Shown one piece after another: positions 1 through 64,000 of a stretch of 64,000 nucleotides of DNA. The DNA is taken from positions 81,994 to 145,993 of the forward strand of contig JBFXKG010000005.1 of the NCBI GenBank assembly GCA_050174015.1, given 5' to 3'. Origin of the DNA: Candidatus Krumholzibacteriia bacterium. GTDB taxonomy: Bacteria; Krumholzibacteriota; Krumholzibacteriia; LZORAL124-64-63. A model generated the notes under the pieces. It saw only the letters and a list, made by a program, of their open reading frames with translations, searched no databases and had not been told where the DNA came from. A program made the position numbers and the translations under genes. Position 1 is the stretch's first letter; every line of letters starts with the position of its first letter.

Positions 1-85
1 TCACGGCAGAACTCCGTGGCCAGATTCCAACCGGTGGCTGCCCTGGAGAAAGCCAGACTGGTTTCCGACCCAAAGGATGGACTGA

Positions 86-2881
86 ATGGACATTTCTCAA
101 GTTCTCGATCGGGTTGAAAAAATCAGCCAGACCCTGGTGATGGCCGATCCTGGGGATCCCGACCTCCCGACGAACCTGGCCGAAAGCTTCGGCGAATTGT
201 CGGCGGTCCTGATGGAGATGGGCCGGGACCGCGAGGCGGATGCCTGCCGCCAGGCGGCCGGCGCGGCCGTGGGGATGGCTCCAGGGACGCCTGATTTCCC
301 CCAGATCATCGAATTCCTGGGAGAGATGATCAACGCCCTGCTTTCCTGCCTGAGCGGCGATTGTCGTGCTGACGACGGGTTCTTCCCGGACCCGGACGCG
401 ATCGACCGGGCCGGAGAATCGGCGCCCGTGCGGGGGGCTCCCGCCTCCTGCCCCGTGGCCGAGACCGGAGAACTGGCGGACGAGGCGATCCTGGGTGAGT
501 TCCTCTCCCGGCAGGCCGACACCCTGATCGACGTGGAGAAGGAACTCCTGAACATGGAGGCTTCGGGGGGAGCGGGAGACACCGAAGGCATCCTGCGCTA
601 CCTGCACACCCTCAAGGGCGAGTCCGCCCTGCTGGGCCTCACCGACGTCTCCGACCTCTGCCACGCCACCGAGGACCTCATCCAGAACGAGGGTTTCGCC
701 GCCTGCATCGACCGTCTCCTGGACATCAAGGACTGGCTCATCGCCCGTTTCCGGCACATGGTCGAGGGTGGGGATGCTCCCCCGCCGGCCAGGGATTTCT
801 GGGCGGCCCTGAACCATCCGCAGCCGGCCGCAGGCGGGGAATCCGCGGGCGCCGAGGAGGAACCGGCGGCGTCGGAATCCGCCGAACCGGTCGCCCCGAT
901 CACCCTCGACGAGGCTCCCCCGGTCCAGGTGCCGGATTACACCGGGAAGAACCTGCTCGAAGGCGACGTGGATCTCATCCAGGATTTCGTGGAGGAGGCC
1001 CACGAGCACCTCAACGCCTCCGAGGGCCATCTGCTGACCCTGGAGGCGGATCCCCGGGAGACCGAGGCGCTCAACGCCGTCTTCCGGGCCTTCCACACCA
1101 TCAAGGGACTGGCTGGGTTCATCGAACTGGACCACGTCAGGGACATGGCCCACAAGGCGGAGAACCTGCTGGACATGGCCCGCCGCCAGGAGATCGCCCT
1201 GGTGGGCGGGAACATGGACCTGGTGTTCGAGTCGGTCGACATGATGAAGCGGTTGATCGAGGGGGTCACCGCGGCGATGGGGGCGGACGGACACCTGGAG
1301 ACCGTGGAGACCCTGCCGACCCTCATGGGCCGGCTGGTCGCGGTCACCGAACCCGGCTTGGATGCGGCGGCCCGGGCGCAGGCCCCGGCCCCGGAACCCG
1401 AGCCGGAACCGGTGCAGGCTGCCGCGCCCGCGGCGCCGAAGACCAGCGGATTCATCCCCCTGGGCAACATGAAGAAACCCAAGGCGACGGCCACCGTGGA
1501 CAAGGCTCCGGCGGGCATGGCTCCGGCGGGGGCCGGGATCCCGACCGCGGCGGCGGCGGAGGCCCCGGATGCCCCGAATGCGCCAGGCGACGATGCGCCC
1601 AGGGCGGGGGCCGCCAAGGCGCCGGTCAAGATGAAGGAAGCGGTTCGGGTCGATGCCGACCGCCTCGACCGCCTGATCGAGACCATCGGCGAGCTGGTCA
1701 TCGCCGAGTCCATGGTCAGCCAGTCCGGGGAGCTCCAGGGCAAGCTGTCGGTCAAGCTGGCCAAGGATCTCGATCACCTGGACAAGATCTGCAGGGAGCT
1801 GCAGGAGATCGGCATGTCCCTGCGCATGGTGCCGGTCAAACCGGTGTTCCAGAAGATGGCCCGCCTGGTCCGGGACCTGTCCAAGAAGCAGGGACGGCAG
1901 GTGGAATTCGTCATGAGCGGCGAGGACACCGAGCTCGACAAGAACGTGGTGGACAAGATCGGCGATCCCCTGGTGCACATGGTCCGCAACGCGGTGGATC
2001 ACGGCATCGAGGCCGACCCCGGGGACCGCGTGGCCGCCGGCAAGCCCGAGCGCGGCCTGGTCCAGCTGCGGTCCTACCACAAGGGCGGCAACATCTGCAT
2101 CGAGATCGAGGACGACGGCAGGGGGCTGGACAAGGATGCCATCCAGGCCAAGGCCATCAGCCGCGGCCTGATCCGCGAAGGGGAGTCCCTGACCGACCGG
2201 GAGATCTTCAACCTCATCTTCGAGCCGGGCTTCTCCACGGCAAAGCAGGTCACCGAGATCTCGGGTCGCGGGGTGGGGATGGACGTCGTGCGCCGCGGCA
2301 TCGAGGAACTGAGGGGGACGGTCGACATCAGCTCGACTCCGGGCAAGGGCTCGGTCTTCAGCATCCGGCTGCCCCTGACCCTGGCCATCATCGAGGGCAT
2401 GGTGGTGATGGTCGGCGGGGAGCATTTCATCATCCCGACCCTGACCGTGGTCCGGCTGATCCGGCCCAGGCCCCAGGACATCACCTACGTGTTCGACCGC
2501 GGCGAGATGCTGGCTTTCGAGGGCCAGCTCCTGCCCCTGTTCCGGTTGAGCAACCTGTTCAGCGTGAGCGAGGTGCGGGAGCGTCCCGAAGACGCGGTCG
2601 TCGTGGTGGTCGAGGATGAGGGTCGCAAGATCGGCCTGCTGGCCGACGAATTGCTGGGCCAGCAGTCCATCGTGATCAAGAGCCTCGGCGAAAGGCTCCA
2701 GGGAACCGATGGGGTGGCCGGAGGGGCGATCATGTCCGACGGCAACGTGGCCCTGATCCTGGACATCGCCGGGATCGTGCGGGTGGCTCACGCGGTGGAT
2801 ACGACCCGCCGCCCGGGGCACCCCGCTGCGGCGGTTCTGGAAGCGGCGGCCCCGGCTCCCGAGGTTGTCCCGGCCGTCTAG
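86..2881 (+). CDS. cheA: Chemotaxis histidine kinase CheA (two Hpt domains, kinase core, C-terminal CheW-like domain)
   Basis: 931-aa ORF; Hpt motifs HTLKGESALLGL and HTIKGLAGFIELDH; HATPase G-box region (GRGVGMDVV); CheW-like C-terminus; RBS aaaggatgg upstream of ATG 86. Confidence 0.9.
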   Translation: MDISQVLDRVEKISQTLVMADPGDPDLPTNLAESFGELSAVLMEMGRDREADACRQAAGAAVGMAPGTPDFPQIIEFLGEMINALLSCLSGDCRADDGFFPDPDAIDRAGESAPVRGAPASCPVAETGELADEAILGEFLSRQADTLIDVEKELLNMEASGGAGDTEGILRYLHTLKGESALLGLTDVSDLCHATEDLIQNEGFAACIDRLLDIKDWLIARFRHMVEGGDAPPPARDFWAALNHPQPAAGGESAGAEEEPAASESAEPVAPITLDEAPPVQVPDYTGKNLLEGDVDLIQDFVEEAHEHLNASEGHLLTLEADPRETEALNAVFRAFHTIKGLAGFIELDHVRDMAHKAENLLDMARRQEIALVGGNMDLVFESVDMMKRLIEGVTAAMGADGHLETVETLPTLMGRLVAVTEPGLDAAARAQAPAPEPEPEPVQAAAPAAPKTSGFIPLGNMKKPKATATVDKAPAGMAPAGAGIPTAAAAEAPDAPNAPGDDAPRAGAAKAPVKMKEAVRVDADRLDRLIETIGELVIAESMVSQSGELQGKLSVKLAKDLDHLDKICRELQEIGMSLRMVPVKPVFQKMARLVRDLSKKQGRQVEFVMSGEDTELDKNVVDKIGDPLVHMVRNAVDHGIEADPGDRVAAGKPERGLVQLRSYHKGGNICIEIEDDGRGLDKDAIQAKAISRGLIREGESLTDREIFNLIFEPGFSTAKQVTEISGRGVGMDVVRRGIEELRGTVDISSTPGKGSVFSIRLPLTLAIIEGMVVMVGGEHFIIPTLTVVRLIRPRPQDITYVFDRGEMLAFEGQLLPLFRLSNLFSVSEVRERPEDAVVVVVEDEGRKIGLLADELLGQQSIVIKSLGERLQGTDGVAGGAIMSDGNVALILDIAGIVRVAHAVDTTRRPGHPAAAVLEAAAPAPEVVPAV

Positions 2882-2949
2882 TCGCGAGGGGATCGAACCG
2901 GGAACATCCCCGGATTTGAACGGGCGCGGAGGCGCCGAATCGGAGGTTC

Positions 2950-3453
2950 ATGATGGCAGTCGAGAGCGCAGTCGCCAGGATCGCCCAGGCGGGAAAGTAC
3001 CTGTCGTTCAAGCTGGGCGGCGAGGAGTACGGGCTGGAGATCCTCAAGGTCCAGGAGATCAACGGGATGATGGGGATCACCAGGGTGCCCCGGACTCCGG
3101 AATTCGTGCGGGGCGTCATCAACCTCAGGGGCCGGGTGATCCCCATCGTGAGTCTGAGGTCCAAGTTCCGCATGCCCCAGATCGAGGACACGGAGAAGAC
3201 CTGCATCATCGTGGTCCAGGTCCGGCACGGCGACTCGGAGATCACCATGGGCATCATCGTGGACGAGGTCTCCGAGGTCCTGAACATCTCCGAGAGCCAG
3301 ATCGAAGGCCCGCCCAGCTTCGGCGGTGGCATGGAGGACGCGAACTACATCACGGGCATGGGCAAGCTCGATGACCATGTGGTCATCCTGCTGGATCTGG
3401 ACGCCGTGCTCAGCGGTGAGGACATGGAAGGCATCGCCCAGGTCGCCCAGTAG
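2950..3453 (+). CDS. cheW: Chemotaxis coupling protein CheW
   Basis: 167 aa; typical CheW start YLSFKLGGEEYGLEILKVQEI; follows cheA. Confidence 0.9.
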   Translation: MMAVESAVARIAQAGKYLSFKLGGEEYGLEILKVQEINGMMGITRVPRTPEFVRGVINLRGRVIPIVSLRSKFRMPQIEDTEKTCIIVVQVRHGDSEITMGIIVDEVSEVLNISESQIEGPPSFGGGMEDANYITGMGKLDDHVVILLDLDAVLSGEDMEGIAQVAQ

Positions 3454-3479
3454 GGGCGGAGGGCGCCAATGCGAAGAGG

Positions 3480-4367
3480 ATGGGCGTGATTCTAACGGGT
3501 GGGAACCGGCCGGCAATGGGGCATTCGGGGGTGGCGATCCGGGGCATCGACCCGCGCCAGTTCGAGTTCATCAGGAACCGGCTCTACGAGCAGACCGGGA
3601 TCGTGTTGACCGGGCGCAAGCGGGCCCTGGTGGAGTCGCGCATCACCCAGCGTCTGCGGGTGCTGGGGCTGGAGGATTTCGCTTCCTACCTGGACTACCT
3701 GCGCCGGGACTCCGGCGGCGAGGAGCTCGTCCATCTCATCGATGTGATCTCGACCAACGTGACCCATTTCTTCCGGGAGGCCGACCACTTCCGGTTGATC
3801 AGGGGGCTCACGGAGCAATGGCTGGACCAGGGAGCGAACCGGCTCCGGTTCTGGTCGGCCGCCTGTTCCACCGGGGAGGAGCCCTATTCCCTGGCGATGG
3901 CGCTGCAGCCCTTCCTGGCCCGGGCCGGCACGGACATCAGGATCCTGGCCACGGACATCAGCACCAGGGTCCTGGCCCACGCCCGGGCGGGGGTCTTCGA
4001 CGCCGAGAGGCTGGAAACGGTGCCCGAATCCCTGCGCCGGCGCCATTTCATAAGGGAGCCGGGGAGCGCGGGGGACCGCTACGCGGTCACCGAGGATCTC
4101 AAACGGCTGGTGATGTTCCACCGGCTCAACTTCACACGGATGCCATATCCCATCAGGGGTTCCTTCGATCTGATCATGTGCCGGAACGCCATGATCTACT
4201 TCGACAGGACGCTGCGCGAGAAGATGGTGGAGGAGTTCGCGCGATTGCTGAAACCGGGCGGTTTCCTGATGGTGGGACATGCGGAGACCCTCATCGGCAT
4301 GGAGAAGTCCTTCAGGACGGTCCGCCCCTCCGTTTATCAACGCATCAGTACTGGAGAGAACGGTTGA
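3480..4367 (+). CDS. cheR: Chemotaxis protein methyltransferase CheR
   Basis: 295 aa; N-terminal CheR all-alpha domain (FEFIRNRLYEQTGIVLTGRKRALVESRI) plus SAM-methyltransferase core (RFWSAACSTGEEPYSLAM). Confidence 0.85.
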   Translation: MGVILTGGNRPAMGHSGVAIRGIDPRQFEFIRNRLYEQTGIVLTGRKRALVESRITQRLRVLGLEDFASYLDYLRRDSGGEELVHLIDVISTNVTHFFREADHFRLIRGLTEQWLDQGANRLRFWSAACSTGEEPYSLAMALQPFLARAGTDIRILATDISTRVLAHARAGVFDAERLETVPESLRRRHFIREPGSAGDRYAVTEDLKRLVMFHRLNFTRMPYPIRGSFDLIMCRNAMIYFDRTLREKMVEEFARLLKPGGFLMVGHAETLIGMEKSFRTVRPSVYQRISTGENG

Positions 4368-4417
4368 GCACCTTGACGACAACCCAGAGGACGGTGGTCC
4401 GTCCCCGGCACACCCTC

Positions 4418-4885
4418 ATGGTCGACATCAGCGACATGAAGTTGAGCCGGGATCCGGACGACGTCCTGGTGACCTACTCCCTGGGATCCTGCGTGGGCTT
4501 GACCCTGTACGATCCGGTGGCGGTGGTGGGGGGCATGATCCATTGCATGCTGCCCATGTCCAAGATCGATCCGGACAAGGCCAGGCTGAGGCCCTACATG
4601 TTCGTCGACACCGGGGTGGCGGCCATGCTGGGCGAGCTCTACGCCATGGGGGCGCAGCGCCAGAACCTCATCGCCAAGGTGGCGGGAGCAGGTTCCCCGC
4701 TGGGTCGGGAGGAGACCTTCCGCATCGGCCAGCGCAACTACACCATCCTGCGCAAGTTTTTGTGGAAGAACAACATCCTCATCGACAAGGAGGATGTCGG
4801 GGGCAGCAAGGCCCGCACGCTCTACCTCTACATGGCCGACGGCCGCACCACGGTCAAGTCGGAGGGAAAGGAGGTGGAGTTGTGA
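4418..4885 (+). CDS. cheD: Chemoreceptor glutamine deamidase CheD
   Basis: Last 156 aa of ORF 3326..4885 (the frame upstream of ATG 4418 looks like GC read-through); CheD signature VLVTYSLGSCVGLTLYDP with catalytic Cys; ATG at 4418. Confidence 0.75.
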   Translation: MVDISDMKLSRDPDDVLVTYSLGSCVGLTLYDPVAVVGGMIHCMLPMSKIDPDKARLRPYMFVDTGVAAMLGELYAMGAQRQNLIAKVAGAGSPLGREETFRIGQRNYTILRKFLWKNNILIDKEDVGGSKARTLYLYMADGRTTVKSEGKEVEL

Positions 4886-5772
4886 CGGACAAGAAGATCA
4901 TCCTGGCCAAGGTCAAGAACGTGCCCTCGTTGCCGTCGGTGGTCATCAAGCTGCGCCAGTACCTCAACGATCCGGACGTGAGCTTCGACCAGCTGGCCAA
5001 GGTCATCGAATACGATCCCGGTCTGACGGCGAACGTCCTGCAGCTGGCCAATTCCGCCTATTTCGGCTGGTCGCGCACGATCAGGACGGTCAAGGAGGCC
5101 ATCACCCGGCTGGGCACCAACCGGATCTTCCAGATGGTGCTCTGCATGTCGGTGGCCCCCCTGGTCCGCAAGCCCATCCGGGGCTACGATCTCGATTCCA
5201 CCGATCTGTGGGAGCATTCCATCGCAACGGCCATCTGCGCGGAGCAGCTGGCCCAGGCCCTCGCGCTCCGGGACGTCGAGGAGGCCTTCACCGCGGGCCT
5301 GCTGCACGACATGGGCAAGATCGTGCTGGGGACCTTCATCGAGGTGGACGACGAGCCCATCAAGGAGATCGTCGAGAAGGACCACCTGTCCTTCAACGAG
5401 GCCGAGATGATGGTGCTGGGCATCGATCACGCCGAGGTGGCCGGGGAGCTGCTGAAGGCCTGGAACCTGCCTGACGAGGTGGTCGCCGCGGCGCGCTGGC
5501 ACCACGCGCCCAGCCGCTGCGGGGAGGAGCACCAGGTCATCTGCGACCTGATCCACGTGGCCGACGTGCTCTGCCTGAACATGGGGTGGGGGCTCGGGGT
5601 GGACGGCCTCCAGTACCGGTACGACGAACGGTCCGGGTCGAGGCTCGGCATGAAATCCCAGACCGCAGAGGCGGTCATGAGCCGGGTCATGCTCGGCGTC
5701 GATGACCTCAGGACCCTGTTCCAGCCAAAGAGAGAGGGTGAGCCAAATGGCGTTCAATATTCTCATCGTTGA
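4882..5772 (+). CDS. HDOD domain signalling protein
   Basis: GTG 4882 overlaps the cheD stop (GTGA); HDOD-type features (KNVPSLPSVVIKLRQYLNDPDVSFDQLAKVIEYDPGLTANVLQLANSAYFG, LLHDMGKIVL). Confidence 0.65.
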   Translation: MTDKKIILAKVKNVPSLPSVVIKLRQYLNDPDVSFDQLAKVIEYDPGLTANVLQLANSAYFGWSRTIRTVKEAITRLGTNRIFQMVLCMSVAPLVRKPIRGYDLDSTDLWEHSIATAICAEQLAQALALRDVEEAFTAGLLHDMGKIVLGTFIEVDDEPIKEIVEKDHLSFNEAEMMVLGIDHAEVAGELLKAWNLPDEVVAAARWHHAPSRCGEEHQVICDLIHVADVLCLNMGWGLGVDGLQYRYDERSGSRLGMKSQTAEAVMSRVMLGVDDLRTLFQPKREGEPNGVQYSHR

Positions 5773-6136
5773 CGACTCGGCCACGGTTCGGGCGGTCATC
5801 AGCAAGGCCCTGAAGCTCGCCGAGGTGCCCATCAACGAGCTCTACCAGGCCGGCAACGGCCGGGAAGCCCTGGACGCCCTTCAGAAGGGCTGGATCGACC
5901 TGGTGTTCTGCGACATCAGCATGCCCGTCATGGACGGGGAACAGCTTGTGGAGGCCATGAAGGCGAACGGGATGATCGAGACCATTCCGGTGGTGATCGT
6001 CTCTTCGGCCGGCAGCGAACCGCGGGTCGCCAGGCTCAGGGAAAACGGAGTGCGCGACTACATCCAGAAACCGTTCACTCCCGAACGGATCCGGGAAGTC
6101 GTGGACCAGGTCATGGGAGCGGTTGGACATGCATAG
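5747..6136 (+). CDS. cheY: CheY-like single-domain response regulator
   Basis: MAFNILIVDDSATVR...DLVFCDISMPVMDG...KPF; receiver-domain acid pocket and conserved Lys. Confidence 0.8.
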   Translation: MAFNILIVDDSATVRAVISKALKLAEVPINELYQAGNGREALDALQKGWIDLVFCDISMPVMDGEQLVEAMKANGMIETIPVVIVSSAGSEPRVARLRENGVRDYIQKPFTPERIREVVDQVMGAVGHA

Positions 6137-6590
6137 CGACAAGCAGGACGCACTCTGCACCACCTTCCTCGAGGTGGTGGAGCACCTGACCTTCATGTTC
6201 GGGGAGATCGTGCCCAAGCAGGAGATGCCGCTGGGCGGCAGGGATTTCACGCTGGCCAGGATGTCCTTCGCCGGCGACCTGGCGGGCAGACTGGCGGTGG
6301 CCGTCCCCGCGGACATCAAGGGGGAGATCACGGCCAACATCCTGGGCCTGGATCCGGACGACCTCCAGTGCCGGACCATGATGGACGACGCCCTGGCCGA
6401 GATGCTCAACGTGGTCTGCGGGCACGTCATCATGGCGCTCGCCGGCGCCGAGGCGGATTTCAAGCTGGTGACACCGGAAACCCTGGACCTCGCCCCGGAG
6501 AACGTGGCCTCCCTGGTGGACAGCGACGATTTCGTCGGATTCATGCTGGACGACAATCCGGTGTTCCTCGGCCTCAGTCTGGAGGATTGA
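6123..6590 (+). CDS. CheX-like chemotaxis phosphatase (CheC/CheX/FliY family)
   Basis: 155 aa; position between cheY and cheB; conserved E-x2-N (LAEMLNVVCGHV) typical of the CheC-like fold. Confidence 0.6.
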   Translation: MDMHSDKQDALCTTFLEVVEHLTFMFGEIVPKQEMPLGGRDFTLARMSFAGDLAGRLAVAVPADIKGEITANILGLDPDDLQCRTMMDDALAEMLNVVCGHVIMALAGAEADFKLVTPETLDLAPENVASLVDSDDFVGFMLDDNPVFLGLSLED

Positions 6591-6591
6591 T

Positions 6592-7644
6592 GTGAAACCC
6601 ATCCGGGTCCTCATCATCGACGATTCCCCCACAGTGAGGGCCCTCATCAGGCGGGGTCTGTCGGGCGCCGAGGGCATCGAGGTGGTCGGGGTCGCTCCCA
6701 ACCCCTACGTGGCGAGGGACATGATCGTCAAGGATCCCCCCGACGTGGTCACGCTCGACCTGGAGATGCCGCGCATGGACGGGCTGACGTTCCTGCGCAA
6801 GCTCATGAGCCATTACCCCCTGCCGGTGGTGGTCATCTCGACGCTGACCCGCGCGGGCAGCCTCAAGGTCCAGGAGGCCCTCGAGGCGGGCGCCGTCGAG
6901 GTGGTCGGCAAGAACCTCACGAGCGAGGGGACCCAGGCCCTCATGCTCGAGATCGTGCGCAAGGTCCGGGCCGCCGCCGGGGCCAGGGTCCAGAGCAGGC
7001 CGCTCGGCCACCGGAGTCCCGGCGCGGAGAGTTCCCCGCGGCCCCTGGCCAGGGTGGGATGCCCCGCCGACCGCCTGCTGGCCATCGGGGCCAGCACCGG
7101 CGGAACCCAGGCGCTCACGGCCATCCTGAGCCGGTTGCCGGAGGACATCCCCGGAACCCTCATCGTCCAGCACATGCCGCCCGGTTTCACCGCCCAGTTC
7201 GCGGCGAACCTCGACCGCATCTGCCCGATGGAGGTGCGCGAGGCCAGGACGGGCGACGTCCTGCAGCCCGGTCTGGCGCTGATCGCGCCGGGCGACCGCC
7301 ACCTGCTGCTGGCCAGAAAGGGCGGACGCCTGATGGTGGAGCTGCGCAACGGGCCGCGGGTGAGCGGTCACAAGCCTTCGGTGGACGTCCTGTTCCGCAC
7401 GGCGGCCGATCACGCGGGCGGCAAGGCCCTGGGGGTCATCCTGACCGGGATGGGCAAGGACGGGGCCGAGGGGCTGAAGCTGATGCACGACCGGGGCGCC
7501 CACACCATCGCCCAGGACGAATCCAGCTGCATCGTCTACGGGATGCCGCGGGAAGCCGTCGAACTGGGAGCCGCCACCGAGATCGTGAGGCTGGACCGGA
7601 TCCCGGAGGCCATCTGCCGGGCCCTGGCCGCGGTTCCCGTCTGA
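6592..7644 (+). CDS. cheB: Chemotaxis response regulator protein-glutamate methylesterase CheB
   Basis: 350 aa; N-terminal receiver (RVLIIDDSPTVR) plus CheB methylesterase domain (LLAIGASTGGTQAL, HMPPGFT, GMGKDGAEGL). Confidence 0.9.
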   Translation: MKPIRVLIIDDSPTVRALIRRGLSGAEGIEVVGVAPNPYVARDMIVKDPPDVVTLDLEMPRMDGLTFLRKLMSHYPLPVVVISTLTRAGSLKVQEALEAGAVEVVGKNLTSEGTQALMLEIVRKVRAAAGARVQSRPLGHRSPGAESSPRPLARVGCPADRLLAIGASTGGTQALTAILSRLPEDIPGTLIVQHMPPGFTAQFAANLDRICPMEVREARTGDVLQPGLALIAPGDRHLLLARKGGRLMVELRNGPRVSGHKPSVDVLFRTAADHAGGKALGVILTGMGKDGAEGLKLMHDRGAHTIAQDESSCIVYGMPREAVELGAATEIVRLDRIPEAICRALAAVPV

Positions 7645-7715
7645 CTTCCGGAATCGTGCAGGTCGACAGGGGGGTCCGACTTCGGTCGGACCCCTTCCCT
7701 AGCCGGGAACGGTGA

Positions 7716-8198
7716 TCAGGGAGTGATGATGGTCAGGGTGGCGGTTCCGAAGTCCGTCTCCCCCACGTAGTCCACCCGCTTGCCGGGATTGCGGACCCAG
7801 CCCACGAAGTCGTCGGGTCCGGGCACCTGGTAGGGGAAGGTGGCGGTGGGGGCGACGTGAGGGTTCAGTTCGATGTTGTTGAAGAGGGTCCTCATGTTGT
7901 TGATGACCTCGGTGACGGCCTCGATCACCGGCTCGGACGCCTTGCCCGCCTTCTTCTGGTCCATCGCCGTCGCCTTGGGCAGCATGATGAGGTTGCCGCC
8001 GATGTAAAGAGTGGCCGCCAGGTCGGTCAGGACCGCCCCCTCGACCTTGTTGTCCCGCCCCTGCAGGAAGGTGATGTAGGCGCCCTTCTCGGGATTCAGC
8101 AGATCCCAGCCCTGGCCTTCCTTGAGAACCGGCTTTTCCCCGATGAGCAGTTCGACCAGGTCGAGGACTTCCTTGGGGGACGGCAACGTCAGCGTCAT
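7716..8198 (-). CDS. CheC/CheX-like protein (single domain)
   Basis: 160 aa; motif E-x2-N followed 22 residues later by P (EVINNMRTLFNNIELNPHVAPTATFP) matches the CheC-family active-site spacing; last gene of the minus-strand cheY-cheX module. Confidence 0.45.
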   Translation of the reverse strand: MTLTLPSPKEVLDLVELLIGEKPVLKEGQGWDLLNPEKGAYITFLQGRDNKVEGAVLTDLAATLYIGGNLIMLPKATAMDQKKAGKASEPVIEAVTEVINNMRTLFNNIELNPHVAPTATFPYQVPGPDDFVGWVRNPGKRVDYVGETDFGTATLTIITP

Positions 8199-8201
8199 GG
8201 C

Positions 8202-9266
8202 CTAGCCTTCCTGCCAGATGAGGATGACATGGGCCTCGAGATCGTCCGGTCCGCGAACGGTCTGGGCCATGCCCTGGATGCCGCTGGCGAAGAACTCGAT
8301 GCAGCTCCTGCCCTCCATGAACAGGGGCAGGCCGAGCTGGATCTTCTGGCCGGCGGCGGCGCGGCTGGACTTCATCACCCCGGCGGCGACGTTGGCGATC
8401 TCGCCCAGGGCGTCGGCCATGTCCTCCATGGCCGGATCCTCGTCGGACTCCATCGCGAACAGGCTCCGGGTGAGCCCCTTGCTGCCCAGCTTGTTGCACA
8501 TGACCGCGAGTTGCCAGCTGCCCGTCTCCGAGGTCAGGGCGATGCTGCTTCCGTAATCGACCTCCGCCTGGCGGGGATCCGAGGGATTGGCATCGACCTG
8601 GAGCTCGAGATCCATCTGGATGCGGCAGGTCTCCACGACGGCGTTGACGGCCTCCTGGAGCACCTCGGCCGGCACGTAGTGCCCGCTGCCGGCGACCGCG
8701 TTCTCGATAGCGTTAGACATGGGAAAGATCCCTCCGGCATCTGTGCCGTTCTGCCAGCTGAGGACGACCTGGAGTTTCCTCCCGTCAGGGGTCCTCATCG
8801 GCTGGGATACGGCGTTCACTCCTCTGGGAAAGTACTGGATCCAACCGCTGCCCCGGATGAACAGGGGCAGGCCGAGCTGGTAGTTCTCGCCTTTCGGCTC
8901 CCGCTTCGCCTTCCAGACTCCGGCCGCGACGTTGGGGATCTCGTTCATCGCATCGCCGAGATCCTCCATGGGGACGTCTGCATCGTCCTCGAGCGCGAAC
9001 AGGATCCGGGTCAGATCCCTGGCGGTCTCCTCGGGGAAGGCGCAGGCGTACTGGAAGTTGATCTTCTCGCTGGTCAGCGCCACGGTGCCGCCGAAGATGA
9101 CCCCGCCGGGGTCGGGGGCGCCGGGCATGCCGTCGAGCGCCAGGTCGATCCCGAACTGGACGGAGAAGGTTTCCCGGATGCTTTCCACGGCGTCGCGCAG
9201 GGCGTCGAGCTTGGTGCCGATGTCCTGGGGATTGGCGATGTCCCGTTTCCGCAGCAGTAGGGTCAC
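8202..9266 (-). CDS. Tandem CheC/CheX-domain protein (two phosphatase-like domains)
   Basis: Two internal repeats each containing E-x2-N (EDLGDAMNEIPNVAAGV; EDMADALGEIANVAAGV). GTG start 9266 overlaps the stop of the upstream cheY (GTGA coupling). The N-terminal 122 aa of the table ORF 8202..9632 are rejected as read-through. Confidence 0.55.
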   Translation of the reverse strand: MTLLLRKRDIANPQDIGTKLDALRDAVESIRETFSVQFGIDLALDGMPGAPDPGGVIFGGTVALTSEKINFQYACAFPEETARDLTRILFALEDDADVPMEDLGDAMNEIPNVAAGVWKAKREPKGENYQLGLPLFIRGSGWIQYFPRGVNAVSQPMRTPDGRKLQVVLSWQNGTDAGGIFPMSNAIENAVAGSGHYVPAEVLQEAVNAVVETCRIQMDLELQVDANPSDPRQAEVDYGSSIALTSETGSWQLAVMCNKLGSKGLTRSLFAMESDEDPAMEDMADALGEIANVAAGVMKSSRAAAGQKIQLGLPLFMEGRSCIEFFASGIQGMAQTVRGPDDLEAHVILIWQEG

Positions 9267-9625
9267 GATATGAAAGCCCCCAGGACCTGGCCCATGTCCT
9301 CGGCCGTGAAGGGCTTGGCCAGCAGGAACATGGCGCCGCCCTCGGTGGCCAGGTCGACCATCTCCTTGGTGCTTTCGGAGGTCACGAACCCGAAGGGGAT
9401 CTCCAGCCCCTCCGCGTTCATGGCGGCCAGGAACTCGATCCCGGTCATTTCGGGCATGTGCCAGTCCGAAAGTATCAGGTCGGGCTTCTGCGCCTTGACG
9501 ACGTCCAGGGCCTCCTTGCCGTTCTCGGCCTCGACGATCTCGTGACCCTCGAAACCGGCCTGGCGGATGGTCCTGGCGACAATGCGGCGCATGGCGCGGG
9601 AATCGTCTACGACCAGAATTTTCAT
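9263..9625 (-). CDS. CheY-like response regulator
   Basis: MKILVVDDSRAMRRIV...DLILSDWHMPEMTG...LAKPF; start placed at the internal Met of ORF 9263..9703. Confidence 0.8.
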   Translation of the reverse strand: MKILVVDDSRAMRRIVARTIRQAGFEGHEIVEAENGKEALDVVKAQKPDLILSDWHMPEMTGIEFLAAMNAEGLEIPFGFVTSESTKEMVDLATEGGAMFLLAKPFTAEDMGQVLGAFIS

Positions 9626-9787
9626 GCTCCACTCCTTGAATCCGGTTGCGTCGTCACGGCGCATCCCTGAAAGGACATCGACGGGACGGGCCGGAAGACG
9701 CATTCCTGTAGGGGATTGATCGGTCGGAGGGGCAAGAGCTTGACGATTTTCTTCGGCCTGGATCCTGCCCGGCCCATGGGGCCGGAT

Positions 9788-11029
9788 TCAGGGGGCGGGC
9801 GAGGGGCCGTCGATCCTGATCTCGGTCGCCGCCTGGGCCGCCTCCCGGACCGCGGCATCGAGGTCCATGGCCCGGGAGAAGTCCATCAGATCCCGGGGAC
9901 GGGCGGTCAGGACCGGTTTGGGGGACCGGATCGAGCAGCAGTCCCGGTAGGGGAGGATGGACGTGTCGAACAACCCCACCTTCCGGGACCAGGCGGTGAT
10001 CTCGATCTTGTCCATGCCGATCAGGGGGCGCAGGACCGGCATCCGGACGTCCGGGGCGATGGCCCCGAGGTTGTGGATGGTCTGGCTGGCCACCTGGCCC
10101 AGGCTGTCCCCGGTGACCAGGGCCTTGCACTTGTTCTGGGAGGCCAGCTTGGCGGCGGTCTTGAACATGAACCGGCGGAACATGACCATGTCGAAGCTGT
10201 CGGGCACGGCTCCGATGGCGCGCTGCTCGTAGGGGACCACCGGCACCAGGTGCAGGGCCAGGGGCCGGGGGAAGTAGCCGGCGAGGATCCTCACCAGTTC
10301 CTCGATCTTGGCGGTGTCGGCCTCGGCGGCGGTCCGGCCGGAGAAGAAGTGCACGAACTCGGGGCGGCAGCCGCGCCGCATCATGAGCCAGGCCGCCACG
10401 GGCGAGTCGATCCCGCCGGACATCAGGACCATGACCCGCCCGCTGCTGCCCGCCGGCAGCCCCCCGTAGGCGGTCTCCTTGGCGTGGAAGACCAGGGTCT
10501 GGTCCTTCATGACCAGCACGTTGATCTTCAGGTCGGGGTCCTGCATCCGGCCGGGCAGCCCGGTGTCCAGGTGTACCGCGCGGCCGACGATGCGGTTGAT
10601 GTCCGGGGAATCCAGGGGGAAGGTGCGGTCGCTGCGGCGGGTGGCGACCTTGAATGAAAGGGCCTCCCCCGGGTTCTCGCGGGCCAGGCCACAGGCCGCG
10701 TCGCAGAGCAGGGTCAACCGCGGCTCCCGTCCGGCGGCGCGGTCCGCGGCGATCTCGGCGTCCAGCTCGCCCCGGGGAACGGGAACCGCGGGAGAGACCC
10801 ACTGCAGGCCGAAAACGTCGTGCAACCTGCGGCTGACGCGGGCCGCGGAGTCGGGGTCCGTCACCTCGATCAGCAGGCGGCTCTCCACGTGCCTGATCTC
10901 ACCGAGGGGCTCGTCCTTGAGCATGGTGCGGATGTTGTTCAGGAGCTTGCGCAGGAATACCGTCCGGTTGCGCCCCTTCAGGGCGATCTCGGCGTACGTG
11001 GCCACGATGACGGGGGAGGCCTGGGTCAT
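9788..11029 (-). CDS. thiI: tRNA 4-thiouridine synthase ThiI
   Basis: THUMP-like N-terminus (VIVATYAEIALKGRNR) plus PP-loop SGGIDSPVAAW. The upstream 102 aa of the table ORF are not used. Confidence 0.8.
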   Translation of the reverse strand: MTQASPVIVATYAEIALKGRNRTVFLRKLLNNIRTMLKDEPLGEIRHVESRLLIEVTDPDSAARVSRRLHDVFGLQWVSPAVPVPRGELDAEIAADRAAGREPRLTLLCDAACGLARENPGEALSFKVATRRSDRTFPLDSPDINRIVGRAVHLDTGLPGRMQDPDLKINVLVMKDQTLVFHAKETAYGGLPAGSSGRVMVLMSGGIDSPVAAWLMMRRGCRPEFVHFFSGRTAAEADTAKIEELVRILAGYFPRPLALHLVPVVPYEQRAIGAVPDSFDMVMFRRFMFKTAAKLASQNKCKALVTGDSLGQVASQTIHNLGAIAPDVRMPVLRPLIGMDKIEITAWSRKVGLFDTSILPYRDCCSIRSPKPVLTARPRDLMDFSRAMDLDAAVREAAQAATEIRIDGPSPAP

Positions 11030-11207
11030 GCCGGCTCCTGGGACGGCCGCCGGGACGGCGGCTTTGCTTCGGGGCGAATCCGGGTTATTCTTGGCCCCCA
11101 CCGGGGGGACCGGGCGCGGATGCGTGAACCATTGAATTAAACAGGTCCCAGGGCAGGCGCAAGCGCCATCCCGGGCAGACCCCGCCTTCCGGGGCGGGAC
11201 AAGAAGG

Positions 11208-12521
11208 ATGGCGATGATCGAGCACGAAGGAATCCGTCTGGACATCAGCGGCGCCGGTGAGTATCTGCCGGCCTCCGAACTGGAGGCCCTGGAGCCCCGG
11301 GCCCTGGCCGCCCTGGCCGAGTTGCATGACGGCACCGGCCCCGGCGCCGACTACCTGGGTTGGCTGGACTTGCCGTCGTCCATCACGGCCGACGACCTGG
11401 GCGAGATCCGGGCCGAGGCCGACCGGATCGCCGCCCAGGCCGAGGTCCTGGCGGTCGTCGGCATCGGGGGTTCCTACCTGGGCGCCCGGGCGGTCCTGGC
11501 GGCCCTGGGTCTCGACGGCCGCGCCGGTTCCGGCCGCCCCGAGGTCATCTTCGCGGGCACGGGGCTGTGCGGGGCGACCCTGCAGCAGACCCTCGACCGC
11601 CTGGGCGACCGGGACGTCCACGTCTGCGTCATCTCGAAATCGGGAACGACCCTGGAACCGGCCGTCGCCTTCCGCATCCTGCGGGCGAGACTGGCGGCCC
11701 GGTACGGAGCCGGAGCCCCAAGCCGCATCACAGCGGTCACCGACGCCCGCCGCGGGGCCTTGCGACGCCTTGCCGAAGCCGAGGGATACGCGACCTTCGT
11801 GATTCCCGACGACGTCGGCGGCCGCTTCTCCGTCCTGACCCCGGTGGGCCTGGTTCCCCTGGCCGCGGCGGGCGTGGACGTCGCCGCCCTGGTGGACGGC
11901 GCCCGCTCCATGGCCGAATTCTGCCGGTCCGGCGATCTCCGCGCCAACCCCGCCCTGCTGTACGCGACGGTCCGGTACGGCCTGTACGCCAAGGGGTTCA
12001 CCACGGAGATCCTCAGCAGTTTCCACGGCGGATTGCAGCTGATGCAGGAGTGGTGGAAGCAGCTCTTCGGCGAGAGCGAGGGCAAGCAGGGCCGCGGCAT
12101 CTTCCCGGCCTCGACGGTGTTCACCACCGATCTGCACAGCCTGGGCCAGTACATCCAGGACGGCCGCCGGGTCCTCCAGGAGACCTTCCTGGCGGTGCGG
12201 GAGACGGGGACCGGTCTCGCCGTTCCTTGCGGCGCGGGGGAGGGGTCCGATCCCGACGGTCTGGACTATCTCGCCGGCCGCTCCCTCGACGAGATCAACT
12301 GGAAGGCCTACGAAGGCACGCGGACGGCCCACCTGGCCGGCGGGGTGCCCTGTCTGGGCCTGGAACTGGATCGGGTGGACGCCCGCACCCTCGGGGCCCT
12401 GATCTACATGTTCGAGCTTGCGGTGGGAGTCGGCGGCAAGCTGCTGGGAGTGAATCCCTTCGACCAGCCCGGGGTGGAGACCTACAAGAAGGAAATGTTC
12501 CGCCTTCTAGGCAAACCCTAG
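11208..12521 (+). CDS. pgi: Glucose-6-phosphate isomerase (short bacterial/archaeal-type PGI)
   Basis: 437 aa; SIS motifs VGIGGSYLGARAV and GESEGKQGRGIFP. Confidence 0.8.
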   Translation: MAMIEHEGIRLDISGAGEYLPASELEALEPRALAALAELHDGTGPGADYLGWLDLPSSITADDLGEIRAEADRIAAQAEVLAVVGIGGSYLGARAVLAALGLDGRAGSGRPEVIFAGTGLCGATLQQTLDRLGDRDVHVCVISKSGTTLEPAVAFRILRARLAARYGAGAPSRITAVTDARRGALRRLAEAEGYATFVIPDDVGGRFSVLTPVGLVPLAAAGVDVAALVDGARSMAEFCRSGDLRANPALLYATVRYGLYAKGFTTEILSSFHGGLQLMQEWWKQLFGESEGKQGRGIFPASTVFTTDLHSLGQYIQDGRRVLQETFLAVRETGTGLAVPCGAGEGSDPDGLDYLAGRSLDEINWKAYEGTRTAHLAGGVPCLGLELDRVDARTLGALIYMFELAVGVGGKLLGVNPFDQPGVETYKKEMFRLLGKP

Positions 12522-12625
12522 GCCGCAGGATATATTGTACGCCGTAAGGCACTCCGGACGGGGGACGGCCCGGTCGCGCCCCGCCCGCATCACCCGACGA
12601 TCCGGGACAACCAAGGAGAATCGCC

Positions 12626-13483
12626 TTGTCCAAACATGCGATTTTTAGCTTTCTGATGATCGGCCTGCTGGCGGTCGTCCTCGGCGCCTGCAGCGACGGC
12701 GGCGACCAGGCCGCCACCGGCGCGGCCGAATCCGCTTCCGCGACCTCTTCCGAGCATCCCGGCGCCTCCAAGGGAGCCGAGCATCCCGGGAGCGCCCCGA
12801 CGGGGATGCCCGCCGGCCAGGGTGGCTTCACCGGCGAGATCCTCGAGACCATGAACAGCGGCGGCTACACCTACGTGAAGCTGGACACGGGCAAGGAACA
12901 GGTCTGGGCCGCCGCCACCGAGACTCAGGTGGCCGTCGGTCAGAGGGTGACCGTGCCCGCGGGCATGCTCATGAAGGACTTCCCGAGCAAGACCCTCGAC
13001 CGGACGTTCCCCGAGATCTGGTTCGTGGGCGGCATCTATCCCGAGGGCCAGGCCGCGAACCAGGCCCAGGGCGGGATGCCCCCCTCCGGCATGGGCGGCA
13101 TGCCGTCGGGCGGGATGGAGCAGATGGCGAACGACGGCTCCCACAACCAGGTCCCCGACGCCGGGGTCGAGCCGGTCGCCAAGGTGGCCGGGGGCCACGA
13201 CATCGCCGGGATCTACGCCGGAGCCGCGGAGCTCGGCGGCAAGACGGTCAAGGTGCGGGGTCGTGTGGTGAAGTTCACGCCCAACATCATGGGCACCAAC
13301 TGGATCCACATCCAGGACGGATCCGGGGAAGGGCCGTCGGCCGACCTCACCGTCACCAGCAGCGGCAGCGTGAGCGTGGACGATGTGGTGGTGGTGGAAG
13401 GGGTGCTTGCGGTGGACAAGGATTTCGGTGCGGGCTACCGCTACTCGGCCATCATCGAGAACGCCAAGATCACCAAGGATTGA
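12626..13483 (+). CDS. Periplasmic lipoprotein with internally duplicated beta-rich domain and Gly/Met-rich linker
   Basis: Signal peptide plus lipobox LGAC; duplicated segments (GGYTYVKLDTGKEQVWAA.../GKTVKVRGRVVKFTPNIMGTNWIHIQDG); Met-rich stretch GMPPSGMGGMPSGGMEQM. Confidence 0.55.
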   Translation: MSKHAIFSFLMIGLLAVVLGACSDGGDQAATGAAESASATSSEHPGASKGAEHPGSAPTGMPAGQGGFTGEILETMNSGGYTYVKLDTGKEQVWAAATETQVAVGQRVTVPAGMLMKDFPSKTLDRTFPEIWFVGGIYPEGQAANQAQGGMPPSGMGGMPSGGMEQMANDGSHNQVPDAGVEPVAKVAGGHDIAGIYAGAAELGGKTVKVRGRVVKFTPNIMGTNWIHIQDGSGEGPSADLTVTSSGSVSVDDVVVVEGVLAVDKDFGAGYRYSAIIENAKITKD

Positions 13484-13562
13484 CCTTCGGAACCATCCGA
13501 GTGCCCGGCCGGACCCTGCAGGGGTAAGGTCGGGCATTCTGTCATTCCGGCAGCCCCTCCGG

Positions 13563-15047
13563 TCAGTGGATGTAGCCGAGAGATCTCAGCCGCTTCCGGG
13601 CTTCACCGCCCAGATCGTCGGCCGGGACCGGCGGCGCCGCCGACAGGGGTGAATCTTCCGCGAATACCGCAGCGAACCCGGCTCGCAGTCCATCCAGGAT
13701 GTCGGGCCGCCTGTCGGCCAGGTCATCCGTCTCCCCGGGATCTCGAGCCAGGTCGTAGAGTTCGAACCGGTCGGCATCCCCTGTCCGGAACCAGATCAGT
13801 TTCCAGTCTCCCTTGACCAGGCTCTTGCAGAAATCCCGGGGCGAGGATCCCTGTTCGCTGAACAGAGGCTCCTGGGGACCTGGCGAGATTCCTCCTGCCA
13901 GGTCGGTCAATGCAACGCCGTCCATGCCCGCGGGCGGATCAAGGTCCAGGGCGGCGAGCACCGTGGGGAGGATGTCCACCGTGGATACCCTTTCCTCGAC
14001 GGTCGAGCCGGCGAATCGGCCCCCGGGCCATTTGATCAGCAAGGGGACATGCACCGCTTCCTGGTACGGCAGGCTGTGGGTGAAGTAGAAACCGTGCTCC
14101 GTGAGGTGTTCCCCGTGGTCGGACACGACGATGATCATGGCCTCGTCGTACAGACCCAGTTGCTCGAGTCCGAGCAGGACCTGGCCGACGTGGTCATCCA
14201 CGTGGGTCACACCGGCGGCGTATTGCTTGACGGGAAATTCCCAGTCGGTGACTCCCTCCAGCCAGTCGTAGATCCGGCTGTTCCGGCTCTCCTCCAGCAA
14301 CCTGTTACGGTCCGACTTCAAGGTGGCCAGCAGGGGTTCGCCCGGTCCTTTCTCGTCACCCTCGTAGTAGAGCCGGTCGTACGGCGGGGGAGGCGTGTAG
14401 GGGGCGTGGGCGTCGAAATAATGCAGGAACAGGAAGAAGGGTTCATCCCGGTGGGCGGCGGCGAAGGCGAGGCCCCCATCGGTGACGCTGCGGGAGGCCA
14501 GGCCCTTGCCCTGGTCGAAGAAGCTCTCGGTTACGGCGAATCCCTGGGTCAGTCCGAAGATCCTGGTCAGCCAGCGGATGGTGACGAATGATGCCGTGGC
14601 GTAACCGCAACCCTGAAGGGATTCTCCCAGGGTCGTGAACTGCTCGGCGAGGCGCCCGTAATCGCCGCCGATGAACCCGTGGTGATAGGGCAGCAGACCG
14701 GTCAGGATCGATGCGAAGGAGGGACCGGTCCACGGAGCGGTACTCTGGCAGCGGCGGAACAGCACGCCGTCGGTCGCCAGGCGATCGAGGTTGGGAGTCA
14801 TGATGTCCGGGTTGCCCCAGGCATGGACGTGGTCTCCCCGCACCGTATCGATCCCGATGAGAATCACCGGCGGGCGCGGAGCCGCGACCGGGTCCTCGGG
14901 GCTGCACCCGGCCAGGACCGGGACGATCAGCAGCAACATGGGCAAAATCCAGGTTCTGATGGCGCCGGCCTCCTTTCGGGTCCCATACTGGCCCATGGAT
15001 GAGGTGGTGGCAAGGTTCCGGTCCTGGAAAAGAGGCGCCCCGGACAT
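13563..15047 (-). CDS. Sulfatase-family protein
   Basis: N-terminal region (PVILIGIDTVRGDH...STAPWTGPSFASILTGL) matches the sulfatase/alkaline-phosphatase superfamily; N-terminal TM/lipobox; exact start uncertain (14996 or 15047). Confidence 0.7.
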   Translation of the reverse strand: MSGAPLFQDRNLATTSSMGQYGTRKEAGAIRTWILPMLLLIVPVLAGCSPEDPVAAPRPPVILIGIDTVRGDHVHAWGNPDIMTPNLDRLATDGVLFRRCQSTAPWTGPSFASILTGLLPYHHGFIGGDYGRLAEQFTTLGESLQGCGYATASFVTIRWLTRIFGLTQGFAVTESFFDQGKGLASRSVTDGGLAFAAAHRDEPFFLFLHYFDAHAPYTPPPPYDRLYYEGDEKGPGEPLLATLKSDRNRLLEESRNSRIYDWLEGVTDWEFPVKQYAAGVTHVDDHVGQVLLGLEQLGLYDEAMIIVVSDHGEHLTEHGFYFTHSLPYQEAVHVPLLIKWPGGRFAGSTVEERVSTVDILPTVLAALDLDPPAGMDGVALTDLAGGISPGPQEPLFSEQGSSPRDFCKSLVKGDWKLIWFRTGDADRFELYDLARDPGETDDLADRRPDILDGLRAGFAAVFAEDSPLSAAPPVPADDLGGEARKRLRSLGYIH

Positions 15048-15103
15048 CCCGGCCCTGAGGCCAGATTTTCCGGGGCGCCGTCATTCCGGAAGAACCGACG
15101 AGC

Positions 15104-15721
15104 CTACTTGTGGTCGGACAGGTACTTGGCCACGCCCTCGGCGGTCGGGACCATGGCGTCGTCGCCCTTCTTCCAGTTCGCCGGACACACCTCACCGTGC
15201 TTCTCCAGGTGCTGCAGGGCATCCACCAGCCGAATCATCTCATCGATGTTCCGGCCCAGGCCCAGGGCGTTGACCGTGCTGTGCTGGATGACCCCGTCCT
15301 TGTCGATCAGGAAGGTGCCGCGCAGCGCCATCCCGCCCTCGAGCAGGAGGCCGTAGTCCTGGCTGATGGTCTTCTGGAAGTCGGCGACCAGGGGGTACTG
15401 GACGTTGCCGATGCCGCCGTTCTCGACCGGGGTGTTCTTCCAGGCCCAGTGGCTGAAGTGGCTGTCGGTCGAGACGCCGATGACCTCGCAGTGGCGGCTC
15501 TTGAACTCCTCCAGCTGCTTGTCGAAGGCGATGATCTCGCTCGGGCAGACGAAGGTGAAGTCCAGGGGGTAGAAGAACATGACGACGTACTTGCCGCGGT
15601 AGTCGGACAGTTTGAAGTCGTTCTTGAAGGTGTTGTCCGGCATGACGGCCGTGGCGGTGAAGTCCGGGGCCTCCCCGGCGACCAGGGGCATGGGGATGAA
15701 GTCGAAGTCCATGTTGTCCAT
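15104..15721 (-). CDS. ahpC: 2-Cys peroxiredoxin (AhpC/Prx1 type)
   Basis: FYPLDFTFVCPSEI peroxidatic Cys and resolving Cys (GEVCPANW); strong RBS aaggaga 8 nt before ATG 15721. Confidence 0.85.
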   Translation of the reverse strand: MDNMDFDFIPMPLVAGEAPDFTATAVMPDNTFKNDFKLSDYRGKYVVMFFYPLDFTFVCPSEIIAFDKQLEEFKSRHCEVIGVSTDSHFSHWAWKNTPVENGGIGNVQYPLVADFQKTISQDYGLLLEGGMALRGTFLIDKDGVIQHSTVNALGLGRNIDEMIRLVDALQHLEKHGEVCPANWKKGDDAMVPTAEGVAKYLSDHK

Positions 15722-15798
15722 TGGTGGTCGTCTCCTTGTGGTGACTGGGTTTCGGCCGCCCGGGGGCGACGCGCTCGTTTGGGAGAAGAACGGGAGGG

Positions 15799-16221
15799 TC
15801 AGTGGCCACCGGATTCGCCGGGACCGCGGGTGGCCGTCTTCCGGCATTCGGGGCAAAGACCGTAGTATTCCAGTCGATGCCCCTGGATCAGGAATCCGGC
15901 GGATTCCCGGGGCAGTTCGACCGGCGCGCTGGCGGTGGGAAGGTCCTTCACGCAGCCGCATCGCGTGCATCTGATGTGATCATGAGGTTCCATGTCCGCA
16001 TCGAACCTGGCTTCGGCGCCGGAGAATTCCAGTTTGCGGATCCGACCTTCCTGGTGCAGGACTTCCAGGTTCCGGTAGACGGTGCCCAGGGAAATCCTCG
16101 GCAATCGTGATCTCACCTTGGTGAAAAGTTCGGCGGCCGTCGGATGGCGCTTGGTGGAGCAGAGTTCCTCGAGAATCACCGATCGCTGCAATGTGTTGCG
16201 ACGGTTGGTGTTGGATCGCAT
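15799..16221 (-). CDS. perR: Fur-family transcriptional regulator, probable peroxide sensor PerR
   Basis: 140 aa; HDHIRCTRCG and C-terminal CPEC metal site; immediately upstream of ahpC on the same strand. Confidence 0.75.
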   Translation of the reverse strand: MRSNTNRRNTLQRSVILEELCSTKRHPTAAELFTKVRSRLPRISLGTVYRNLEVLHQEGRIRKLEFSGAEARFDADMEPHDHIRCTRCGCVKDLPTASAPVELPRESAGFLIQGHRLEYYGLCPECRKTATRGPGESGGH

Positions 16222-16426
16222 CCTGACTTCCTTCGGCTGCGGGTGAGGGCGAAATTCTCCGAAGCTCTAGGCCCAATTTAATAGGAATGATTATCGTTGT
16301 CAAATTTTATTCGTGACTTCTCTCCGGCATTTTGTGGATTTTATTCCGGCCTGCCTTAAACCCTCGGGCCCCGGGGATCGTCTGTCAAGACGAAGAACAC
16401 ATCCACCGGTGACGGGAGATCGGACG

Positions 16427-17041
16427 ATGATCCAGCAAATCCGCCGGGACGGGCGCCCGATGCCCGGTGCGGCCTCCGACCAGGAACTGGTCGAGGGCAG
16501 CACGGGCGGGGATCGCGCGGCCTACGAGGAGATCTACCGCCGCTACTGCGGGCGCATCCACGGACTGTGCCTGCGCCTGACGGGCGATCCGGTGGAGGCC
16601 GAGTCCCTGACGCAGGACGCCTTCGTGCGCGGCTGGTTCGCTCTGGGGGGATTCCGGGGGCAGGGAAGCCTGGCGGGCTGGCTGTCACGCCTGGCGGTGA
16701 ACCTCTGGCGGGATGGCTTGCGTTCCGGTAAGCGGATGAGGCGCCTGCAGGAAGGCCTGGCCCTCGAGGCCGGGGACGTGACGGGGGAGGGCTCCCTGGC
16801 AGCGGGCAGGAGCGGCGGCAACGTCGTGGCCCTGCTGACCGCGGTGGATCTCGAGCGCTGCCTGCCCAGGCTGCCCGAGGGGGCCCGGACGGTCTTCGTC
16901 CTTCATGACGTGGAAGGTTACACTCACCGGGAGATCGCCGGCCTGCTCGAGGTGGCCACGGGCACGGTGAAGGCCCAGTTGCACAGGGTGCGGCGGCTCT
17001 TGCGGGAAATGCTGGACGCGGACAGGGGAGTCGAATCATGA
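16427..17041 (+). CDS. ECF-type RNA polymerase sigma factor
   Basis: Sigma-70 region 2 (YEEIYRRYCGRIHGLCLRLTGD) and region 4 (VFVLHDVEGYTHREIAGLL...VKAQLHRVRRLL). Confidence 0.75.
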   Translation: MIQQIRRDGRPMPGAASDQELVEGSTGGDRAAYEEIYRRYCGRIHGLCLRLTGDPVEAESLTQDAFVRGWFALGGFRGQGSLAGWLSRLAVNLWRDGLRSGKRMRRLQEGLALEAGDVTGEGSLAAGRSGGNVVALLTAVDLERCLPRLPEGARTVFVLHDVEGYTHREIAGLLEVATGTVKAQLHRVRRLLREMLDADRGVES

Positions 17042-17475
17042 ACGAAACCGAACGCGATCCGTTGCTGCGGGCGGCGGGGGAACTGAGGCGGAGGGGGGCG
17101 GCCCCTTCCCGCGACCTGTGGCCGGACATCGTCGCGGCCATCGACCGCCTGGAAGTCGGGGGGCTCCGGCCCGCCGCTGCGTCACGGAGCGCCCGGCGCT
17201 GGCCGCATCTGGCCGCAGCCGCGGCGGTGACGGTCCTCTGCCTGATGGGTCCCCGCACCTATGGCCCCCCGGAGCATGGCGCCGGGGCGGCTCCCGCCGG
17301 GGGGCTTGCCGCCGTGGATCAGGCGCTGACCGAGGTCCTGACCGCCCTGGAACGGGACCCGGCGAATCCGAACCTGAACCATCTCGCCCGCCGACTCCAC
17401 CGGTCGAGGGCGGAGGTGTTGCTCCTGGAATCGGCGGCCCTCGGCAGGACCGCCCTGATGGATCTTGATCCCTGA
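17038..17475 (+). CDS. Putative anti-sigma factor
   Basis: ATGA overlap with the sigma-gene stop; 145 aa with a central hydrophobic segment; position typical of an anti-sigma partner. Confidence 0.45.
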   Translation: MNETERDPLLRAAGELRRRGAAPSRDLWPDIVAAIDRLEVGGLRPAAASRSARRWPHLAAAAAVTVLCLMGPRTYGPPEHGAGAAPAGGLAAVDQALTEVLTALERDPANPNLNHLARRLHRSRAEVLLLESAALGRTALMDLDP

Positions 17476-17514
17476 CGAAACCATCCGGCTCCGCCGGAAA
17501 CACCGAGGAGGACG

Positions 17515-18423
17515 ATGATGAGAAAGCATGGGATGGCCGCGGCCGGATGGGGCACGGGTCTGGCCGTGATCCTGATGATCATGACGGGCGCCGTCTTCGC
17601 CGAGGAACGGACGGTCCACAAGTCGGGGCCGGCGGATTCCGACGGCCGGGTACGGATCGAGAACATCGCCGGATCCATCGTGGTCGAAGGCTGGGACCGC
17701 GACGAGGTTCAGCTCGACGCCGTCCTGGGCGACGACGTCGAGGATCTCGAGTTCGAATCCGGGGCCGGCACCAAGATCGAGGTCATCTACCCCCGGCACG
17801 GCCGGAACATCGACGAGGGCGCGGACCTGACCATCAAGGTCCCCAGGGGAAGCAGGGTGGAGATCGACGGCGTCAGCTCCACCATCACCGTGGAGAAGGT
17901 GACCGGGGCCGTGTTCGCCGCATCGGTCAGCGGCACGGTGACCGTGTCCGGGACCCTGAAGGAGGTGTCCGCCGAGACCATCAGCGGCGACCTGGACCTG
18001 GACGTGGACTGTCCCGTGGTTTCCACCGAGTCCATCAGCGGGGAGATCCTGGTGCGGGGGCGCATCCTCAAGCTCGGCGCCTCCACGGTGTCGGGAGACC
18101 TCGACCTGGCGGCCGAGCGGTTCATCGAACTCGATCTGCAGTCGGTGACCGGGGACGTCGACGTCGCCGGGGATTTCGATCCCTCCGGTTCCTTCACCTT
18201 CGACCTGCACGGCGGGGATCTGACCCTGTCGGTGCCTGGCAGCCTGGATGCGGACCTGGAGATCGAGACCTTCACCGGGGACATCGAGGATGATTTCGGG
18301 GGCAAGGTGGAGCGGAGCAGCGAGTACGGGCCGGGCAAGGAGATGTCCCTGACGCTGGGCGCCGGCAAGGCGCGCGTCCGGATCAGCACCTTCAGCGGGG
18401 ACGTGAAGATCAACAAGCGCTGA
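17515..18423 (+). CDS. Putative beta-helical adhesin-like protein (DUF4097-like)
   Basis: Signal peptide; repeated GDL/GDV beta-strand motifs (TVSGTL, ISGDLDLDV, VSGDLDLAA, VTGDVDVAG, FSGDVKI); commonly encoded next to ECF sigma/anti-sigma pairs. Confidence 0.55.
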   Translation: MMRKHGMAAAGWGTGLAVILMIMTGAVFAEERTVHKSGPADSDGRVRIENIAGSIVVEGWDRDEVQLDAVLGDDVEDLEFESGAGTKIEVIYPRHGRNIDEGADLTIKVPRGSRVEIDGVSSTITVEKVTGAVFAASVSGTVTVSGTLKEVSAETISGDLDLDVDCPVVSTESISGEILVRGRILKLGASTVSGDLDLAAERFIELDLQSVTGDVDVAGDFDPSGSFTFDLHGGDLTLSVPGSLDADLEIETFTGDIEDDFGGKVERSSEYGPGKEMSLTLGAGKARVRISTFSGDVKINKR

Positions 18424-18502
18424 GCGACCCCTGTTCAGGAGATGAAGGAGGGCGGCCCGGCGGCCGCCCTCTCCTCTACCCGGGGGAACGGGAGGATCCG
18501 GG

Positions 18503-19090
18503 TCAGTAGGCCAGCCAGCTGATGGTGACCATCAGGTTGCTGATGCTCACCTCCATGCCCATCTCCTCGAAGACCTTCGCGTTCATGTAGGTGCCCTCGA
18601 TGATCCAGTTGCGGGCGAACTCGTAGCCGACGCCGGCGGTGAAACCGACGCCGGATTCCGATTCATCGGCCTCGCTGTCCATCAGGACGCCGAGCCCGAG
18701 GCCTCCCGAGAAGAAGAACGAGGGCGCTTCGGGTTCGAGGAAGTAGCTGACCCCCACCGCCGACATGCCGTTGATGTAGTCCGCTTCGAGGGTCGTGGGA
18801 CCGAGGAAGGGGTCGGTGTAGGTGACCTCCATGGTATGGAAAAGCGTCCGGTTGGTGTAATAGATGAGCATTTGAGGGTTGACGCCGCCCCCGATCTTGA
18901 AGTCCCCGCCGAAGCCGGTTGCATCCAGGGAGACCTCGACACCCGAGGCGGAGGCCGTCTGCTTGGCCTGCCCGAACCCGGCGCCGAGATTGAGCATGAA
19001 TCCCTGCCGGTCGCCGTCGAACCCCAGGGAGGGCGCGGCCATGGCCAGCGAGACCAGGACCACGATCGATAACGTGATTATTCTTTTCAT
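18503..19090 (-). CDS. Outer-membrane beta-barrel protein (OmpA-like barrel/OmpW-type)
   Basis: Signal peptide MKRIITLSIVVLVSLAMA; alternating hydrophobic beta-strands; C-terminal aromatic-rich end (ISWLAY). Confidence 0.55.
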   Translation of the reverse strand: MKRIITLSIVVLVSLAMAAPSLGFDGDRQGFMLNLGAGFGQAKQTASASGVEVSLDATGFGGDFKIGGGVNPQMLIYYTNRTLFHTMEVTYTDPFLGPTTLEADYINGMSAVGVSYFLEPEAPSFFFSGGLGLGVLMDSEADESESGVGFTAGVGYEFARNWIIEGTYMNAKVFEEMGMEVSISNLMVTISWLAY

Positions 19091-19228
19091 GTTATTCCTT
19101 TCCCATGATGGAATGGACATGTTCCCCGGACGGGATGGTATTCCAGGTGGAAAGGCGTTGTCATTCGAAAACATGAAAAAAACCCCGGGCCTGGGGCCCG
19201 GGGTTTGGTCGTCCCCTTCAGGAAGCGA

Positions 19229-20386
19229 CTAGAACTTCTTGATCATGCCGGTGCTGATGCCCCAGGGATCGTTGGTCGCCTCGCCGGCGTCCGCGGGGTA
19301 GGGGAACATCCGGGTGCCGTGACCCTCGCCACCCACGGGGAAGCTGGTGGTCTCGCCGTTGTTGGTCAGCACGAACTGCGTGTAGAAGGTCGTGCTCTTG
19401 TCGAAGGTGTGGTCGATGCCCATGGCGAAGAAGCTGGCGTCGTCGTCATCCATGTCGGTGTTGGGGTCGAACCCGTAGAACTGACCCTTGACGGCGTACT
19501 TCTCGTTCATGGTGTAGCGGGCGCCGATGCCCCAGGTCTGGGTGTTCAGGTCGCCGCTGACCAGGGTGCTGTTCTCCATGTAGGAGTACATCTTGCCGTT
19601 GCGGTTCTGCAGCATCTGGTACAGGGCGGCGATCTCCAGGTCGCCGGCGGTGTACTTGCCGACGAAGCGCATGCCGATGGCGTCCTCGACGTCGAAGTCG
19701 GCGGGCACGGCCGGGACCCACACGTTCTGGTACTGGTCCTGCGGCATCCAGTAGCCGGGCACCTCGGGGGTGGCGAAGTTGTTCTTCTGGATCAGCTCGT
19801 AGGCGGCTCCGAAGAAGAAGCTGTCGTTGTTGTAGGTCGCGCTGGCGCTCATGGCGCCGGTGTCGGCCATGGTGACGTCGTTCTTGAACTGGTAGGCGCC
19901 GGTCAGGGCGAAGCCGCTGTAATCGGGGGTGCCGTACATGATGACCTTGTCCATGCGGCGGTCCCAGCCGAAGGTGACCTGGCGGAAGTCGCCCAGCTCG
20001 TCCTTGAAGAAGTCGACCTTGCGGCCGATCATCTTCATGGGGGTGTCGTGGATGCCGGCCTTCATCCAGCCCCAGTCGCCCTTGAGGCCCAGGAAGGTGT
20101 TCCGGTTGGCGAGCAGCCCCTTGGTGTCCTTCACCGTCAGGTTCATGAAGCTCTCGAACTGCCAGATGAAGGTGAAGTTGTCGTTCAGTTCCTGGGCGCC
20201 CTTGATGCCGAAGCGGGACGTGTTGCTCGCCAGCACCAGCTCGGTGGAGTCGCCGTTGTTCAGGGCGTCGAGGGAGACGTGGAGATGACCATACACCGTG
20301 TAGGGCGCATCACCGGCGTTGGCGGTCATGGCGGCGAAAGCCACGAGCATGACCAGCATCATGGTAACCATCTTCTTGTTAATCAA
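19229..20386 (-). CDS. Porin-like outer-membrane beta-barrel protein
   Basis: About 385 aa; signal peptide; terminal Phe (MIKKF); TTG start 20386 preferred because aaggagg lies 6 nt upstream (ATG 20371 is the alternative). Confidence 0.55.
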   Translation of the reverse strand: MINKKMVTMMLVMLVAFAAMTANAGDAPYTVYGHLHVSLDALNNGDSTELVLASNTSRFGIKGAQELNDNFTFIWQFESFMNLTVKDTKGLLANRNTFLGLKGDWGWMKAGIHDTPMKMIGRKVDFFKDELGDFRQVTFGWDRRMDKVIMYGTPDYSGFALTGAYQFKNDVTMADTGAMSASATYNNDSFFFGAAYELIQKNNFATPEVPGYWMPQDQYQNVWVPAVPADFDVEDAIGMRFVGKYTAGDLEIAALYQMLQNRNGKMYSYMENSTLVSGDLNTQTWGIGARYTMNEKYAVKGQFYGFDPNTDMDDDDASFFAMGIDHTFDKSTTFYTQFVLTNNGETTSFPVGGEGHGTRMFPYPADAGEATNDPWGISTGMIKKF

Positions 20387-20767
20387 CTTGGACCTCCTTG
20401 AAATCCATCCATGGGATTTTCCCCGGCGAGCGAGACCGCCGGGAAATCGATCGCACCTCTCCGAACGTCGACATGTCCGCCGGATCGGAAGGATCGGCGG
20501 GACACGGAACCGCCACGGCTGTGGCACTCTCCTTAGTGTTTCGCCGCAACTTCAGCGGCCTCGAAGCGAGCCGGGCTCCCGACACAAATCACCGACCACC
20601 CGTCCGGACCGGCCGGACAGGACGAGGACGGATGATCATTCTGGTGCCAGAGCGCATCTACCTCTCACCGGACGGCAGGGTAACCCAGAGCCCCCTCCAC
20701 CGGATCGATCGAGGCCATGCCCGAAGCACGACCTGGGCCTGGATGCCATCATCTACGGAAACCAAAG

Positions 20768-20815
20768 ATCCTGTCAACCTGATCTTGATGACTCGATCCG
20801 GTCAACCTGATCTTG
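20768..20815. repeat. Direct repeat 2 x 21 nt (gatccNgtcaacctgatcttg), period 27 nt, in the 660-bp porin / M14-peptidase intergenic region
   Basis: Exact 15-nt core gtcaacctgatcttg at 20774-20788 and 20801-20815. Confidence 0.6.
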
Positions 20816-21044
20816 GGTTTCCGCAACCCGACAGGGAAACGGTATCCCAGCCCGACCAGCACCTAGATTAATGGTTGCTTTCCGCGGATCAACCCTTTTC
20901 TGCAATCCGCCCCGGCATTTTTTGGGTTGCCGGAGCCCCCCGATTTTCGGCCTGGTTCCCGGTTTTCGAGTGATTCCCTGGCCGTTGACGGTTATCCTGG
21001 TCGGCATTCCCCAGCGGATTCGTCCTCCTTCGATCGGAAGGTCC

Positions 21045-22832
21045 ATGGCGCGCCACGTTCACCTCGGGATCCTGTTCGGCCTGCTGGCGTCCTGCGCCAG
21101 GGCCGACGCCACGCCGGCCCTGCAGACGCCCTTCGAGGATTCGGGAGGCAGGGAAACGCCGACCTACGCCGAGACGGTGAGCTGGTGCAGGGATCTGGCG
21201 GAGTCCTCGCCCCTGGTCTCCTACCGGGAGTTCGGTCTCAGTCCCCAGGGGAGGGCCTTGCCCCTGGTGGTCGCCGACCGGGACGGCTTCGCCGATCCGG
21301 ACGCCTGCCGGCGGGGAGGGGATCAGGTCATCCTCCTGGTCCAGGCCTGCATCCACGCCGGGGAAAGCTGCGGCAAGGACGCCGGCATGCTCCTGCTGAA
21401 GGACCTCGCCGCCGCCGACGGTCCGGCGCGCGCCCTGCTGGACAACGTCACGCTCCTGTTCATCCCCATCTTCAACGTCGACGGCCACGAGCGGTTCGGC
21501 CCCTACAACCGCGTCAACCAGAACGGGCCCCGGGAGATGGGTTGGCGGACGACCGCGCAGAACCTCAATCTCAACCGGGATTTCCTCAAGGCCGACGCCC
21601 CGGAGATGCAGGCCTGGCTGGGACTGTGGAACGCGTGGTCGCCGGACTTCTTCATCGACGTCCACAGCACCGACGGGGCCGACTACCAGTACGCGATCAC
21701 CTACAGCCTGGAGACTCACGGGAACCTCGATGCGGGCCTGACCACCCTGGTCCAAACCTACGAAGACCGCATGAACCGGGACATGGCGGCCGACGGGTTT
21801 CCCATGATCCGCTACGTCTCCTTCCGGAACTGGCACGACCCGCGCAGCGGCCTGCAGGCGTGGGCCGCCGGTCCCCGGTTCAGCCAGGGTTACGCCGCGG
21901 TGCGCAACCGTCCGGGACTGCTGATCGAGACCCACATGCTCAAGGACTACGCCAATCGTGTGGAGACCTCGGGACTGCTGGTGAGGCACACGATGGCCTG
22001 GCTGAACGAACACGGCGCGGAACTCAGGGCCGCGGTCGAGGCCGCCGACCGGGCCGCCGCCTCGCCCGGTTTCAGGGACCGGCCGTTCCCCCTGACCTTC
22101 CAGCGGACCGATTCCTGCCGGACCATCGATTTCCTGGGAGTGGCCTACGAAACGGTGACCGGCGAGGTGACGGGGGGCGACTACAACCGCTTCGGCGCCG
22201 AGCCCGAGATCTGGAAGGTGGACTACTACGACGTCGTCGAACCGGACGAGACGGTGATCCTGCCGGCTGCGTACCTGGTGCCCCCCGAATGGACGGCGGT
22301 CCTGGAGAGACTCCGGTGGCACGGCGCGCAGTTCCGGCGTCTGGCCGCGCCGGTGGACCTGGAAGTCCGGACCTACCGCTTCGGAAGCGCGACCTGGGGG
22401 CGGCGTCCCTACGAGGGGCGCAACACGGTGGAGTTCGAGATCGCCGCGGGAACCGAAACCCTGACCTTTCCGGCGGGATCGGCCGTGGTCTCCCTGGCCC
22501 AGCCGGCGGCGCGGGCGATCGCCCACCTGCTCGAGCCGGAAGGACCCGATTCCCTGGCGCGCTGGGGATTCTTCACCGCGGTGTTCGACCGTGTGGAGTA
22601 CGTCGAGTCCTACGTCATCGAGGCCATGATCCCGCAGATGCTGGCCGAGCGCCCGGAACTCGCCGCCGAGCTGGAGGCGGCGAAGGCCGCCGATCCGGTG
22701 TGGGCGAAGGAGCCCTGGAACCTCAGGATGTGGTTCTACGAGCGCACGCCCTATTACGACGGACGCGCAGGCCTGTACCCGGTCGGCCTGCTCGACGACC
22801 CGACGGTCCTGGAATCGTTACCCCTCGACTGA
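21045..22832 (+). CDS. M14-family zinc carboxypeptidase (secreted)
   Basis: Signal peptide; Zn-binding region QACIHAGESCG and downstream FIDVHSTDG typical of M14; the upstream 58 aa of the table ORF are not used. Confidence 0.7.
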   Translation: MARHVHLGILFGLLASCARADATPALQTPFEDSGGRETPTYAETVSWCRDLAESSPLVSYREFGLSPQGRALPLVVADRDGFADPDACRRGGDQVILLVQACIHAGESCGKDAGMLLLKDLAAADGPARALLDNVTLLFIPIFNVDGHERFGPYNRVNQNGPREMGWRTTAQNLNLNRDFLKADAPEMQAWLGLWNAWSPDFFIDVHSTDGADYQYAITYSLETHGNLDAGLTTLVQTYEDRMNRDMAADGFPMIRYVSFRNWHDPRSGLQAWAAGPRFSQGYAAVRNRPGLLIETHMLKDYANRVETSGLLVRHTMAWLNEHGAELRAAVEAADRAAASPGFRDRPFPLTFQRTDSCRTIDFLGVAYETVTGEVTGGDYNRFGAEPEIWKVDYYDVVEPDETVILPAAYLVPPEWTAVLERLRWHGAQFRRLAAPVDLEVRTYRFGSATWGRRPYEGRNTVEFEIAAGTETLTFPAGSAVVSLAQPAARAIAHLLEPEGPDSLARWGFFTAVFDRVEYVESYVIEAMIPQMLAERPELAAELEAAKAADPVWAKEPWNLRMWFYERTPYYDGRAGLYPVGLLDDPTVLESLPLD

Positions 22833-22956
22833 CCAGGGGCCGGACCGGGGCGCCAGGCGGGCCGTAGAGACAGGAACCCCCGGGGAACGTTCCGAAGGGC
22901 GTCAGCCCGAAGAGTTCCCCGGGGGTTCCTGTCTCTAGGACCGATCGTGGCCCCGG

Positions 22957-24636
<1,680 letters not shown>

Positions 24637-24786
24637 GGGTACGGACACCCGCCTTTCGCGGATCGGTTGTTCCAGTCCTGGATTCGCCACGATATATTCG
24701 GTGCTCCCGCCGACTTCGGCAACCCGAATCCCCGGAAACCGTACCAAGGGGATGGGGCTGAACCCACACGAACGGGAGACGGGTAC

Positions 24787-25656
24787 ATGTCCAGCACCAC
24801 CAGGAAATGGCTCACCGGTTGCGGCATCGGTTGCGGCCTGATCCTCATCGTCCTCGGCGCCGTGGGAACCTGCGGTTACTTCGGGGTCAGGAAGATCATC
24901 GACAAGGCCGATTCGCTGGAGGCCGATTTCGCCACCCTGAACGCCGAGTTCGGGCGCCCCGGCGATTTCGTCCCCGATCCGACCGGACGCATCCCTCCCG
25001 ACCGCATGGAAACCTTCCTGGAGATCCGCGACCGGATGACGCCCCTGCGGGAGGAGGTCTCGGCCATCTTCCGGGTCCTGGACGGGAAGGACCGCCTGAG
25101 CTTCCTGGAAAAGGCCAAGGCCGGTTTCAAGCTCGTGCCGGCGATCATGGACTTCATGGCCGAGCGCAACCGGGCCGTGCTGGAGGCGGGGATGGGCGTG
25201 GGCGAGTACCAGCACATCTACTGCCTCGCCTACTACGGGTTGCTGGGGAAGGATCCGGCCGACGGGCCGGGTTTCGCCATCCGCTCCGACGACGAGGGGG
25301 ACCGGGAGGTGCAGTTCGGCTGGAAGGGTACCGGGGACGGGAAGGACGAGGAGGAGGTCAGGCGGGAACGCGCCCGCGACCTGCGCAGGATGGTCAACCG
25401 CATCCAGCGGGAGATCCTCGGCAACCAGCTGGCCGCACTCGAGGCCCGGGGTGCGCTCGAACCCGACGAGGCGGACTGGCGCGACCGGCTGGCCGCCGAG
25501 GTCGACGCCATGCGGACGGAATACCTGCGCCTGCCCTGGGAAACCGCGCTGCCCGACCGCATCCGCGAGTCCCTCGAACCCTACCGGTCCGACCTCGAGG
25601 TCACCTACGATCCCATGACCAGCATCCTGGAGATGGGGCTCGTGGATCAGGACTAG
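24787..25656 (+). CDS. Hypothetical membrane-anchored protein
   Basis: N-terminal TM helix (WLTGCGIGCGLILIVLGAV), acidic/charged C-terminal region; no recognisable family. Confidence 0.45.
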   Translation: MSSTTRKWLTGCGIGCGLILIVLGAVGTCGYFGVRKIIDKADSLEADFATLNAEFGRPGDFVPDPTGRIPPDRMETFLEIRDRMTPLREEVSAIFRVLDGKDRLSFLEKAKAGFKLVPAIMDFMAERNRAVLEAGMGVGEYQHIYCLAYYGLLGKDPADGPGFAIRSDDEGDREVQFGWKGTGDGKDEEEVRRERARDLRRMVNRIQREILGNQLAALEARGALEPDEADWRDRLAAEVDAMRTEYLRLPWETALPDRIRESLEPYRSDLEVTYDPMTSILEMGLVDQD

Positions 25657-25692
25657 GCGGACCTGGAGGCGGCGCGCCGGGTGGGACCGCCC

Positions 25693-27297
25693 TCAGGCCG
25701 GACGGGGAAGCCGGACCGCGAAGGTGCGGACGTGATGGGGCCGGCCCGCCCAAACGGGGAAGTCGAGGGGCGGGCGCAGGTCGATCACCTCGCCGAAGCA
25801 GGCCTCCAGGGCGCGGCGGTAGGCGGCGTGGTCGCCGCCGCGGTGGTTGTTGGCGAAGAAGGCGGCGCCCGAGGGCGCGAGGACCTCGGCGACCGCTGAG
25901 GCCAGCAGGGGCCACTCGTCCTCCAGGGAGAACTTCCCCCCGTCCCGGCTCGAGGCGAAGACCGGGGGATCGCAGACGACCAGGTCGAAGGCGGGATAGG
26001 CGTCGCCCAGTTCGGCCTTCCTGCGCAGCTGGCGTTTCAGCCACTTGCGGGCGTCCTCCTGGACGAACTTCCCGATGCCGCTTTCCTCCAGGCCGTTCAC
26101 CTTGAAGTTGGCCTTGCCGGTGTTGAGGCAGGGACGGGCCGTGTCCACGGAGAAGACCACCTCTGCCCGTTCGGCGGCGGCCATCACCGAGAACGAGCAG
26201 GTGAACGCGAAGAGGTTGGCGACCCGCTTGCCGGCCGCGGCCAGGGCCAGCCGCCGCCGGGTGTCGCGCTGGTCCAGGAACAACCCGGTGTGCTGGGTCT
26301 TCAGCAGGTCGATCCGGAAGGCCAGGCCGTGCTCGATCACCTGGAAGACGGGCGGCGGCGGATCCCCGATCACCAGGCGTTCGGCTGCCAGGCCTTCACC
26401 GTGGGGATTGCGGCTGTGGGCGCGCAGGACTCCGCCGCGCATCGCCCAGATGGCGGAGATCTCGTCCAGCAGGGGGCCGAGCCGGCCGTGCGCTTCGGCG
26501 AGGGGCTGCGCCTCGTCGTACCAGACGGCGTTGAACCAGGGCCCGAGGATCTCGACCGAAACGGGCAGCCCGGGAATCTCATCCCGGTGCACGATCCGGT
26601 GGGCGTCGGTCACCGCGGTCGGCCAGACCCCCCGGCGGTCCCTGCAGAGGGCCAGGTCCAGGCTCCCGGATCCTCCCTCGGCCAGCAGGCTCAGGGCCGG
26701 GGGCAGGGGCGCGACGACGGGTGCGGGGATGCCCGGCCATTCCACCTGGAGGCAGTGCAGGCAGAGGCGGGGAAAGGGCTCGCCGCCGTACTCCGGATCA
26801 CCCAGCAGGGGCACCCCCGAGGCGGCGGCGTGGCGGCGGATCTGGTGCTTGCGGCCGCGGGCGATCTCCGCCCGGTAGCGGATGGGAGGTAATGCTCCTG
26901 GTCCGGCGGTCCCGGCGGCGGGACCCAGCCGGAAGAAGCGGGTCGCGGCGGCCTTGCTGTCCAGGGGGTCCTCCCGGGACCAGGCGTCCGGCAGCCCGAG
27001 TTCGCGGGAGTCGGCCGTCGCCAGGAATTCGTACACCTTGCGGGCTTCGCCCCGCTCGTGGATGGCCTGGGCCTCGGCCGAGGCGGCGCCGTCCAGGGCC
27101 AGCAGCAGGGCTCCGCTGGTTTCGCGGTCCAGCCGGGAGACGACCTGGGCCGCGATTCCCAGATGGAGCTCCAGCCATTCGACCACGCCGAGCTCCCCGG
27201 GGCTCGCGGCGTGGGTGGCCATGCCGCACGGCTTGTTCACCACCAGCCAGCGGGGATCCCGGTGCAGGATGCAGGTGGAGCCGGCGCCCTGGAACAT
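25693..27297 (-). CDS. Fusion protein: RluA-family pseudouridine synthase (N-terminal) plus class-I SAM-dependent RNA methyltransferase (C-terminal, RlmI/RlmK-like)
   Basis: RluA catalytic motif HRLDRETSGALLLA. C-terminal half carries FAFTCSFSV (SAM motif I) and the FDLVVCDPP signature of m5C/m2G RNA methyltransferases. One continuous frame. Confidence 0.65.
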   Translation of the reverse strand: MFQGAGSTCILHRDPRWLVVNKPCGMATHAASPGELGVVEWLELHLGIAAQVVSRLDRETSGALLLALDGAASAEAQAIHERGEARKVYEFLATADSRELGLPDAWSREDPLDSKAAATRFFRLGPAAGTAGPGALPPIRYRAEIARGRKHQIRRHAAASGVPLLGDPEYGGEPFPRLCLHCLQVEWPGIPAPVVAPLPPALSLLAEGGSGSLDLALCRDRRGVWPTAVTDAHRIVHRDEIPGLPVSVEILGPWFNAVWYDEAQPLAEAHGRLGPLLDEISAIWAMRGGVLRAHSRNPHGEGLAAERLVIGDPPPPVFQVIEHGLAFRIDLLKTQHTGLFLDQRDTRRRLALAAAGKRVANLFAFTCSFSVMAAAERAEVVFSVDTARPCLNTGKANFKVNGLEESGIGKFVQEDARKWLKRQLRRKAELGDAYPAFDLVVCDPPVFASSRDGGKFSLEDEWPLLASAVAEVLAPSGAAFFANNHRGGDHAAYRRALEACFGEVIDLRPPLDFPVWAGRPHHVRTFAVRLPRPA

Positions 27298-27547
27298 GGT
27301 CAGCCTTTCCCAGCCGGGCCGGACAGGAAGGCGGCGGCCCTTTCGGCCAGCAGCTCCATGTAGCGGGCATGGTCCATGCCCGTCCCGGCACGCGGGAGGA
27401 TGTCGATCGGCAGGTTCAAGGGGCCTACCTCCTTTCTGGGGGGGATTATTCCCGATGCATGGGTGGATCACAAGCGGTGGTTGAAAGGGTCCCCGCTTGT
27501 CCGTACATTCCAACCCGTCCCGTCCACCCCCGGCTCCGGAAGGATCC

Positions 27548-29803
27548 ATGAACCGTCCCCAAAATTTCGCACCGTCCTTTCGCGTGGACGGCCGGCTCGT
27601 CCAGCCGGATCTGAACCGCATCTGCGGTCCGGAGGGGGAGGTCCAGGTGGAACCGCGGGTCATGCAGGTGCTGCTGGCCCTGTCCCGCACCCCCGGTCGG
27701 GTGGTGTCCCGCAACGACATCCTGGACGAGGTCTGGGGCGACCAGATCGTGGGCGAGGAGAACCTGACCCGGGCCATCTCGGAACTGCGCCGGATCTTCG
27801 GCGACCAGGCGCGCGAACCCCGGTACATCGAGACCATCCGCCATCACGGCTACCGGCTGATCGCCCCGGTGACGGAGCCGGAGAACGAGGCCGCAGGGGA
27901 TCCAGCCGAAGCGCCGGGTGACGAGGCCGTGAACACCCCGGACGCCACCGCCCCGGATGTCCCGGCCATTCCCTCCTCCCCGGTCGGGGGGGAGCCCCCG
28001 CGCCCCCGGAGCAGACGCCCGGGGAGGATTCCCCTCGGCGCGGTGATCATCGTGGCGATCACCGCCGTGGCCGTGAACTGGTGGCTGGATGGCCGGAGGG
28101 GGGACGCCGGCGATCCCGTCCCCGCACCTTCACCCGAGGATGTCCGGCCCCTGACCTCCTACACGGGGCGGGAGCGCCACCCGGCCCTGTCCCCGGACGG
28201 GCTCAGGGTGGCCTTCGCCTGGTCGGGCCCCGAGACGGAGGGTCCGTCGACCAGCCTGTTCATCAAGCAGCAGAACTCGGAGACCCCGCTCCAGCTGACC
28301 GATGCCGAGGGGTGGGTCGCCTGGCCGGCCTGGTCTCCCGACGGGCAGACCATCGCCTACGTCCAGGGGGGAGGGGGCCGCAGGGCCGTCCTGTGCACCA
28401 TCCCCTCCCTGGGCGGACCGGTGCGGGAGTTGGCGGCTTCGGCCGGCCTGATCGAGGGGTTGGACTGGAGTCCCGACGGGGACAGCCTGGTGTACTCCGC
28501 CCTGGACACCCTGGAGGGGATTCCCGTCCTGATGATCCTGGACCTGCCGTCCCTGACCACGACCGTGCTCGATCCCGAACGATTCGGCCCCGGACGGGCC
28601 ACCTTGCCGCGGATGTCTCCCGACGGGTCGAAGCTGGCCTGGGTCGCCTCCGACCCCGGCGGCGGGGGGGTCCTGATGGGGTCGTCCTGGCCGGATCCCG
28701 AGGGGCCGGCCAGGCGGCTGGCGGAGGGCCTGGGCGTCCTGGGCGGGCTGGCCTGGAGTCCCGACGGCCGGTCCATCGTCTTCGGCGCGGCCCCTGCGGG
28801 GGAATTCTCCCTGTGGACCGTGTCCTGGGAACGCGGAGAACCCCTGCCCCTGACGATCGGGGAGGGGATGGCCTGGAATCCCCACCTGAGCCGCCGCTCG
28901 GGGGATCTGGTCTTCGAGCAGCTGGCCATGGACCGCGACCTGTGGTGCGTCAAGGTGCTCGAATCGTCACCCTGGCGCCTGGAAAGCCGGCCTTTCGCAC
29001 CATCGACCCGCTGGGAGTTCGAGGCCGACTTCAGCCCCGACGGCGGCCGGGTGGCCTTCGTCTCGGCCCGGTCGGGCGCTCCGGAGATCTGGCTGGCCGA
29101 TTCCACGGGCGCCGACCTGACCAGACTGACCGACCTCGCCGCCGAGGCGATCACCCATCCCCGCTGGTCTCCCGACGGGACCCGCATCGGCTGCAACATC
29201 CTGCGCGGCGGCCGCTTGCTGGCGGCCGTCTGCGACGCCCGCGGAGGCGCTCCGCGCGAACTCACCACGGCCGGCGCCAACCTCCGGTTTTCGGCCTGGA
29301 CGCCCGACGGCCTCGGCGTCCTGCTCGCCGGGCCCACGGACCGCGGATGGCGCCTGCTGCGGACGTCCCTCGAAGAGGCGCCAGGAGAGACGGGCCCGGT
29401 CGACTTCCTGCCGCCCGGACTCGCCGCGGTCCAGGGGGAGTTCTCCCCCGACGGGCGCCACCTCTACTTCATCCGGCCAGGGGTCCGGGGCCTGTGGCGG
29501 GTCACCCTCGGGCCAGGGGGCGATCCCGAGGGGGACCCGCAGCTGGTCGTTGCGGAGATCGATGCGGCCCGCAGGGACAGCTGGCGGATCAGCGGCGGCC
29601 AGGTGGTCTGGGTCATGAGGGCTTCGGGCCTGGCCTACCTGGCCCTGACGGACACCGGAACGCTGGCGTCCACCCTGGTGACGGATTTGCCGGGATGGGC
29701 CGGCGAGGGCATCGCCGCGGCCCCCACCGGGAGGGCCTTCCTGTATCCCCATACCCGGAAAGTGGAGGCCGATCTGATGTGGATTCCGGGTTTCGCCCGT
29801 TGA
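27548..29803 (+). CDS. CadC/OmpR-type winged-helix DNA-binding regulator fused via a TM segment to a periplasmic TolB-like beta-propeller (PD40 repeats)
   Basis: wHTH region EVQVEPRVMQVLLALSRTPGRVVSRNDILDEVWGD...RRIFGD...IETIRHHGYRL; TM GAVIIVAITAVAVNWWL; repeats SPDGLRVAF, SPDGQTIAY, SPDGSKLAW, SPDGRSIVF, SPDGGRVAF, SPDGTRIG. Confidence 0.7.
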   Translation: MNRPQNFAPSFRVDGRLVQPDLNRICGPEGEVQVEPRVMQVLLALSRTPGRVVSRNDILDEVWGDQIVGEENLTRAISELRRIFGDQAREPRYIETIRHHGYRLIAPVTEPENEAAGDPAEAPGDEAVNTPDATAPDVPAIPSSPVGGEPPRPRSRRPGRIPLGAVIIVAITAVAVNWWLDGRRGDAGDPVPAPSPEDVRPLTSYTGRERHPALSPDGLRVAFAWSGPETEGPSTSLFIKQQNSETPLQLTDAEGWVAWPAWSPDGQTIAYVQGGGGRRAVLCTIPSLGGPVRELAASAGLIEGLDWSPDGDSLVYSALDTLEGIPVLMILDLPSLTTTVLDPERFGPGRATLPRMSPDGSKLAWVASDPGGGGVLMGSSWPDPEGPARRLAEGLGVLGGLAWSPDGRSIVFGAAPAGEFSLWTVSWERGEPLPLTIGEGMAWNPHLSRRSGDLVFEQLAMDRDLWCVKVLESSPWRLESRPFAPSTRWEFEADFSPDGGRVAFVSARSGAPEIWLADSTGADLTRLTDLAAEAITHPRWSPDGTRIGCNILRGGRLLAAVCDARGGAPRELTTAGANLRFSAWTPDGLGVLLAGPTDRGWRLLRTSLEEAPGETGPVDFLPPGLAAVQGEFSPDGRHLYFIRPGVRGLWRVTLGPGGDPEGDPQLVVAEIDAARRDSWRISGGQVVWVMRASGLAYLALTDTGTLASTLVTDLPGWAGEGIAAAPTGRAFLYPHTRKVEADLMWIPGFAR

Positions 29804-30170
29804 ACGGCCGGTCCGCCAAGATTCTTGTCGAATTTTAATTCATTGACATCAAACGAGTTGGAAACATCGGGGCCGTCTTAAGGTTTTCTTAACCTGTCCT
29901 TCAGGCGGTGGGTCGGGGATTTTCGTTCCATTCCCTTCGAACTGTCGACAATCCCGTCGGCGGGTTCGCGGTAAGAGGCCGGTCTCGGTCGTGTCTTGGA
30001 CTGGAACTGCGAGAGGGATTCCTTATTCACCTGGTCGCCAAGTGGATCCCGGCTCAGGCCAAGACCGGTGGGGCCATGCTGATGGAGCGGGTAACATGCC
30101 CCCCCGCCCAGCAGGTGGTCACTCCGGAAGCGACCGACCGGCCTTTTGCCCCTTGCCTCGTGGCCCCGTG

Positions 30171-30246
30171 AGTGGACAACCTGCCGGCGCACGTCCAGCG
30201 ACGCTCCGATCCCCCTCGTGACGAGTCCAGGACACCCGGCAGGTTT
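30171..30246 (+). terminator. Rho-independent-terminator-like hairpin (cctgccgg ... ccggcagg followed by tttttt) ending a 440-nt gene-free gap
   Basis: 8-9 bp inverted repeat around a long loop, then T6 at 30241-30246. Confidence 0.35.
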
Positions 30247-30266
30247 TTTCCCCATCCCGCTCGCCC

Positions 30267-31124
30267 TCAGCCCCTCGCCAGCTCCCCCAGGATCTCCCCC
30301 CGCGCTCCCTCCCTCAGCTTCCGCATGGCCCGGTTGCGGATCTGGCGCACCCGCTCCCGTGACAGCCGCAACCTCTGCCCGATCGACTCCAGGGACTGCG
30401 AGGGTTCCTGGCCCAGCCCGAAGTAGCTCGCCAGGACTCCCCGTTCCCGCTGATCCAGTTCGGCCATGGCCGCAGCCAGGTGCTCTTCCAGACCCTGATT
30501 CTCCAGCGCGGTCAGGGGCACTGCGGCGCCGGGGTCGGCCAGGGTCTCCGCAAGGGTGGGGCTCTCGCCGTCGCCCTGCTCGTCCAGGGGGATGTTGGGC
30601 CGCCCGGCCGCCCGGATCCGGCCGATGATCAGGGGATCGAGGCCCATTTCACGGGCGAGATCGAGGTCCTGGGTCTCGCCCATGGCGGACTGGTTCATCC
30701 GCCTTTCGATGGCGGCGATCTTTACCGCGTCGCGCGCCCGGTTGGCGGGGAGCCGCACCGTGCGGGTCTTCTCCTGCAGGGCGGTGAGGATGGTCTGGCG
30801 GATCCACCAGGCCGCGTAGGTGATGAACCGCGAATCGCGCCGCTCGTCGAACCTGCGGGCGGCGGTGATCAGGCCGACGTTGCCCTCGGCGATCAGGTCC
30901 ATCGTGCTCAGGCCCCGTCCCAGGTACCGCTTCGCCACGCTGACCACGAACCGCAGGTTGGCGTTGACCATGGCGTCGAGGGCCTCGCCGTCGCCCCCGC
31001 GGATGCGCCGTGCCAGATCCTGCTCCTGCTCGCGGCTCAGCAGGGGATACCGCCCGATGATGCGGAGATAATGTTTCAGGGCCGGATCGTTCCGGCGCTC
31101 GAGATTGCTCTCGTATTCGTGCAT
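30267..31124 (-). CDS. RNA polymerase sigma factor, sigma-70 family (group 3-like, regions 2-3-4)
   Basis: 285 aa; region 2.x (DLIAEGNVGLITAARRFDERRDSRFITYAAWWIRQ) and region 4 (SLESIGQRLRLSRERVRQIRNRAMRKL). Confidence 0.75.
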   Translation of the reverse strand: MHEYESNLERRNDPALKHYLRIIGRYPLLSREQEQDLARRIRGGDGEALDAMVNANLRFVVSVAKRYLGRGLSTMDLIAEGNVGLITAARRFDERRDSRFITYAAWWIRQTILTALQEKTRTVRLPANRARDAVKIAAIERRMNQSAMGETQDLDLAREMGLDPLIIGRIRAAGRPNIPLDEQGDGESPTLAETLADPGAAVPLTALENQGLEEHLAAAMAELDQRERGVLASYFGLGQEPSQSLESIGQRLRLSRERVRQIRNRAMRKLREGARGEILGELARG

Positions 31125-31252
31125 GACACCCTCCCGTCGGTGCGATCCGGATTCATGGAGGGCTTACGAGGATGGCGGCGGGGTGTGACCGGGAAAGGCG
31201 GGGCCCCCGCAGGGGCCCCCGGAGGGGCCCCACGGGGCGATCGCGGCGGAGA

Positions 31253-32065
31253 TCAGCTCCTGTATTCCTGTCCCTTCAGGACCTGGGTCGCGCCCCCCTC
31301 GAGGAAGTGGTAGTCGGAGTACCCGTATTCCTCAAGGTAGTACTGGAGCCACTTGATCTGCTTGCCGACCTGGTCGAAGATCAGGAGCGTCTTGTCCTGG
31401 TTCTCCTTCCGGGCCACGAAGTTGGGGATGAAGACGTCCAGGGGGATTCCCCGGGCCCCGGTGATCCCCGGCAGGTCGCCGGATTTCTGGATGTGGTCGC
31501 GGACGTCGATCACCATCGCGTTCGGTTCGGCGGCCTTGGTCTGGAACGCGGCGAAATCCAGGCACTTGCCCTGGAAGTAGGACTTCTTCAGGAGCTGCTT
31601 GTCGGGGTCGGTGATGGCCTTGCCCAGCAACAGGGTACTCTGCGGCCAGACGGAGGCCCATTCGGGGATGCCGGCATCGAAGGCGTAGACGTTGTCGAAT
31701 CCCGCGGCCATGGCTTCCTGCGCCGCCTTGTAGGATTTCAGGCAGGTGGTGCCGTTGCAGTAGAACGCGACGTTGCGGCCCGGGTTGGCGGCGACCAGAT
31801 CGGCGATCTCGCCGGCGAAGGTCTTCTGCGAGACGGCGATGTGATGGGCGCCGTCGATGTGGATGACGTCGTACTCCAGCTTGGAGCGAACGTCGACGAC
31901 CACGAATTCGCCGCTTTCCAGGCCCAGGAACAGGTCGTAGGTTTCAATGGTCTTGACATCGGGATAATCCCCGCGGTAGGGATATTTCTCGTCGGCCGAC
32001 GCCGTCACGGCGAGGCCGGCGATCAGGGCGACGGCGAGCATGGCGTGGATCTTCGAGCGGATCAT
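31253..32065 (-). CDS. Periplasmic tandem rhodanese-domain sulfurtransferase
   Basis: Signal peptide; two rhodanese-like segments, first with active-site Cys loop FYCNGTTC. Confidence 0.7.
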   Translation of the reverse strand: MIRSKIHAMLAVALIAGLAVTASADEKYPYRGDYPDVKTIETYDLFLGLESGEFVVVDVRSKLEYDVIHIDGAHHIAVSQKTFAGEIADLVAANPGRNVAFYCNGTTCLKSYKAAQEAMAAGFDNVYAFDAGIPEWASVWPQSTLLLGKAITDPDKQLLKKSYFQGKCLDFAAFQTKAAEPNAMVIDVRDHIQKSGDLPGITGARGIPLDVFIPNFVARKENQDKTLLIFDQVGKQIKWLQYYLEEYGYSDYHFLEGGATQVLKGQEYRS

Positions 32066-32164
32066 GGGGCTCCTCCTCCGGATGGTGCCTGGGTTCGTTC
32101 CTGGTTTGTGGTATTCGGATGGAATCCCATCGACAGTGTGGGGATTTTCTTGAGGAGGAATCCC

Positions 32165-32668
32165 ATGGATGTGGTGCGCAGGGGGAAAACGGGCGGGACC
32201 ATGCTGCTCATGGCCCTGGTCCTGGTGGCGATCGGCGCCCTGGCCCTGGGGGCCGGGGAGAAGATGAGCGTCCAGGTCAAGACCGGCCAGCTCCGGGCCA
32301 AGGCCTCGTTCCTGGGGGCGCTGACGGGCGAGGTCGGGTACGGGACGCGGGTGGACGTGGTGGCCCGGCAGGGGGCCTGGGTCAAGGTGTCCGGGGCGGG
32401 CAAGGAGGGCTGGATCCACGAATCCGCCCTGACCCCCAAGGTCGTGGTCATGAAGGCGGGGGACGCGCCGGTCGGGACGGGCGCCGGCGGCGACGAGGTC
32501 GCCCTCGCCGGCAAGGGATTCAACTCCCAGGTCGAGGAGGAATACCGCAAGGAGAACAGGGAGGTCGACTTCGCCTGGGTCGACCGCATGGAGAAGTTCG
32601 TGATCACCCCCCGGCAGGCAGCCGACTTCCTCGCCGAAGGCTCCGTCGGAACCGAAGGGGGGAACTGA
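32165..32668 (+). CDS. Secreted SH3b-like domain protein
   Basis: Signal/TM MLLMALVLVAIGALALGA; SH3b-like segment GYGTRVDVVARQGAWVKVSGAGKEGWIHESAL; start 32165 or 32201. Confidence 0.45.
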   Translation: MDVVRRGKTGGTMLLMALVLVAIGALALGAGEKMSVQVKTGQLRAKASFLGALTGEVGYGTRVDVVARQGAWVKVSGAGKEGWIHESALTPKVVVMKAGDAPVGTGAGGDEVALAGKGFNSQVEEEYRKENREVDFAWVDRMEKFVITPRQAADFLAEGSVGTEGGN

Positions 32669-32669
32669 C

Positions 32670-33596
32670 ATGAAGACCTTCGGCACGACGATCCGGACCG
32701 TACTGGTGATCCTGGCCCTGGCCGCCCTGGCGGCCGGCTGCGCCTCGGTGGCCAAGATGGCCACCCAGGTGGGCCAGGGGACCGGGGCCATCACCGAGGA
32801 CCAGGCCCAGTCCCTGAACCGCAGCATCGACGCGGTGGAGAAGACCTTCACCGACATCACGCCCGAGCAGGAGTACTACCTGGGCCGCGCCGTGGCGGCC
32901 AACCTGCTGACCGACCAGCGGGCCCTGGACGATGCGGCGGCCAACGCCTACCTGAACCGCCTGGGCCAGACCCTGGCCATGGCCTCGGACCGCCCGGAGA
33001 CCTTCGGCGGATACCACTTCCTGCTGCTGGATTCGGACGAGATCAACGCCTTCGCCGCGCCCGGCGGCCTGATCCTGGTCACCCGGGGCATGGTGCGGCT
33101 TTGCGGGACCGAGGACGAACTGGCGGCGGTCCTCGCGCACGAGATCGGGCACATCCAGGGCAAGCACGGCCTGCGGGCCATCAAGAACAGCCGGCTGACC
33201 GGCGCCCTGACGGTCCTGGCGGCCGAGGGCGCGCGCCAGTTCGGCGGGCAGGACCTCAAGAATCTGGTCGAGGCCTACGAGGGCAGCATCAGCGACATCA
33301 CCGGGACCCTGGTGACAAGCGGTTACTCCCGCGGCCTGGAACAGGAAGCCGACCGGGCGGCGGTGGCCATCCTGGAGCGGGTGGGCTACGACCCGCACGC
33401 GCTGGTCACGATGCTGACCCGCATGAAGGAGCGGCTCGAGCCCGGCGGGCTGGATTTCGCCAAGACCCATCCCGACCCGGGCGACCGGATCGCCGACATC
33501 AAGCCCCTGATGACCAGGGCGCCGGCGGCGGCCGAACCGGCTGCGCGCCACCGGAGGTTCATCGGGGCGGTGGGCGGACTGCTCGCCGGGTCATGA
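32670..33596 (+). CDS. M48-family Zn metallopeptidase lipoprotein (BepA/YcaL-like)
   Basis: Lipobox LAAGCAS; HEIGHIQGKHG zinc motif and downstream E (LEQEADRAAV). Confidence 0.8.
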   Translation: MKTFGTTIRTVLVILALAALAAGCASVAKMATQVGQGTGAITEDQAQSLNRSIDAVEKTFTDITPEQEYYLGRAVAANLLTDQRALDDAAANAYLNRLGQTLAMASDRPETFGGYHFLLLDSDEINAFAAPGGLILVTRGMVRLCGTEDELAAVLAHEIGHIQGKHGLRAIKNSRLTGALTVLAAEGARQFGGQDLKNLVEAYEGSISDITGTLVTSGYSRGLEQEADRAAVAILERVGYDPHALVTMLTRMKERLEPGGLDFAKTHPDPGDRIADIKPLMTRAPAAAEPAARHRRFIGAVGGLLAGS

Positions 33597-35698
33597 CCTC
33601 CCTGCGGAGCAAGGCGGGCCAGGGGGCGCTCCTGGGTCTGGGAGCGACGGCCCTGGCCTGCCTGCTGTGGTGGTCCGGGGCGCTGGAGCGGGCCGAGAAC
33701 GTGACCTGGGACTGGCGGGTCCGCCTCACCGCGGGGGCCGATTCGCGGACGGCCGCGTTCGCAGCGGATTCCCTGGCGGTCATCCTGCTCGACCAGGCCA
33801 GCCTGGACTGGGGCCAGGAGACCAGCGGCTGGTCCTGGCCGTGGCCGCGCGAGGTCTACGGGGCCGTCATCGGGTTCTGCAAGCAGGCGGGCGCCGCCAC
33901 CCTGGCCTTCGACGTCCTGTTCACCGAGCCGTCGGTCTACGGCATGGCCGACGACGAGGCCCTGGCCGAGGCCATGGCCGACTTCGGTCCCTTCGTCGGG
34001 GCCCTGTTCGTTCACGAGGCATCGGCGGGGAACGCCCCCGACCGGGCCGGAGGCGACGGGCCTGCGCCGTCGCCCATCACCCTGCCCATCCCCGAGGTGG
34101 CGGCCGCCGCCGCCGTGCTGGGCAACGTGGCGGACGTTCCGGACGCCGACGGCATCTTCCGCCGCGCCTCGCTCGTTCGCCTCTCGCCGGATCCCGATCT
34201 TCTCAATCGCCGCATCCCCTCGCTGGGTTACGCCCAGTTCGAACTCGCGCGGCCTGGCGCTTCAGCCGGTCTCACGTCCGTGGTGATCGACGGCGATCCG
34301 GTGCTCGGCTCCAGGGCGCCCCGGCCTGTCCTGAGGTACGTGGCCCCCGATCGGGCCTGGCCCCAGTACGGCGCCGCGGCGGTGATCCGGTCCTACCTGC
34401 AGATGATGGAGGGTTCCGAGCCTACCCTCGACCCTGCGTCGCTGCGGGGGAGGCACGTGCTGTTCGGGTTCAGCGCTCCGGGCCTGCTCGACCTGCGGCC
34501 CACGCCCCTGAGTCGCGTGGCCCCGGGGGTGACCGTCCACGCCACGGTGCTGGCCGACCTGATGACCGACGGATTCATCGCCGGCACCCCGCCGGCCGCG
34601 GCGGTCCTCGTCCACGCGTTGCTGGCTGTGCTTACGGCCGGTCTGCTGCTGGGGGCCCGCAGGTCGTGGCAGACCGGCCTGGTGCTGCTGGGCGGGGTGG
34701 CGATCCTGCTGGTCTGGGCCTGGGCGCAGGCGTCGGCCGGTCGGTGGTGGCCGGTGGTTCCGGGGCTCGGCGGACAGGTCCTGGCCATGGCCGGGGCCCT
34801 GGTGCTGGCCTGGTCCACGGAGGGCCGCAAGAAGCGCTTCATCAGCCAGGCGTTCGGGCACTACCTCAGCCCCGCGGTGATCGCGGCGATCATGGAGGAT
34901 CCCGACAGGCTTCAACTCGGCGGAGAGAGGCGCGAGCTGACCATCTTCTTCTCCGACCTGGCCGGATTCACCGGCATCAGCGAGAAGCTCGACCCGAAGG
35001 ATCTGGTGGTCCTGCTGAACGAGTACCTGTCCGACATGACGGACATCATCCTGCAGGAGCAGGGCACGCTGGACAAATACGAGGGGGATGCGATCATCGC
35101 CTTCTGGAACGCGCCGCTGGACCAGCCGGACCATGCCGCGCGGGCGTGCCGCACGGCGGTGCTTTGCCAGCGCCGGCTGGCCGATCGCCGCGCCGGGTTC
35201 AAGGAGCGCTTCGGCGTCGATCTGCACATGCGCATCGGCCTGCACACCGGTCCGGTGACCGTGGGCAACATGGGTTCCCAGGACCGCTTCGATTACACGG
35301 TGCTCGGGGACGCCGCCAACCTGGCCTCGCGGCTGGAAGGCGCCAACAAGGTGTTCGGGACCGCCGTGATGGCGTCGCAGACGACGGTCGAGGCGGCCGC
35401 CGGGGCGGTCATCGCGCGCGAACTCGGCGACCTGCAGGTCGTCGGCCGCCAGACCGCGGTGACGGTCGCGGAGATCACCGGCCTCGCCGGCGATCCGGCC
35501 CCGGGTCACTGGCCCGAGTACGCCCGGGCCCTGGAACTGTGCCGCGGGGGCCGTCCCCAGGACGCCTTGCCGGTGTTCGCGGGGCTTGGCTCCGGGCCGG
35601 CTGCGGATCCTGCAGCGGCCGCCTGGGCCGAGCGCCTGCAGTCCGAAGCGGCCGAGCCGGAAGCCTTCGCTGCGGTCTGGAGCCTCAAGGGGAAGTAG
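33593..35698 (+). CDS. CHASE2 sensor-domain adenylate/guanylate cyclase (class III)
   Basis: ATGA overlap with the M48 stop; periplasmic CHASE2-like region between TM segments; cyclase core FFSDLAGFTGISEKL...GDAIIAFWNAP...RIGLHTGPVTVGNMGS...YTVLGDAANLASRLE. Confidence 0.8.
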   Translation: MTSLRSKAGQGALLGLGATALACLLWWSGALERAENVTWDWRVRLTAGADSRTAAFAADSLAVILLDQASLDWGQETSGWSWPWPREVYGAVIGFCKQAGAATLAFDVLFTEPSVYGMADDEALAEAMADFGPFVGALFVHEASAGNAPDRAGGDGPAPSPITLPIPEVAAAAAVLGNVADVPDADGIFRRASLVRLSPDPDLLNRRIPSLGYAQFELARPGASAGLTSVVIDGDPVLGSRAPRPVLRYVAPDRAWPQYGAAAVIRSYLQMMEGSEPTLDPASLRGRHVLFGFSAPGLLDLRPTPLSRVAPGVTVHATVLADLMTDGFIAGTPPAAAVLVHALLAVLTAGLLLGARRSWQTGLVLLGGVAILLVWAWAQASAGRWWPVVPGLGGQVLAMAGALVLAWSTEGRKKRFISQAFGHYLSPAVIAAIMEDPDRLQLGGERRELTIFFSDLAGFTGISEKLDPKDLVVLLNEYLSDMTDIILQEQGTLDKYEGDAIIAFWNAPLDQPDHAARACRTAVLCQRRLADRRAGFKERFGVDLHMRIGLHTGPVTVGNMGSQDRFDYTVLGDAANLASRLEGANKVFGTAVMASQTTVEAAAGAVIARELGDLQVVGRQTAVTVAEITGLAGDPAPGHWPEYARALELCRGGRPQDALPVFAGLGSGPAADPAAAAWAERLQSEAAEPEAFAAVWSLKGK

Positions 35699-35703
35699 GT
35701 CCG

Positions 35704-36543
35704 ATGAAGCTGTTCCTCGCAGGCGTGCGCGGGTCGCGCCCGGTCACCGGGTCGCAGGTGGCGCGCTACGGCGGAGACACCACCAGCGTCCTGGTCACCG
35801 GCCGGGCGGGCGAAACCGTGGTCATCGACGCCGGATCGGGACTGGCGGCCATCGAGCCGCGCCTGGGGGGACCCGCCCAGGACGTCCTTCTGCTCTTGAC
35901 GCACCTGCATCTCGACCACCTGCAGGGACTGCCGGGATTCGGGCCGTTCTGGCAGGCCGGGCGCAGGATCGTCGTCCTCGGTCCGCTCGGCAGCCGGGAT
36001 GCGGCATGCGGTCTCGTCGGCCCGCCCTACTGGCCCCTGAGTCTCGTGGACGCCCCGGCGGACGTCGCCTTCACCGAGGGCGACCCCGCGGCGGTCGTCT
36101 GGGGCGGCCTGCGGATCAGCAGCTTCCCGGTGGCGCATCCGGGGGGGAGCCTGGCCTATCGCATCGACGAACCGGCTACGAACCGGTCTCTGGTGTTCGC
36201 CACCGACGTCGAGTGGGAGTCGATGGACGCGTCCGCCCGGAGGGATTTCGCGGCCTTCTGCCGGACCCCGGCGCCGGTGGATCTGCTGCTGATGGACGGG
36301 CACCTGACCCCCGCCAACGCCCCCGACCGCAGGGGCTGGGGACACAGTTCGTACGAGGAGGTGGCGGCCGCCGGCGAGGCGGCCGGGGCGGGCCGGGTAC
36401 TCGTCATCCACCACGATCCGGATCATGACGACGGGCAGCTCGACCGCCTGGCGGCCGACCTGGAGGCCCACGTGGCGCAGAGGGGGTACGCCTTCACGGC
36501 CGCCCTCGCAAGGCAAGGGGACGAGGAGGATCTCGGCGGATGA
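35704..36543 (+). CDS. MBL-fold metallo-hydrolase (candidate cyclic-nucleotide phosphodiesterase)
   Basis: HxHxDH motif LTHLHLDHLQG plus downstream His/Asp ligands; 5 nt after the cyclase gene. Confidence 0.6.
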   Translation: MKLFLAGVRGSRPVTGSQVARYGGDTTSVLVTGRAGETVVIDAGSGLAAIEPRLGGPAQDVLLLLTHLHLDHLQGLPGFGPFWQAGRRIVVLGPLGSRDAACGLVGPPYWPLSLVDAPADVAFTEGDPAAVVWGGLRISSFPVAHPGGSLAYRIDEPATNRSLVFATDVEWESMDASARRDFAAFCRTPAPVDLLLMDGHLTPANAPDRRGWGHSSYEEVAAAGEAAGAGRVLVIHHDPDHDDGQLDRLAADLEAHVAQRGYAFTAALARQGDEEDLGG

Positions 36544-38144
36544 ACCAGTATGCACCGTTGATCATCGAGCTGGGAATCATGGCGGCCGTGTGGCTGCTCG
36601 GGGCGGGGTTCGCCTCGGTGTTCCACCGGAAGTCGCGGACCGAACACGGGAGCCGGGGCCGCCCCCGCAACCTGGGGACGCTGCTGGCCTACCTGGCCCT
36701 GCCGGTCTTCGTGCTGGTCCTGTCCTTCGGGGCCGAACGGGCCGCCGGGCTGTTCCCGCAGGCTGCGGCCTGGCTCGACGGCCACGGCAACCACGTCTCG
36801 GCCTGGCTTCTGTTCTGGCTGGGAGTGGGGCTGATCCTGCTGGTCGAGGGAATCCTCCATCTGGTCTACGCCTCCCGCGGGCGGAACTTCCCGGTCCCGG
36901 ACCTGCTGCTGGACATCCTGAGGCTGCTGCTGATCCTGGCGGTGGCTTTCGGTGTCCTGAGGTTCGAACTCGGACTGAACATCGGGCCCCTCCTGGCGTC
37001 CACCGCCCTGATCACGGCCGTGGTCGGCTTCGCCTTGCAGGGCGTGCTGGGGAACCTGCTGGCGGGCATGTCCCTGCACATCTCGCGGTCCATGGTGCCG
37101 GGAGACTGGATCGATCTGGGCGGGACCACGGGCAAGGTCGTCGAGACCAACTGGCGCGAGACCCGGGTGCGGACCAACGACGGCCACATGATCATCGTGC
37201 CCAACAGCAAGGTGGCCGACGCGGTCATCCACAACATGGTGCGGCCCAATTCCACCCGCCGCCATCAGGTCAACGTCGGTGCCAGCTACGCCGATGCTCC
37301 CGACGCCGTGATCGCCGCCCTGGTCGAGGCGGCGCTCGAGGTGCCCGAGGTCCTGCGCAACCCCGCCCCGGACGCCTTCGTCACCGCCTACCAGGATTAC
37401 GGCATCAACTACGTGCTGCGGTTCTGGTCGAAGGAGTACCACCGCCGGCTGGTCATCGAGGGTCACGTCAACCGGATGATCTGGTACAAGTTCAAGCGGC
37501 GGGGCATCGAGATCCCCTTCCCCATGTCCGACAAGCTGCTGTACGACTTCATGGAGGTGGTTCAGACCCAGGGACGCAAGCCCGCGCCTGCCGCCGAGCT
37601 GAGCCGCATCACCGAACTGCTGGCCGGCAGCGACCTCGTCCGCACCCTGGCGACCGATCTCCAGGGCGCGCCGCTGCTGACGCGGGAGCATCTGGCGGAA
37701 CTCGCCCCTCACGTGCGCCGCGTCCTGTACACCCGGGGGGAGACCCTGTGCCGCCAGGGGGATCAGGGCGATTCCTGTTTCCTGGTGGTGAGCGGGCAGC
37801 TTTCCGGGCGGGTCCGCAACGAACAGGGACAGGAGATCGCCGCCTTCGATCTGGGGCCGGGGGCCCTGGTGGGCGAGATGAGCCTGATGCTGGGGGTTCC
37901 CCGTTCGGCGGAGATCACCCTGCCCGAGGGGGCCGAGTTGATCGAGATCGGCCCGGAGGCGTTCAAGGTGCTCCTGGGCCTGCATCCGGAGGTCCCCGAA
38001 TCCCTGGCGAGACTGGCCGAGGACCGGGCCAAGGCCAACCGGGCGGCCCTGGAGGCCTGGGCCGGCGCCCGGAACGGAAACGAGGGGATCGAGTTGAACG
38101 CCAAGGGATTCCTGCATCGGTTCCTGAAGATCCTGGGCCGCTGA
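36540..38144 (+). CDS. MscS-family mechanosensitive channel with C-terminal cyclic-nucleotide-binding (cNMP) domain
   Basis: ATGA overlap with the upstream stop; MscS TM3/beta-domain (GVLGNLLAGMSLHISRSMVPGDWIDLGGTTGKVVETNWRETRVRTNDGHMIIVPNS); C-terminal cNMP fold (GETLCRQGDQGDSCFLVVSGQLSG...GEMSLMLGVPRSAEITL). Confidence 0.8.
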   Translation: MNQYAPLIIELGIMAAVWLLGAGFASVFHRKSRTEHGSRGRPRNLGTLLAYLALPVFVLVLSFGAERAAGLFPQAAAWLDGHGNHVSAWLLFWLGVGLILLVEGILHLVYASRGRNFPVPDLLLDILRLLLILAVAFGVLRFELGLNIGPLLASTALITAVVGFALQGVLGNLLAGMSLHISRSMVPGDWIDLGGTTGKVVETNWRETRVRTNDGHMIIVPNSKVADAVIHNMVRPNSTRRHQVNVGASYADAPDAVIAALVEAALEVPEVLRNPAPDAFVTAYQDYGINYVLRFWSKEYHRRLVIEGHVNRMIWYKFKRRGIEIPFPMSDKLLYDFMEVVQTQGRKPAPAAELSRITELLAGSDLVRTLATDLQGAPLLTREHLAELAPHVRRVLYTRGETLCRQGDQGDSCFLVVSGQLSGRVRNEQGQEIAAFDLGPGALVGEMSLMLGVPRSAEITLPEGAELIEIGPEAFKVLLGLHPEVPESLARLAEDRAKANRAALEAWAGARNGNEGIELNAKGFLHRFLKILGR

Positions 38145-38170
38145 AACGGGTTTTCAATAAATTTTCCACA

Positions 38171-38209
38171 ACGGCATGGACAATTCCGGAACCAATACTA
38201 TAGTATTTT
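38171..38209 (+). promoter_or_regulatory. Sigma-70-like promoter (TGGACA-N18-TAGTAT) overlapping a near-perfect palindrome ccaatactatagtatt(tt)gg in an AT-rich island
   Basis: Hexamers read directly; the palindrome spans the spacer and -10; about 100 nt upstream of the Cys-rich repeat-protein gene. Confidence 0.45.
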
Positions 38210-38311
38210 GGTATGACTTGAATCCGTAGCCACCGACACGGAGAACCAACGGGACCGTTCCCTTGATTTCATCGCCCGGCGCTCTCGTTGCCGGGCTGAA
38301 AGGAAGCTGCA

Positions 38312-38905
38312 ATGAAGCGCACCACGACCACCCTGATCGCCATGCTGGCCATCCTCGCCCTGTCCGCCACCCTGGCCATGGCGGGGGACGACTGCGGAGC
38401 CAAGAAGGCCGCCGCCAAGGGCGCCTGCGCGGACAAGGCCGCCGCCTGCGCCGACAAGGCCGGCGCGACCGCTCTGGAAGCCTCAGCCAAGGGCGCCTGC
38501 GCGGACAAGGCCGCCGCCTGTGCGGACAAGGCCGGAGCGACCGCCATGGAAGCCTCCGCCAAGGGCGCCTGCGCGGACAAGGCTGCCGCCTGCGCCACCA
38601 AGGCCGGCTCGTGCCCTGATCAGGCCGCCTGCGACGCCGTCAAGGCCGCCATGCACAAGTGTTGCGCCGAGGCCATGGCCGCGGGCAACGGCTGCTGCGG
38701 CAAGGACGCCGCCGGCCTGAAGGCCGACTTCACTCAGAAGGTCGCCTCCCACAAGGCCGCCATGGCCGTGAAGGCCGACATGCACAAGTGCTGCGCCGAG
38801 GCCCTCGACGCGGGCAAGGGCTGCTGCGGCAAGGACGCCGCCGGTCTGAAGGCCGACTTCGACAAGAAGGTCGCCGGGGTCGAGAAGAAGGTCGCCTCGA
38901 TGTAA
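38312..38905 (+). CDS. Secreted Ala/Cys-rich tandem-repeat protein (candidate metal-binding periplasmic protein)
   Basis: Signal peptide; 3 x 24-aa repeat AKGACADKAAACADKAGATA(L/M)EAS (72-nt DNA period from 38415); 2 x about 43-aa repeat MHKCCAEA..G.GCCGKDAAGLKADF; 14 Cys in 197 aa. Confidence 0.6.
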   Translation: MKRTTTTLIAMLAILALSATLAMAGDDCGAKKAAAKGACADKAAACADKAGATALEASAKGACADKAAACADKAGATAMEASAKGACADKAAACATKAGSCPDQAACDAVKAAMHKCCAEAMAAGNGCCGKDAAGLKADFTQKVASHKAAMAVKADMHKCCAEALDAGKGCCGKDAAGLKADFDKKVAGVEKKVASM

Positions 38906-39080
38906 TCCCCCGGTGCCAGCCTGACCACACACCGGGACGGACCCCGGCTCCCTGCGAGCCGGGGTCTTTTCCATGTCACCGGGTATCCATGCCTGCGTAT
39001 TATCCCCTGTCGCCACCGGGCCGGGCATCCGTGCCGGTCCGGAGCGGGCAAGCGATCGGCGCCGATTTTCTTGCGAGGAC

Positions 39081-39713
39081 GTGTCATTGAACCTGAGAAC
39101 CGCGTGGCGTGACCGCAGGCACGGGATCCTGCTCCGGCTGGCCCGGCGCGGTCACGAGGACTCCTTCACCAGGCTTTACCAGGAGCTGTACGCCCCGGTG
39201 ACGGCTTTCGTCGCAAGCCGGGTCAGGAATCGCGAGGACGCCGAGGACGTCGTGTCCCAGGTCTTCCAGCGCTTCCTGGCGGGCATGGACGGGTTCGATG
39301 GCCGGCGCGGGAGCGTGCTCGGCTGGACCCTGGCCATGGCCCGACACGCAGTCATCGACCGCGCCCGGCGCCAGGCCGCCCACGGGGGCGCCCGGCGGTG
39401 GGTGGGGGACGTGGACGGCATGGCGGAGGTGCTGCCGTCCCCGGTCCCGGATGCCCTTGCGGCCCTGGTGGCGGACGAGGATCTGGCCAGGCTGGCCCGG
39501 CTGCTGGACATGCAGCCGGCGGAGATCCGGGAGATGTTCGAGCTGCGCTTCGGCCAGGGCCTGGCCCTGAAGGACGTGGCCGGGGTGCTGGACCTGAGCG
39601 AGGACGCCGTCAAGCAGCGTTTCGCCCGGGCCACGCGGAAGCTGCGGGAACAATGGCGAGGCGACGTGAATCCGGCGGGCAAGGGAGGCAAGACATGCAC
39701 GGCGACGGACTAG
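39081..39713 (+). CDS. ECF-type sigma factor
   Basis: Region 2 (FTRLYQELYAPVTAFVASRV...DVVSQVFQRF) and region 4 (LDMQPAEIREMFELRFGQGLALKDVAGVLDLSEDAVKQRFARATRKL); GTG/TTG start around 39081-39088. Confidence 0.65.
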   Translation: MSLNLRTAWRDRRHGILLRLARRGHEDSFTRLYQELYAPVTAFVASRVRNREDAEDVVSQVFQRFLAGMDGFDGRRGSVLGWTLAMARHAVIDRARRQAAHGGARRWVGDVDGMAEVLPSPVPDALAALVADEDLARLARLLDMQPAEIREMFELRFGQGLALKDVAGVLDLSEDAVKQRFARATRKLREQWRGDVNPAGKGGKTCTATD

Positions 39714-40423
39714 AACGCAGGCTCGAACAGCTGCACAGACGCGCCACGGAGGAGGCCGGAGGAAGCGGACCGTCCGCGGACCACCGCCGATCCCTGCAGG
39801 CCGACCTCGTGACCCGCTATCGCCAGAAGTATCCCCGCCATCGGAGGTGGCTCATGCTGCTCAGTCCCTACACGCGCACCGGTCGTTTCGCCATGGCCCT
39901 GCTGGCCATGGCCGTCCTCAGCGTCGGCGCCTGCTCGACGTCCACCACCACCCAGGTCGAGATGGGCCGGAAGGTCAGCATCGGACTGACCGACAAGGCC
40001 GCATCGATTCCCGACATCGACGCCCGGCTCGGCGAGTTCTTCGCCACGGTCCCGGGCATCGAGAACCTCAACATCAACATCCAGAAGTTCACCGACGGCC
40101 AGGTGGTCTTCGACCTGATGGTGTGGGGCCAGGATCTGGACGGCGAGCAGCTGATCGCCGACCTGCGCCGGGAGATCCCCGAGTTGTCCGACGCCGCCAT
40201 CACCACCGAGGCCCTGACCGGCACCATCGAGGAATCCCTGGTGGACAAGTGGAAGCGCGAGATCTTCCAGATGGAAGTGGACGGGGCGACCGAGGAGGAG
40301 ATCCGCGCCCAGATCCTTGCCCAGCTCGCGGAGCAGGGAGCGGACGACGCCCAGGTCGAGGTCCGCATGGAGGACGGCAAGACGGAGATCAAGGTGATGG
40401 TGACGGAGGACGTGGAGGATTAG
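39695..40423 (+). CDS. Putative anti-sigma factor / membrane protein
   Basis: RBS aagggagg before ATG 39695; overlaps the sigma-gene 3' end; single TM (FAMALLAMAVLSVGA) then an acidic extracytoplasmic domain. Confidence 0.45.
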   Translation: MHGDGLERRLEQLHRRATEEAGGSGPSADHRRSLQADLVTRYRQKYPRHRRWLMLLSPYTRTGRFAMALLAMAVLSVGACSTSTTTQVEMGRKVSIGLTDKAASIPDIDARLGEFFATVPGIENLNINIQKFTDGQVVFDLMVWGQDLDGEQLIADLRREIPELSDAAITTEALTGTIEESLVDKWKREIFQMEVDGATEEEIRAQILAQLAEQGADDAQVEVRMEDGKTEIKVMVTEDVED

Positions 40424-40531
40424 TCCGGCTCCATTCCGGGATGAAGGAACGGCTCCTCGCGAAACGGGGGGCTGTTTTTTCTGCCGTTGCGAGTTATCCT
40501 CCGGAAATGGGCCGATTCAGGAGAGGAATCG

Positions 40532-41296
40532 ATGACCTGCAGCAATGGCCTCGTACTCGACCGCCCCCGCGGCCGCACCATCGTGGTCGGCGACATCCAC
40601 GGCTGCTGGGACGAGTTCGCTACGCTCCTGGATGGCCTGGGCTTCGACGCCGGCGACCTCGTGCTGTGCGTGGGCGACCTCATCGACCGCGGCCCCGACA
40701 CCTGGCGGGTGGCCCGCTTCTTCCGCAAGACCCCCAACGCCCACACCGCCCTGGGCAACCATGAGCGGTTGCTGGCCTGCCACATCCTGGAAAACGGTCC
40801 GGCCGCCTGGTCGCAGCAGCACGCCCTGGCGCAGCTGCCCCGAGAACAGTGGGAAGACTGGGCCCGCTGGCTCCTCGACCGTCCCGCGGTGATCGCCACG
40901 CCCGACGTGGTGGTGACGCACGCCAGGCTGGATCCGGTCGTTCCCCTTGCAGACCAGGATCCCATCCACACCTGCGCCATTGGTGACCCCAACGAATGGA
41001 TCGAGCAGGATCCCGCCGGCGTCCCCCTGTGGATCAGGTCGTGGCAGGACCCGCGTCCGGTTTGCATGGGCCACCTCGTCTACCCGCAAGTCGAACTCGT
41101 ACCCCGCCGGCTGTACGCCCTGGACACCGGTTGCTGCCGCGGGGGAGCGCTGACCGCCCTGGTCCTGCCGGACTTCGGGATCGTCGCCGAACCTGCCCGC
41201 GCCAACCACGCCCTCCTGTCCCGCAAGGCCTGGGAGGCTCAGGCGCCCGGCGAACCGGGAACCGGACAGGACGGATCCCCGGCTGGAACCCCCTAG
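40532..41296 (+). CDS. ApaH-like metallophosphoesterase (Ser/Thr phosphatase / diadenosine tetraphosphatase family)
   Basis: GDIHGC ... GDLIDRG ... GNHE calcineurin-like motifs. Confidence 0.7.
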   Translation: MTCSNGLVLDRPRGRTIVVGDIHGCWDEFATLLDGLGFDAGDLVLCVGDLIDRGPDTWRVARFFRKTPNAHTALGNHERLLACHILENGPAAWSQQHALAQLPREQWEDWARWLLDRPAVIATPDVVVTHARLDPVVPLADQDPIHTCAIGDPNEWIEQDPAGVPLWIRSWQDPRPVCMGHLVYPQVELVPRRLYALDTGCCRGGALTALVLPDFGIVAEPARANHALLSRKAWEAQAPGEPGTGQDGSPAGTP

Positions 41297-41386
41297 CCCG
41301 ATGCCTCGAGGACACGAAGGTTGCGGAACTTAAGGCCATCCTGGATGATATGACCAGTGCACAATGACCACCGAAGGGATCACCAC

Positions 41387-42787
41387 ATGCAACTGACCTT
41401 CCACGGCGCCGCCGGCACCGTCACCGGCTCGCGGCACCTGCTCGAGGCCGCCGGCCAGCGCGTCCTCATCGATTGCGGCCTGTTCCAGGGGCTCAAGCAG
41501 CTGCGGCGGATGAACTGGGATACCCCGGGTTTCGAACCCGGGTTCCTCGATCGCGTCGTCCTGACCCACGCCCACATCGACCACACGGGTTACACCCCCC
41601 GCTTGCTGCAGTACGGGTTCAAAGGGCCGGTCCACTGCACCGAGCCTACCGCCGAACTGCTGGAACTGATGCTCATGGATTCGGCGCACCTGCAGGAGGA
41701 GGACGCGGCCTGGGCGAACAAGAAGGGGTTCTCCAAGCACGATCCCGCCGAACCGCTCTACACGTCGGTGGACGCCCTCAGGACGCTCAAGCTGATCCGG
41801 CCCGAACCGTTCCAGCGCTGGATCGCGTGTTCGGAGGGGATGCGCATGCGCTACCACAATTCCGGACACATCCTCGGCGCGGGTTTCGTGGAGTTCCGCA
41901 TCAAGGCCGACCGGCCCGACACGGTGAATCCGGGCGAGCTGACGGTGATCTTCAGCGGGGACGTCGGCCGCTACGACGTGCCCCTCCACCTCGACCCCGA
42001 GCCCCTGCCCGCCTGCGACGTCCTGATCATCGAATCGACCTACGGCAACCGCACCCACGACCACGAGCCCGTGCTGGAGCAGATCGGCGAGGAGTTCAGG
42101 CGCACGGTGCACAAGCGGGGGGTCATCCTCATCCCGGCGTTCGCGGTCGGACGCACCCAACTGGTGGGCCTGATCCTCCGCGGCCTGATGACCCAGGGCG
42201 ACCTGGCCGAGGTCCCCATCCACATCGACAGTCCCATGGCCATCGACGCGACCCTGATCTACTCGCGCCACCTCTACGACGACAACCTGGACGAGGGCGT
42301 CACGGCCGACGACCGCAGCCGCCTGTTCCCCCGCAACGTGAAGCTGCATCGCACCGTCCACGAGTCCAAGCAGCTCAACACCCTGAAGGGGCCACGGGTG
42401 ATCATCGCGGCCAGCGGGATGATGACCGGGGGGCGCATCCTCCACCATCTCATCCGGCGCCTGCCCGACCATCACAACCTGATCCTGCTGTCGGGCTACC
42501 AGGCGCAGGGTACGCGGGGCCGGTCGCTGCAGGACGGCGCCGACCATCTGCGCATGCACGGCCAGAACGTGCCGGTCCACGCCAAGGTGGCGACCATCGA
42601 TGGACTCAGCAGCCACGCCGACATGAACGAGCTGATGCGCTGGGTCTCCACGGCTCCGCAGCCGCCGAAGCGGGTGTTCGTCGTCCATGGGGAAGAGGAG
42701 CAGTCGAGCCACCTGGCGGGGCTCATTCGTACGGCGACGGGGGCGGAGGTGACCGTTCCGGGTCTGAAGGATTCCTTCGCCTTGTGA
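41387..42787 (+). CDS. MBL-fold beta-CASP ribonuclease (RNase J/CPSF-like)
   Basis: LTHAHIDHTG motif II, beta-CASP region, C-terminal RNA-metabolising MBL motifs (HADMNELMRW, HGEEE). Confidence 0.7.
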   Translation: MQLTFHGAAGTVTGSRHLLEAAGQRVLIDCGLFQGLKQLRRMNWDTPGFEPGFLDRVVLTHAHIDHTGYTPRLLQYGFKGPVHCTEPTAELLELMLMDSAHLQEEDAAWANKKGFSKHDPAEPLYTSVDALRTLKLIRPEPFQRWIACSEGMRMRYHNSGHILGAGFVEFRIKADRPDTVNPGELTVIFSGDVGRYDVPLHLDPEPLPACDVLIIESTYGNRTHDHEPVLEQIGEEFRRTVHKRGVILIPAFAVGRTQLVGLILRGLMTQGDLAEVPIHIDSPMAIDATLIYSRHLYDDNLDEGVTADDRSRLFPRNVKLHRTVHESKQLNTLKGPRVIIAASGMMTGGRILHHLIRRLPDHHNLILLSGYQAQGTRGRSLQDGADHLRMHGQNVPVHAKVATIDGLSSHADMNELMRWVSTAPQPPKRVFVVHGEEEQSSHLAGLIRTATGAEVTVPGLKDSFAL

Positions 42788-42801
42788 CCGGATCCGGGAT
42801 A

Positions 42802-42865
42802 GGGGTCATACCTGATCCCGTCGCTCCGAAAGGCAGGTAGTCGCTCCGGAATCAGGTATGACCCC
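42802..42865. repeat. Palindromic element A: 15-bp perfect inverted repeat (ggggtcatacctgat / atcaggtatgacccc) around a 34-nt loop that carries the shared core in reverse orientation (cgctccgaaaggcaggtagtcgc)
   Basis: Read directly; 15 nt downstream of the RNase gene stop. Confidence 0.7.
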
Positions 42866-42990
42866 CATTCCCGCCGGCGCACATGGCGAAGGCCTTCCTG
42901 CCATTCCCGAAACAGCCGCCTCCGCTCGGATCGCCCCGACAGGGGGCCTACCTCAACGGCCTTGTACGGGGGATGTCCTGCTGGAGCATC

Positions 42991-43060
42991 GGAGATACAA
43001 ACGAAGGCCCCGACGCGACTATCTGCCTTTCGGAGCGTCGGGGCCTTCGTTTGTATCTCC
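42991..43060. repeat. Palindromic element B: 25-bp perfect inverted repeat (ggagatacaaacgaaggccccgacg / rc) with a 19-nt loop gactatctgcctttcggag
   Basis: Perfect complementarity over 25 bp. Confidence 0.75.
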
Positions 43061-43078
43061 AGGGATCCTGTCAGGCAT

Positions 43079-43116
43079 CCCCCGGCGCGACTGTTTGCCT
43101 TTCGGAGCGCCGGGGG
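43079..43116. repeat. Palindromic element C: 10-bp inverted repeat (cccccggcgc / gcgccggggg) with loop gactgtttgcctttcgga, near-identical to the loop of B
   Basis: Loop conserved while the stem sequence differs (compensatory). Confidence 0.7.
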
Positions 43117-43164
43117 CCCTGTCTGTTCATCTACTGCCGCCCAAGGTGAGAGCGACCCGCGGCC

Positions 43165-44631
43165 TCAATCCTGGTTCACGTCGGAGTAGGCGTTCTTCAG
43201 CTCATACCGCGAAACCCCGCGTTTCTTGTCCGGATCGCCCTCGTAGCCCAGGGCCTTCCAGTCGATGCGCCCCTGGCCTTCCTTGGGATGGCAGTCGACG
43301 CACTTCAGGGCGTACTGGGCGGGAGCGACCATGTGGTTGATCTTCCAGTAGGCCGAGGTCTCGGCGAAGCCGTACTCGCCGCCGTACTCCAGGCCCACCG
43401 CCTCCATGCCCTGCTTCATGGCGCTGTCCCAGTCCCACCCGTTCTTCCAGTAGCCGGTCTTGCCGAAGAGCTTGGGCACGGCCAGGATCCGGGCCTGCTT
43501 GTCGTAGGGCTGCTTGCCGCGCATGACCTTGAACGGGTAGATCTTGGCCTTGGGGTCGAGGCGGTTGCCCTGGAGCCAGTTCAGGTGGGTCACGCCGTCG
43601 GGGTTCATCGCATCGCCCAGGGTGTACTGGCCGCTGACCCCGTTGTACCACGCGTAGGTGGGGACGACGTTCTTCTCCCATTTGAAGGAGCCCTTCTTGA
43701 TGTCGTAGACGGGCATCCCGAATTCGTCCACGGTCGCTTCGATGTTCTGGCCGGCGGTGGACCAGTCCCACCAGGTCTTGGTGGGATTGGCGCGGGCGAA
43801 CTGGGGGATGTGGCAGGTCTGGCAGGCCACGGTCTTGTTGTGCCAGTTCAGGATCCGCTTGGCGTGCAGATCCTCGTCGTGGCAGCTGGTGCACTCGAGG
43901 TGGTTGGTGCCCCCGGGCGAATCGAACATGGCGTTGCCCGCGATGTCGTGGTCGGTGGTGGTGTGGCACTCCTGGCAGGTGAAGTCCTGGCCTTCGGGGC
44001 TCATGTGGACGTCGATGGCCAGCGGGGGTTCGGCCAGGGCCTTTTCCAGGTCGCCGTGCTTGACGTTGTTGCCGCCGCCGCCGTAGAAGTGGCAGGCGCC
44101 GCAGTTCTCGCGGCTGGGCATTCCGGCGCTGCGGGCGATGCTGGCCAGGTCCAGGGGCTCCCAGATCTTGCCCTCCCACTCGGTGGGCTCGTAGACGGGA
44201 TGGCCCGCCCCGGTGGGGAACTTCCGGTAGGAGCCGGTCTGGTCATGGCAGACCAGGCAGTCGATGTTCCCGGGGTTGTCGAAGTCGAAGGTTGCGTCCT
44301 TCCAGCCGTAGCCCGCATGGCAGCTGGTGCACCGCGGCCAGTTGGAATCCAGGGCGATGCAGAAATTGTTCAGGGCGTTCTTCTTGCCGAGGGGGACCTG
44401 GCCCTTGCCCACGACGTCCTGGAGGGGCATCCAGGTCCAGTGGGACGTCTTCATGAAGTCGTGGGCGGCGTCGTCATGGCATTCCAGGCAGACCGCGGTC
44501 ACGGCGGGGCCGTTTTCGAAGGGACCTTCGATGTCCTGGTGATCGGGGACCACGTTCAGGGCGAGGGCCTGACCGCAGGCGGCGGCCAGGACCAAGGCCA
44601 GGATGGTCTGGAATTGGGAAACTCGGCGCAT
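43165..44631 (-). CDS. Octaheme c-type cytochrome (octaheme tetrathionate-reductase-like family)
   Basis: Signal peptide MRRVSQFQTILALVLAAACGQALA; eight CxxCH motifs (CLECH, CTSCH, CLVCH, CGACH, CQECH, CTSCH, CQTCH, CVDCH); ggagg RBS; 488 aa. Confidence 0.8.
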   Translation of the reverse strand: MRRVSQFQTILALVLAAACGQALALNVVPDHQDIEGPFENGPAVTAVCLECHDDAAHDFMKTSHWTWMPLQDVVGKGQVPLGKKNALNNFCIALDSNWPRCTSCHAGYGWKDATFDFDNPGNIDCLVCHDQTGSYRKFPTGAGHPVYEPTEWEGKIWEPLDLASIARSAGMPSRENCGACHFYGGGGNNVKHGDLEKALAEPPLAIDVHMSPEGQDFTCQECHTTTDHDIAGNAMFDSPGGTNHLECTSCHDEDLHAKRILNWHNKTVACQTCHIPQFARANPTKTWWDWSTAGQNIEATVDEFGMPVYDIKKGSFKWEKNVVPTYAWYNGVSGQYTLGDAMNPDGVTHLNWLQGNRLDPKAKIYPFKVMRGKQPYDKQARILAVPKLFGKTGYWKNGWDWDSAMKQGMEAVGLEYGGEYGFAETSAYWKINHMVAPAQYALKCVDCHPKEGQGRIDWKALGYEGDPDKKRGVSRYELKNAYSDVNQD

Positions 44632-44860
44632 GGACGTTGCCTCCGTGTGGAGCCCCCGATCCGTCACGTTCCCCCTGTCAGGGACCGGGTCGGAGCGCTG
44701 TGAAATCATTAACCCTGCCTCAAAATTCACCCAGCCCGGGGGTATAATCAAGAAATTTCATGACAAATTGATGACATAAAGGAGATTGGAACCGTCCGAT
44801 ATTCGTTCTGGGAAGTAAATCAAGAGAGCATTCTGCCGACAAAGAGGGCAGGAGGTCGCC

Positions 44861-45265
44861 ATGATCCAGAGATTCTGCCCCCACCTCGAGGAATACGGGG
44901 TCCAGTTCACGAAGACAGCCGCGTCATACGAGGCGTTCAACGCCCACATGGACCGGTTCATCGAGGAAGGTCGCCCGCCGGAACTGGTCGAGGTCCTGAA
45001 TCAGACGCTCGAGGAGTGGCGCAAGGAGAACAGGACCCTGCGGGCCATGTTTCTGGAACTGTACGAAAACGGCAGGATCCTGCTGCCCAAGGGAGCTCTG
45101 CGGCAGGCGCGCCGACACGACCATCAGGTCCACGGGAAGGCCAAATGCAGCGATTGCTTCCGGGAGGTCCCGCGCCTGGTCTTCGGCGAATGGCAGCTGG
45201 CCCACAACGGGATGGTCAACTTCCGCGGCCGGGAACTTCCCCAGGGGACGGGAGCGGGAGTCTGA
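44861..45265 (+). CDS. Hypothetical protein
   Basis: 134 aa; strong RBS aggaggtcgcc before ATG; no recognised domain. Confidence 0.45.
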   Translation: MIQRFCPHLEEYGVQFTKTAASYEAFNAHMDRFIEEGRPPELVEVLNQTLEEWRKENRTLRAMFLELYENGRILLPKGALRQARRHDHQVHGKAKCSDCFREVPRLVFGEWQLAHNGMVNFRGRELPQGTGAGV

Positions 45266-45268
45266 CCC

Positions 45269-45664
45269 TCAGGCTCCGAAGAAGTTCGTCTTGCCCAGGT
45301 TGTCGACGTCCTCGCCGAAGGCCATGACCTCGTCCTCGCTGATCACGAAGGTCGCATGCTGGCCGTAGACCCGGCTGAATTCCACGGACTTGTTCCTGGC
45401 GCCGGGGACCACCAGAGTCAACCGCGCGAAGTTCTTGTTGCTGGGTGAGGTCAGATCCTCGTGGCAGACGGGGCAACAGAACTTCACGGCCTCGCCGGTC
45501 TTCAGGCAGGTCTCGAGCTTCTCGTCGCAGATGAACTTGAAGTTGCCGGGCTGGGGACTGAGCAGGATGAGCCCTCGATTCTTCCTGCACCCGATGGTGA
45601 GGAGGATCTTCACGCTCGGGTTGAGGACGGCGTCGCAGTGGGGACAGATGTAGACTTTCTTCAT
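45269..45664 (-). CDS. Small Zn-ribbon-like protein (CxxC ... CxxC)
   Basis: MKKVYICPHCDAV ... CCPVCHED; 131 aa. Confidence 0.45.
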   Translation of the reverse strand: MKKVYICPHCDAVLNPSVKILLTIGCRKNRGLILLSPQPGNFKFICDEKLETCLKTGEAVKFCCPVCHEDLTSPSNKNFARLTLVVPGARNKSVEFSRVYGQHATFVISEDEVMAFGEDVDNLGKTNFFGA

Positions 45665-46080
45665 TTCCCTACCTCTGGGCACGGAAGCAACGGGAACCCG
45701 GCGCAAGCACCGCAAGCCCGGATCCTATCACATCAGGAACGGGAATCATCCCTCTTTTCCTCTCCGCCGGAGAGGAGGCTCCAGCCGAAGGCCCCGCCCA
45801 TCAGGACCATCAGGACCGGGTTGGAGGTGAGGCTTCAGCCACCCCCGTTGCAGGCGATCCAGCGGTTGGCGAGGAAGCCTGCGGCGGCGCCCAGCCCGGC
45901 CCCCAGGATGGGTCTCGATCGTTTCCAGTTCATGCGGTCCTCCTTGGATTCCTCCAATATCCCATGCGGGAGGGATTTTGCCAGGATCAAATGCCGGATT
46001 CCGATCATTCCCGGGATAAAATATGACCAATGTGGTGAATTTTTATTATGCTTAAAGTCATTCTGGATGGAAAAATCCGG

Positions 46081-46109
46081 TTGACATTTCCTTGTTTTTT
46101 CGATAAACT
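46081..46109 (+). promoter_or_regulatory. Sigma-70-like promoter TTGACA-N17-TAAACT in an AT-rich island upstream of paralogue pair 1
   Basis: Hexamers read directly; surrounding 300 nt are markedly AT-rich compared with the window. Confidence 0.5.
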
Positions 46110-46159
46110 GAATGCATTGAATGTATTCGCAGCGCCAGGGGACGCAGTGCAATCAACCA

Positions 46160-46174
46160 GGAAAAATTCCTGAT
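46160..46174 (+). promoter_or_regulatory. Conserved motif GGAAAAATTCCTGAT (dyad GGAA-AAA-TTCC), copy 1 of 3
   Basis: Same 14-15-mer at 47738 and 49334, each 110-145 nt upstream of an A-type paralogue start. Confidence 0.5.
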
Positions 46175-46313
46175 AACATTTCCCGGTCATGCCCAGGGAA
46201 TCGGGTAAGACCCGGGAAATCCTGGAAACAATTCGCAAGGCATCGGTTTGTGATCGCTCAAAGCGGACATGAATCATCGGAATTGAACACCAAGAACTTC
46301 TGGGGGTCACACC

Positions 46314-46976
46314 ATGATCAGTTTGGTCAAGAAAATGTCCCTGGCGTTGGTCCTGGCAGCGGTGCTGTCCGTGCCGGCCTTCGCCCAGGTCGCTTCCATC
46401 GATTATATCGGATTCGGGTACGAGACCGGAGGCATCTTCCCCAGCGATCCGGGGGATGAACTGGTGGTCGCCGCCATCGCCGACTGGGTCGACGCTGAGT
46501 TCGGCGTCGATCTCGGCGCGGATGAGCTGACCTTCCACGTCTACGGCCTGATCAGCACCGGCCAGTTCAGCTCCGGCGGCAACACCGTGGTCGGCTACAC
46601 GGGCGGCGTCCTGGAGATCTACCAGGATTCCGGCAAGAACGCCGACTGGGGCGTCAATCCCCCCAACGCCACCTCTCCCGGCACCTTCTCCGACGGAACC
46701 CTCTTCTTCCAGGGCTCGTTCAACGACTTCACGCTCTTCTTCACGCCCGACGGCAACGGGGCCTTCGAGGGCTCCCTCGACGCCCTGGGCGGAACGATGA
46801 TCGACGGCAGCTGCGCCGGGTGCGTGTACACCTGGGGCGGGGCGTTCACCCGTGATGCCGGGGCGCTGATTCCAGGGGGTTACGACCTCCAGATCGACGG
46901 CGTGTTCCAGATCGACGCCACCGTTTCCAGCGAGACCAGCAACTGGGGATCCGTCAAGGCCCTGTTCAACAACTAG
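46314..46976 (+). CDS. Secreted paralogue A1 (type-A, CxxC-containing; C-terminal SWGSVKALFNN)
   Basis: Signal peptide; conserved SIDYIGFGYETGG, ELTFHVYGLIS, LEIYQD, DGSCAGCVYTWGGAF; about 65% identity to A2 and A3. Confidence 0.75.
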   Translation: MISLVKKMSLALVLAAVLSVPAFAQVASIDYIGFGYETGGIFPSDPGDELVVAAIADWVDAEFGVDLGADELTFHVYGLISTGQFSSGGNTVVGYTGGVLEIYQDSGKNADWGVNPPNATSPGTFSDGTLFFQGSFNDFTLFFTPDGNGAFEGSLDALGGTMIDGSCAGCVYTWGGAFTRDAGALIPGGYDLQIDGVFQIDATVSSETSNWGSVKALFNN

Positions 46977-47026
46977 GAAGATCAGCCCGGGCCGTGACAG
47001 GCCTGGGATTCCGGGAGGAATACAGC

Positions 47027-47647
47027 ATGAAGAAGAGGATCATGGTTCTGCTGGTCGCCGCCGCCTCGGTCCTGGTTCCCATGACCGCCCAGGCCCAGCA
47101 GCTTTTCGATTTCAACGGCCAGACCGACCTGCCGGACATGGTGGGATCCGACCTGACGATGTACAGCCGGATGTTCGACGCCTCTCCGGCGGTTCCGCCC
47201 ATCCCCCTTGACTTCGCCAACTACGAGTTCACCCTGGTGGTGACCGGGCTCGAACTGGTGACCGACGGGAATCCCCAGGCTTACGCCGGGGGCACCGTGA
47301 TCATCTACCAGGATGACGCCACGCCGGCGGATTACGCCAACACCGGGACCTTCACCGACGGCACCGCCATCCTGGTGGGCAGCCTGGTCAGCCTGAACCG
47401 GACCATGTTCACCTCGTCCCTGGGCTCCGTCCTGGGCACCGTGGACTGGACCGGGGGGACCCGCCTGGACGACATCGCCCCCGAGGATCAGGACGGCTGG
47501 GCCTTCCTGTCGGGTACGATCAACCGGGCCGATTCCGTCGAACCCGGCTTCGATGAGGCCTGGGACGGGAAGGTCGAACCGCAGGAGCCCATCGTGGACG
47601 ATCAGAACAGCAGCTGGGGATCCGTGAAGGCTCTTTTCAGTCGCTAG
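47027..47647 (+). CDS. Secreted paralogue B1 (type-B, Cys-free; C-terminal SWGSVKALFSR)
   Basis: Signal peptide MKKRIMVLLVAAASVLVPMTAQA; conserved QQLFDFNGQ, PIPLDFANYEFTLVV, GGTVIIYQDD, VDWTGGTRLDDIAPEDQDGWAFLSG. Confidence 0.75.
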   Translation: MKKRIMVLLVAAASVLVPMTAQAQQLFDFNGQTDLPDMVGSDLTMYSRMFDASPAVPPIPLDFANYEFTLVVTGLELVTDGNPQAYAGGTVIIYQDDATPADYANTGTFTDGTAILVGSLVSLNRTMFTSSLGSVLGTVDWTGGTRLDDIAPEDQDGWAFLSGTINRADSVEPGFDEAWDGKVEPQEPIVDDQNSSWGSVKALFSR

Positions 47648-47671
47648 CCGCCATGCGAGGCTTGAGGCGCA

Positions 47672-47703
47672 GGGGCCCCGACCAGGTTCGGGGCCCTTTT
47701 TTG
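47672..47703 (+). terminator. Rho-independent terminator after B1 (ggggccccg-accaggtt-cggggccc + T7)
   Basis: GC stem followed by a T-run. Confidence 0.7.
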
Positions 47704-47737
47704 ATAGGTGGCGTCATTTTCCCGCCCTGGTCATTTA

Positions 47738-47752
47738 GGAAAAATTCCTAAT
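47738..47752 (+). promoter_or_regulatory. Conserved motif GGAAAAATTCCTAAT, copy 2; followed by candidate promoter TTGAAA-N17-TAGGAT (47753-47781)
   Basis: Read directly. Confidence 0.5.
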
Positions 47753-47889
47753 ATTGTTGAAATCGTTCGGGAAATGGCGTAGGATTTTTCACAGACGATT
47801 CAAAATTGATGACATAGGGTGCCGGAGATGATGGGAATCACAACGGACGATCCCGGCCGTGATGCGGCCCGGATCCTGGGGGTACGACG

Positions 47890-48558
47890 ATGAAGAGAAC
47901 CTATGTTCCGAAGGTGCTGGTGGGCGCCTTGCTTCCGGCCCTGTTCGCGGTCCCAGCCCTGGGACAGGTCTATTCGATCGATTACTTGGGCTATGCCTGG
48001 GAAACCGGCGGGATCCTGCCCAGCGATGCGGGCGACGAACTGGTCATCGTCAGCGTCGCGGACAACGTCGATCCCGCCTTCGGGGTCGATCTGGGCACCG
48101 ATGAGCTGACCTTCCACGTCTACGGCCTGATCAGCGGCGGCGAGACGGATTTCCTCGGCAACACCATGATCAACTATTCCGGCGGCTACCTGGAGATCTA
48201 CCAGGATCCTTCGCGGAACGCCGATTGGGGCGTCGATCCCCCCAATGCGACCGCGCCCGGCTCCTTCACCGAGGGCAGCCTGTTCTTCCGTGGCGCCTTC
48301 ACGGCGTTCACCCTGTTCTTCGATCCCAGCGGCAGTTACGGTTCCTTCGAGGGGACTCTCGACGGCCTCGCGGGATCGATCATCGACGATGTCTGCTCCG
48401 ACTGCGTGTACACGTGGGGCGGGGCGTTCACCCTGGATGCCGGCGCCCAGATTCCGCAGGGCTATGACCTCCAGATCGACGGCGTCTTCGAGATCGACGC
48501 GGCCGTGTCCTCGGAATCCGCGAGCTGGGGTTCGGTGAAGGCGCTCTTCAACAATTGA
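47890..48558 (+). CDS. Secreted paralogue A2 (C-terminal SWGSVKALFNN)
   Basis: Signal peptide; SIDYLGYAWETGG ... DDVCSDCVYTWGGAF. Confidence 0.75.
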   Translation: MKRTYVPKVLVGALLPALFAVPALGQVYSIDYLGYAWETGGILPSDAGDELVIVSVADNVDPAFGVDLGTDELTFHVYGLISGGETDFLGNTMINYSGGYLEIYQDPSRNADWGVDPPNATAPGSFTEGSLFFRGAFTAFTLFFDPSGSYGSFEGTLDGLAGSIIDDVCSDCVYTWGGAFTLDAGAQIPQGYDLQIDGVFEIDAAVSSESASWGSVKALFNN

Positions 48559-48605
48559 GGTTTGCATCGCTCCGCGGGGGGCTTGTGACATCTGGAGGTT
48601 GCAAC

Positions 48606-49226
48606 ATGAGATTCACGGTAAAGATCCTGCTGGCCGTCCTGGCGCTGGCTTCGCTTCCGGTGGCCGTGCAGGCCCAGCAGCTGTTCGACTTCAACGGTCA
48701 GGCGGTCCTGCCCGCCGGAACGGGCGGGACCCTGACCATGCACAGCATCGTTTACGACGCGGCTCCCGCCGTGACGCCGATTCCCCTGGATTTCGCGAAC
48801 TTCGAGTTCACGATCGTCGTGGAGAACCTGATCCTGGATGTGGACGGGAATCCGCAGACGTACTCCGGAGGCACGGTCACCCTGTACCAGGACGCTGCGA
48901 CGGCCGCGGACTTCGGGGACCTCTCGACCTTCACGGACGGGACGGCGATCCTGATCGGGACCATCACCACCCTGAACCGGACGCTGTTCACGGCGACCCT
49001 GGGGTCGGTGCTGGGTTCGGTGGACTGGACCGGCGGGACCCGCCTGGACGACATCGCACCCTGGGATCAGGGTGGCTGGGCGTTCCTGAGCGGCCTGACC
49101 AATCGGGTGGATTCGGTGGTGCCGGGATTCGACGAGGCCTGGGACGGGAAGATCGAACCGTCCGAGCCCATCGTCGCCGGCGAGGCGAGTTCCTGGGGTT
49201 CGGTCAAGGCCCTGTTCAATCGTTGA
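48606..49226 (+). CDS. Secreted paralogue B2 (C-terminal SWGSVKALFNR)
   Basis: Signal peptide MRFTVKILLAVLALASLPVAVQA; QQLFDFNGQ ... VDWTGGTRLDDIAPWDQGGWAFLSG. Confidence 0.75.
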   Translation: MRFTVKILLAVLALASLPVAVQAQQLFDFNGQAVLPAGTGGTLTMHSIVYDAAPAVTPIPLDFANFEFTIVVENLILDVDGNPQTYSGGTVTLYQDAATAADFGDLSTFTDGTAILIGTITTLNRTLFTATLGSVLGSVDWTGGTRLDDIAPWDQGGWAFLSGLTNRVDSVVPGFDEAWDGKIEPSEPIVAGEASSWGSVKALFNR

Positions 49227-49243
49227 CCGCCTCCCGTTCATCT

Positions 49244-49276
49244 GCGAGCCCCGGCCTGCGGGGCTCGCAGTTTTTT
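49244..49276 (+). terminator. Rho-independent terminator after B2 (gcgagccccg-gcct-gcggggctcgc + agtttttt)
   Basis: Perfect 10-bp GC stem plus T6. Confidence 0.75.
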
Positions 49277-49333
49277 GACCACATGTGCTCGAATTTGGTA
49301 TATCGTTGCCATCATTGAAGTTGGTGAAAGATA

Positions 49334-49348
49334 AGAAAAATTCCTAAT
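49334..49348 (+). promoter_or_regulatory. Conserved motif AGAAAAATTCCTAAT, copy 3; followed by candidate promoter TTGCAT-N17-TAGTCT (49351-49379)
   Basis: Read directly. Confidence 0.5.
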
Positions 49349-49459
49349 TCCATTGCATTTTCTGGCCGGCCGTGCTAGTCTCACCCTGAAATCGCCCACC
49401 AATTAAAACTCAATTCGATATATGCGACCCGCAACTCGAGTTCAGCTGGAGGGAAGATC

Positions 49460-50122
49460 ATGAAGAAAACCTTCACCCCTTGCGCCCTGGTGAGCCTGCT
49501 GCTCGCTTTCGTTCTGGCGGTGCCGGCGCTGGGGCAGGTGTATTCCGTCGATTATCTCGGTTATGGCTGGGAGCAGGGCGGCCCCCTGAAGGCCGCCGGT
49601 GATGAACTGATCATCACGGCCACGTCGACCTACGTGCATCCTGCCTTCGGCGTCGATCTCGGAACCGAGGAATTGACCTTCTACGTCTCGAGCTTGATCA
49701 GCAACGGCCCGACGGACTACTTCGGCAACACCCAGATCAACTACACCGGCGGCATTCTCGAGATCTATCAGGATCCCCTGATGAACGCGGACTGGGGAGT
49801 CAATCCTCCCAACGCCACCTCACCGGGCAGCTTCCAGGAAGGCAGCCTGTTCTTCGCGGGGGCGTTCACCGCCTTCACCATGTTCTTCGATCCTTCCGGG
49901 TCCTACGGTTCGTTCGAGGGGACCCTCGACGGGGTGGCCGGCTCCATCATCGACGGGGTCTGCTCCGATTGCGTCTACACCTGGGGTGGCGCCTTCCAGA
50001 CCGGTTCCGGGGCCCAGATTCCCGAGGGGTACTGGATCCAGGTCGATGGCGTGTTCGAGATCGATGCCGCCGTATCTTCGGAGGCCGCCAGCTGGGGCTC
50101 CGTCAAAGCACTTTTCAACTAG
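49460..50122 (+). CDS. Secreted paralogue A3 (C-terminal SWGSVKALFN)
   Basis: Signal peptide; SVDYLGYGWEQGG ... DGVCSDCVYTWGGAF. Confidence 0.75.
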   Translation: MKKTFTPCALVSLLLAFVLAVPALGQVYSVDYLGYGWEQGGPLKAAGDELIITATSTYVHPAFGVDLGTEELTFYVSSLISNGPTDYFGNTQINYTGGILEIYQDPLMNADWGVNPPNATSPGSFQEGSLFFAGAFTAFTMFFDPSGSYGSFEGTLDGVAGSIIDGVCSDCVYTWGGAFQTGSGAQIPEGYWIQVDGVFEIDAAVSSEAASWGSVKALFN

Positions 50123-50167
50123 TCCGGTAGGATTCGCCGCGACGCCCTGCGGCATGGGAGGACGGAA

Positions 50168-50776
50168 ATGAAGAACGCAATCAAGGGAATGCTGATCGTC
50201 CTGGCGGTGGTTGCCTTGCCCCTGTCCGCCTCGGCGCAACAGTTGTTCGACTTCAACGGCCAGGCCATGGTGCCTGCGGTGGTCGGCGGCACGCTGAGCA
50301 TGTACAGCGTGATGTACGATCCCGCCCCGCAGACCACGCCCCTCCCGCTGGACTTCGACAACTTCGAATACACGCTGGTGGTTTCGGGAGCGACCCTCGA
50401 CGTCAACGGCAATCCCCAGTCCTACGTCGGCGGCGTGCTGACGATCTACGAGGACGCGGGTACGGCGGCCGACTTCGCCAACACCGCGACGTTCACCGAC
50501 GGCACGGCCATCCTGGTGGGGAGCTTCACCTCCCTCAACCGGATCGTCTTCCTGAGCACGGGTTCGGTCCAGGGCTACCTGGACTGGAACGGAGGCGCCT
50601 GGCTGAACGACATCGCGCCCGAGGATCAGACCGGCTGGGCCTTCCTTGCCGGCACCAACAGCCGCAGCCCCGAACCCGGATATTCGGAGACCTGGGACGG
50701 CAAGGTGGAGCCGCCGACGGTCATCGTCGACGACCACGTCTCCTCCTTCGGCTCGGTCAAGGCGCTGTTCAAGTAG
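50168..50776 (+). CDS. Secreted paralogue B3 (C-terminal SFGSVKALFK)
   Basis: Signal peptide; QQLFDFNGQ ... LDWNGGAWLNDIAPEDQTGWAFLAG. Confidence 0.75.
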   Translation: MKNAIKGMLIVLAVVALPLSASAQQLFDFNGQAMVPAVVGGTLSMYSVMYDPAPQTTPLPLDFDNFEYTLVVSGATLDVNGNPQSYVGGVLTIYEDAGTAADFANTATFTDGTAILVGSFTSLNRIVFLSTGSVQGYLDWNGGAWLNDIAPEDQTGWAFLAGTNSRSPEPGYSETWDGKVEPPTVIVDDHVSSFGSVKALFK

Positions 50777-50800
50777 CCGTTTCCGCCGGCCGGACAGAAT

Positions 50801-50834
50801 GACGGACCGCCCTTCGGGGCGGTCCGTTCATTCA
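50801..50834. terminator. Hairpin gacggaccgccc-ttcg-gggcggtccgt between convergent genes (B3 / lipoprotein)
   Basis: 12-bp stem, UUCG loop; weak T tract; could serve both strands. Confidence 0.5.
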
Positions 50835-50855
50835 TGCCCAAGGGTGCGGCGCCGG

Positions 50856-52658
50856 CTACTCGGCCGGCAGGACCGTCACGGTGATGGCGTCCTGGACGAC
50901 GTCATCCCCGGTCCCCGCCCTCGCCAGGATGGTGATCTCCGTGGCCTCGGTCACCGCGGGAGTCCGCCAGGTGGCCGACCAGATCTCCAGCCCCTCCACC
51001 GCCTGCGGCTCCGATCCCGCCATGAGATCGACGAACGAAAGCGGGGCCCCTCCAAGGATGCCGGAGGCCGTCCCGGCGATGGTCACGTCGGTGTCGGCCT
51101 GCACCTGGGCTCCGTCGAGGGGTTCGGCGATGGCCACGAGCAGCTGGGAAACGGTGACGTCGATGATGGCCGTGGCGGAATCGGCGCCGGCCCACGCGCG
51201 GGCTCGCAGGACCCGCGGGGTGTCGGCGGCGAAGAGGGGGACGTTCCAATCGAAGGACCAGGCTTCCAGGCCGTCCGCGGCCACGAATCCCGCGCCGTCG
51301 CCCACGTCCACCTTGACCGAATCGATGGAGGTCTCCCCGGCGTTGCCGCTGCCCTGCACCATCAGAGGAACGCCGCCGAGCACCACGTCACCGTTGCGGG
51401 GGGCCAGGAAGTTGACCGAGACCGGCTGCTGGACGCGGATGACCGAGGCCGTCAGGATCCTGGAATCCGCCCAGTCGTTGCGGTACTGGGCGTAGACCGT
51501 GATCTCGCCCTCATCCGCTCCGAGGTCGATCGCGGCCGAGTCGGCATAGGCCTGCCACCCGGTGCCGCGGAAGTCGGGACTGAGGGAAAAGCGCATCAAG
51601 GTGGCCACCGCGCCGGAGATCCCGATCACCGTGCTCGCGCCGGTGACGCCGGAGGGCACGTCCAGCTCGAAGGTCGCCTCCTGGAGCAGATCGGGGCTGA
51701 CGTCCCAGTCGGTGACGGCGGTGAACCCGAAGTCACCCTGGAATTCCCCGAAGATCGTCTGGGGAGAGGCGGAATCCGCCAGCTGGAAGCCGCCGACCGT
51801 CTCGGCCGGATCCCGCCACTCGGCGGAGGCGAGGGCCTCGGAGCTGGCGGCGAAACGCATGGCCGTGACCCCTTCGGTGGCGACGGTCAGATCGACCAGC
51901 CGGGTGGCGACGCTCGCGGGTTTTCCGGCTACGGAGAAATCAGGTTCGAAATCCACGGTCAGGGTCTTCGACCCGACGGCGGAGGCGGAACCGGCGGTAT
52001 AACCCTTGGCGAAGATCCTGACCGTGTCGCCGTTCTGGGAGGCGGGACCGAAATCCCAGGGGATGGTCTGGGCGACTCCAGGCGTCACGACGGGATAGCT
52101 CACCGCCCCGGTGAAGTCCTCGACGGCTGCCACCACGAAACTGTCCTGCATGTTGACGGTGATCTCGACCTCCTGGTGGCGGGAGGCGACGGTCTTGCGA
52201 GCCGAATCGTTCCCCACCACGATGCGAGGCAGGGACAGGGCCGAGGCCGGGACTTGGTAGGAGAGGAGGGTGAAGTCGCCGCCCTCGTTGAAGGCCTGCA
52301 CCTGGAAGAAGTGCATCCGGGTGGGGGACGGGTTGGGGTACAGGTACTGGTTGGACGGGGCGGTGGTCGCATCGACCGTCGCCACGTATTCGTACCCCGT
52401 TCCCGAACTGAAGCTGTGGTTGACGTCGTAGGTGGTGATGCCCAGTCCCTGGGGCTGGTCCCACATCAGCAGGATGAACGTGTCGCTGGCCGTGGCGCGC
52501 AGGTTCAGCGGACCGCCGCCGGCGAGCCCCGCGGGGTCGAAGGGGTTGTCGAACTCCGGAGCGGCGGGTTTGCTCTCGCAGCCGGCGAGGACGGCGCCCA
52601 GGGCGATGGCTCCGCAGGCGAGGAAGAAGATCAGGCGGATGATCCGGCGGTCGGACAT
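50856..52658 (-). CDS. Large lipoprotein with fibronectin-III-like and Ig-like beta-sandwich domains
   Basis: Lipobox LAGCES; FN3-like segment (LNLRATASDTFILLMWDQP...YEYVATV...FFQVQAFNEGG); 600 aa. Confidence 0.55.
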   Translation of the reverse strand: MSDRRIIRLIFFLACGAIALGAVLAGCESKPAAPEFDNPFDPAGLAGGGPLNLRATASDTFILLMWDQPQGLGITTYDVNHSFSSGTGYEYVATVDATTAPSNQYLYPNPSPTRMHFFQVQAFNEGGDFTLLSYQVPASALSLPRIVVGNDSARKTVASRHQEVEITVNMQDSFVVAAVEDFTGAVSYPVVTPGVAQTIPWDFGPASQNGDTVRIFAKGYTAGSASAVGSKTLTVDFEPDFSVAGKPASVATRLVDLTVATEGVTAMRFAASSEALASAEWRDPAETVGGFQLADSASPQTIFGEFQGDFGFTAVTDWDVSPDLLQEATFELDVPSGVTGASTVIGISGAVATLMRFSLSPDFRGTGWQAYADSAAIDLGADEGEITVYAQYRNDWADSRILTASVIRVQQPVSVNFLAPRNGDVVLGGVPLMVQGSGNAGETSIDSVKVDVGDGAGFVAADGLEAWSFDWNVPLFAADTPRVLRARAWAGADSATAIIDVTVSQLLVAIAEPLDGAQVQADTDVTIAGTASGILGGAPLSFVDLMAGSEPQAVEGLEIWSATWRTPAVTEATEITILARAGTGDDVVQDAITVTVLPAE

Positions 52659-52680
52659 GCCAGGCTACTCCTTGGATCGG

Positions 52681-53430
52681 TCAAAAACTCAGACGCAAGC
52701 CGGCGTGGACCGCCGGCTGCCAGGTCGTGGCCATCGCCCGGTCCGCAGGGGCGGCTGCGGCCCGGACGGGTGTTTCGCCTGTTCCCGCGGTGACGGCGGG
52801 GAATGAGAGGTAAGCGTCCAGGATGCTCACCAGCACGGCGCCGGCCGCGACGGCGAGGCCCGTGTTGCGCAGGGATTCCATGTCCTCCATGTCGGCATAG
52901 GCCTGGTCGGCCGCCGCCCGCAGCTCCGCCAGCCTGTCGGCGTTGATCGTCCGGTCGTACTCGTCCTGCAGCAGGAGGAAGTCGCGGCGCTCGTTGCTGC
53001 GCTGGATCTCCCCGGCCAGGGCGGCCAGGAGCCCGCCGATTTCCGCTGCGGAATAGACGAAACCCCGGGTCCGGTGGCCGAGATACTGCTGGCCGAGCCC
53101 GGCGAGCAGGAGGTTGCTGCCCAGGGCCGTGCGGCGGCTCAGGGGTTGCATCCTCACCTGGAGGCGCACCACGGCACCCGGTCCGTCGAGGACGATCTCC
53201 TGGCGGTAGTCGACGTGCCCCGGGAGTTCGCAAAGGAGCTCGTGGCGTCCGGGTTCCAGCTCGAGCGCCGCGTCCAGCGGGAAGAATCCCAGGGGACGGC
53301 CGTCGAGGATCACGGCGGCGCCCGGGGGGCCGGCGAGTTCGAGGGTGGCGGCTCCGGTCGCGGAGGCCGGGCCCGGAAAGGCCGGACCCAGCAAAAGAAC
53401 GACCAGCAGAATGAAAGGCGTACGCGTCAT
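52681..53430 (-). CDS. PEGA-domain secreted protein
   Basis: Signal peptide; PEGA-like segment LELAGPPGAAVILDGRPLGFFPLDAALELEPGRHELLCELPGHVDYRQEIVL; 23 nt upstream of the lipoprotein gene on the same strand. Confidence 0.55.
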   Translation of the reverse strand: MTRTPFILLVVLLLGPAFPGPASATGAATLELAGPPGAAVILDGRPLGFFPLDAALELEPGRHELLCELPGHVDYRQEIVLDGPGAVVRLQVRMQPLSRRTALGSNLLLAGLGQQYLGHRTRGFVYSAAEIGGLLAALAGEIQRSNERRDFLLLQDEYDRTINADRLAELRAAADQAYADMEDMESLRNTGLAVAAGAVLVSILDAYLSFPAVTAGTGETPVRAAAAPADRAMATTWQPAVHAGLRLSF

Positions 53431-53616
53431 GGTGCCAGCTTTCCCGTCTTCGAACCTGTGGCTGGGGGATTCCGGCCTCGACCGGCCTCGGCCTTGCGGT
53501 CCCCTTCCTCGAGGACGGACAAGGCGCGGTCATTATAGGACAGACCCTCGATCTTGACCCCCCAAAAAAAGGAGAGGGGTGTCCCGGGAAGTCCCTGATC
53601 GGACTGCGGTTGGAGG

Positions 53617-54051
53617 TCAGGCCCGGTGATAGGGCTTGCCCGCCAGGATCGTCAGGCCCCGATAGACCTGCTCCAGAAGCAAGACCCTCGCCATCTCGTG
53701 GGTCAAGGTCAAGCTTGAAAGTCGCAGGAAGCGGTGGGCCCGCCCGCGGGTACCGGGCCCCAGACCGTCGGGGCCGCCGATCACGAAGGTGACCGACCCG
53801 TGGGCGCCCAGCAGTCGGGCGAGGCTCATGCTGTCGAGGTCTTCCCCTCGTTCGTCCAGGGCCACGACGATCCCGCTGCCCTGGTCCGATCCCAGCAGGG
53901 CGGCGATCTCCCGGTCTTCCCTGTCGGGTCGCGAATCCTTGATCTCCCTGATTTCGAGGCGGGCCATGCCGCGTGCGCGCTGGAGATAAGTCTCCGCAAG
54001 CTGTCCGAGGTTGCGGTCCTTCATCCTGCCGACGGCGATGATCCTGATCAC
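53617..54051 (-). CDS. rlmH: 23S rRNA (pseudouridine1915-N3)-methyltransferase RlmH (SPOUT)
   Basis: About 144 aa from GTG 54051; motifs IRIIAVGRMKD, VVALDERGE, VTFVIGGPDGL, LSSLTLTHEMARV; the upstream part of the table ORF is not used. Confidence 0.7.
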   Translation of the reverse strand: MIRIIAVGRMKDRNLGQLAETYLQRARGMARLEIREIKDSRPDREDREIAALLGSDQGSGIVVALDERGEDLDSMSLARLLGAHGSVTFVIGGPDGLGPGTRGRAHRFLRLSSLTLTHEMARVLLLEQVYRGLTILAGKPYHRA

Positions 54052-54189
54052 GGTCGCGGTTCCCTTTCCAGGGGCCAGGAGGCCCGAGATACAAGACCAA
54101 AAAGATACCCATTGGATTCGTGTAACTGCATGTAAGGTAACACACCTTTCCAGATTCCGTTCTTCATAATCAATCACTTCAACAAGTCC

Positions 54190-54247
54190 TTGACACTCCA
54201 CGGAACGGAATATGAAATTGGCCCCGGTGGCTGTCATAAAAATGACA
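54190..54247 (+). promoter_or_regulatory. Candidate nuo promoter (TTGACA 54190, -10 TATGAA/ATGAAA) followed by a perfect dyad TGTCAT-AAAA-ATGACA (54232-54247)
   Basis: Read directly; 120 nt upstream of nuoA; dyad architecture TGTCA-N6-TGACA resembles CRP/FNR-family sites. Confidence 0.4.
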
Positions 54248-54366
54248 TGCCCCCTCCGGGCCCCCGAGCGGGTTCGTTTCCCGGCCGGATCGCACCCTGC
54301 ATCCGTGTCACAGAGCGGCGTCAGCCCGGGCCTGCCCGGGCGTCAACGAAATCCGGGATCCCTCTT

Positions 54367-54848
54367 ATGAATCTCCTTCTTTCGCCAGGGACCGCGACCC
54401 CCAGCCACGTCGCCGATTACGCCACGGTCCTCATCTTCATCCTGGTCGGGTTCGTGTTCGCGGGAATCGCCCTCGGTGTGGCGAAGCTCCTGCGGCCAAG
54501 CAAACCCAGCCCCGCCAAGCTGACCACCTACGAGTGCGGCGAGCTGCCCACCGGATCCTCATGGGTGCGCTTCAACGTCCGGTTCTACCTCGTCGCCCTG
54601 TTCTTCATCGTCTTCGACGTCGAAGTCATCTTCCTGTATCCCTGGGCGGTCGTGTTCAAGCAGTTGTATCCCGTGCCCCAGCTGGGAGCCCTGGTCTTCT
54701 GGGAGATGATCATCTTCCTGGCCATCCTGAGCGTGGGCCTGGCCTACGTCTGGGTCAAGGGCGACCTGGCCTGGGTCAAGAAGCTGGTGGACCGGACCCC
54801 GGCCGAATCGGCCACTCCCGCCGTCCTCGAGGAGGAGGTTTCCGCTCC

Positions 54849-54852
<4 letters not shown>
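54367..54852 (+). CDS. nuoA: NADH-quinone oxidoreductase subunit A
   Basis: Three TM helices; conserved YECGE motif. Confidence 0.8.
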
Positions 54853-55463
<611 letters not shown>

Positions 55464-55475
55464 AGGCGGAAGGTC

Positions 55476-56129
55476 ATGGAACAGAAGGCCATCTACGATT
55501 TGCTCGCCGGCAAGCTGGGGGAGGGCGCGGTCGCCTTCCACGAGGACGGGATCGAACCCTGGGCCGAGATCGCCGCGGGTGCGGTCGCCGAGGCCTGCGG
55601 GTACCTCAGGCGCGAGCCCTCCCTGGACTTCGACCAGCTGATGTGCCTGTCGGGGATCGACTGGGACGGGTTCGACGAGTCGGGCAAGGGCAAGTCCGCG
55701 GGCATCCTGGGTTACACCGACGACGGCAGGCCCGAGACCAGCGATCGCAAGGCCGAGGGCGATCTGGGCGTCGCCTACCACCTCTACAGCCACGCCCTGG
55801 ACCACAAGTTCACCCTGCGGATCCGCCTGCCCCGGGACCGGGCCGAAGCGCCCACCGTCTCGGGCGTGTGGCCGACGGCGAGCTGGCACGAGCGCGAAGC
55901 CTGGGACCTGCTCGGCATCCGGTTCACCGGCCATCCGGACCTGCGGCGGATGCTGCTGGACGAGAAGTGGGTGGGCCATCCCCTGCGCAAGGACTACGTG
56001 ATGCCCGATCGCTGGGAGGGCGTGCCCATGGACGGCAGGCCCTATAGCGCGAATCCTTTCCCTGCAACCGAGGAACCACCGGCCGGGGGGCCCAGGCCCG
56101 ACGGCGACACCCCCCCGGCGGAGGCTTGA
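55476..56129 (+). CDS. nuoC: NADH-quinone oxidoreductase subunit C
   Basis: 217 aa; 30-kDa-subunit motifs (WHEREAWDLLGIRFTGHPDLRR). Confidence 0.8.
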   Translation: MEQKAIYDLLAGKLGEGAVAFHEDGIEPWAEIAAGAVAEACGYLRREPSLDFDQLMCLSGIDWDGFDESGKGKSAGILGYTDDGRPETSDRKAEGDLGVAYHLYSHALDHKFTLRIRLPRDRAEAPTVSGVWPTASWHEREAWDLLGIRFTGHPDLRRMLLDEKWVGHPLRKDYVMPDRWEGVPMDGRPYSANPFPATEEPPAGGPRPDGDTPPAEA

Positions 56130-56130
56130 G

Positions 56131-57306
56131 ATGGCGATGGATACCAAGAAGACCAACGGCTGGGCCGACCAGGACGACGTCCCGGAGATCAAGAGCGAGC
56201 TCCTGGAACTCAACATGGGACCCCAGCACCCGGCCACCCACGGCGTGCTGCGGCTGCTGCTGAAGACCGACGGCGAGATCGTCTACCAGGTCACCCCCGT
56301 GCTGGGCTACCTGCACCGCTGCGCCGAGAAGATCGCCGAGGGCGTCAACTACAAGCAGTGGGTGGTCTACACCGACCGGTTCGACTACCTGGCGCCCATG
56401 TGCTGCAACCACGCCTACGTGACGGCGGTGGAGAAGCTGATGCAGCAGGAGGTGCCCGAGCGAGCGGAGCACATCCGCGTCGTGGTGGCCGAGCTGTCCC
56501 GCATCGCCAGCCACCTGATCGCCCTGGCCACCTTCGGCCTGGACATGGGGGCCTGGACCCCGCTGCTGTACTGCTTCCGCGAGCGGGAGGAGATCCTCAA
56601 CCTGCTCGAGCGGATCTCCGGCGGGCGCATGCTCTACAACTACATGGTGCCGGGCGGGGTGCGCTACGACGTTCCCGAGGACGGCTGGGTGAAGGACGTC
56701 CTGTCCTTCATCACCATGCTCGAGACCAAGAAGATCAAGGACTACAACCAGCTGCTCACCTACAACAAGATCTTCATCGAGCGGACGGCCGACGTGGGCG
56801 TCATCAGCAAGGAGGACGCCTTCGCCTACGCCTGCACCGGACCGGTGCTGCGGGGATCGGGGGTGAAGTTCGACTGCCGGCGCAACGATCCCTATTCGGC
56901 GTATCCCAAGTTCGACTTCGAGATTCCGGTGGGCCTGGGCGAGATGGGCACGGTCGGGGACTGCTGGGACCGCTACATGGTCCGCGTCCGGGAGATCGAG
57001 CAGTCCTGCCGCATCATCCGGCAGGCCCTGGACACCCTGCCCGAGGGGCCCTACCAGGCCATCGAACTGCACAAGCCCGTCAAGGTGCCCGCGGGGGCGG
57101 CCTACACCCGCACCGAGAGCGCCAAGGGCGAGATCGGGCACTACATCATCTCCGACGGCGGCCAGACCGCCTTCCGCAACAAGGTCCGTTCACCCTCCTT
57201 CTGCAACCTGCAGGTCGTCGAGAAGGTCGGAGTCGGCCAGATGGTTTCGGACCTCGTGGCCCTGGTCGGGTCGCTGGACATCGTACTCGGGGAGATTGAC
57301 CGCTGA
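56131..57306 (+). CDS. nuoD: NADH-quinone oxidoreductase subunit D
   Basis: 391 aa; ELNMGPQHPATHGVLRL, 49-kDa-subunit signature. Confidence 0.9.
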   Translation: MAMDTKKTNGWADQDDVPEIKSELLELNMGPQHPATHGVLRLLLKTDGEIVYQVTPVLGYLHRCAEKIAEGVNYKQWVVYTDRFDYLAPMCCNHAYVTAVEKLMQQEVPERAEHIRVVVAELSRIASHLIALATFGLDMGAWTPLLYCFREREEILNLLERISGGRMLYNYMVPGGVRYDVPEDGWVKDVLSFITMLETKKIKDYNQLLTYNKIFIERTADVGVISKEDAFAYACTGPVLRGSGVKFDCRRNDPYSAYPKFDFEIPVGLGEMGTVGDCWDRYMVRVREIEQSCRIIRQALDTLPEGPYQAIELHKPVKVPAGAAYTRTESAKGEIGHYIISDGGQTAFRNKVRSPSFCNLQVVEKVGVGQMVSDLVALVGSLDIVLGEIDR

Positions 57307-58361
57307 TGGAAATTCTCACCGCTTGGCTGCAAGGATTGCCCGGAATGGGCGGAATGTCGGACCAGGGGCTGTACGTCACCGGGGCCGCCCTGATGGCCAC
57401 CCTAATGTTCACGGTCATGGCCCTGTGCGCCATCGTCTTCACCTGGATGGAGCGCAAGGTCGCGGGCTTCATCCAGAGCCGCTACGGCCCCATGTACACC
57501 GGCCGCTGGCAGGGCTGGGCCCAGGCCGTCGCCGACATGCTGAAGATCCTGGGCAAGGAGGACATCATCCCCGCCCAGGCGGACAAGGGCCTGTTCGTGT
57601 TCGCTCCGATCCTGGTCCTGCTGGGCTCGCTGCTGGCCTGGGCGGCGATCCCCTGGTCGCCGGGCTTCATCGCGGCCGACCTCGACCTGGGTCTGTTCTA
57701 CATCTTCGCCGTCAGCAGCATGGTGGTCATCGGCATCCTCATGGCCGGCTGGGCCTCGAACAACAAGTGGGCCCTCTACGGGGCGGCCCGCGGTGCGGCC
57801 CAGATGGTCAGCTACGAGATCCCGCTGGCCCTGGCGACCATCCCGGTGATCCTGAACGTCGGCTCGCTGAACACCCAGGACATCGTCATCGCCCAGCAGG
57901 GCGGGATGTTCAACTGGTTCGTGTTCCACGATCCCTTCCTGTTCATCGCCTTCTGGATGTACTTCATCGCCTCGATCGCCGAGACCAACCGCGGCCCCTT
58001 CGACATGCCGGAGACGGAGTCGGAGCTGGTGGCCGGCTACCACACCGAGTACACCGGCATGCGGTTCGCCTTCTTCTTCCTGGCCGAGTACGCCAACCTG
58101 TTCCTGGTGGCGATCATCGCCTCGGTGGTGTTCCTGGGCGGCTGGTGGGCCCCGATTCCGGGCCTGGACTTCGCGCCGGCGCTGACGCTGGTGATCAAGG
58201 GCGTGCTGCTGGTCTTCCTGAACATGTGGGTGCGCTGGACCCTGCCGCGCGTCCGCGTGGACCAGCTGATGCACCTGTGCTGGAAAGTGATGATCCCCGT
58301 GACCCTGCTGTGCATCGTGGGTTCGGGACTGTGGATGATCCTGTCGGGCGAGCTCGGGTAA
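57306..58361 (+). CDS. nuoH: NADH-quinone oxidoreductase subunit H
   Basis: TGATG overlap with nuoD; motifs ERKVAGFIQSRYGP, GWASNNKWALYGAARGAAQMVSYEI. Confidence 0.9.
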   Translation: MEILTAWLQGLPGMGGMSDQGLYVTGAALMATLMFTVMALCAIVFTWMERKVAGFIQSRYGPMYTGRWQGWAQAVADMLKILGKEDIIPAQADKGLFVFAPILVLLGSLLAWAAIPWSPGFIAADLDLGLFYIFAVSSMVVIGILMAGWASNNKWALYGAARGAAQMVSYEIPLALATIPVILNVGSLNTQDIVIAQQGGMFNWFVFHDPFLFIAFWMYFIASIAETNRGPFDMPETESELVAGYHTEYTGMRFAFFFLAEYANLFLVAIIASVVFLGGWWAPIPGLDFAPALTLVIKGVLLVFLNMWVRWTLPRVRVDQLMHLCWKVMIPVTLLCIVGSGLWMILSGELG

Positions 58362-58432
58362 CGGTAACGAGCGGGCCTGTTGGCCGCGCCGCGGACGCCG
58401 GGCGCCTGCGGCAAACAAGCGGAGAATAGCCG

Positions 58433-58936
58433 ATGGTCCAGTATTTCCAAGACATCTACTCGGCGGTCAGTTCGGCCCTGGTGGGGATGACCATCACCAT
58501 CAAGCACATCTGGAAGAAGCCGGTGACCCTCCAGTTCCCGGACGAACGCCAGGTGATGCCCCAGCGCTTCCGCGGCTTCGTGCACAACGACACCACCAAG
58601 TGCGACGCCTGCAACATCTGCGCGAAGCTGTGCCCGGTGGACTGCATCTACATCGAGACCGACGGCAAGGGCAAGGACCGGTACATGACCCGGTACGCCA
58701 TCGACTACAACAAGTGCATCTGGTGCTCCCTGTGCACCGAGAACTGCCATACCGGATCGATCACCATGAGCCACGACTACGACCACGCCGTCTACGACCG
58801 CCGGTCGCTGGTCTACGAGTTCATGGATCCCACCGAAGGGAAGGTTCCCTGCCACCGCGCCACGCGGATCGAGCTGGGCTGGTGGGTCGAACCCAAGGAA
58901 GACAAGTCCGACGGGGACAAAGGAGCGGAATCGTGA
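58433..58936 (+). CDS. nuoI: NADH-quinone oxidoreductase subunit I (2x[4Fe-4S])
   Basis: CDACNICAKLCP and CIWCSLCTENCP ferredoxin motifs. Confidence 0.9.
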   Translation: MVQYFQDIYSAVSSALVGMTITIKHIWKKPVTLQFPDERQVMPQRFRGFVHNDTTKCDACNICAKLCPVDCIYIETDGKGKDRYMTRYAIDYNKCIWCSLCTENCHTGSITMSHDYDHAVYDRRSLVYEFMDPTEGKVPCHRATRIELGWWVEPKEDKSDGDKGAES

Positions 58937-59475
58937 CCGGTGACCTGATCTTCATCCTGCTGGCCCTGCTCACCGTGGTGCCCGCAGTCTGGGTGGTCTC
59001 CAGCCGGAACATCGTGCACGCCGGTTTCGGCCTGCTGTTCACGCTGTTCGGGGCCGCGGGCCTGTACGCCTACATGGGCGCGGACTTCATCGCCGTCACC
59101 CAGCTGATGGTCTACATCGGCGGGGTCCTCGTCCTCGTCCTGTTCACGGTGATGATGACCAGGGTGCCGTCCGGCGGCCGGCGGACCCACGGACTGGACC
59201 GCTACGTCCCGGCCGGGGTGTTCGCCGCGCTGGTGTTCGGCGTCCTCTACAAGACCATCACCTCGGTGGAGTGGGGGGGCTCCGAACAGCCGGCCATGCC
59301 CACGATCGCCGAGATCGGGACCAACTTCATGACCAGCTACATCTTTCCCTTCGAGTACGTCTCGCTGGTGTTGCTGGCCGCGCTGATCGGGGCGGCCATC
59401 CTGATCCGGGAACGCCGGGACGGGCAGCCCACCGACGGTGAGAACGGGACCGCCGAACGGGAGGTGCAGCAGTGA
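58933..59475 (+). CDS. nuoJ: NADH-quinone oxidoreductase subunit J
   Basis: GTGA overlap with nuoI; five-TM membrane subunit between nuoI and nuoK. Confidence 0.75.
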   Translation: MTGDLIFILLALLTVVPAVWVVSSRNIVHAGFGLLFTLFGAAGLYAYMGADFIAVTQLMVYIGGVLVLVLFTVMMTRVPSGGRRTHGLDRYVPAGVFAALVFGVLYKTITSVEWGGSEQPAMPTIAEIGTNFMTSYIFPFEYVSLVLLAALIGAAILIRERRDGQPTDGENGTAEREVQQ

Positions 59476-59780
59476 ACGTCGGGTTGCCTCATTTCCTGAC
59501 CGTGGCGGCCGTCCTGTTCTGCCTGGGCCTCTACGCCGTGATGTCCCGGCGCAACGCCGTCGGGATCCTCATGGGCGTCGAGCTGATGCTCAACGCGGCC
59601 AACCTCAACTTCGTGGCCTTTTCCCGCTACGTCCAGCACGGCATCGACGGCCAGATCATGGCCGCCTTCGTCATCGTGCTGGCGGCGGCGGAAGCGGCCG
59701 TGGCCCTGGCCATCGTTCTGGCGATGTTCCGCAATTTCGGCACGGTCCACGCGGACACCGTCCAAAGCCTGAAGCGATAA
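59472..59780 (+). CDS. nuoK: NADH-quinone oxidoreductase subunit K
   Basis: 102 aa, three TM helices; motif GVELMLNAANLNFVAF. Confidence 0.85.
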   Translation: MNVGLPHFLTVAAVLFCLGLYAVMSRRNAVGILMGVELMLNAANLNFVAFSRYVQHGIDGQIMAAFVIVLAAAEAAVALAIVLAMFRNFGTVHADTVQSLKR

Positions 59781-59793
59781 GGGAGTCGAACCG

Positions 59794-61956
59794 GTGATGA
59801 GCGACACCACGGTCCTGTATTCCGCGCTGGCCATCCTGGGGCTGCCCCTGGCCTCCTACGCGCTCACCTTCTTCTTCGGGAAGAAGCTGCCGCGCCGGGG
59901 GGACTTCATCGGGGTCGGGTTCATGGGGATCGCCGAGCTCCTGGCGCTGGGGATCTTCATCCACTTCTGGCGGGTGGGGGATCCGACCTACCGCGTCGAG
60001 GCGGCCTTCAACTGGGTGGACCTGGGCGGTTTCCGCATCGATGCGGGCATCCTGGTCGACGGCATGACCTCGGTGATGCTGATGGTGGTCTGCACCATCA
60101 GCTTCCTGGTCCATCTCTACTCGACCGGCTACATGCACGGGGACCGGCGCTACGAGCGGTTCTTCGCCTTCCTGGGTTTCTTCACCTTCTCCATGCTGGG
60201 CATCGTGCTGGCGAACAACCTGTTCTTCCTGTACGTGTTCTGGGAGCTGGTGGGCCTGTCCAGCTACCTGCTGATCGGGTTCTTCTTCCACAAGCACTCG
60301 GCCGCGAACGCCAACAAGAAGGCGTTCCTGACCAACCGGGTCGGCGACTGGGGCTTCTGGCTGGGCATCCTGGCCTTCTTCACGGCCACCGGCACGCTGA
60401 ACTACTTCGAGCTGTTCGCCCACGTCGAGGCCGGGACCATCAAGGGCGCCCTGCTCTCGTGGGCGGGCGTCGGCCTGTTCATGGGCTGCGTCGGCAAGTC
60501 GGCCCAGATGCCGCTGCACATCTGGCTCCCCGACGCCATGGAGGGCCCGACCCCCGTTTCGGCCCTGATCCACGCCGCCACCATGGTGGCCGCCGGCGTC
60601 TACATGGTCGCCCGGCTGGCGCCCCTGTTCGGGGCGGACGCCATGATGGTGATCCTCTACGTGGGGGCGATCACCGCCTTCATCCCCGCCACCATCGCCC
60701 TGGTCAAGACTGACCTCAAACGGGTGCTGGCCTTCTCGACGCTCAGCCAGCTGGGATACATGGTCATGGCCCTGGGCGCGGGGGACTCCCCCAACGCCAT
60801 GTTCCACCTGACCACCCACGCCATGTTCAAGGCCCTGCTCTTCCTCGGGGCCGGGTCGGTGATCCACGCCGTCCACTCCCAGGAGATCCCGGACATGGGC
60901 GGCCTGCGCAAGAAGATGCCCATCACCTTCGTGACCTTCCTGGTCGGGACGCTGGCGCTGGCCGGCGTGCCCTTCTTCGCGGGCTTCTACTCCAAGGACG
61001 GCATCCTGGGTTCGGCCCTGGCCTTCGGCATGACCAGCGGCCACTACCTGCCCTTCATCCTGGGCATCATGGCGGCGGTTCTGACGCCGTTCTACATGTT
61101 CAGGCTGGTCTTCCTGACCTTCTTCGGCAAGCCACGCGACCAGCACAGGTACGACCACGCCCACGAGTCGGGCCTGACCATGACCATTCCCCTGATGATC
61201 CTGGGAGTCCTGTCGTTCTGCGCTGCCGGCTGGCAGACGGCCGACAAGGGCTGGTTCAGCCGGTTCACGGTGCCCTACGACGTGCCCGCCATCGCCGCGG
61301 AGTTCCACCTGGCGGCTCCGGACCACGCCGACCCCGCCTTCGACACCCAGGGCGGGCACCCCGTCCAGGCGGAGGCCGACCACGGGGACGCCCACGCGGA
61401 CGCCGGCCACGCCGAACCCGCCCCCGGCGGGGACGCCCATGGGGAACAGGCCCACGGGGAAGCCGCTCACGGGGGCGGCCATCACGACGTCGCCCACACG
61501 GCCCACCTGAGGGCGATGGTCATGTCCATCATCATGGTGATCGTCGGCATCGCCGGCGCCTACTGGGTCTACTTCCTGCGCAAGGTCGATACCCCCGCCA
61601 TCCAGCGACGGCTGTCCGGGGCCTACGAGACGCTGCAGGGACAGTATTTCTTCGATGAGCTGTACGCGGCGACCCTCTACCGGTTCACCCTGTGGTGGGC
61701 CATGATGTGCGCCGCCTTCGATCGCATCGTCATCGACGGCATCGTCAACGGCACCGGCTACCTGACCCGCTCGGTGAGCTGGATCTCGGGCCTGGCCGAC
61801 AAGTACATCGTCGACGGCGCGGTGAACGGCATCGCCACCGTCCTGCAGGGCGCCGGCGAAGGCATCCGTCGTCTGCAAACAGGCCGGATCCAGACCTACC
61901 TGGCGTACACCAGCGCTTCGGTCCTGATCCTGATCCTGGTCTACAAGGTTCTGTAA
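59794..61956 (+). CDS. nuoL: NADH-quinone oxidoreductase subunit L, with a His-rich insertion
   Basis: Antiporter-like subunit (WLPDAMEGPTPVSALIHAATMV); 720 aa including a roughly 65-aa His/Asp/Ala/Gly-rich insert (about 61300-61510). Confidence 0.85.
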   Translation: MMSDTTVLYSALAILGLPLASYALTFFFGKKLPRRGDFIGVGFMGIAELLALGIFIHFWRVGDPTYRVEAAFNWVDLGGFRIDAGILVDGMTSVMLMVVCTISFLVHLYSTGYMHGDRRYERFFAFLGFFTFSMLGIVLANNLFFLYVFWELVGLSSYLLIGFFFHKHSAANANKKAFLTNRVGDWGFWLGILAFFTATGTLNYFELFAHVEAGTIKGALLSWAGVGLFMGCVGKSAQMPLHIWLPDAMEGPTPVSALIHAATMVAAGVYMVARLAPLFGADAMMVILYVGAITAFIPATIALVKTDLKRVLAFSTLSQLGYMVMALGAGDSPNAMFHLTTHAMFKALLFLGAGSVIHAVHSQEIPDMGGLRKKMPITFVTFLVGTLALAGVPFFAGFYSKDGILGSALAFGMTSGHYLPFILGIMAAVLTPFYMFRLVFLTFFGKPRDQHRYDHAHESGLTMTIPLMILGVLSFCAAGWQTADKGWFSRFTVPYDVPAIAAEFHLAAPDHADPAFDTQGGHPVQAEADHGDAHADAGHAEPAPGGDAHGEQAHGEAAHGGGHHDVAHTAHLRAMVMSIIMVIVGIAGAYWVYFLRKVDTPAIQRRLSGAYETLQGQYFFDELYAATLYRFTLWWAMMCAAFDRIVIDGIVNGTGYLTRSVSWISGLADKYIVDGAVNGIATVLQGAGEGIRRLQTGRIQTYLAYTSASVLILILVYKVL

Positions 61957-61998
61957 CGTCCGGGTCGATTCGGAGAACCCCCGAGAGGAGCGCCACGC

Positions 61999-63495
61999 AT
62001 GGGTGAGCACATTCTATCCTGGATGACTTTCTTCCCGGTCATCGGGGCGGCTGTGATCGCTTTCATTCCGTCGGAGCGGAAAGAGATCATCAAGACGGTG
62101 GCGGCGGCCGCGGCGGCCGTGCCCCTGATCCTCGCCGTGCAGCTGTTCATGAACTTCGACCGGGGGACCTCGGCCTTCCAGTTCGTCGAGCACTACACCT
62201 GGATCAAGAGCTTCAACATCGAGTACTTCATGGGGATCGACGGCCTCAGTATCCCGATGGTGTTGCTGACGGCGCTCCTGTCCTTCCTGTGCGTGATCGC
62301 GTCCTGGGGCATCGAGAAGGCCGTCAAGGGCTACTTCTCGCTGTTCCTGGTCCTTGAAGCGGGCATGTTCGGTGTGTTCTGCGCCCTGGACTTCTTCCTG
62401 TTCTACGTGTTCTGGGAAGTGATGCTGCTGCCGATGTACTTCCTGATCGGCATCTGGGGCGGACCGCGCCGCGAGTACGCCGCCATCAAGTTCTTCCTGT
62501 ACACCCTGGCCGGTTCGGTGCTGATGCTGCTGGCGATGATCGCCTTCTACCTGAACACGGTGGACCCGGTCACCGGCGGCCACACCTTCAACATGCTGCA
62601 CATGTTCGACCAGGCCAACCACAACAGCTGGCTGCAGCTGACCAACGTCCGCCACCTGCTGTGGCTGGGCCTGTTCATCGGCTTCGCCATCAAGGTGCCC
62701 ATCTTCCCGTTCCACACCTGGTTGCCCGACGCCCACGTCGAGGCTCCCACCGCCGTGTCCGTCATCCTGGCCGGCGTGCTGCTGAAGATGGGAACCTACG
62801 GCATCCTGCGCATCAGCTATCCCATGCTGCCGGACCAGGCGCTGTGGTTCAGCTATCCGCTGGCGATCCTCGGCGCCATCAACATCCTCTACGGCGCCTA
62901 CTGCGCCATGGCCCAGTCGGACATGAAGAAGCTGGTGGCCTACTCGTCCGTTTCGCACATGGGCTACGTGCTGCTGGGCATGGCCGCCTTCACCGAGGCG
63001 GGCATCAACGGCGCCGTGCTGCAGATGTTCAACCACGGCACCATCACCGCCATGATGTTCCTCTGCGTGGGCGTGGTCTACGACCGGGCCCACACCCGCG
63101 AGATCAACGGCTTCGGCGGCCTGATGACCCAGATGCCCGTCTACGGCACCGTGTTCTCCTTCGCCCTCTTCGCCGCCCTGGGCCTGCCCGGGCTGAGCGG
63201 CTTCGTGAGCGAGGCAATGATCTTCATGGGCGCCTTCCCCGTGTACCGGACGGTGGCCATGATCAGCGCCCTGGGCATCATCGTCGGCGCCGCCTACGTG
63301 CTCTGGATGCTGCAGCGGGTGTTCCTCGGTCCCAAGAACGAGAAGTGGGATTCGCTGCCCGACATCAACACGCGGGAGATGTTCACCCTGGTGCCCATCG
63401 GCGTCATCGTTCTGCTGCTGGGCGTGTACCCCATGCCGGTGCTGAACCTGATGAAGGTGTCCCTGAACAACCTGATCAAGGTGGTGGCCGGCTGA
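61999..63495 (+). CDS. nuoM: NADH-quinone oxidoreductase subunit M
   Basis: Antiporter-like subunit; motif FPFHTWLPDAHVEAPTAVSVILAGVLLKMG. Confidence 0.9.
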   Translation: MGEHILSWMTFFPVIGAAVIAFIPSERKEIIKTVAAAAAAVPLILAVQLFMNFDRGTSAFQFVEHYTWIKSFNIEYFMGIDGLSIPMVLLTALLSFLCVIASWGIEKAVKGYFSLFLVLEAGMFGVFCALDFFLFYVFWEVMLLPMYFLIGIWGGPRREYAAIKFFLYTLAGSVLMLLAMIAFYLNTVDPVTGGHTFNMLHMFDQANHNSWLQLTNVRHLLWLGLFIGFAIKVPIFPFHTWLPDAHVEAPTAVSVILAGVLLKMGTYGILRISYPMLPDQALWFSYPLAILGAINILYGAYCAMAQSDMKKLVAYSSVSHMGYVLLGMAAFTEAGINGAVLQMFNHGTITAMMFLCVGVVYDRAHTREINGFGGLMTQMPVYGTVFSFALFAALGLPGLSGFVSEAMIFMGAFPVYRTVAMISALGIIVGAAYVLWMLQRVFLGPKNEKWDSLPDINTREMFTLVPIGVIVLLLGVYPMPVLNLMKVSLNNLIKVVAG

Positions 63496-63523
63496 ACCGG
63501 CCCTGCATGAGGAGTGCTCCTCG

Positions 63524-64000
63524 ATGGAACTGTTGAACGTGAACATTCCCAGCTGGTCGGATCTGGGCTACTGGATTCCCGAGGCGGTGCTGTGCGGCAC
63601 GTTCCTGGTCGCCTTGATCGCCGATCTGATCGTGCGCGGCCGCCGGCCCTGGCTGCCGTTCGCGGTCTCGGTCTTCGGCCTGATCACCGCCGGCAGCTAC
63701 GCGGTGGCCGCCCTCCTGCCCGCCGATCCGACGGCGCGCACGATCATGGGCGATCTGGTGGTGGTCGACGGCCTGGCCGGATTCTTCCGTCTGCTGTTCA
63801 TCTTCGCCGGCCTGATGACCGTGCTCTTCGCCTGGACCAGCGAGGAGATCATGGGCCGCAAGCGGGAGAACAAGGGCGAATTCTACGCCCTGACCGTCCT
63901 GATGACCGCGGCCATGTGCGTCATGGCCGAGGCCCGGGACCTGCTGATGCTCTACCTGTCCATGGAGGCGGTGGGCCTGATCAGCTACGTCATGGCCGGC
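63524..64000 (+). CDS. nuoN: NADH-quinone oxidoreductase subunit N (5' partial, runs off the window end)
   Basis: MELLNVNIPSWSDLGYWIPEAVLCGTF... polytopic; follows nuoM. Confidence 0.7.
   Translation, partial: MELLNVNIPSWSDLGYWIPEAVLCGTFLVALIADLIVRGRRPWLPFAVSVFGLITAGSYAVAALLPADPTARTIMGDLVVVDGLAGFFRLLFIFAGLMTVLFAWTSEEIMGRKRENKGEFYALTVLMTAAMCVMAEARDLLMLYLSMEAVGLISYVMAG

Follow-up and report, generated by a model that had tools for sequence, protein, structure and literature searches.

The minimal binding site of Fur-family regulators is a 7-1-7 inverted repeat (PMC5007448), and the Fur box, in the model of Baichoo and Helmann, is made of two overlapping 7-1-7 units (PMC5007448, PMC11353095). 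In Bacillus subtilis, the Per box has the sequence TTATAATNATTATAA and lies inside and close to promoters; PerR controls its own gene, ahpC belongs to its regulon, and roles have been described for residues H37 and H91 of the protein (PMC3953959). An inverted repeat also serves as an operator in Borrelia burgdorferi, abutting the -35 of ospC, the gene for an exported surface protein; there, base-pairing potential and supercoiling matter (PMC3700930). A literature search on Krumholzibacteriota promoters found no paper, and the literal strings of the motif described below gave coincidental matches only; a string match to GGAAAAATTCC in the ospC paper (PMC3700930) is a primer.

The window, that is, the whole 64-kb stretch of DNA analyzed here, carries three copies of RGAAAAATTCCTRAT, which start at 46160, 47738, and 49334, all on the + strand: GGAAAAATTCCTGAT in unit 1 (46160 to 46174), GGAAAAATTCCTAAT in unit 2 (47738 to 47752), and AGAAAAATTCCTAAT in unit 3 (49334 to 49348). 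An earlier note on this DNA had placed the copies at exactly these positions and nowhere else, and a search of both strands allowing up to 2 mismatches returned the same three (0.09 expected; 0 of 100 shuffles reached three matches), and the 10-mer core, searched with one mismatch permitted, gave no others. The A/B units are ancient paralogues, and paralogy makes shuffling the wrong null for this count; a more suitable test is to align the three upstream regions, where no block other than the motif is conserved and the rest is randomized. The islands around the copies have 41 to 48% GC, compared to 66.5% for the whole window, in agreement with the AT richness noted before.

Each copy precedes a secreted gene pair on the + strand: A1 (46314 to 46976) and B1 (47027 to 47647) in unit 1 (46314 to 47647), A2 (47890 to 48558) and B2 (48606 to 49226) in unit 2 (47890 to 49226), and A3 (49460 to 50122) and B3 (50168 to 50776) in unit 3 (49460 to 50776). 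The distance to the A start in units 1, 2, and 3 is 140, 138, and 112 nt when the 3' end of the motif is the reference point, which agrees with the 110 to 145 nt of the earlier note; taking the 5' end instead gives 154, 152, and 126 nt. A terminator hairpin with a T-run follows B1 (47671 to 47703, + strand), making unit 2 a separate transcription unit, and another follows B2 (49242 to 49276, + strand). An Rfam scan of the A/B leaders gave no match. The suggestion that the pairs encode a variable surface product is not supported: although A and B carry signal peptides, their orthologues are conserved from genus to genus.

Read as 7-1-7 boxes, to which no strand is assigned, the copies are CAGGAAA-A-ATTCCTG (46158 to 46172), TAGGAAA-A-ATTCCTA (47736 to 47750), and TAAGAAA-A-ATTCCTA (49332 to 49346), with 6/7, 6/7, and 5/7 symmetric positions, respectively. 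The core had been described as a perfect GGAA-AAA-TTCC dyad, which is true of units 1 and 2, but not of unit 3, where the first arm reads AGAA. All three promoters are on the + strand and have the hexamers and N17 spacers reported for them. In unit 2 (P2, TTGAAA-N17-TAGGAT, 47757 to 47785) and unit 3 (P3, 49353 to 49381, TTGCAT-N17-TAGTCT, whose -10 is extended by TG), the 13-nt core of the box ends 7 nt 5' of the -35 hexamer; the box spans approximately -57 to -43 and is centered at about -49/-50 (about -49 in unit 2). The placement next to a promoter thus holds for P2 and P3, but not for unit 1: its strong sigma70-type promoter (P1, TTGACA-N17-TAAACT, 46081 to 46109) lies 79 nt 5' of the motif, and the box is in the leader, approximately +45 to +58 from the expected start. 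Between units 2 and 3, the promoter spacers are randomized (~4/17 identical), but the TTG of the -35, the TA..T of the -10, and the motif are kept.

The same arrangement was found in related Krumholzibacteriia. In eight independent lineages, whose A proteins are only 60 to 75% identical, the middle A/B unit has a conserved TTGnnn-N17-(TG)TAnnnT promoter with the palindrome RRGAAT-W-ATTCYY 7 to 8 nt 5' of it, and in nine promoters from these lineages, the dyad positions GA..TTC, the -35 TTG, and the -10 TA...T are invariant; the promoter assignments for units 2 and 3 thereby gain cross-lineage conservation, including the extended -10 TG. RRGAAT-W-ATTCYY, with a 6/7-1-6/7 layout, is the general element, and the 4+3+4 reading fits the window's lineage only. 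Orthologous A/B sites are exact 7-1-7 repeats around AAT-N-ATT (GAGAAT-A-ATTCTC, GGGAAT-T-ATTCTC, and AAGAAT-T-ATTCTC), from which the AAA-A-ATT of the window's boxes differs by one core mismatch. The site of lineage L003 is symmetric at 7/7 positions and extends to a perfect 11-1-11 palindrome, the only one among 343,558 positions; of the AT-rich segments, only the L003 and L004 sites reach 10/11 symmetric matches or more. A second box adjacent to the A/B site was seen in L011 only. The exact motif is absent from more distant relatives, and therefore the generalized pattern was used; the resulting 13-mer has 17 matches in 611 kb, of which 15 sit 126 to 171 nt upstream of A starts. A metagenome scan returned mostly duplicates of loci from metagenome-assembled genomes (MAGs). 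The earlier observation that the motif lies 5' of every A/B pair is borne out in the window, whose three pairs share it and may be under common control; outside the window's lineage, the motif occupies this position at unit 2 only, the copies at units 1 and 3 being lineage specific, and most lineages have a single copy.

A candidate trans-acting factor is encoded in the same window, ~30 kb from the array, by a Fur-family gene on the - strand (15799 to 16221; Pfam FUR, E = 1.4e-25), downstream of which lies ahpC (15104 to 15718, - strand). This gene was found after the Fur-like layout of the motif had prompted us to look for one, so the link is partly post hoc. The closest solved structure is B. 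subtilis PerR, 2fe3 (E = 1e-23), and in the alignment to it H37, D85, H91, H93, D104, and the four zinc cysteines are conserved. D104 is typical of PerR. The best NCBIfam PerR equivalog models scored 99 and 93 bits against cutoffs of 200 and 180, and we therefore call the protein PerR-like. Its promoter, TTGACA-N17-TAAATT (16275 to 16303, - strand), holds in its spacer the 7-1-7 box TAGGAAT-G-ATTATCG (16282 to 16296), one arm of which is the dyad arm; TAGGAAT occurs only three times in the window, once here and once each in units 2 and 3. A 7-1-7 box in the -35/-10 spacer of the regulator promoter recurs in eight further lineages, nine with the window. The complete A/B-type dyad is present there in two lineages (CAGGAAT-C-ATTCCTA in L120/121 and TCGGAAT-C-ATTCCTA in L124), while another four show half of the dyad; the boxes of L125 and L118 read TGATAAT-C-ATTCCTG and CGATTTT-C-ATTCCTA, respectively, and some of the regulator-gene boxes have a Fur-like arm, (C/T)GATAAT.

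The parallels with the B. subtilis PerR regulon are several: an inverted repeat of 15 bp in 7-1-7 layout, centered on AAT-N-ATT, boxes within or near sigma70-type promoters, a box in the promoter of the regulator gene itself, a linked ahpC, and the regulatory-site His/Asp residues and Cys4 zinc site in the protein. The differences lie in the arm, which is YRRGAAT (G at -4/-5 from the center) rather than TTATAAT or TGATAAT; in the A/T center of the A/B boxes; in the position at units 2 and 3, just 5' of the -35 and not over the core promoter; and in the predicted targets, an uncharacterized secreted pair instead of catalase, Dps, or heme genes. The A/B sites share with the Fur box the one-dimer minimal site geometry (PMC5007448, PMC11353095), but each consists of one 7-1-7 unit, where the Fur box is a 19-bp double site, and there is no sign of iron-related targets at them. 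With the ospC operator they have a layout in common, an inverted repeat directly 5' of a promoter that serves an exported protein; sequence, length, and sigma factor are unrelated. On this basis we assign a probability of about 0.6 to the reading that the dyad, with its variant arm YRRGAAT, is a 7-1-7 operator of the Fur family (Per-box type), most likely bound by the PerR-like regulator encoded at 15799 to 16221. An operator for a dimeric regulator had been one of the suggestions of the earlier note, and it appears to be well founded, given the dyad symmetry, the fixed promoter spacing in eight lineages, and the box family to which the putative PerR-like autoregulatory site belongs. As a mechanism, this is ordinary, adding members to a type of element already known.

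A matrix trained on eight regulator-gene boxes from other genomes, with the window's own box excluded, had its top match on the predefined dyad, in register, in 10/10 upstream regions of 240 nt. Shuffle P values were 0.0015 to 0.06 in seven of the eight lineages, and the Fisher P value over the eight was 3.4e-7. The window's A/B sites are weak matches (8 to 9 bits on a matched background; shuffle P of 0.04 to 0.06 each), 4 to 32% of shuffles reach their scores on a GC-rich background, and the L115 A/B site fails the test, scoring -1.9. Across the whole window, the regulator box ranks 1st and the dyads rank 3rd, 5th, and 6th, but these ranks are inflated by base composition, and the matched-background test was used instead. 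The hit at 38186 is another palindrome.

The best reading of these data is that the A/B pairs are under common, probably repressive, stress control through the predicted Per/Fur-type operator. Repression is favored because the same type of box lies in the -35/-10 spacer of the regulator gene and, in other lineages, over the -10 of unit-1 promoters, which carry TTATAAT-G-ATTCCTG there (13 to 18.6 bits); the right arm and flank of the window's unit-1 box, ATTCCTGATAAC, are 11/12 identical to these -10-overlapping boxes of L003 and L004. The alternative offered earlier, a class I/II activator site, is disfavored by both positions and by a center at about -49/-50, which is neither -41.5 nor -61.5; a CRP-FNR-type site (22-bp, TGTGA-N6-TCACA-like) also differs in sequence and half-site spacing. 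A box that ends 7 to 8 nt 5' of the -35, as at units 2 and 3, is nevertheless not in the classical position for steric repression. A metal-loaded regulator dimer would bind the boxes and repress the three A/B operons together with perR-ahpC; peroxide would oxidize the histidines of the regulatory site, the regulator would leave the DNA, and derepression of all units would be simultaneous. The bound boxes of units 2 and 3 could block upstream contacts of RNA polymerase or nucleate further dimers over the -35, while that of unit 1, lying in the leader, could be a roadblock. Being further from the consensus than the regulator's own box, the A/B boxes might be released earlier, giving a graded response.

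Chief among the competing explanations, and unlikely in our estimate without being remote, is that the dyad is the operator of another dimeric regulator, either a Fur-family paralogue (Fur, Zur, or similar) or an unrelated palindrome binder, possibly an activator acting from about -50. The constant 7- to 8-nt spacing to the -35 in nine promoters would suit stereospecific activation, the -10 hexamers are weak (3 to 4 of 6 positions) at the unit-2 and unit-3 promoters and near consensus at unit-1 promoters (TTGACx-N17/18-TATAAT in the orthologues), and activation from upstream sites by Fur-family proteins does occur (PMC11353095). The center base is A or T in the A/B boxes and C or G in every regulator-gene box, and strict arm-by-arm covariation of the two was not seen in the L117/L119 assembly, where the regulator box has classical ATAAT arms and the A/B site has GGAAT/GAAC arms. 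The window covers one part of the genome, and a Fur-family paralogue encoded elsewhere could be the true binder. Weighing against another regulator are the complete and half dyads in the promoter spacer of the PerR-like gene and the repressor position over the -10 of unit-1 promoters. No other regulator gene was seen in synteny with the array, and the conserved upstream neighbor of 134 aa was rejected as a candidate, since neither its sequence profile nor its fold, a helical hairpin, matched anything that binds DNA.

It is improbable that the dyad is an intrinsic promoter element that works without a dedicated regulator, whether bent DNA or an A/T tract contacted by the alpha subunit of polymerase in the manner of the UP element (e.g., that of rrnB P1). 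The location and the A/T-rich center would be right, since UP elements occupy -40 to -60 and have an A/T-rich core, AAA is kept at approximately -43 to -41 in several lineages, and T-runs or A-runs occur at the same place in other A/B promoter classes. However, the invariant positions of the dyad are the symmetric G and C of GA...TTC and not A/T, and its symmetry reaches 23 bp in L003 and L004, whereas UP elements have neither conserved G/C flanks nor dyad symmetry. Nor do they recur in spacers and leaders; the same sequence is present in the regulator-gene spacer and the unit-1 leader, where UP function is impossible.

A functionless relic of tandem duplication or gene conversion is very improbable. 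Paralogy of the three units, the restriction of the unit-1 and unit-3 copies to the window's lineage, and the clustering of A2 with A3 in the lineage formed by the window and L115 would all fit, and the unit-3 promoter looks converted from that of unit 2; the unit-3 box probably came with it by gene conversion and was then retained. Yet descent alone does not explain the palindromic symmetry, the motif was retained while flanks and promoter spacers were randomized, and the cross-lineage footprint at unit 2, in eight lineages with such divergent A proteins, already largely refutes this explanation. Least probable of all is that the dyad serves site-specific recombination, by cassette shuffling or inversion of a segment, or is the -35 element of an ECF sigma promoter. 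Each unit boundary does have a palindromic repeat, and ECF-type promoters are used by deep-branch A/B relatives, but no recombinase lies nearby, the array is colinear in a close MAG and in L115 to L117, most lineages have one copy, the motif lacks the central spacer of the tyrosine-recombinase kind, and the window has no CGT element at ECF distance from it. Sigma54, IHF, Fis, Lrp, and ECF -35 readings fit poorly when compared by eye with consensus sequences, the last also by spacing.

In the deep-branch relatives, the A/B genes have the promoter GGGAAC-N18-CGTT[GA]TCC and are followed by an ECF sigma gene (15 loci). We tentatively propose, while considering it rather less likely than the contrary, that the A/B pairs are previously unrecognized envelope/oxidative-stress effectors, whose control passed from an ECF sigma operon (A-B-sigma, GGGAAC-N18-CGTTGTCC) to a repressor of the PerR type that has shifted its half-site specificity (G at -4/-5), the operators occupying three positions (-10, -50, and leader) and giving each unit a threshold of its own. 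If so, the ancestral control of A/B was an autoregulated ECF sigma operon that was rewired during the evolution of Krumholzibacteriia. For a phylum without a cultured or genetically studied member, the comparison yields a predicted regulon in which a PerR-like repressor would act through its box on perR-ahpC and three A/B operons; it also offers a functional hint, peroxide or envelope stress, for a widespread "hypothetical" family that is ECF sigma linked in deeper branches, documents a variant Fur-family half-site, and shows operators that appear to have moved between paralogous promoters. One further sequence in the window, GGAAAAATCC (46069 to 46078, no strand assigned), is a variant of the motif one base shorter that lies 2 nt 5' of the -35 of P1; with one match against 0.08 expected, the evidence is weak, and it is a possible additional site.

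An earlier note on this DNA had placed RGAAAAATTCCTRAT at 46160, 47738 and 49334 and nowhere else in the 64 kb; all three copies of this 15-mer were confirmed, each on the + strand, and a search allowing up to two mismatches found no further copy in the window. By chance, 0.09 copies would be expected, and none of 100 shuffles reached three; allowing one mismatch in the 10-mer core returned the same three places only. The islands that hold the copies have a GC content of 41 to 48%, compared to 66.5% for the window. One copy stands ahead of each of three tandem gene pairs (units 1 to 3; 46314-50776, + strand), which encode an A protein of ~220 aa and a B protein of ~205 aa. The common control of the three pairs proposed in that note is upheld. 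For paralogous units, the appropriate null model is neutral decay following duplication; when the three upstream regions were aligned, the motif was the sole conserved block.

Elsewhere, the exact motif was found only in one near-identical metagenome-assembled genome. A palindrome of the form RRGAAT-W-ATTCYY precedes unit 2, the middle one, in another seven independent lineages, represented by the homologous loci L115 (TAGAAAAATTCCT), L003 (GAGAATAATTCTC), L004 (GGGAATTATTCTC), L005 (AGGATTAATTCCT), L011 (GGGAATTATTCTT), L116 (AAGAATTATTCTC), and L117 (AGGAATAGTTCTG). The site always lies 7 to 8 nt upstream of TTGnnn-N17-TAnnnT, and most of these unit-2-type promoters have an extended -10 TG. 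In an alignment of nine promoters, the invariant columns were the GA...TTC of the dyad, the -35 TTG, and the -10 TA...T. A generalised 13-mer matched 17 times in 611 kb, with 15 of the 17 matches located 126 to 171 nt before an A start. The symmetry does not stem from A/T richness: of 343,558 positions, the L003 site alone is a perfect 11-1-11 palindrome, and among AT-rich windows only the L003 and L004 sites had at least 10 of 11 symmetric matches. The element is thus palindromic, conserved, and held at a fixed promoter geometry, and this cross-lineage footprint, together with the symmetry, indicates that the motif is a selected, two-fold-symmetric, promoter-associated element. Its center would lie near -49/-50 if transcription starts, as we infer, ~7 nt after the -10.

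Outside the window's lineage, the palindrome occupies this position at unit 2 only (promoter at 47757-47785 in the window). Unit 3 of the window probably acquired its unit-2-type promoter (49353-49381) by conversion; since then its spacer has been randomised (~4 of 17 positions still identical), with the motif, TTG, and TA..T retained. The promoter-like hexamers of the earlier note were found as given on inspection, but its placement of the motif upstream of the promoter did not hold for unit 1. No usable -35/-10 was found downstream of the unit-1 motif (TTTCCC-N21-TAAGAC there), and the strong unit-1 promoter, TTGACA-N17-TAAACT (46081-46109), lies 79 nt upstream of it, an arrangement shared by the unit-1 orthologues (TTGACx-N17/18-TATAAT). 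The unit-1 motif would accordingly be positioned within the leader, at ~+45 to +58. A motif version one base shorter, GGAAAAATCC, is present at 46069-46078, 2 nt upstream of the unit-1 -35 (one match in the window versus 0.08 expected), in a divergent promoter region common with a 32-aa glycine-zipper ORF (45838-45936, - strand). Similar GGAAWWTC elements abut the third-unit -35 hexamers of L003, L004, L005, and L007.

The dyad shares its 6/7-1-6/7 layout and AAT-N-ATT center with Fur-family boxes: a 7-1-7 repeat is the minimal site of this family (PMC5007448), whose Per box reads TTATAATNATTATAA (PMC3953959). Searching the window with known regulators identified a gene of the Fur family (15799-16221, - strand, 140 aa; Pfam FUR, E = 1.4e-25). 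Its closest solved relative is Bacillus subtilis PerR (E = 1e-23, with Fur proteins at ~5e-15), and it keeps H37, D85, H91, H93, D104, and the four zinc cysteines; its score is below the NCBIfam PerR equivalog cutoffs. The peroxiredoxin gene ahpC lies downstream, and an ECF sigma operon is divergent from the regulator. The regulator promoter, TTGACA-N17-TAAATT on the - strand, contains in its spacer TAGGAAT-G-ATTATCG, one arm of which is the dyad arm; TAGGAAT occurs three times in the window, in this box and at units 2 and 3. Orthologous regulator genes have a 7-1-7 box at the same spacer position in eight further lineages: CAGGAAT-C-ATTCCTA in L120/121, TCGGAAT-C-ATTCCTA in L124, TGATAAT-C-ATTCCTG in L125, CGATTTT-C-ATTCCTA in L118, TCAGAAT-C-GTTATTA in L126, and boxes with more classical arms in L122, L119, and L123. 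The same element family occupies an autoregulatory position at this PerR-like gene. The divergent operon (16427-18423) comprises the ECF sigma gene, an ORF of 145 aa, and a DUF4097 "toastrack" gene, and an ECF-like promoter, TTAAAC-N17-CGTC, is readable upstream of the sigma gene. At least L118, L120, L121, and L122 have the same arrangement; in L123 and L124, too, the sigma gene is divergent from perR.

A matrix trained solely on the eight nonwindow regulator boxes ranked the window's own regulator box first among 63,986 positions and the three dyads third, fifth, and sixth, ranks inflated by base composition, since shuffles of the AT-rich regions match these scores in 32%, 6.8%, and 4.5% of cases. 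As a control, the background was matched per region, and 240 nt upstream of the gene was scanned. The best match was then the predefined dyad, exact and in register, in all 10 regions, with shuffle p values of 0.0015 to 0.06 in seven of the eight independent lineages, L115 being the one that fails, and a Fisher combined p of 3.4e-7; the window's three sites are individually marginal (p = 0.04 to 0.06). Reciprocally, a matrix from the A/B sites returned the regulator-gene box as the fifth-best match in the window. The regulator matrix also finds TTATAAT-G-ATTCCTG (13 to 18.6 bits) over the unit-1 -10 in L003, L004, L005, L116, and L117, a classical repressor position for the same element family, and L011 has a second box covering the unit-2 -35. 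In L003/L004, the right arm and flank of the unit-1 box, ATTCCTGTTAAC, are identical in 11 of 12 positions to ATTCCTGATAAC of the window's unit 1. Between the unit-2 terminator and the unit-3 -35, ~60 to 70 nt before the latter, is a TTTTC-ATTATTG(TG) block that is conserved in L115 (5826), L003, L116, and L117 and scores 15.6 bits against this matrix in L115; this block may serve as the operator of unit 3 where a lineage has no dyad at that unit.

The two-fold symmetry, the promoter geometry, and the regulator-gene boxes favor an operator for a dimeric regulator, as had been suggested, and the element probably works like, and is, a Per/Fur-type operator; we put the probability that the dyad is a Fur-family/PerR-like operator at roughly 0.6. 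It differs from Per/Fur-type operators in the G at -4/-5 of the arms, the A/T center of the A/B boxes, its location upstream of the -35 hexamer, and its targets, secreted A/B pairs. By analogy with PerR and Fur (PMC3953959, PMC11353095), a metallated regulator dimer would bind the boxes and repress; peroxide would oxidise the regulatory histidines and release the regulator, and perR-ahpC and the three A/B operons would be derepressed jointly. In units 2 and 3 the box lies clear of the core hexamers, and repression there would require that polymerase contacts upstream be blocked or that further dimers be recruited. An activating role at this site is conceivable, since Fur-family proteins activate or repress depending on position (PMC11353095); the activator classes proposed earlier are nevertheless not favored, given the autoregulatory and classical repressor positions of the box family elsewhere, and we regard an activator mode, or a different regulator altogether, as unlikely. 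That so symmetric an element is an intrinsic UP-like element is very improbable. The main value of the Fur-family/PerR-like reading is a testable regulon prediction for an unstudied phylum.

The A and B products both have signal peptides and share the C-terminal end SWGSVKALF. Units 1 and 2 close with a G+C-rich hairpin and T-run, and B3 is followed by a comparable hairpin whose T-run is poor, which makes each unit a transcription unit of its own. A protein of the window is 100% identical to one encoded on a 228-kb Candidatus Krumholzibacteriia contig. Homologues of A come from Krumholzibacteria-type metagenome-assembled genomes, and the A-then-B order is kept in all recovered loci, in one to three tandem copies. 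The earlier idea of a variable product is not borne out. No Pfam domains were found in A or B, and a solved-fold search with the all-beta A model (pLDDT 78) gave no convincing match; A and B form a widespread, uncharacterised pair of secreted proteins whose tail is specific to the family. Protein trees mark unit 1 as an ancient paralogue, orthologues of which are present in other genera, and put B3 among the third-unit B proteins from other genera. The A2 and A3 proteins of the window-plus-L115 lineage fall into one cluster, which indicates gene conversion or reduplication there; with B3 remaining among third-unit B proteins, this points to concerted evolution confined to the promoter-plus-A portion of the unit. 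Deep-branch relatives (L027-L042, L075-L090) form A-B-ECF sigma operons, with the promoter GGGAAC-N18-CGTT[GA]TCC ~112 nt before the ATG and the sigma gene present wherever the contig continues (15 nonredundant cases); on this basis, the array clade seems to have switched to another mode of control. A long conserved leader, ~190 to 220 nt before the A start, is present in one branch of the family (L008, L009, L012, L014, L041, L053-L061); pairing is predicted between its CGCCC block and the GGGGG Shine-Dalgarno sequence (6 pairs kept in 8 to 11 of 11 sequences, covariation almost nil). A TCGCC block is present in most unit-2/3 leaders, including that of the window's unit 3 (49391-49399), and these blocks may be an anti-Shine-Dalgarno translational control element.

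Upstream of the array, a Per-like 15-mer, CGATATTCGTTCTGG (44797-44811; 13 bits, fourth best in the window), lies between a divergent multihaem cytochrome gene (43165-44751, - strand) and a 134-aa gene (44861-45265). No clear promoter was assignable near it; the site is a possible extra regulon member. The 134-aa protein, predicted to have two long helices and a Cys-containing tail, had no match in Pfam, PDB, or fold searches. Its gene precedes the A/B array in nine loci (seven lineages), and its family is narrow (6 clusters among 5.8 billion proteins). A perfect palindrome, AATACTATAGTATT (38190-38203), lies upstream of an unannotated 197-aa ORF (38312-38905), after which comes another ECF sigma gene (38973-39713); the palindrome is probably a separate operator.

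Follow-up and report, generated by a model that had tools for sequence, protein, structure and literature searches.

The main result of this analysis is that a C-terminal peptide of about 16 residues, found on all six proteins of a tandem gene array, is probably an undescribed protein-sorting signal, since it caps dozens of unrelated secreted proteins, small ones that have it in common across several non-Bacteroidota phyla of the FCB group, and sits where surface-sorting signals sit. The reading that we favour, and regard in its entirety as reasonably likely, is that the array encodes Sec-exported, acidic and soluble barrels of two types (A and B), and that each of them bears on a flexible linker a portable sorting or recognition tag that would be read in trans.

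The array lies in a window of 64 kb (the whole stretch of DNA analysed) from the genome of an uncultured member of the Krumholzibacteria, and consists of three A/B gene pairs, six open reading frames on the + strand whose start positions had all been placed correctly by an earlier, sequence-only reading. The encoded proteins are 202-222 aa long, and a Shine-Dalgarno-like GGAGG or GGGGG lies 7-8 nt 5' of each gene. In agreement with that reading, all six proteins carry Sec signal peptides, recognised by eye from a K/R n-region, a hydrophobic core, AxA or ALG and Gln at +1; the A types contain a CxxC motif and the B types have no cysteine. The features of the array are the following:

46081-46109, + strand: sigma-70-like TTGACA-17-TAAACT, upstream of A1
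46160..46174, + strand: conserved 15-nt box GGAAAAATTCCTGAT, upstream of A1
46314..46976, + strand: A1 gene, 220 aa; signal peptide about 46314-46385, then a predicted acidic 8-stranded barrel with CxxC (fold taken from the A2 model)
46932..46973, + strand: A1 C-terminal tag ETSNWGSVKALFNN
47027..47647, + strand: B1 gene, 206 aa; signal peptide 47027-47095, then the Cys-free barrel paralogue
47603..47644, + strand: B1 C-terminal tag QNSSWGSVKALFSR
47671..47698, + strand: intrinsic-terminator-like hairpin and T-run after B1; 11-bp stem with 8 GC pairs, then TTTTGATAGG
47738..47752, + strand: conserved 15-nt box GGAAAAATTCCTAAT, upstream of A2
47890..48558, + strand: A2 gene, 222 aa; signal peptide 47890-47964
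48514..48555, + strand: A2 C-terminal tag ESASWGSVKALFNN, also in the AlphaFold2 model
48606..49226, + strand: B2 gene, 206 aa; signal peptide 48606-48674
49182..49223, + strand: B2 C-terminal tag EASSWGSVKALFNR, also in the AlphaFold2 model
49242..49270, + strand: intrinsic-terminator-like hairpin and T-run after B2; 12-bp stem with 10 GC pairs, then TTTTTTGACC
49334..49348, + strand: conserved 15-nt box AGAAAAATTCCTAAT, upstream of A3
49460..50122, + strand: A3 gene, 220 aa; signal peptide 49460-49534
50081..50119, + strand: A3 C-terminal tag EAASWGSVKALFN
50168..50776, + strand: B3 gene, 202 aa; signal peptide 50168-50236
50735..50773, + strand: B3 C-terminal tag HVSSFGSVKALFK, F replaces W
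50798..50832, no strand assigned: strong GC hairpin in the gap that separates B3 from the convergent gene 50856-52658 (- strand); position by eye from the computed fold

With terminators after the B genes and a promoter-region box before each A gene, the pairs look like three separate transcription units, as had been proposed. The A-to-B gaps are 45-50 bp long (50 bp between A1 and B1) and hold no terminator, and the B-to-A gaps of 233-242 bp each contain a GC hairpin and T-run terminator. The hairpin downstream of B3, which is a probable bidirectional terminator, lies in an 80-nt stretch (50777-50856) with a minimum free energy of -46.9 kcal/mol (z -3.5), and no clear T-run on the + strand was seen behind it. 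The 15-nt box RGAAAAATTCCTRAT, a putative promoter or operator element, occurs three times in the window (0.09 expected), once 5' of each A gene and nowhere else.

Genes A and B appear to be co-transcribed as A-B units and their products probably act together, a partnership suggested by adjacency and not supported as an obligate one. The A-then-B order persists in distant contigs with unrelated neighbours, which bears out the view that the two have been kept as adjacent partners. Their ancient paralogy is likewise upheld by profile-profile alignment (hhalign probability 99.6%, E 2.5e-24), with identities of 59-65% among A types and 30-33% between A and B. AlphaFold2 models of A2 and B2 are both 8-stranded beta-barrels (pLDDT 90-92), which span mature residues 1-178 in A2 and 1-161 in B2 and to which the C-terminal motif is tethered by a linker, disordered at 181-186 in A2 and below pLDDT 50 at 170-172 in B2, ahead of a low-confidence terminal helix (188-195 and 174-181, respectively). 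Strand 5 of A, read against the modelled strand boundaries, is hydrophobic on both faces. The mature proteins hold 20-29 Asp and Glu residues and only 1-3 Lys, one of which is that of the tag. Neither the domains nor the C-terminal motif match a described family in Pfam, NCBIfam or PDB sequences, as the sequence-only reading had anticipated; B types give weak matches to the PEP-CTERM protein PepA, and one JGI record labels a B homologue 'opacity protein-like surface antigen'. Our guess is that the barrels might have a structural or surface-coat role like PepA.

The terminal nonapeptide that the six proteins had been said to share is present in all of them as (W/F)GSVKALF followed by 1-2 residues, but it is not strictly invariant, since W is replaced by F in B3. 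Six-frame translation of the window gives exactly six matches to the pattern [WF]G.[IVL]K..[FYLM], all of them 1-2 residues from the stop codon of an array gene. Since the six coding stretches differ at synonymous sites, conservation acts on the peptide and does not reflect gene conversion or a DNA element. The motif is kept in about 90% of 240 A/B homologues, and a strict or variant tag is found in 120 of the best 150 superfamily representatives; in some relatives the aromatic is the very last residue, and natural variants replace K with R, which fits recognition of charge better than lysine chemistry. Within the barrel superfamily the tag is ancestral as well as dominant, and judged by A and B alone it might have had a structural role.

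Scans of genomes and metagenomes with back-translated tag DNA place it far beyond this superfamily. The full tag has the consensus V/T-P/A-x-E-x-x-[ST]-W-G-x-[VI]-K-[AS]-L-[FY]-(R/N/K), and E-x-x-[ST]-W-G-x-[VI]-K-[AS]-L-[FY]-R stands at the extreme C-terminus of at least 166 proteins in at least 76 sequence clusters, genomes and metagenomes combined. In genomes, at least 47 ORFs of at least 150 aa have the tag no more than six residues from the stop; most go undetected by the A/B HMMs, and clustering of the set after removal of the tag gives at least 30 clusters. The metagenomes yield at least 137 ORFs that end in the tag, at least 112 of which are 150 aa or longer. The notion that the tag is special to the six genes or their family cannot be maintained, for the A/B superfamily makes up only 8 of 119 metagenomic carriers among the matches listed. 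Positions left free by the search pattern are conserved as well, with [ST] at -1 in 111 of the 119 carriers listed, and also P/A at -6, T/V at -7 and E at -4. Hydrophobic, signal-peptide-like N-termini are found by a crude signal-peptide regex in 37 of the 47 genome-scan carriers listed, and a hydrophobic-run regex is positive for the N-terminus in 89 of the 119 metagenome carriers listed; the median carrier has about 210 aa among the matches listed.

The passengers are structurally unrelated, and include beta-helix (PF13229), SnoaL (PF07366), CHRD (PF07452), DVUA0089 (NF038127) and choice-of-anchor V (NF041895; 82 and 92 bits, cut-off 42) families. Among the matches listed, all true carriers come from uncultured organisms, and those with an organism label are all MAGs of FCB-group candidate phyla. 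Named carriers belong to MAGs labelled Krumholzibacteria, Eisenbacteria, Latescibacterota, Gemmatimonadota and Fermentibacteria/Hyd24-12, while the label Fibrobacteraceae on some carrier MAGs may be wrong. Where Bacteroidota or other phyla give a match, it is internal or lies in a short ORF. Other lineages, too, have small tagged paralogues in tandem arrays (loci L059 and L060).

On homologous passenger domains the tag alternates with T9SS CTD, PEP-CTERM and MYXO-CTERM signals. A CTD-like tail is found at the end of nine long barrel homologues (TIGR04183, the T9SS type-A CTD, scores above cut-off in 6 of 7 tested), one barrel-homologue fragment has a PEP-CTERM-like end, and a beta-helix relative of tagged carriers (L098) has, by eye, a classical CTD-like tail. 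Since known signals replace the tag on homologous passengers, the tag is positionally interchangeable with them, and on this logic of position and domain swapping it may be equivalent to a sorting signal. The proposal of a sorting or recognition tag served by machinery outside the window is thus strengthened by its presence on at least 76 unrelated clusters and by its alternation with known signals. No receptor or processing enzyme is encoded near the array, where the window holds only housekeeping genes, and no untagged neighbour family recurs in 140 carrier loci (746 kb), of which only three have PorV/PorQ-family genes adjoining the carrier. The tag is not known to have a cognate enzyme.

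Other readings of the tag must be weighed against these data. It could be a self-sufficient membrane anchor, a short amphipathic helix lying at the outer leaflet of the inner membrane or at the outer membrane with no dedicated receptor, much as MinD and PBP5 use C-terminal amphipathic anchors. AlphaFold2 draws the last eight residues of both types as helical, behind a flexible linker, their W, V, K, L, F/Y and R composition is typical of interfacial peptides, and no receptor gene lies nearby; moreover, three genome-scan carriers have N-termini that we read as lipobox-like, and if lipoproteins they are, the tag cannot be a mere release signal. Generic amphipathic anchors, however, conserve character and not sequence, and here W, G, K, L, the aromatic, [ST] at -1 and E at -4 are fixed by position across unrelated passengers and phyla. 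The peptide makes about two helical turns, with a modest hydrophobic moment (0.24-0.49) that is similar for helix and strand and a pLDDT of about 50, and we consider such an anchor unlikely.

We are equally doubtful of a docking or assembly module, by which tagged proteins would bind a common scaffold in the manner of dockerin and cohesin, or the tail of A or B would enter a partner barrel to form surface heteromers or polymers. A-B adjacency conserved across the phylum, the recurrent arrays of tagged paralogues, the doubly hydrophobic strand 5 of A and a barrel sequence conservation that fits many protein contacts are consistent with it, yet no scaffold candidate was found and, because most carriers are singletons of unrelated folds, a tail-into-barrel mechanism cannot be general. 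This module overlaps with the reading that we favour, because both require a trans-acting binder.

We find it improbable that the tag is instead the substrate of a periplasmic enzyme, be it a C-terminal degron or a PDZ ligand of Prc/CtpA/DegS-type proteases, perhaps after an M14 carboxypeptidase has trimmed the terminal R/K, or a lysine for covalent attachment (to peptidoglycan as in Braun's lipoprotein, or by transglutaminase cross-linking). The lysine is nearly invariant, a C-terminal pair of aromatic and basic residues is common, and genes for M14 carboxypeptidases are found no more than 25 kb away from the array in the window and, at L005, no more than 10 kb away from the pair; a transglutaminase-core gene is close to the pair at L007. 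These neighbours are not conserved, however, and arginine, found in natural variants, cannot stand in as a cross-linking amine; there is no obvious reason why dozens of conserved multi-copy proteins should carry a fixed degron, and the swap with bona fide sorting signals would be left unexplained. Least credible, and rejected here, is the earlier suggestion of a BAM beta-signal, with A and B as small integral outer-membrane barrels of the OmpX/OmpA/PagL type: the aromatic that ends the motif and the surface-antigen label of one B homologue recommend it, but soluble barrels (DUF3224, AOC-like, PodA, avidins, YceI) score equal or higher, the highly acidic passengers with few basic residues would be hard to fit in an 8-stranded membrane barrel, the tag is parted by a disordered linker from the last barrel strand and usually followed by 1-2 residues (polar ones in the window), it occurs identically on beta-helix, SnoaL, CHRD and other soluble, non-barrel folds, and barrel homologues serve as N-terminal passengers of T9SS cargo.

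Under the sorting-signal reading, each A-B unit would be started by its own promoter with the 15-nt box and stopped by the hairpin after B. Sec export and signal peptidase I cleavage would leave an N-terminal Gln, and the barrels would fold in the periplasm, A possibly with a CxxC disulfide, as the AlphaFold2 model suggests. A conserved factor, its gene located elsewhere in the genome, would then read the exposed tag in trans and deliver the folded passenger to the cell envelope or surface, or retain it there, which would be the task that T9SS CTDs, PEP-CTERM and MYXO-CTERM signals perform on homologous passengers of other proteins and lineages. A T9SS-related route, for instance through a PorV/PorQ-family outer-membrane protein, is our leading but tentative guess.

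Compared with known soluble 8-stranded up-and-down barrels of the AOC-like, DUF3224, avidin and YceI types, A and B share at most 14% identity, exceed them by some 60 residues, have conserved loops such as ADWG-x-PPNAT-x-P-x-TF-x-DG, and differ in being secreted, paired and tagged. No Pfam or NCBIfam model matches the tag, nor did the literature searched, and it contains no TM helix, Arg cluster or CTD fold. The tripartite C-terminal signals (LPXTG, PEP-CTERM, MYXO-CTERM, GlyGly-CTERM, PGF-CTERM and others; Haft, bioRxiv 10.1101/2023.06.07.544157) are likewise short C-terminal signatures on signal-peptide proteins otherwise without similarity, and their carriers, like those of the tag, include passenger families of the 'choice-of-anchor' type. 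Only 0-2 residues follow the signature of the tag, however, and since these form no transmembrane helix or Arg cluster an intramembrane sortase-type mechanism is not applicable.

The T9SS type-A CTD (TIGR04183), the Por secretion tail found in Bacteroidota and further FCB phyla, forms an Ig-like beta-sandwich of 40-100 aa that has motifs B, D and E even when 'short' (PMC11969387). The tag, by contrast, measures about 16 aa, by prediction either lacks structure or forms a helix of two turns, has no B or D motif and is carried mostly by small proteins; when the six proteins of the window and the tag peptides were compared with NCBIfam, TIGR04183 was not among the matches. The two are nonetheless alike in occupying the extreme C-terminus of Sec-exported folded passengers, they occur in the same lineages, with classical CTD cargo even in the same loci, and they swap on homologous barrel and beta-helix passengers. 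Their ends (...[KR]-M-x-L-[VL]-[KR] in the CTD and K-A-L-[FY]-R in the tag) both run from a basic residue through 3-4 hydrophobic positions to a second basic residue.

The approximately 16-residue C-terminal tag shared by the six secreted A and B proteins, with its (W/F)GSVKALF core, appears on sequence grounds to be a previously undescribed type of C-terminal sorting signal, encountered so far only in uncultured phyla of the FCB group. In the window, its bearers are encoded by six ORFs that lie at the positions assigned by the sequence-only reading, all of them on the plus strand.

Features of the A/B array and of its syntenic flanks, in window coordinates
43165-44751, minus strand, flanking gene syntenic with GCA_043826375.1
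44861-45265, plus strand, flanking gene syntenic with GCA_043826375.1
45269-45715, minus strand, flanking gene syntenic with GCA_043826375.1
46160-46174, 15-nt box RGAAAAATTCCTRAT upstream of A1
46314-46976, plus strand, A1 gene
47027-47647, plus strand, B1 gene
47671-47698, GC-rich hairpin and T-run in the B1-A2 spacer
47738-47752, 15-nt box RGAAAAATTCCTRAT upstream of A2
47890-48558, plus strand, A2 gene
48606-49226, plus strand, B2 gene
49242-49270, GC-rich hairpin and T-run in the B2-A3 spacer
49334-49348, 15-nt box RGAAAAATTCCTRAT upstream of A3
49460-50122, plus strand, A3 gene
50168-50776, plus strand, B3 gene
50856-52658, minus strand, flanking gene syntenic with GCA_043826375.1
52681-53430, minus strand, flanking gene syntenic with GCA_043826375.1

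A Shine-Dalgarno-like GGAGG or GGGGG precedes every one of the six genes. As judged by eye, all six products begin with a Sec signal peptide of typical form, and Gln is the first residue (+1) after the predicted cut. The predicted signal-peptidase sites end in AFA, AQA, ALG, VQA or ASA, each followed by Q, and the first mature codons fall at 46386, 47096, 47965, 48675, 49535 and 50237. A crude regular expression places Gln at +1 also in 11 of the 37 other tag carriers listed that have a signal-peptide-like N-terminus, and this recalls the 'Q-rule' (pyroglutamate N-termini) reported for the Bacteroidetes.

The spacers between A and B genes measure 45-50 bp and, on inspection, hold no terminator. 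Those between B and A genes measure 233-242 bp and present first a GC-rich hairpin with a T-run and then an AT-richer stretch. Downstream of B3, before the convergent gene, lies a further strong hairpin, and the 80-nt stretch that contains it folds at -46.9 kcal/mol (z -3.5). The box RGAAAAATTCCTRAT, which encloses the palindrome GGAAnnnTTCC, occurs three times in the 64-kb window against 0.09 copies expected, exclusively upstream of A genes and 126-154 nt from their starts. It is present in the close relative at locus L001 and absent from distant A/B loci, and is likely to be a lineage-specific promoter or operator co-regulating the three units. The proposal that the pairs form three separate transcription units fits the terminators, boxes and AT-richer spacers, and three separately promoted, probably co-regulated A-B operons would be a fair reading of these elements.

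The close relative GCA_043826375.1 has an identical three-pair array with the same flanking genes, which encode a multihaem cytochrome c (Cytochrome_cB), a 600-aa lipoprotein with a Big_7 domain, a PEGA-domain protein and two small proteins without Pfam match, one of them with CxxC...CxxC pairs. Distant contigs keep a single A-then-B pair amid unrelated neighbours, which argues that the pair is the conserved unit and does not travel with a machine. The surroundings in the window are of a housekeeping nature (CheA, ThiI, MscS, a beta-CASP RNase, nuo genes and the multihaem cytochrome), with the Big_7 lipoprotein and the PEGA protein located downstream of the array. The window also encodes an M14 zinc carboxypeptidase (20871-22832), and another M14 gene lies near the A/B pair of a distant relative (locus L005, 16913-19468). 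The neighbourhood of the M14 gene is not conserved, and it is pure speculation that such an enzyme might trim the terminal R or K of the tag and expose its aromatic residue.

Identity among A proteins reaches 59-65%, and that between A and B proteins 30-33%. The sequence-only reading had suspected an ancient duplication, and this is borne out by a profile-profile comparison of 64 A with 63 B homologues, whose match over the full length (probability 99.6%, E 2.5e-24) indicates that A and B are true paralogues. The assignment of a CxxC to the A types and of Cys-free sequences to the B types holds in the array; more generally, all A-type homologues have at least two Cys, forming the CxxC, and B-type homologues have 0 or 1. 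The claim that neither the domains nor the C-terminal motif belong to a described family is likewise upheld. A Pfam scan of the six window proteins and the bare tag peptides returned nothing above cut-off, the A+B profile found no match among PDB sequences, and NCBIfam yielded only sub-threshold similarity of B types to the PEP-CTERM flocculation protein PepA (floc_PepA, NF033554; 12.9-20.6 bits over about 85 residues, cut-off 80), with no match for the A types. At most, this may point to a distant relationship of the barrel core.

Prediction of the structures of A and B, suggested as a check by the same reading, produced confident eight-stranded barrels with the tag outside. The AlphaFold2 models of A2 (pLDDT 90.1) and B2 (pLDDT 92.4), built with family alignments, consist of eight long antiparallel strands in the up-and-down arrangement of AOC-like and lipocalin-like soluble barrels. 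About 20 residues (pLDDT around 50) follow the barrel and are modelled as a linker (pLDDT below 50) and a short, 8-residue helix formed by the motif (pLDDT about 50). Mature A and B proteins contain 20-29 Asp plus Glu against 2-7 basic residues (1-3 Lys, 0-5 Arg), one of the Lys being that of the tag. This composition, together with the portability of the tag and its interchange with other signals, suggests a soluble acidic barrel and not a membrane barrel; it speaks against a lipid-facing hydrophobic belt on the surface, though it is no proof.

More than 200 close homologues exist per type, all of them annotated as hypothetical and lacking a Pfam domain, and those with a named source belong mostly to Candidatus Krumholzibacteria/-ota. 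In about 90% of these close homologues, W-G-x-[VIL]-K-x-L-[FY] followed by 0-2 residues is kept. Loci L063, L119 and others, labelled 'uncultured Fibrobacteraceae' in TPA assemblies, encode A-type proteins scoring 1e-29 to 1e-101 against the Krumholzibacteria A profile, and that label may be unreliable. To judge from their strong conservation, their multiple copies and pairing, and their weak similarity to PepA, the barrels may be an abundant structural or surface component.

The pattern [WF]G.[IVL]K..[FYLM] has only six matches when the 64-kb window is translated in all six frames, and each of them lies 1-2 residues before the stop of an A or B gene. The codons used differ among the six copies (GGA/GGT/GGC, GCC/GCT/GCG/GCA, CTG/CTT/CTC, AAG/AAA), and these synonymous differences argue that conservation of the tag is selected at the peptide level. 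They also speak against gene conversion or a DNA or RNA element as its source, as does the Rfam search of the array region, in which no family matched.

A search of genomes for ORFs ending in the tag had been proposed, and it proved productive. Scanning one genome per species with the back-translated W-G-x-V-K-A-L-F gave at least 118 stretches and at least 125 peptide matches; in at least 47 of these, no more than 6 residues separate the match from the stop, and the ORF is 150 aa or longer. Among the 47 carriers listed, [ST] precedes the W in about 43, and the MAG labels of these [ST]-W carriers, where given, are Eisenbacteria, Krumholzibacteria, Latescibacterota, Gemmatimonadota, Fermentibacteria/Hyd24-12, 'Fibrobacteraceae' and unclassified bacteria. 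None of the carriers sampled comes from a cultured organism. A contig binned as Reyranella (L076) also bears a typical tag and is probably mis-binned. The other matches listed (Bacteroidota, Proteobacteria, Firmicutes, CPR and others) are internal or in short ORFs and were taken as the chance background; several of the internal ones are a single recurring stretch, GTL.VGD...WG[RK]VKALF, in long proteins that look like translation factor IF-2. Only a handful of the 47 carriers are recognised by the A or B HMMs at family-level scores, and once stripped of the tag they fall into at least 30 unrelated clusters. For metagenome contigs a more general pattern was used, W-G-x-[VIM]-K-x-L-[FY]-R plus TRR, which covers the stop codons and TGG. 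It retrieved at least 120 stretches with at least 137 ORFs ending in the tag, at least 112 of them of 150 aa or more. Eight of the 119 metagenome carriers among the matches listed belong to the A/B superfamily, and the median length of those listed is about 210 aa. Pooled, the two scans provide at least 166 carriers in at least 76 clusters defined with the tag removed.

Signal-peptide-like N-termini were detected, among the carriers listed, in 37 of 47 with a crude signal-peptide expression and in 89 of 119 with one for hydrophobic runs. Three genome-scan carriers (L081, L096 and L039) have, by eye, lipoprotein-type signal peptides with lipoboxes GLAC, TLAC and LVGC. The tag may therefore occur also on lipid-anchored proteins, a point that bears on whether it means release or surface display and docking. 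Several positions fixed by neither search pattern are conserved, namely [ST] at -1 (111 of the 119 listed), E at -4, P/A at -6 and T/V at -7, and they extend the tag to about 16 residues, [TV]-[PA]-x-E-x-x-[ST]-W-G-x-[VI]-K-[AS]-L-[YF]-R. The motif is followed by 0-2 residues, rarely by up to 12, and the terminal residue is a single R, K or N. A search with a 43-column profile of the tag region gave 25 candidates and returned two short fragments.

The largest carrier cluster (e.g. L178) has at least 33 members, mostly from metagenome contigs; these are Cys-rich proteins of about 230 aa without Pfam or NCBIfam match, and at five of its loci an adjoining untagged secreted protein ends, by eye, in a dockerin-like D-x-D-G. 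Across carriers generally, a Cys is frequent 9-11 residues ahead of the tag W. Tandem arrays of small tagged paralogues unrelated to A/B are also seen in other lineages: a Fermentibacteria MAG (L059, 5581-7793) has four such genes, whose products measure about 205 aa and end in TTTWGAVKALF, and a 4.7-Mb contig of an unclassified MAG (L060, 2591-5804) has three, with products of about 265 aa that end in [ST]WG[GD]VKALFR.

The portions that precede the tag include a right-handed beta-helix (PF13229), tandem SnoaL (PF07366), CHRD (PF07452) and the DVUA0089 family (NF038127). 'Choice-of-anchor V' (NF041895) is found in two carriers, which score 82 and 92 bits (cut-off 42) and also match the MXAN_6652 MYXO-CTERM family. 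The 'choice-of-anchor' families are so named because they stand ahead of alternative C-terminal sorting signals, and the barrel behaves in the same manner, since a single domain is found ahead of different C-terminal signals. With the A+B profile as query, HMMER searched exhaustively yielded 442 representative clusters, and the best 150 of these 442 were classified by C-terminus: 83 have the strict tag, 37 a variant of the form [ST]-W-[GS]-x-[VI]-[KR]-x-L-[YF]-R that includes K-to-R changes, 9 a CTD-like tail, 1 (a fragment) a PEP-CTERM-like end with VPEP, a hydrophobic stretch and RRRR, and 20 are fragments or have unclassified ends. The nine with a CTD-like tail are proteins of 480-761 aa with an N-terminal barrel, in which the match stops just before the tag. 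Seven of these long barrel homologues were tested with TIGR04183, the model of the T9SS type-A C-terminal sorting domain (CTD), and six exceed its cut-off of 23 bits, with model scores of 29-46 bits. Similarly, the beta-helix protein L098 (1336 aa) has, by eye, a CTD-like tail of the classical kind and is homologous to beta-helix carriers of the short tag. Over evolutionary time, homologous passengers have thus borne in one and the same place either the tag or one of three established envelope-sorting signals, and this is the strongest available argument for the tag itself being a sorting or recognition signal. Its portability over at least 76 clusters and its interchange with known signals support and widen the earlier suggestion of a recognition tag for machinery encoded elsewhere.

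The proposed tabulation of co-occurring genes, made here for the neighbourhoods of carriers, brought no such machinery to light: all-against-all clustering of neighbour ORFs at first 47 and then 140 carrier loci listed (746 kb) revealed no recurrent untagged family, and the recurrent neighbours were antisense ORFs and housekeeping genes only. Cargo genes of the T9SS and PEP-CTERM systems are scattered through the genome, and recurrent neighbours are not typical there either. Type IX secretion is the known route with most to suggest it. Sixteen classical CTD ORFs occur in 14 of the 140 carrier loci listed, including loci from MAGs labelled Krumholzibacteriia, and the carriers listed come only from lineages whose loci also hold classical CTD cargo. 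Moreover, a PorV/PorQ-family gene (NF033709, 137 bits, cut-off 90) lies within about 2 kb of carriers in three of these 140 loci.

PorV/PorQ-family loci, in locus coordinates
L060, 95-934 and 739-2658
L044, 1910-3052
L039, 4136-5311

In L060 the gene directly beside that of the PorV/PorQ family encodes a large protein whose tail is CTD-like in the classical manner, and the three tandem tagged genes come next. A CTD motif and a PorV homologue were sought in the 64-kb window and neither was found. The CTD cargo of the same lineages, the three PorV/PorQ loci and the likeness of the tag's end to that of the CTD are hints only, and we consider a T9SS route for the tag less likely than not.

Under the reading that we favour, the tag as a sorting signal of its own, the proteins would be exported by Sec and the passenger would then fold, leaving a flexible tail to present the tag to a conserved trans-acting factor, which would route the passenger to the outer membrane or cell surface, or retain it there. 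That individual positions are conserved on unrelated passengers and across phyla favours a protein receptor or enzyme over generic membrane partitioning. We would tentatively put forward that the tag defines an unrecognised envelope-sorting pathway, or a CTD-less form of type IX secretion, by which several uncultured FCB-group phyla might export or surface-anchor dozens of small folded families. The phyla concerned would be those of MAGs labelled Krumholzibacteria, Eisenbacteria, Latescibacterota, Gemmatimonadota, Fermentibacteria and relatives, and the 'mystery array' would be reframed, its barrels being the most conserved, multi-copy tag cargo in the Krumholzibacteria. C-terminal sorting signals are the main handle for surface-proteome prediction, and the tag picks out many secreted proteins that otherwise defy annotation, in phyla for which soil, sediment and digester metagenomes are the only source. 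If it is a sorting signal, it offers a simple sequence rule for the surface and secreted proteome of these lineages and a phylogenetic-profiling handle toward the cognate receptor or translocon; it may also show how little information outer-membrane sorting needs, and provide a useful minimal export tag.

Comparison with known signals sets the tag apart. No Pfam or NCBIfam model matches it; within the library searched, literature searches by motif strings and peptides gave irrelevant matches only, and those combining the candidate phyla with T9SS terms gave no papers. The CTD is an Ig-like beta-sandwich of 40-100 aa with motifs B, D and E, which even the 'short' Prevotella CTDs retain (PMC11969387). 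The tag is rejected as a CTD, having about 16 residues and no fold, and NCBIfam scans of the six window proteins and two tag peptides gave no TIGR04183 match, even at E up to 1 and 10. Signal-peptide-like N-termini on most carriers, with no mutual similarity apart from the tag, are as expected of the tripartite class (PEP-CTERM, LPXTG, MYXO-CTERM) defined by Haft (bioRxiv 10.1101/2023.06.07.544157), but the tag is followed by neither a transmembrane segment nor an Arg cluster. Covalent attachment through the Lys is down-weighted by the natural K-to-R variants, which are evidence against Lys chemistry. A BAM beta-signal, a candidate of the sequence-only reading, is not supported, as the tag lies outside the barrel after a disordered linker (AF2), 1-2 residues follow its F in the window, and non-barrel folds (beta-helix, SnoaL, CHRD, choice-of-anchor V) carry it. 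Encapsulin and microcompartment cargo-loading peptides likewise combine a linker with a short C-terminal peptide and are ruled out by the Sec signal peptides of the carriers.

It was through LPXTG, PEP-CTERM and the T9SS CTD that their respective dedicated envelope machines came to be discovered. Of the CTD, only the motif-E-like basic-hydrophobic-basic end is discernible in the tag, whose K-A-L-[FY]-R resembles the CTD terminal [KR]-M-x-L-[VL]-[KR]. If our reading is true, no bacterial C-terminal sorting signal shorter than the tag would be known, and none before it would lack both a transmembrane segment and a folded domain.
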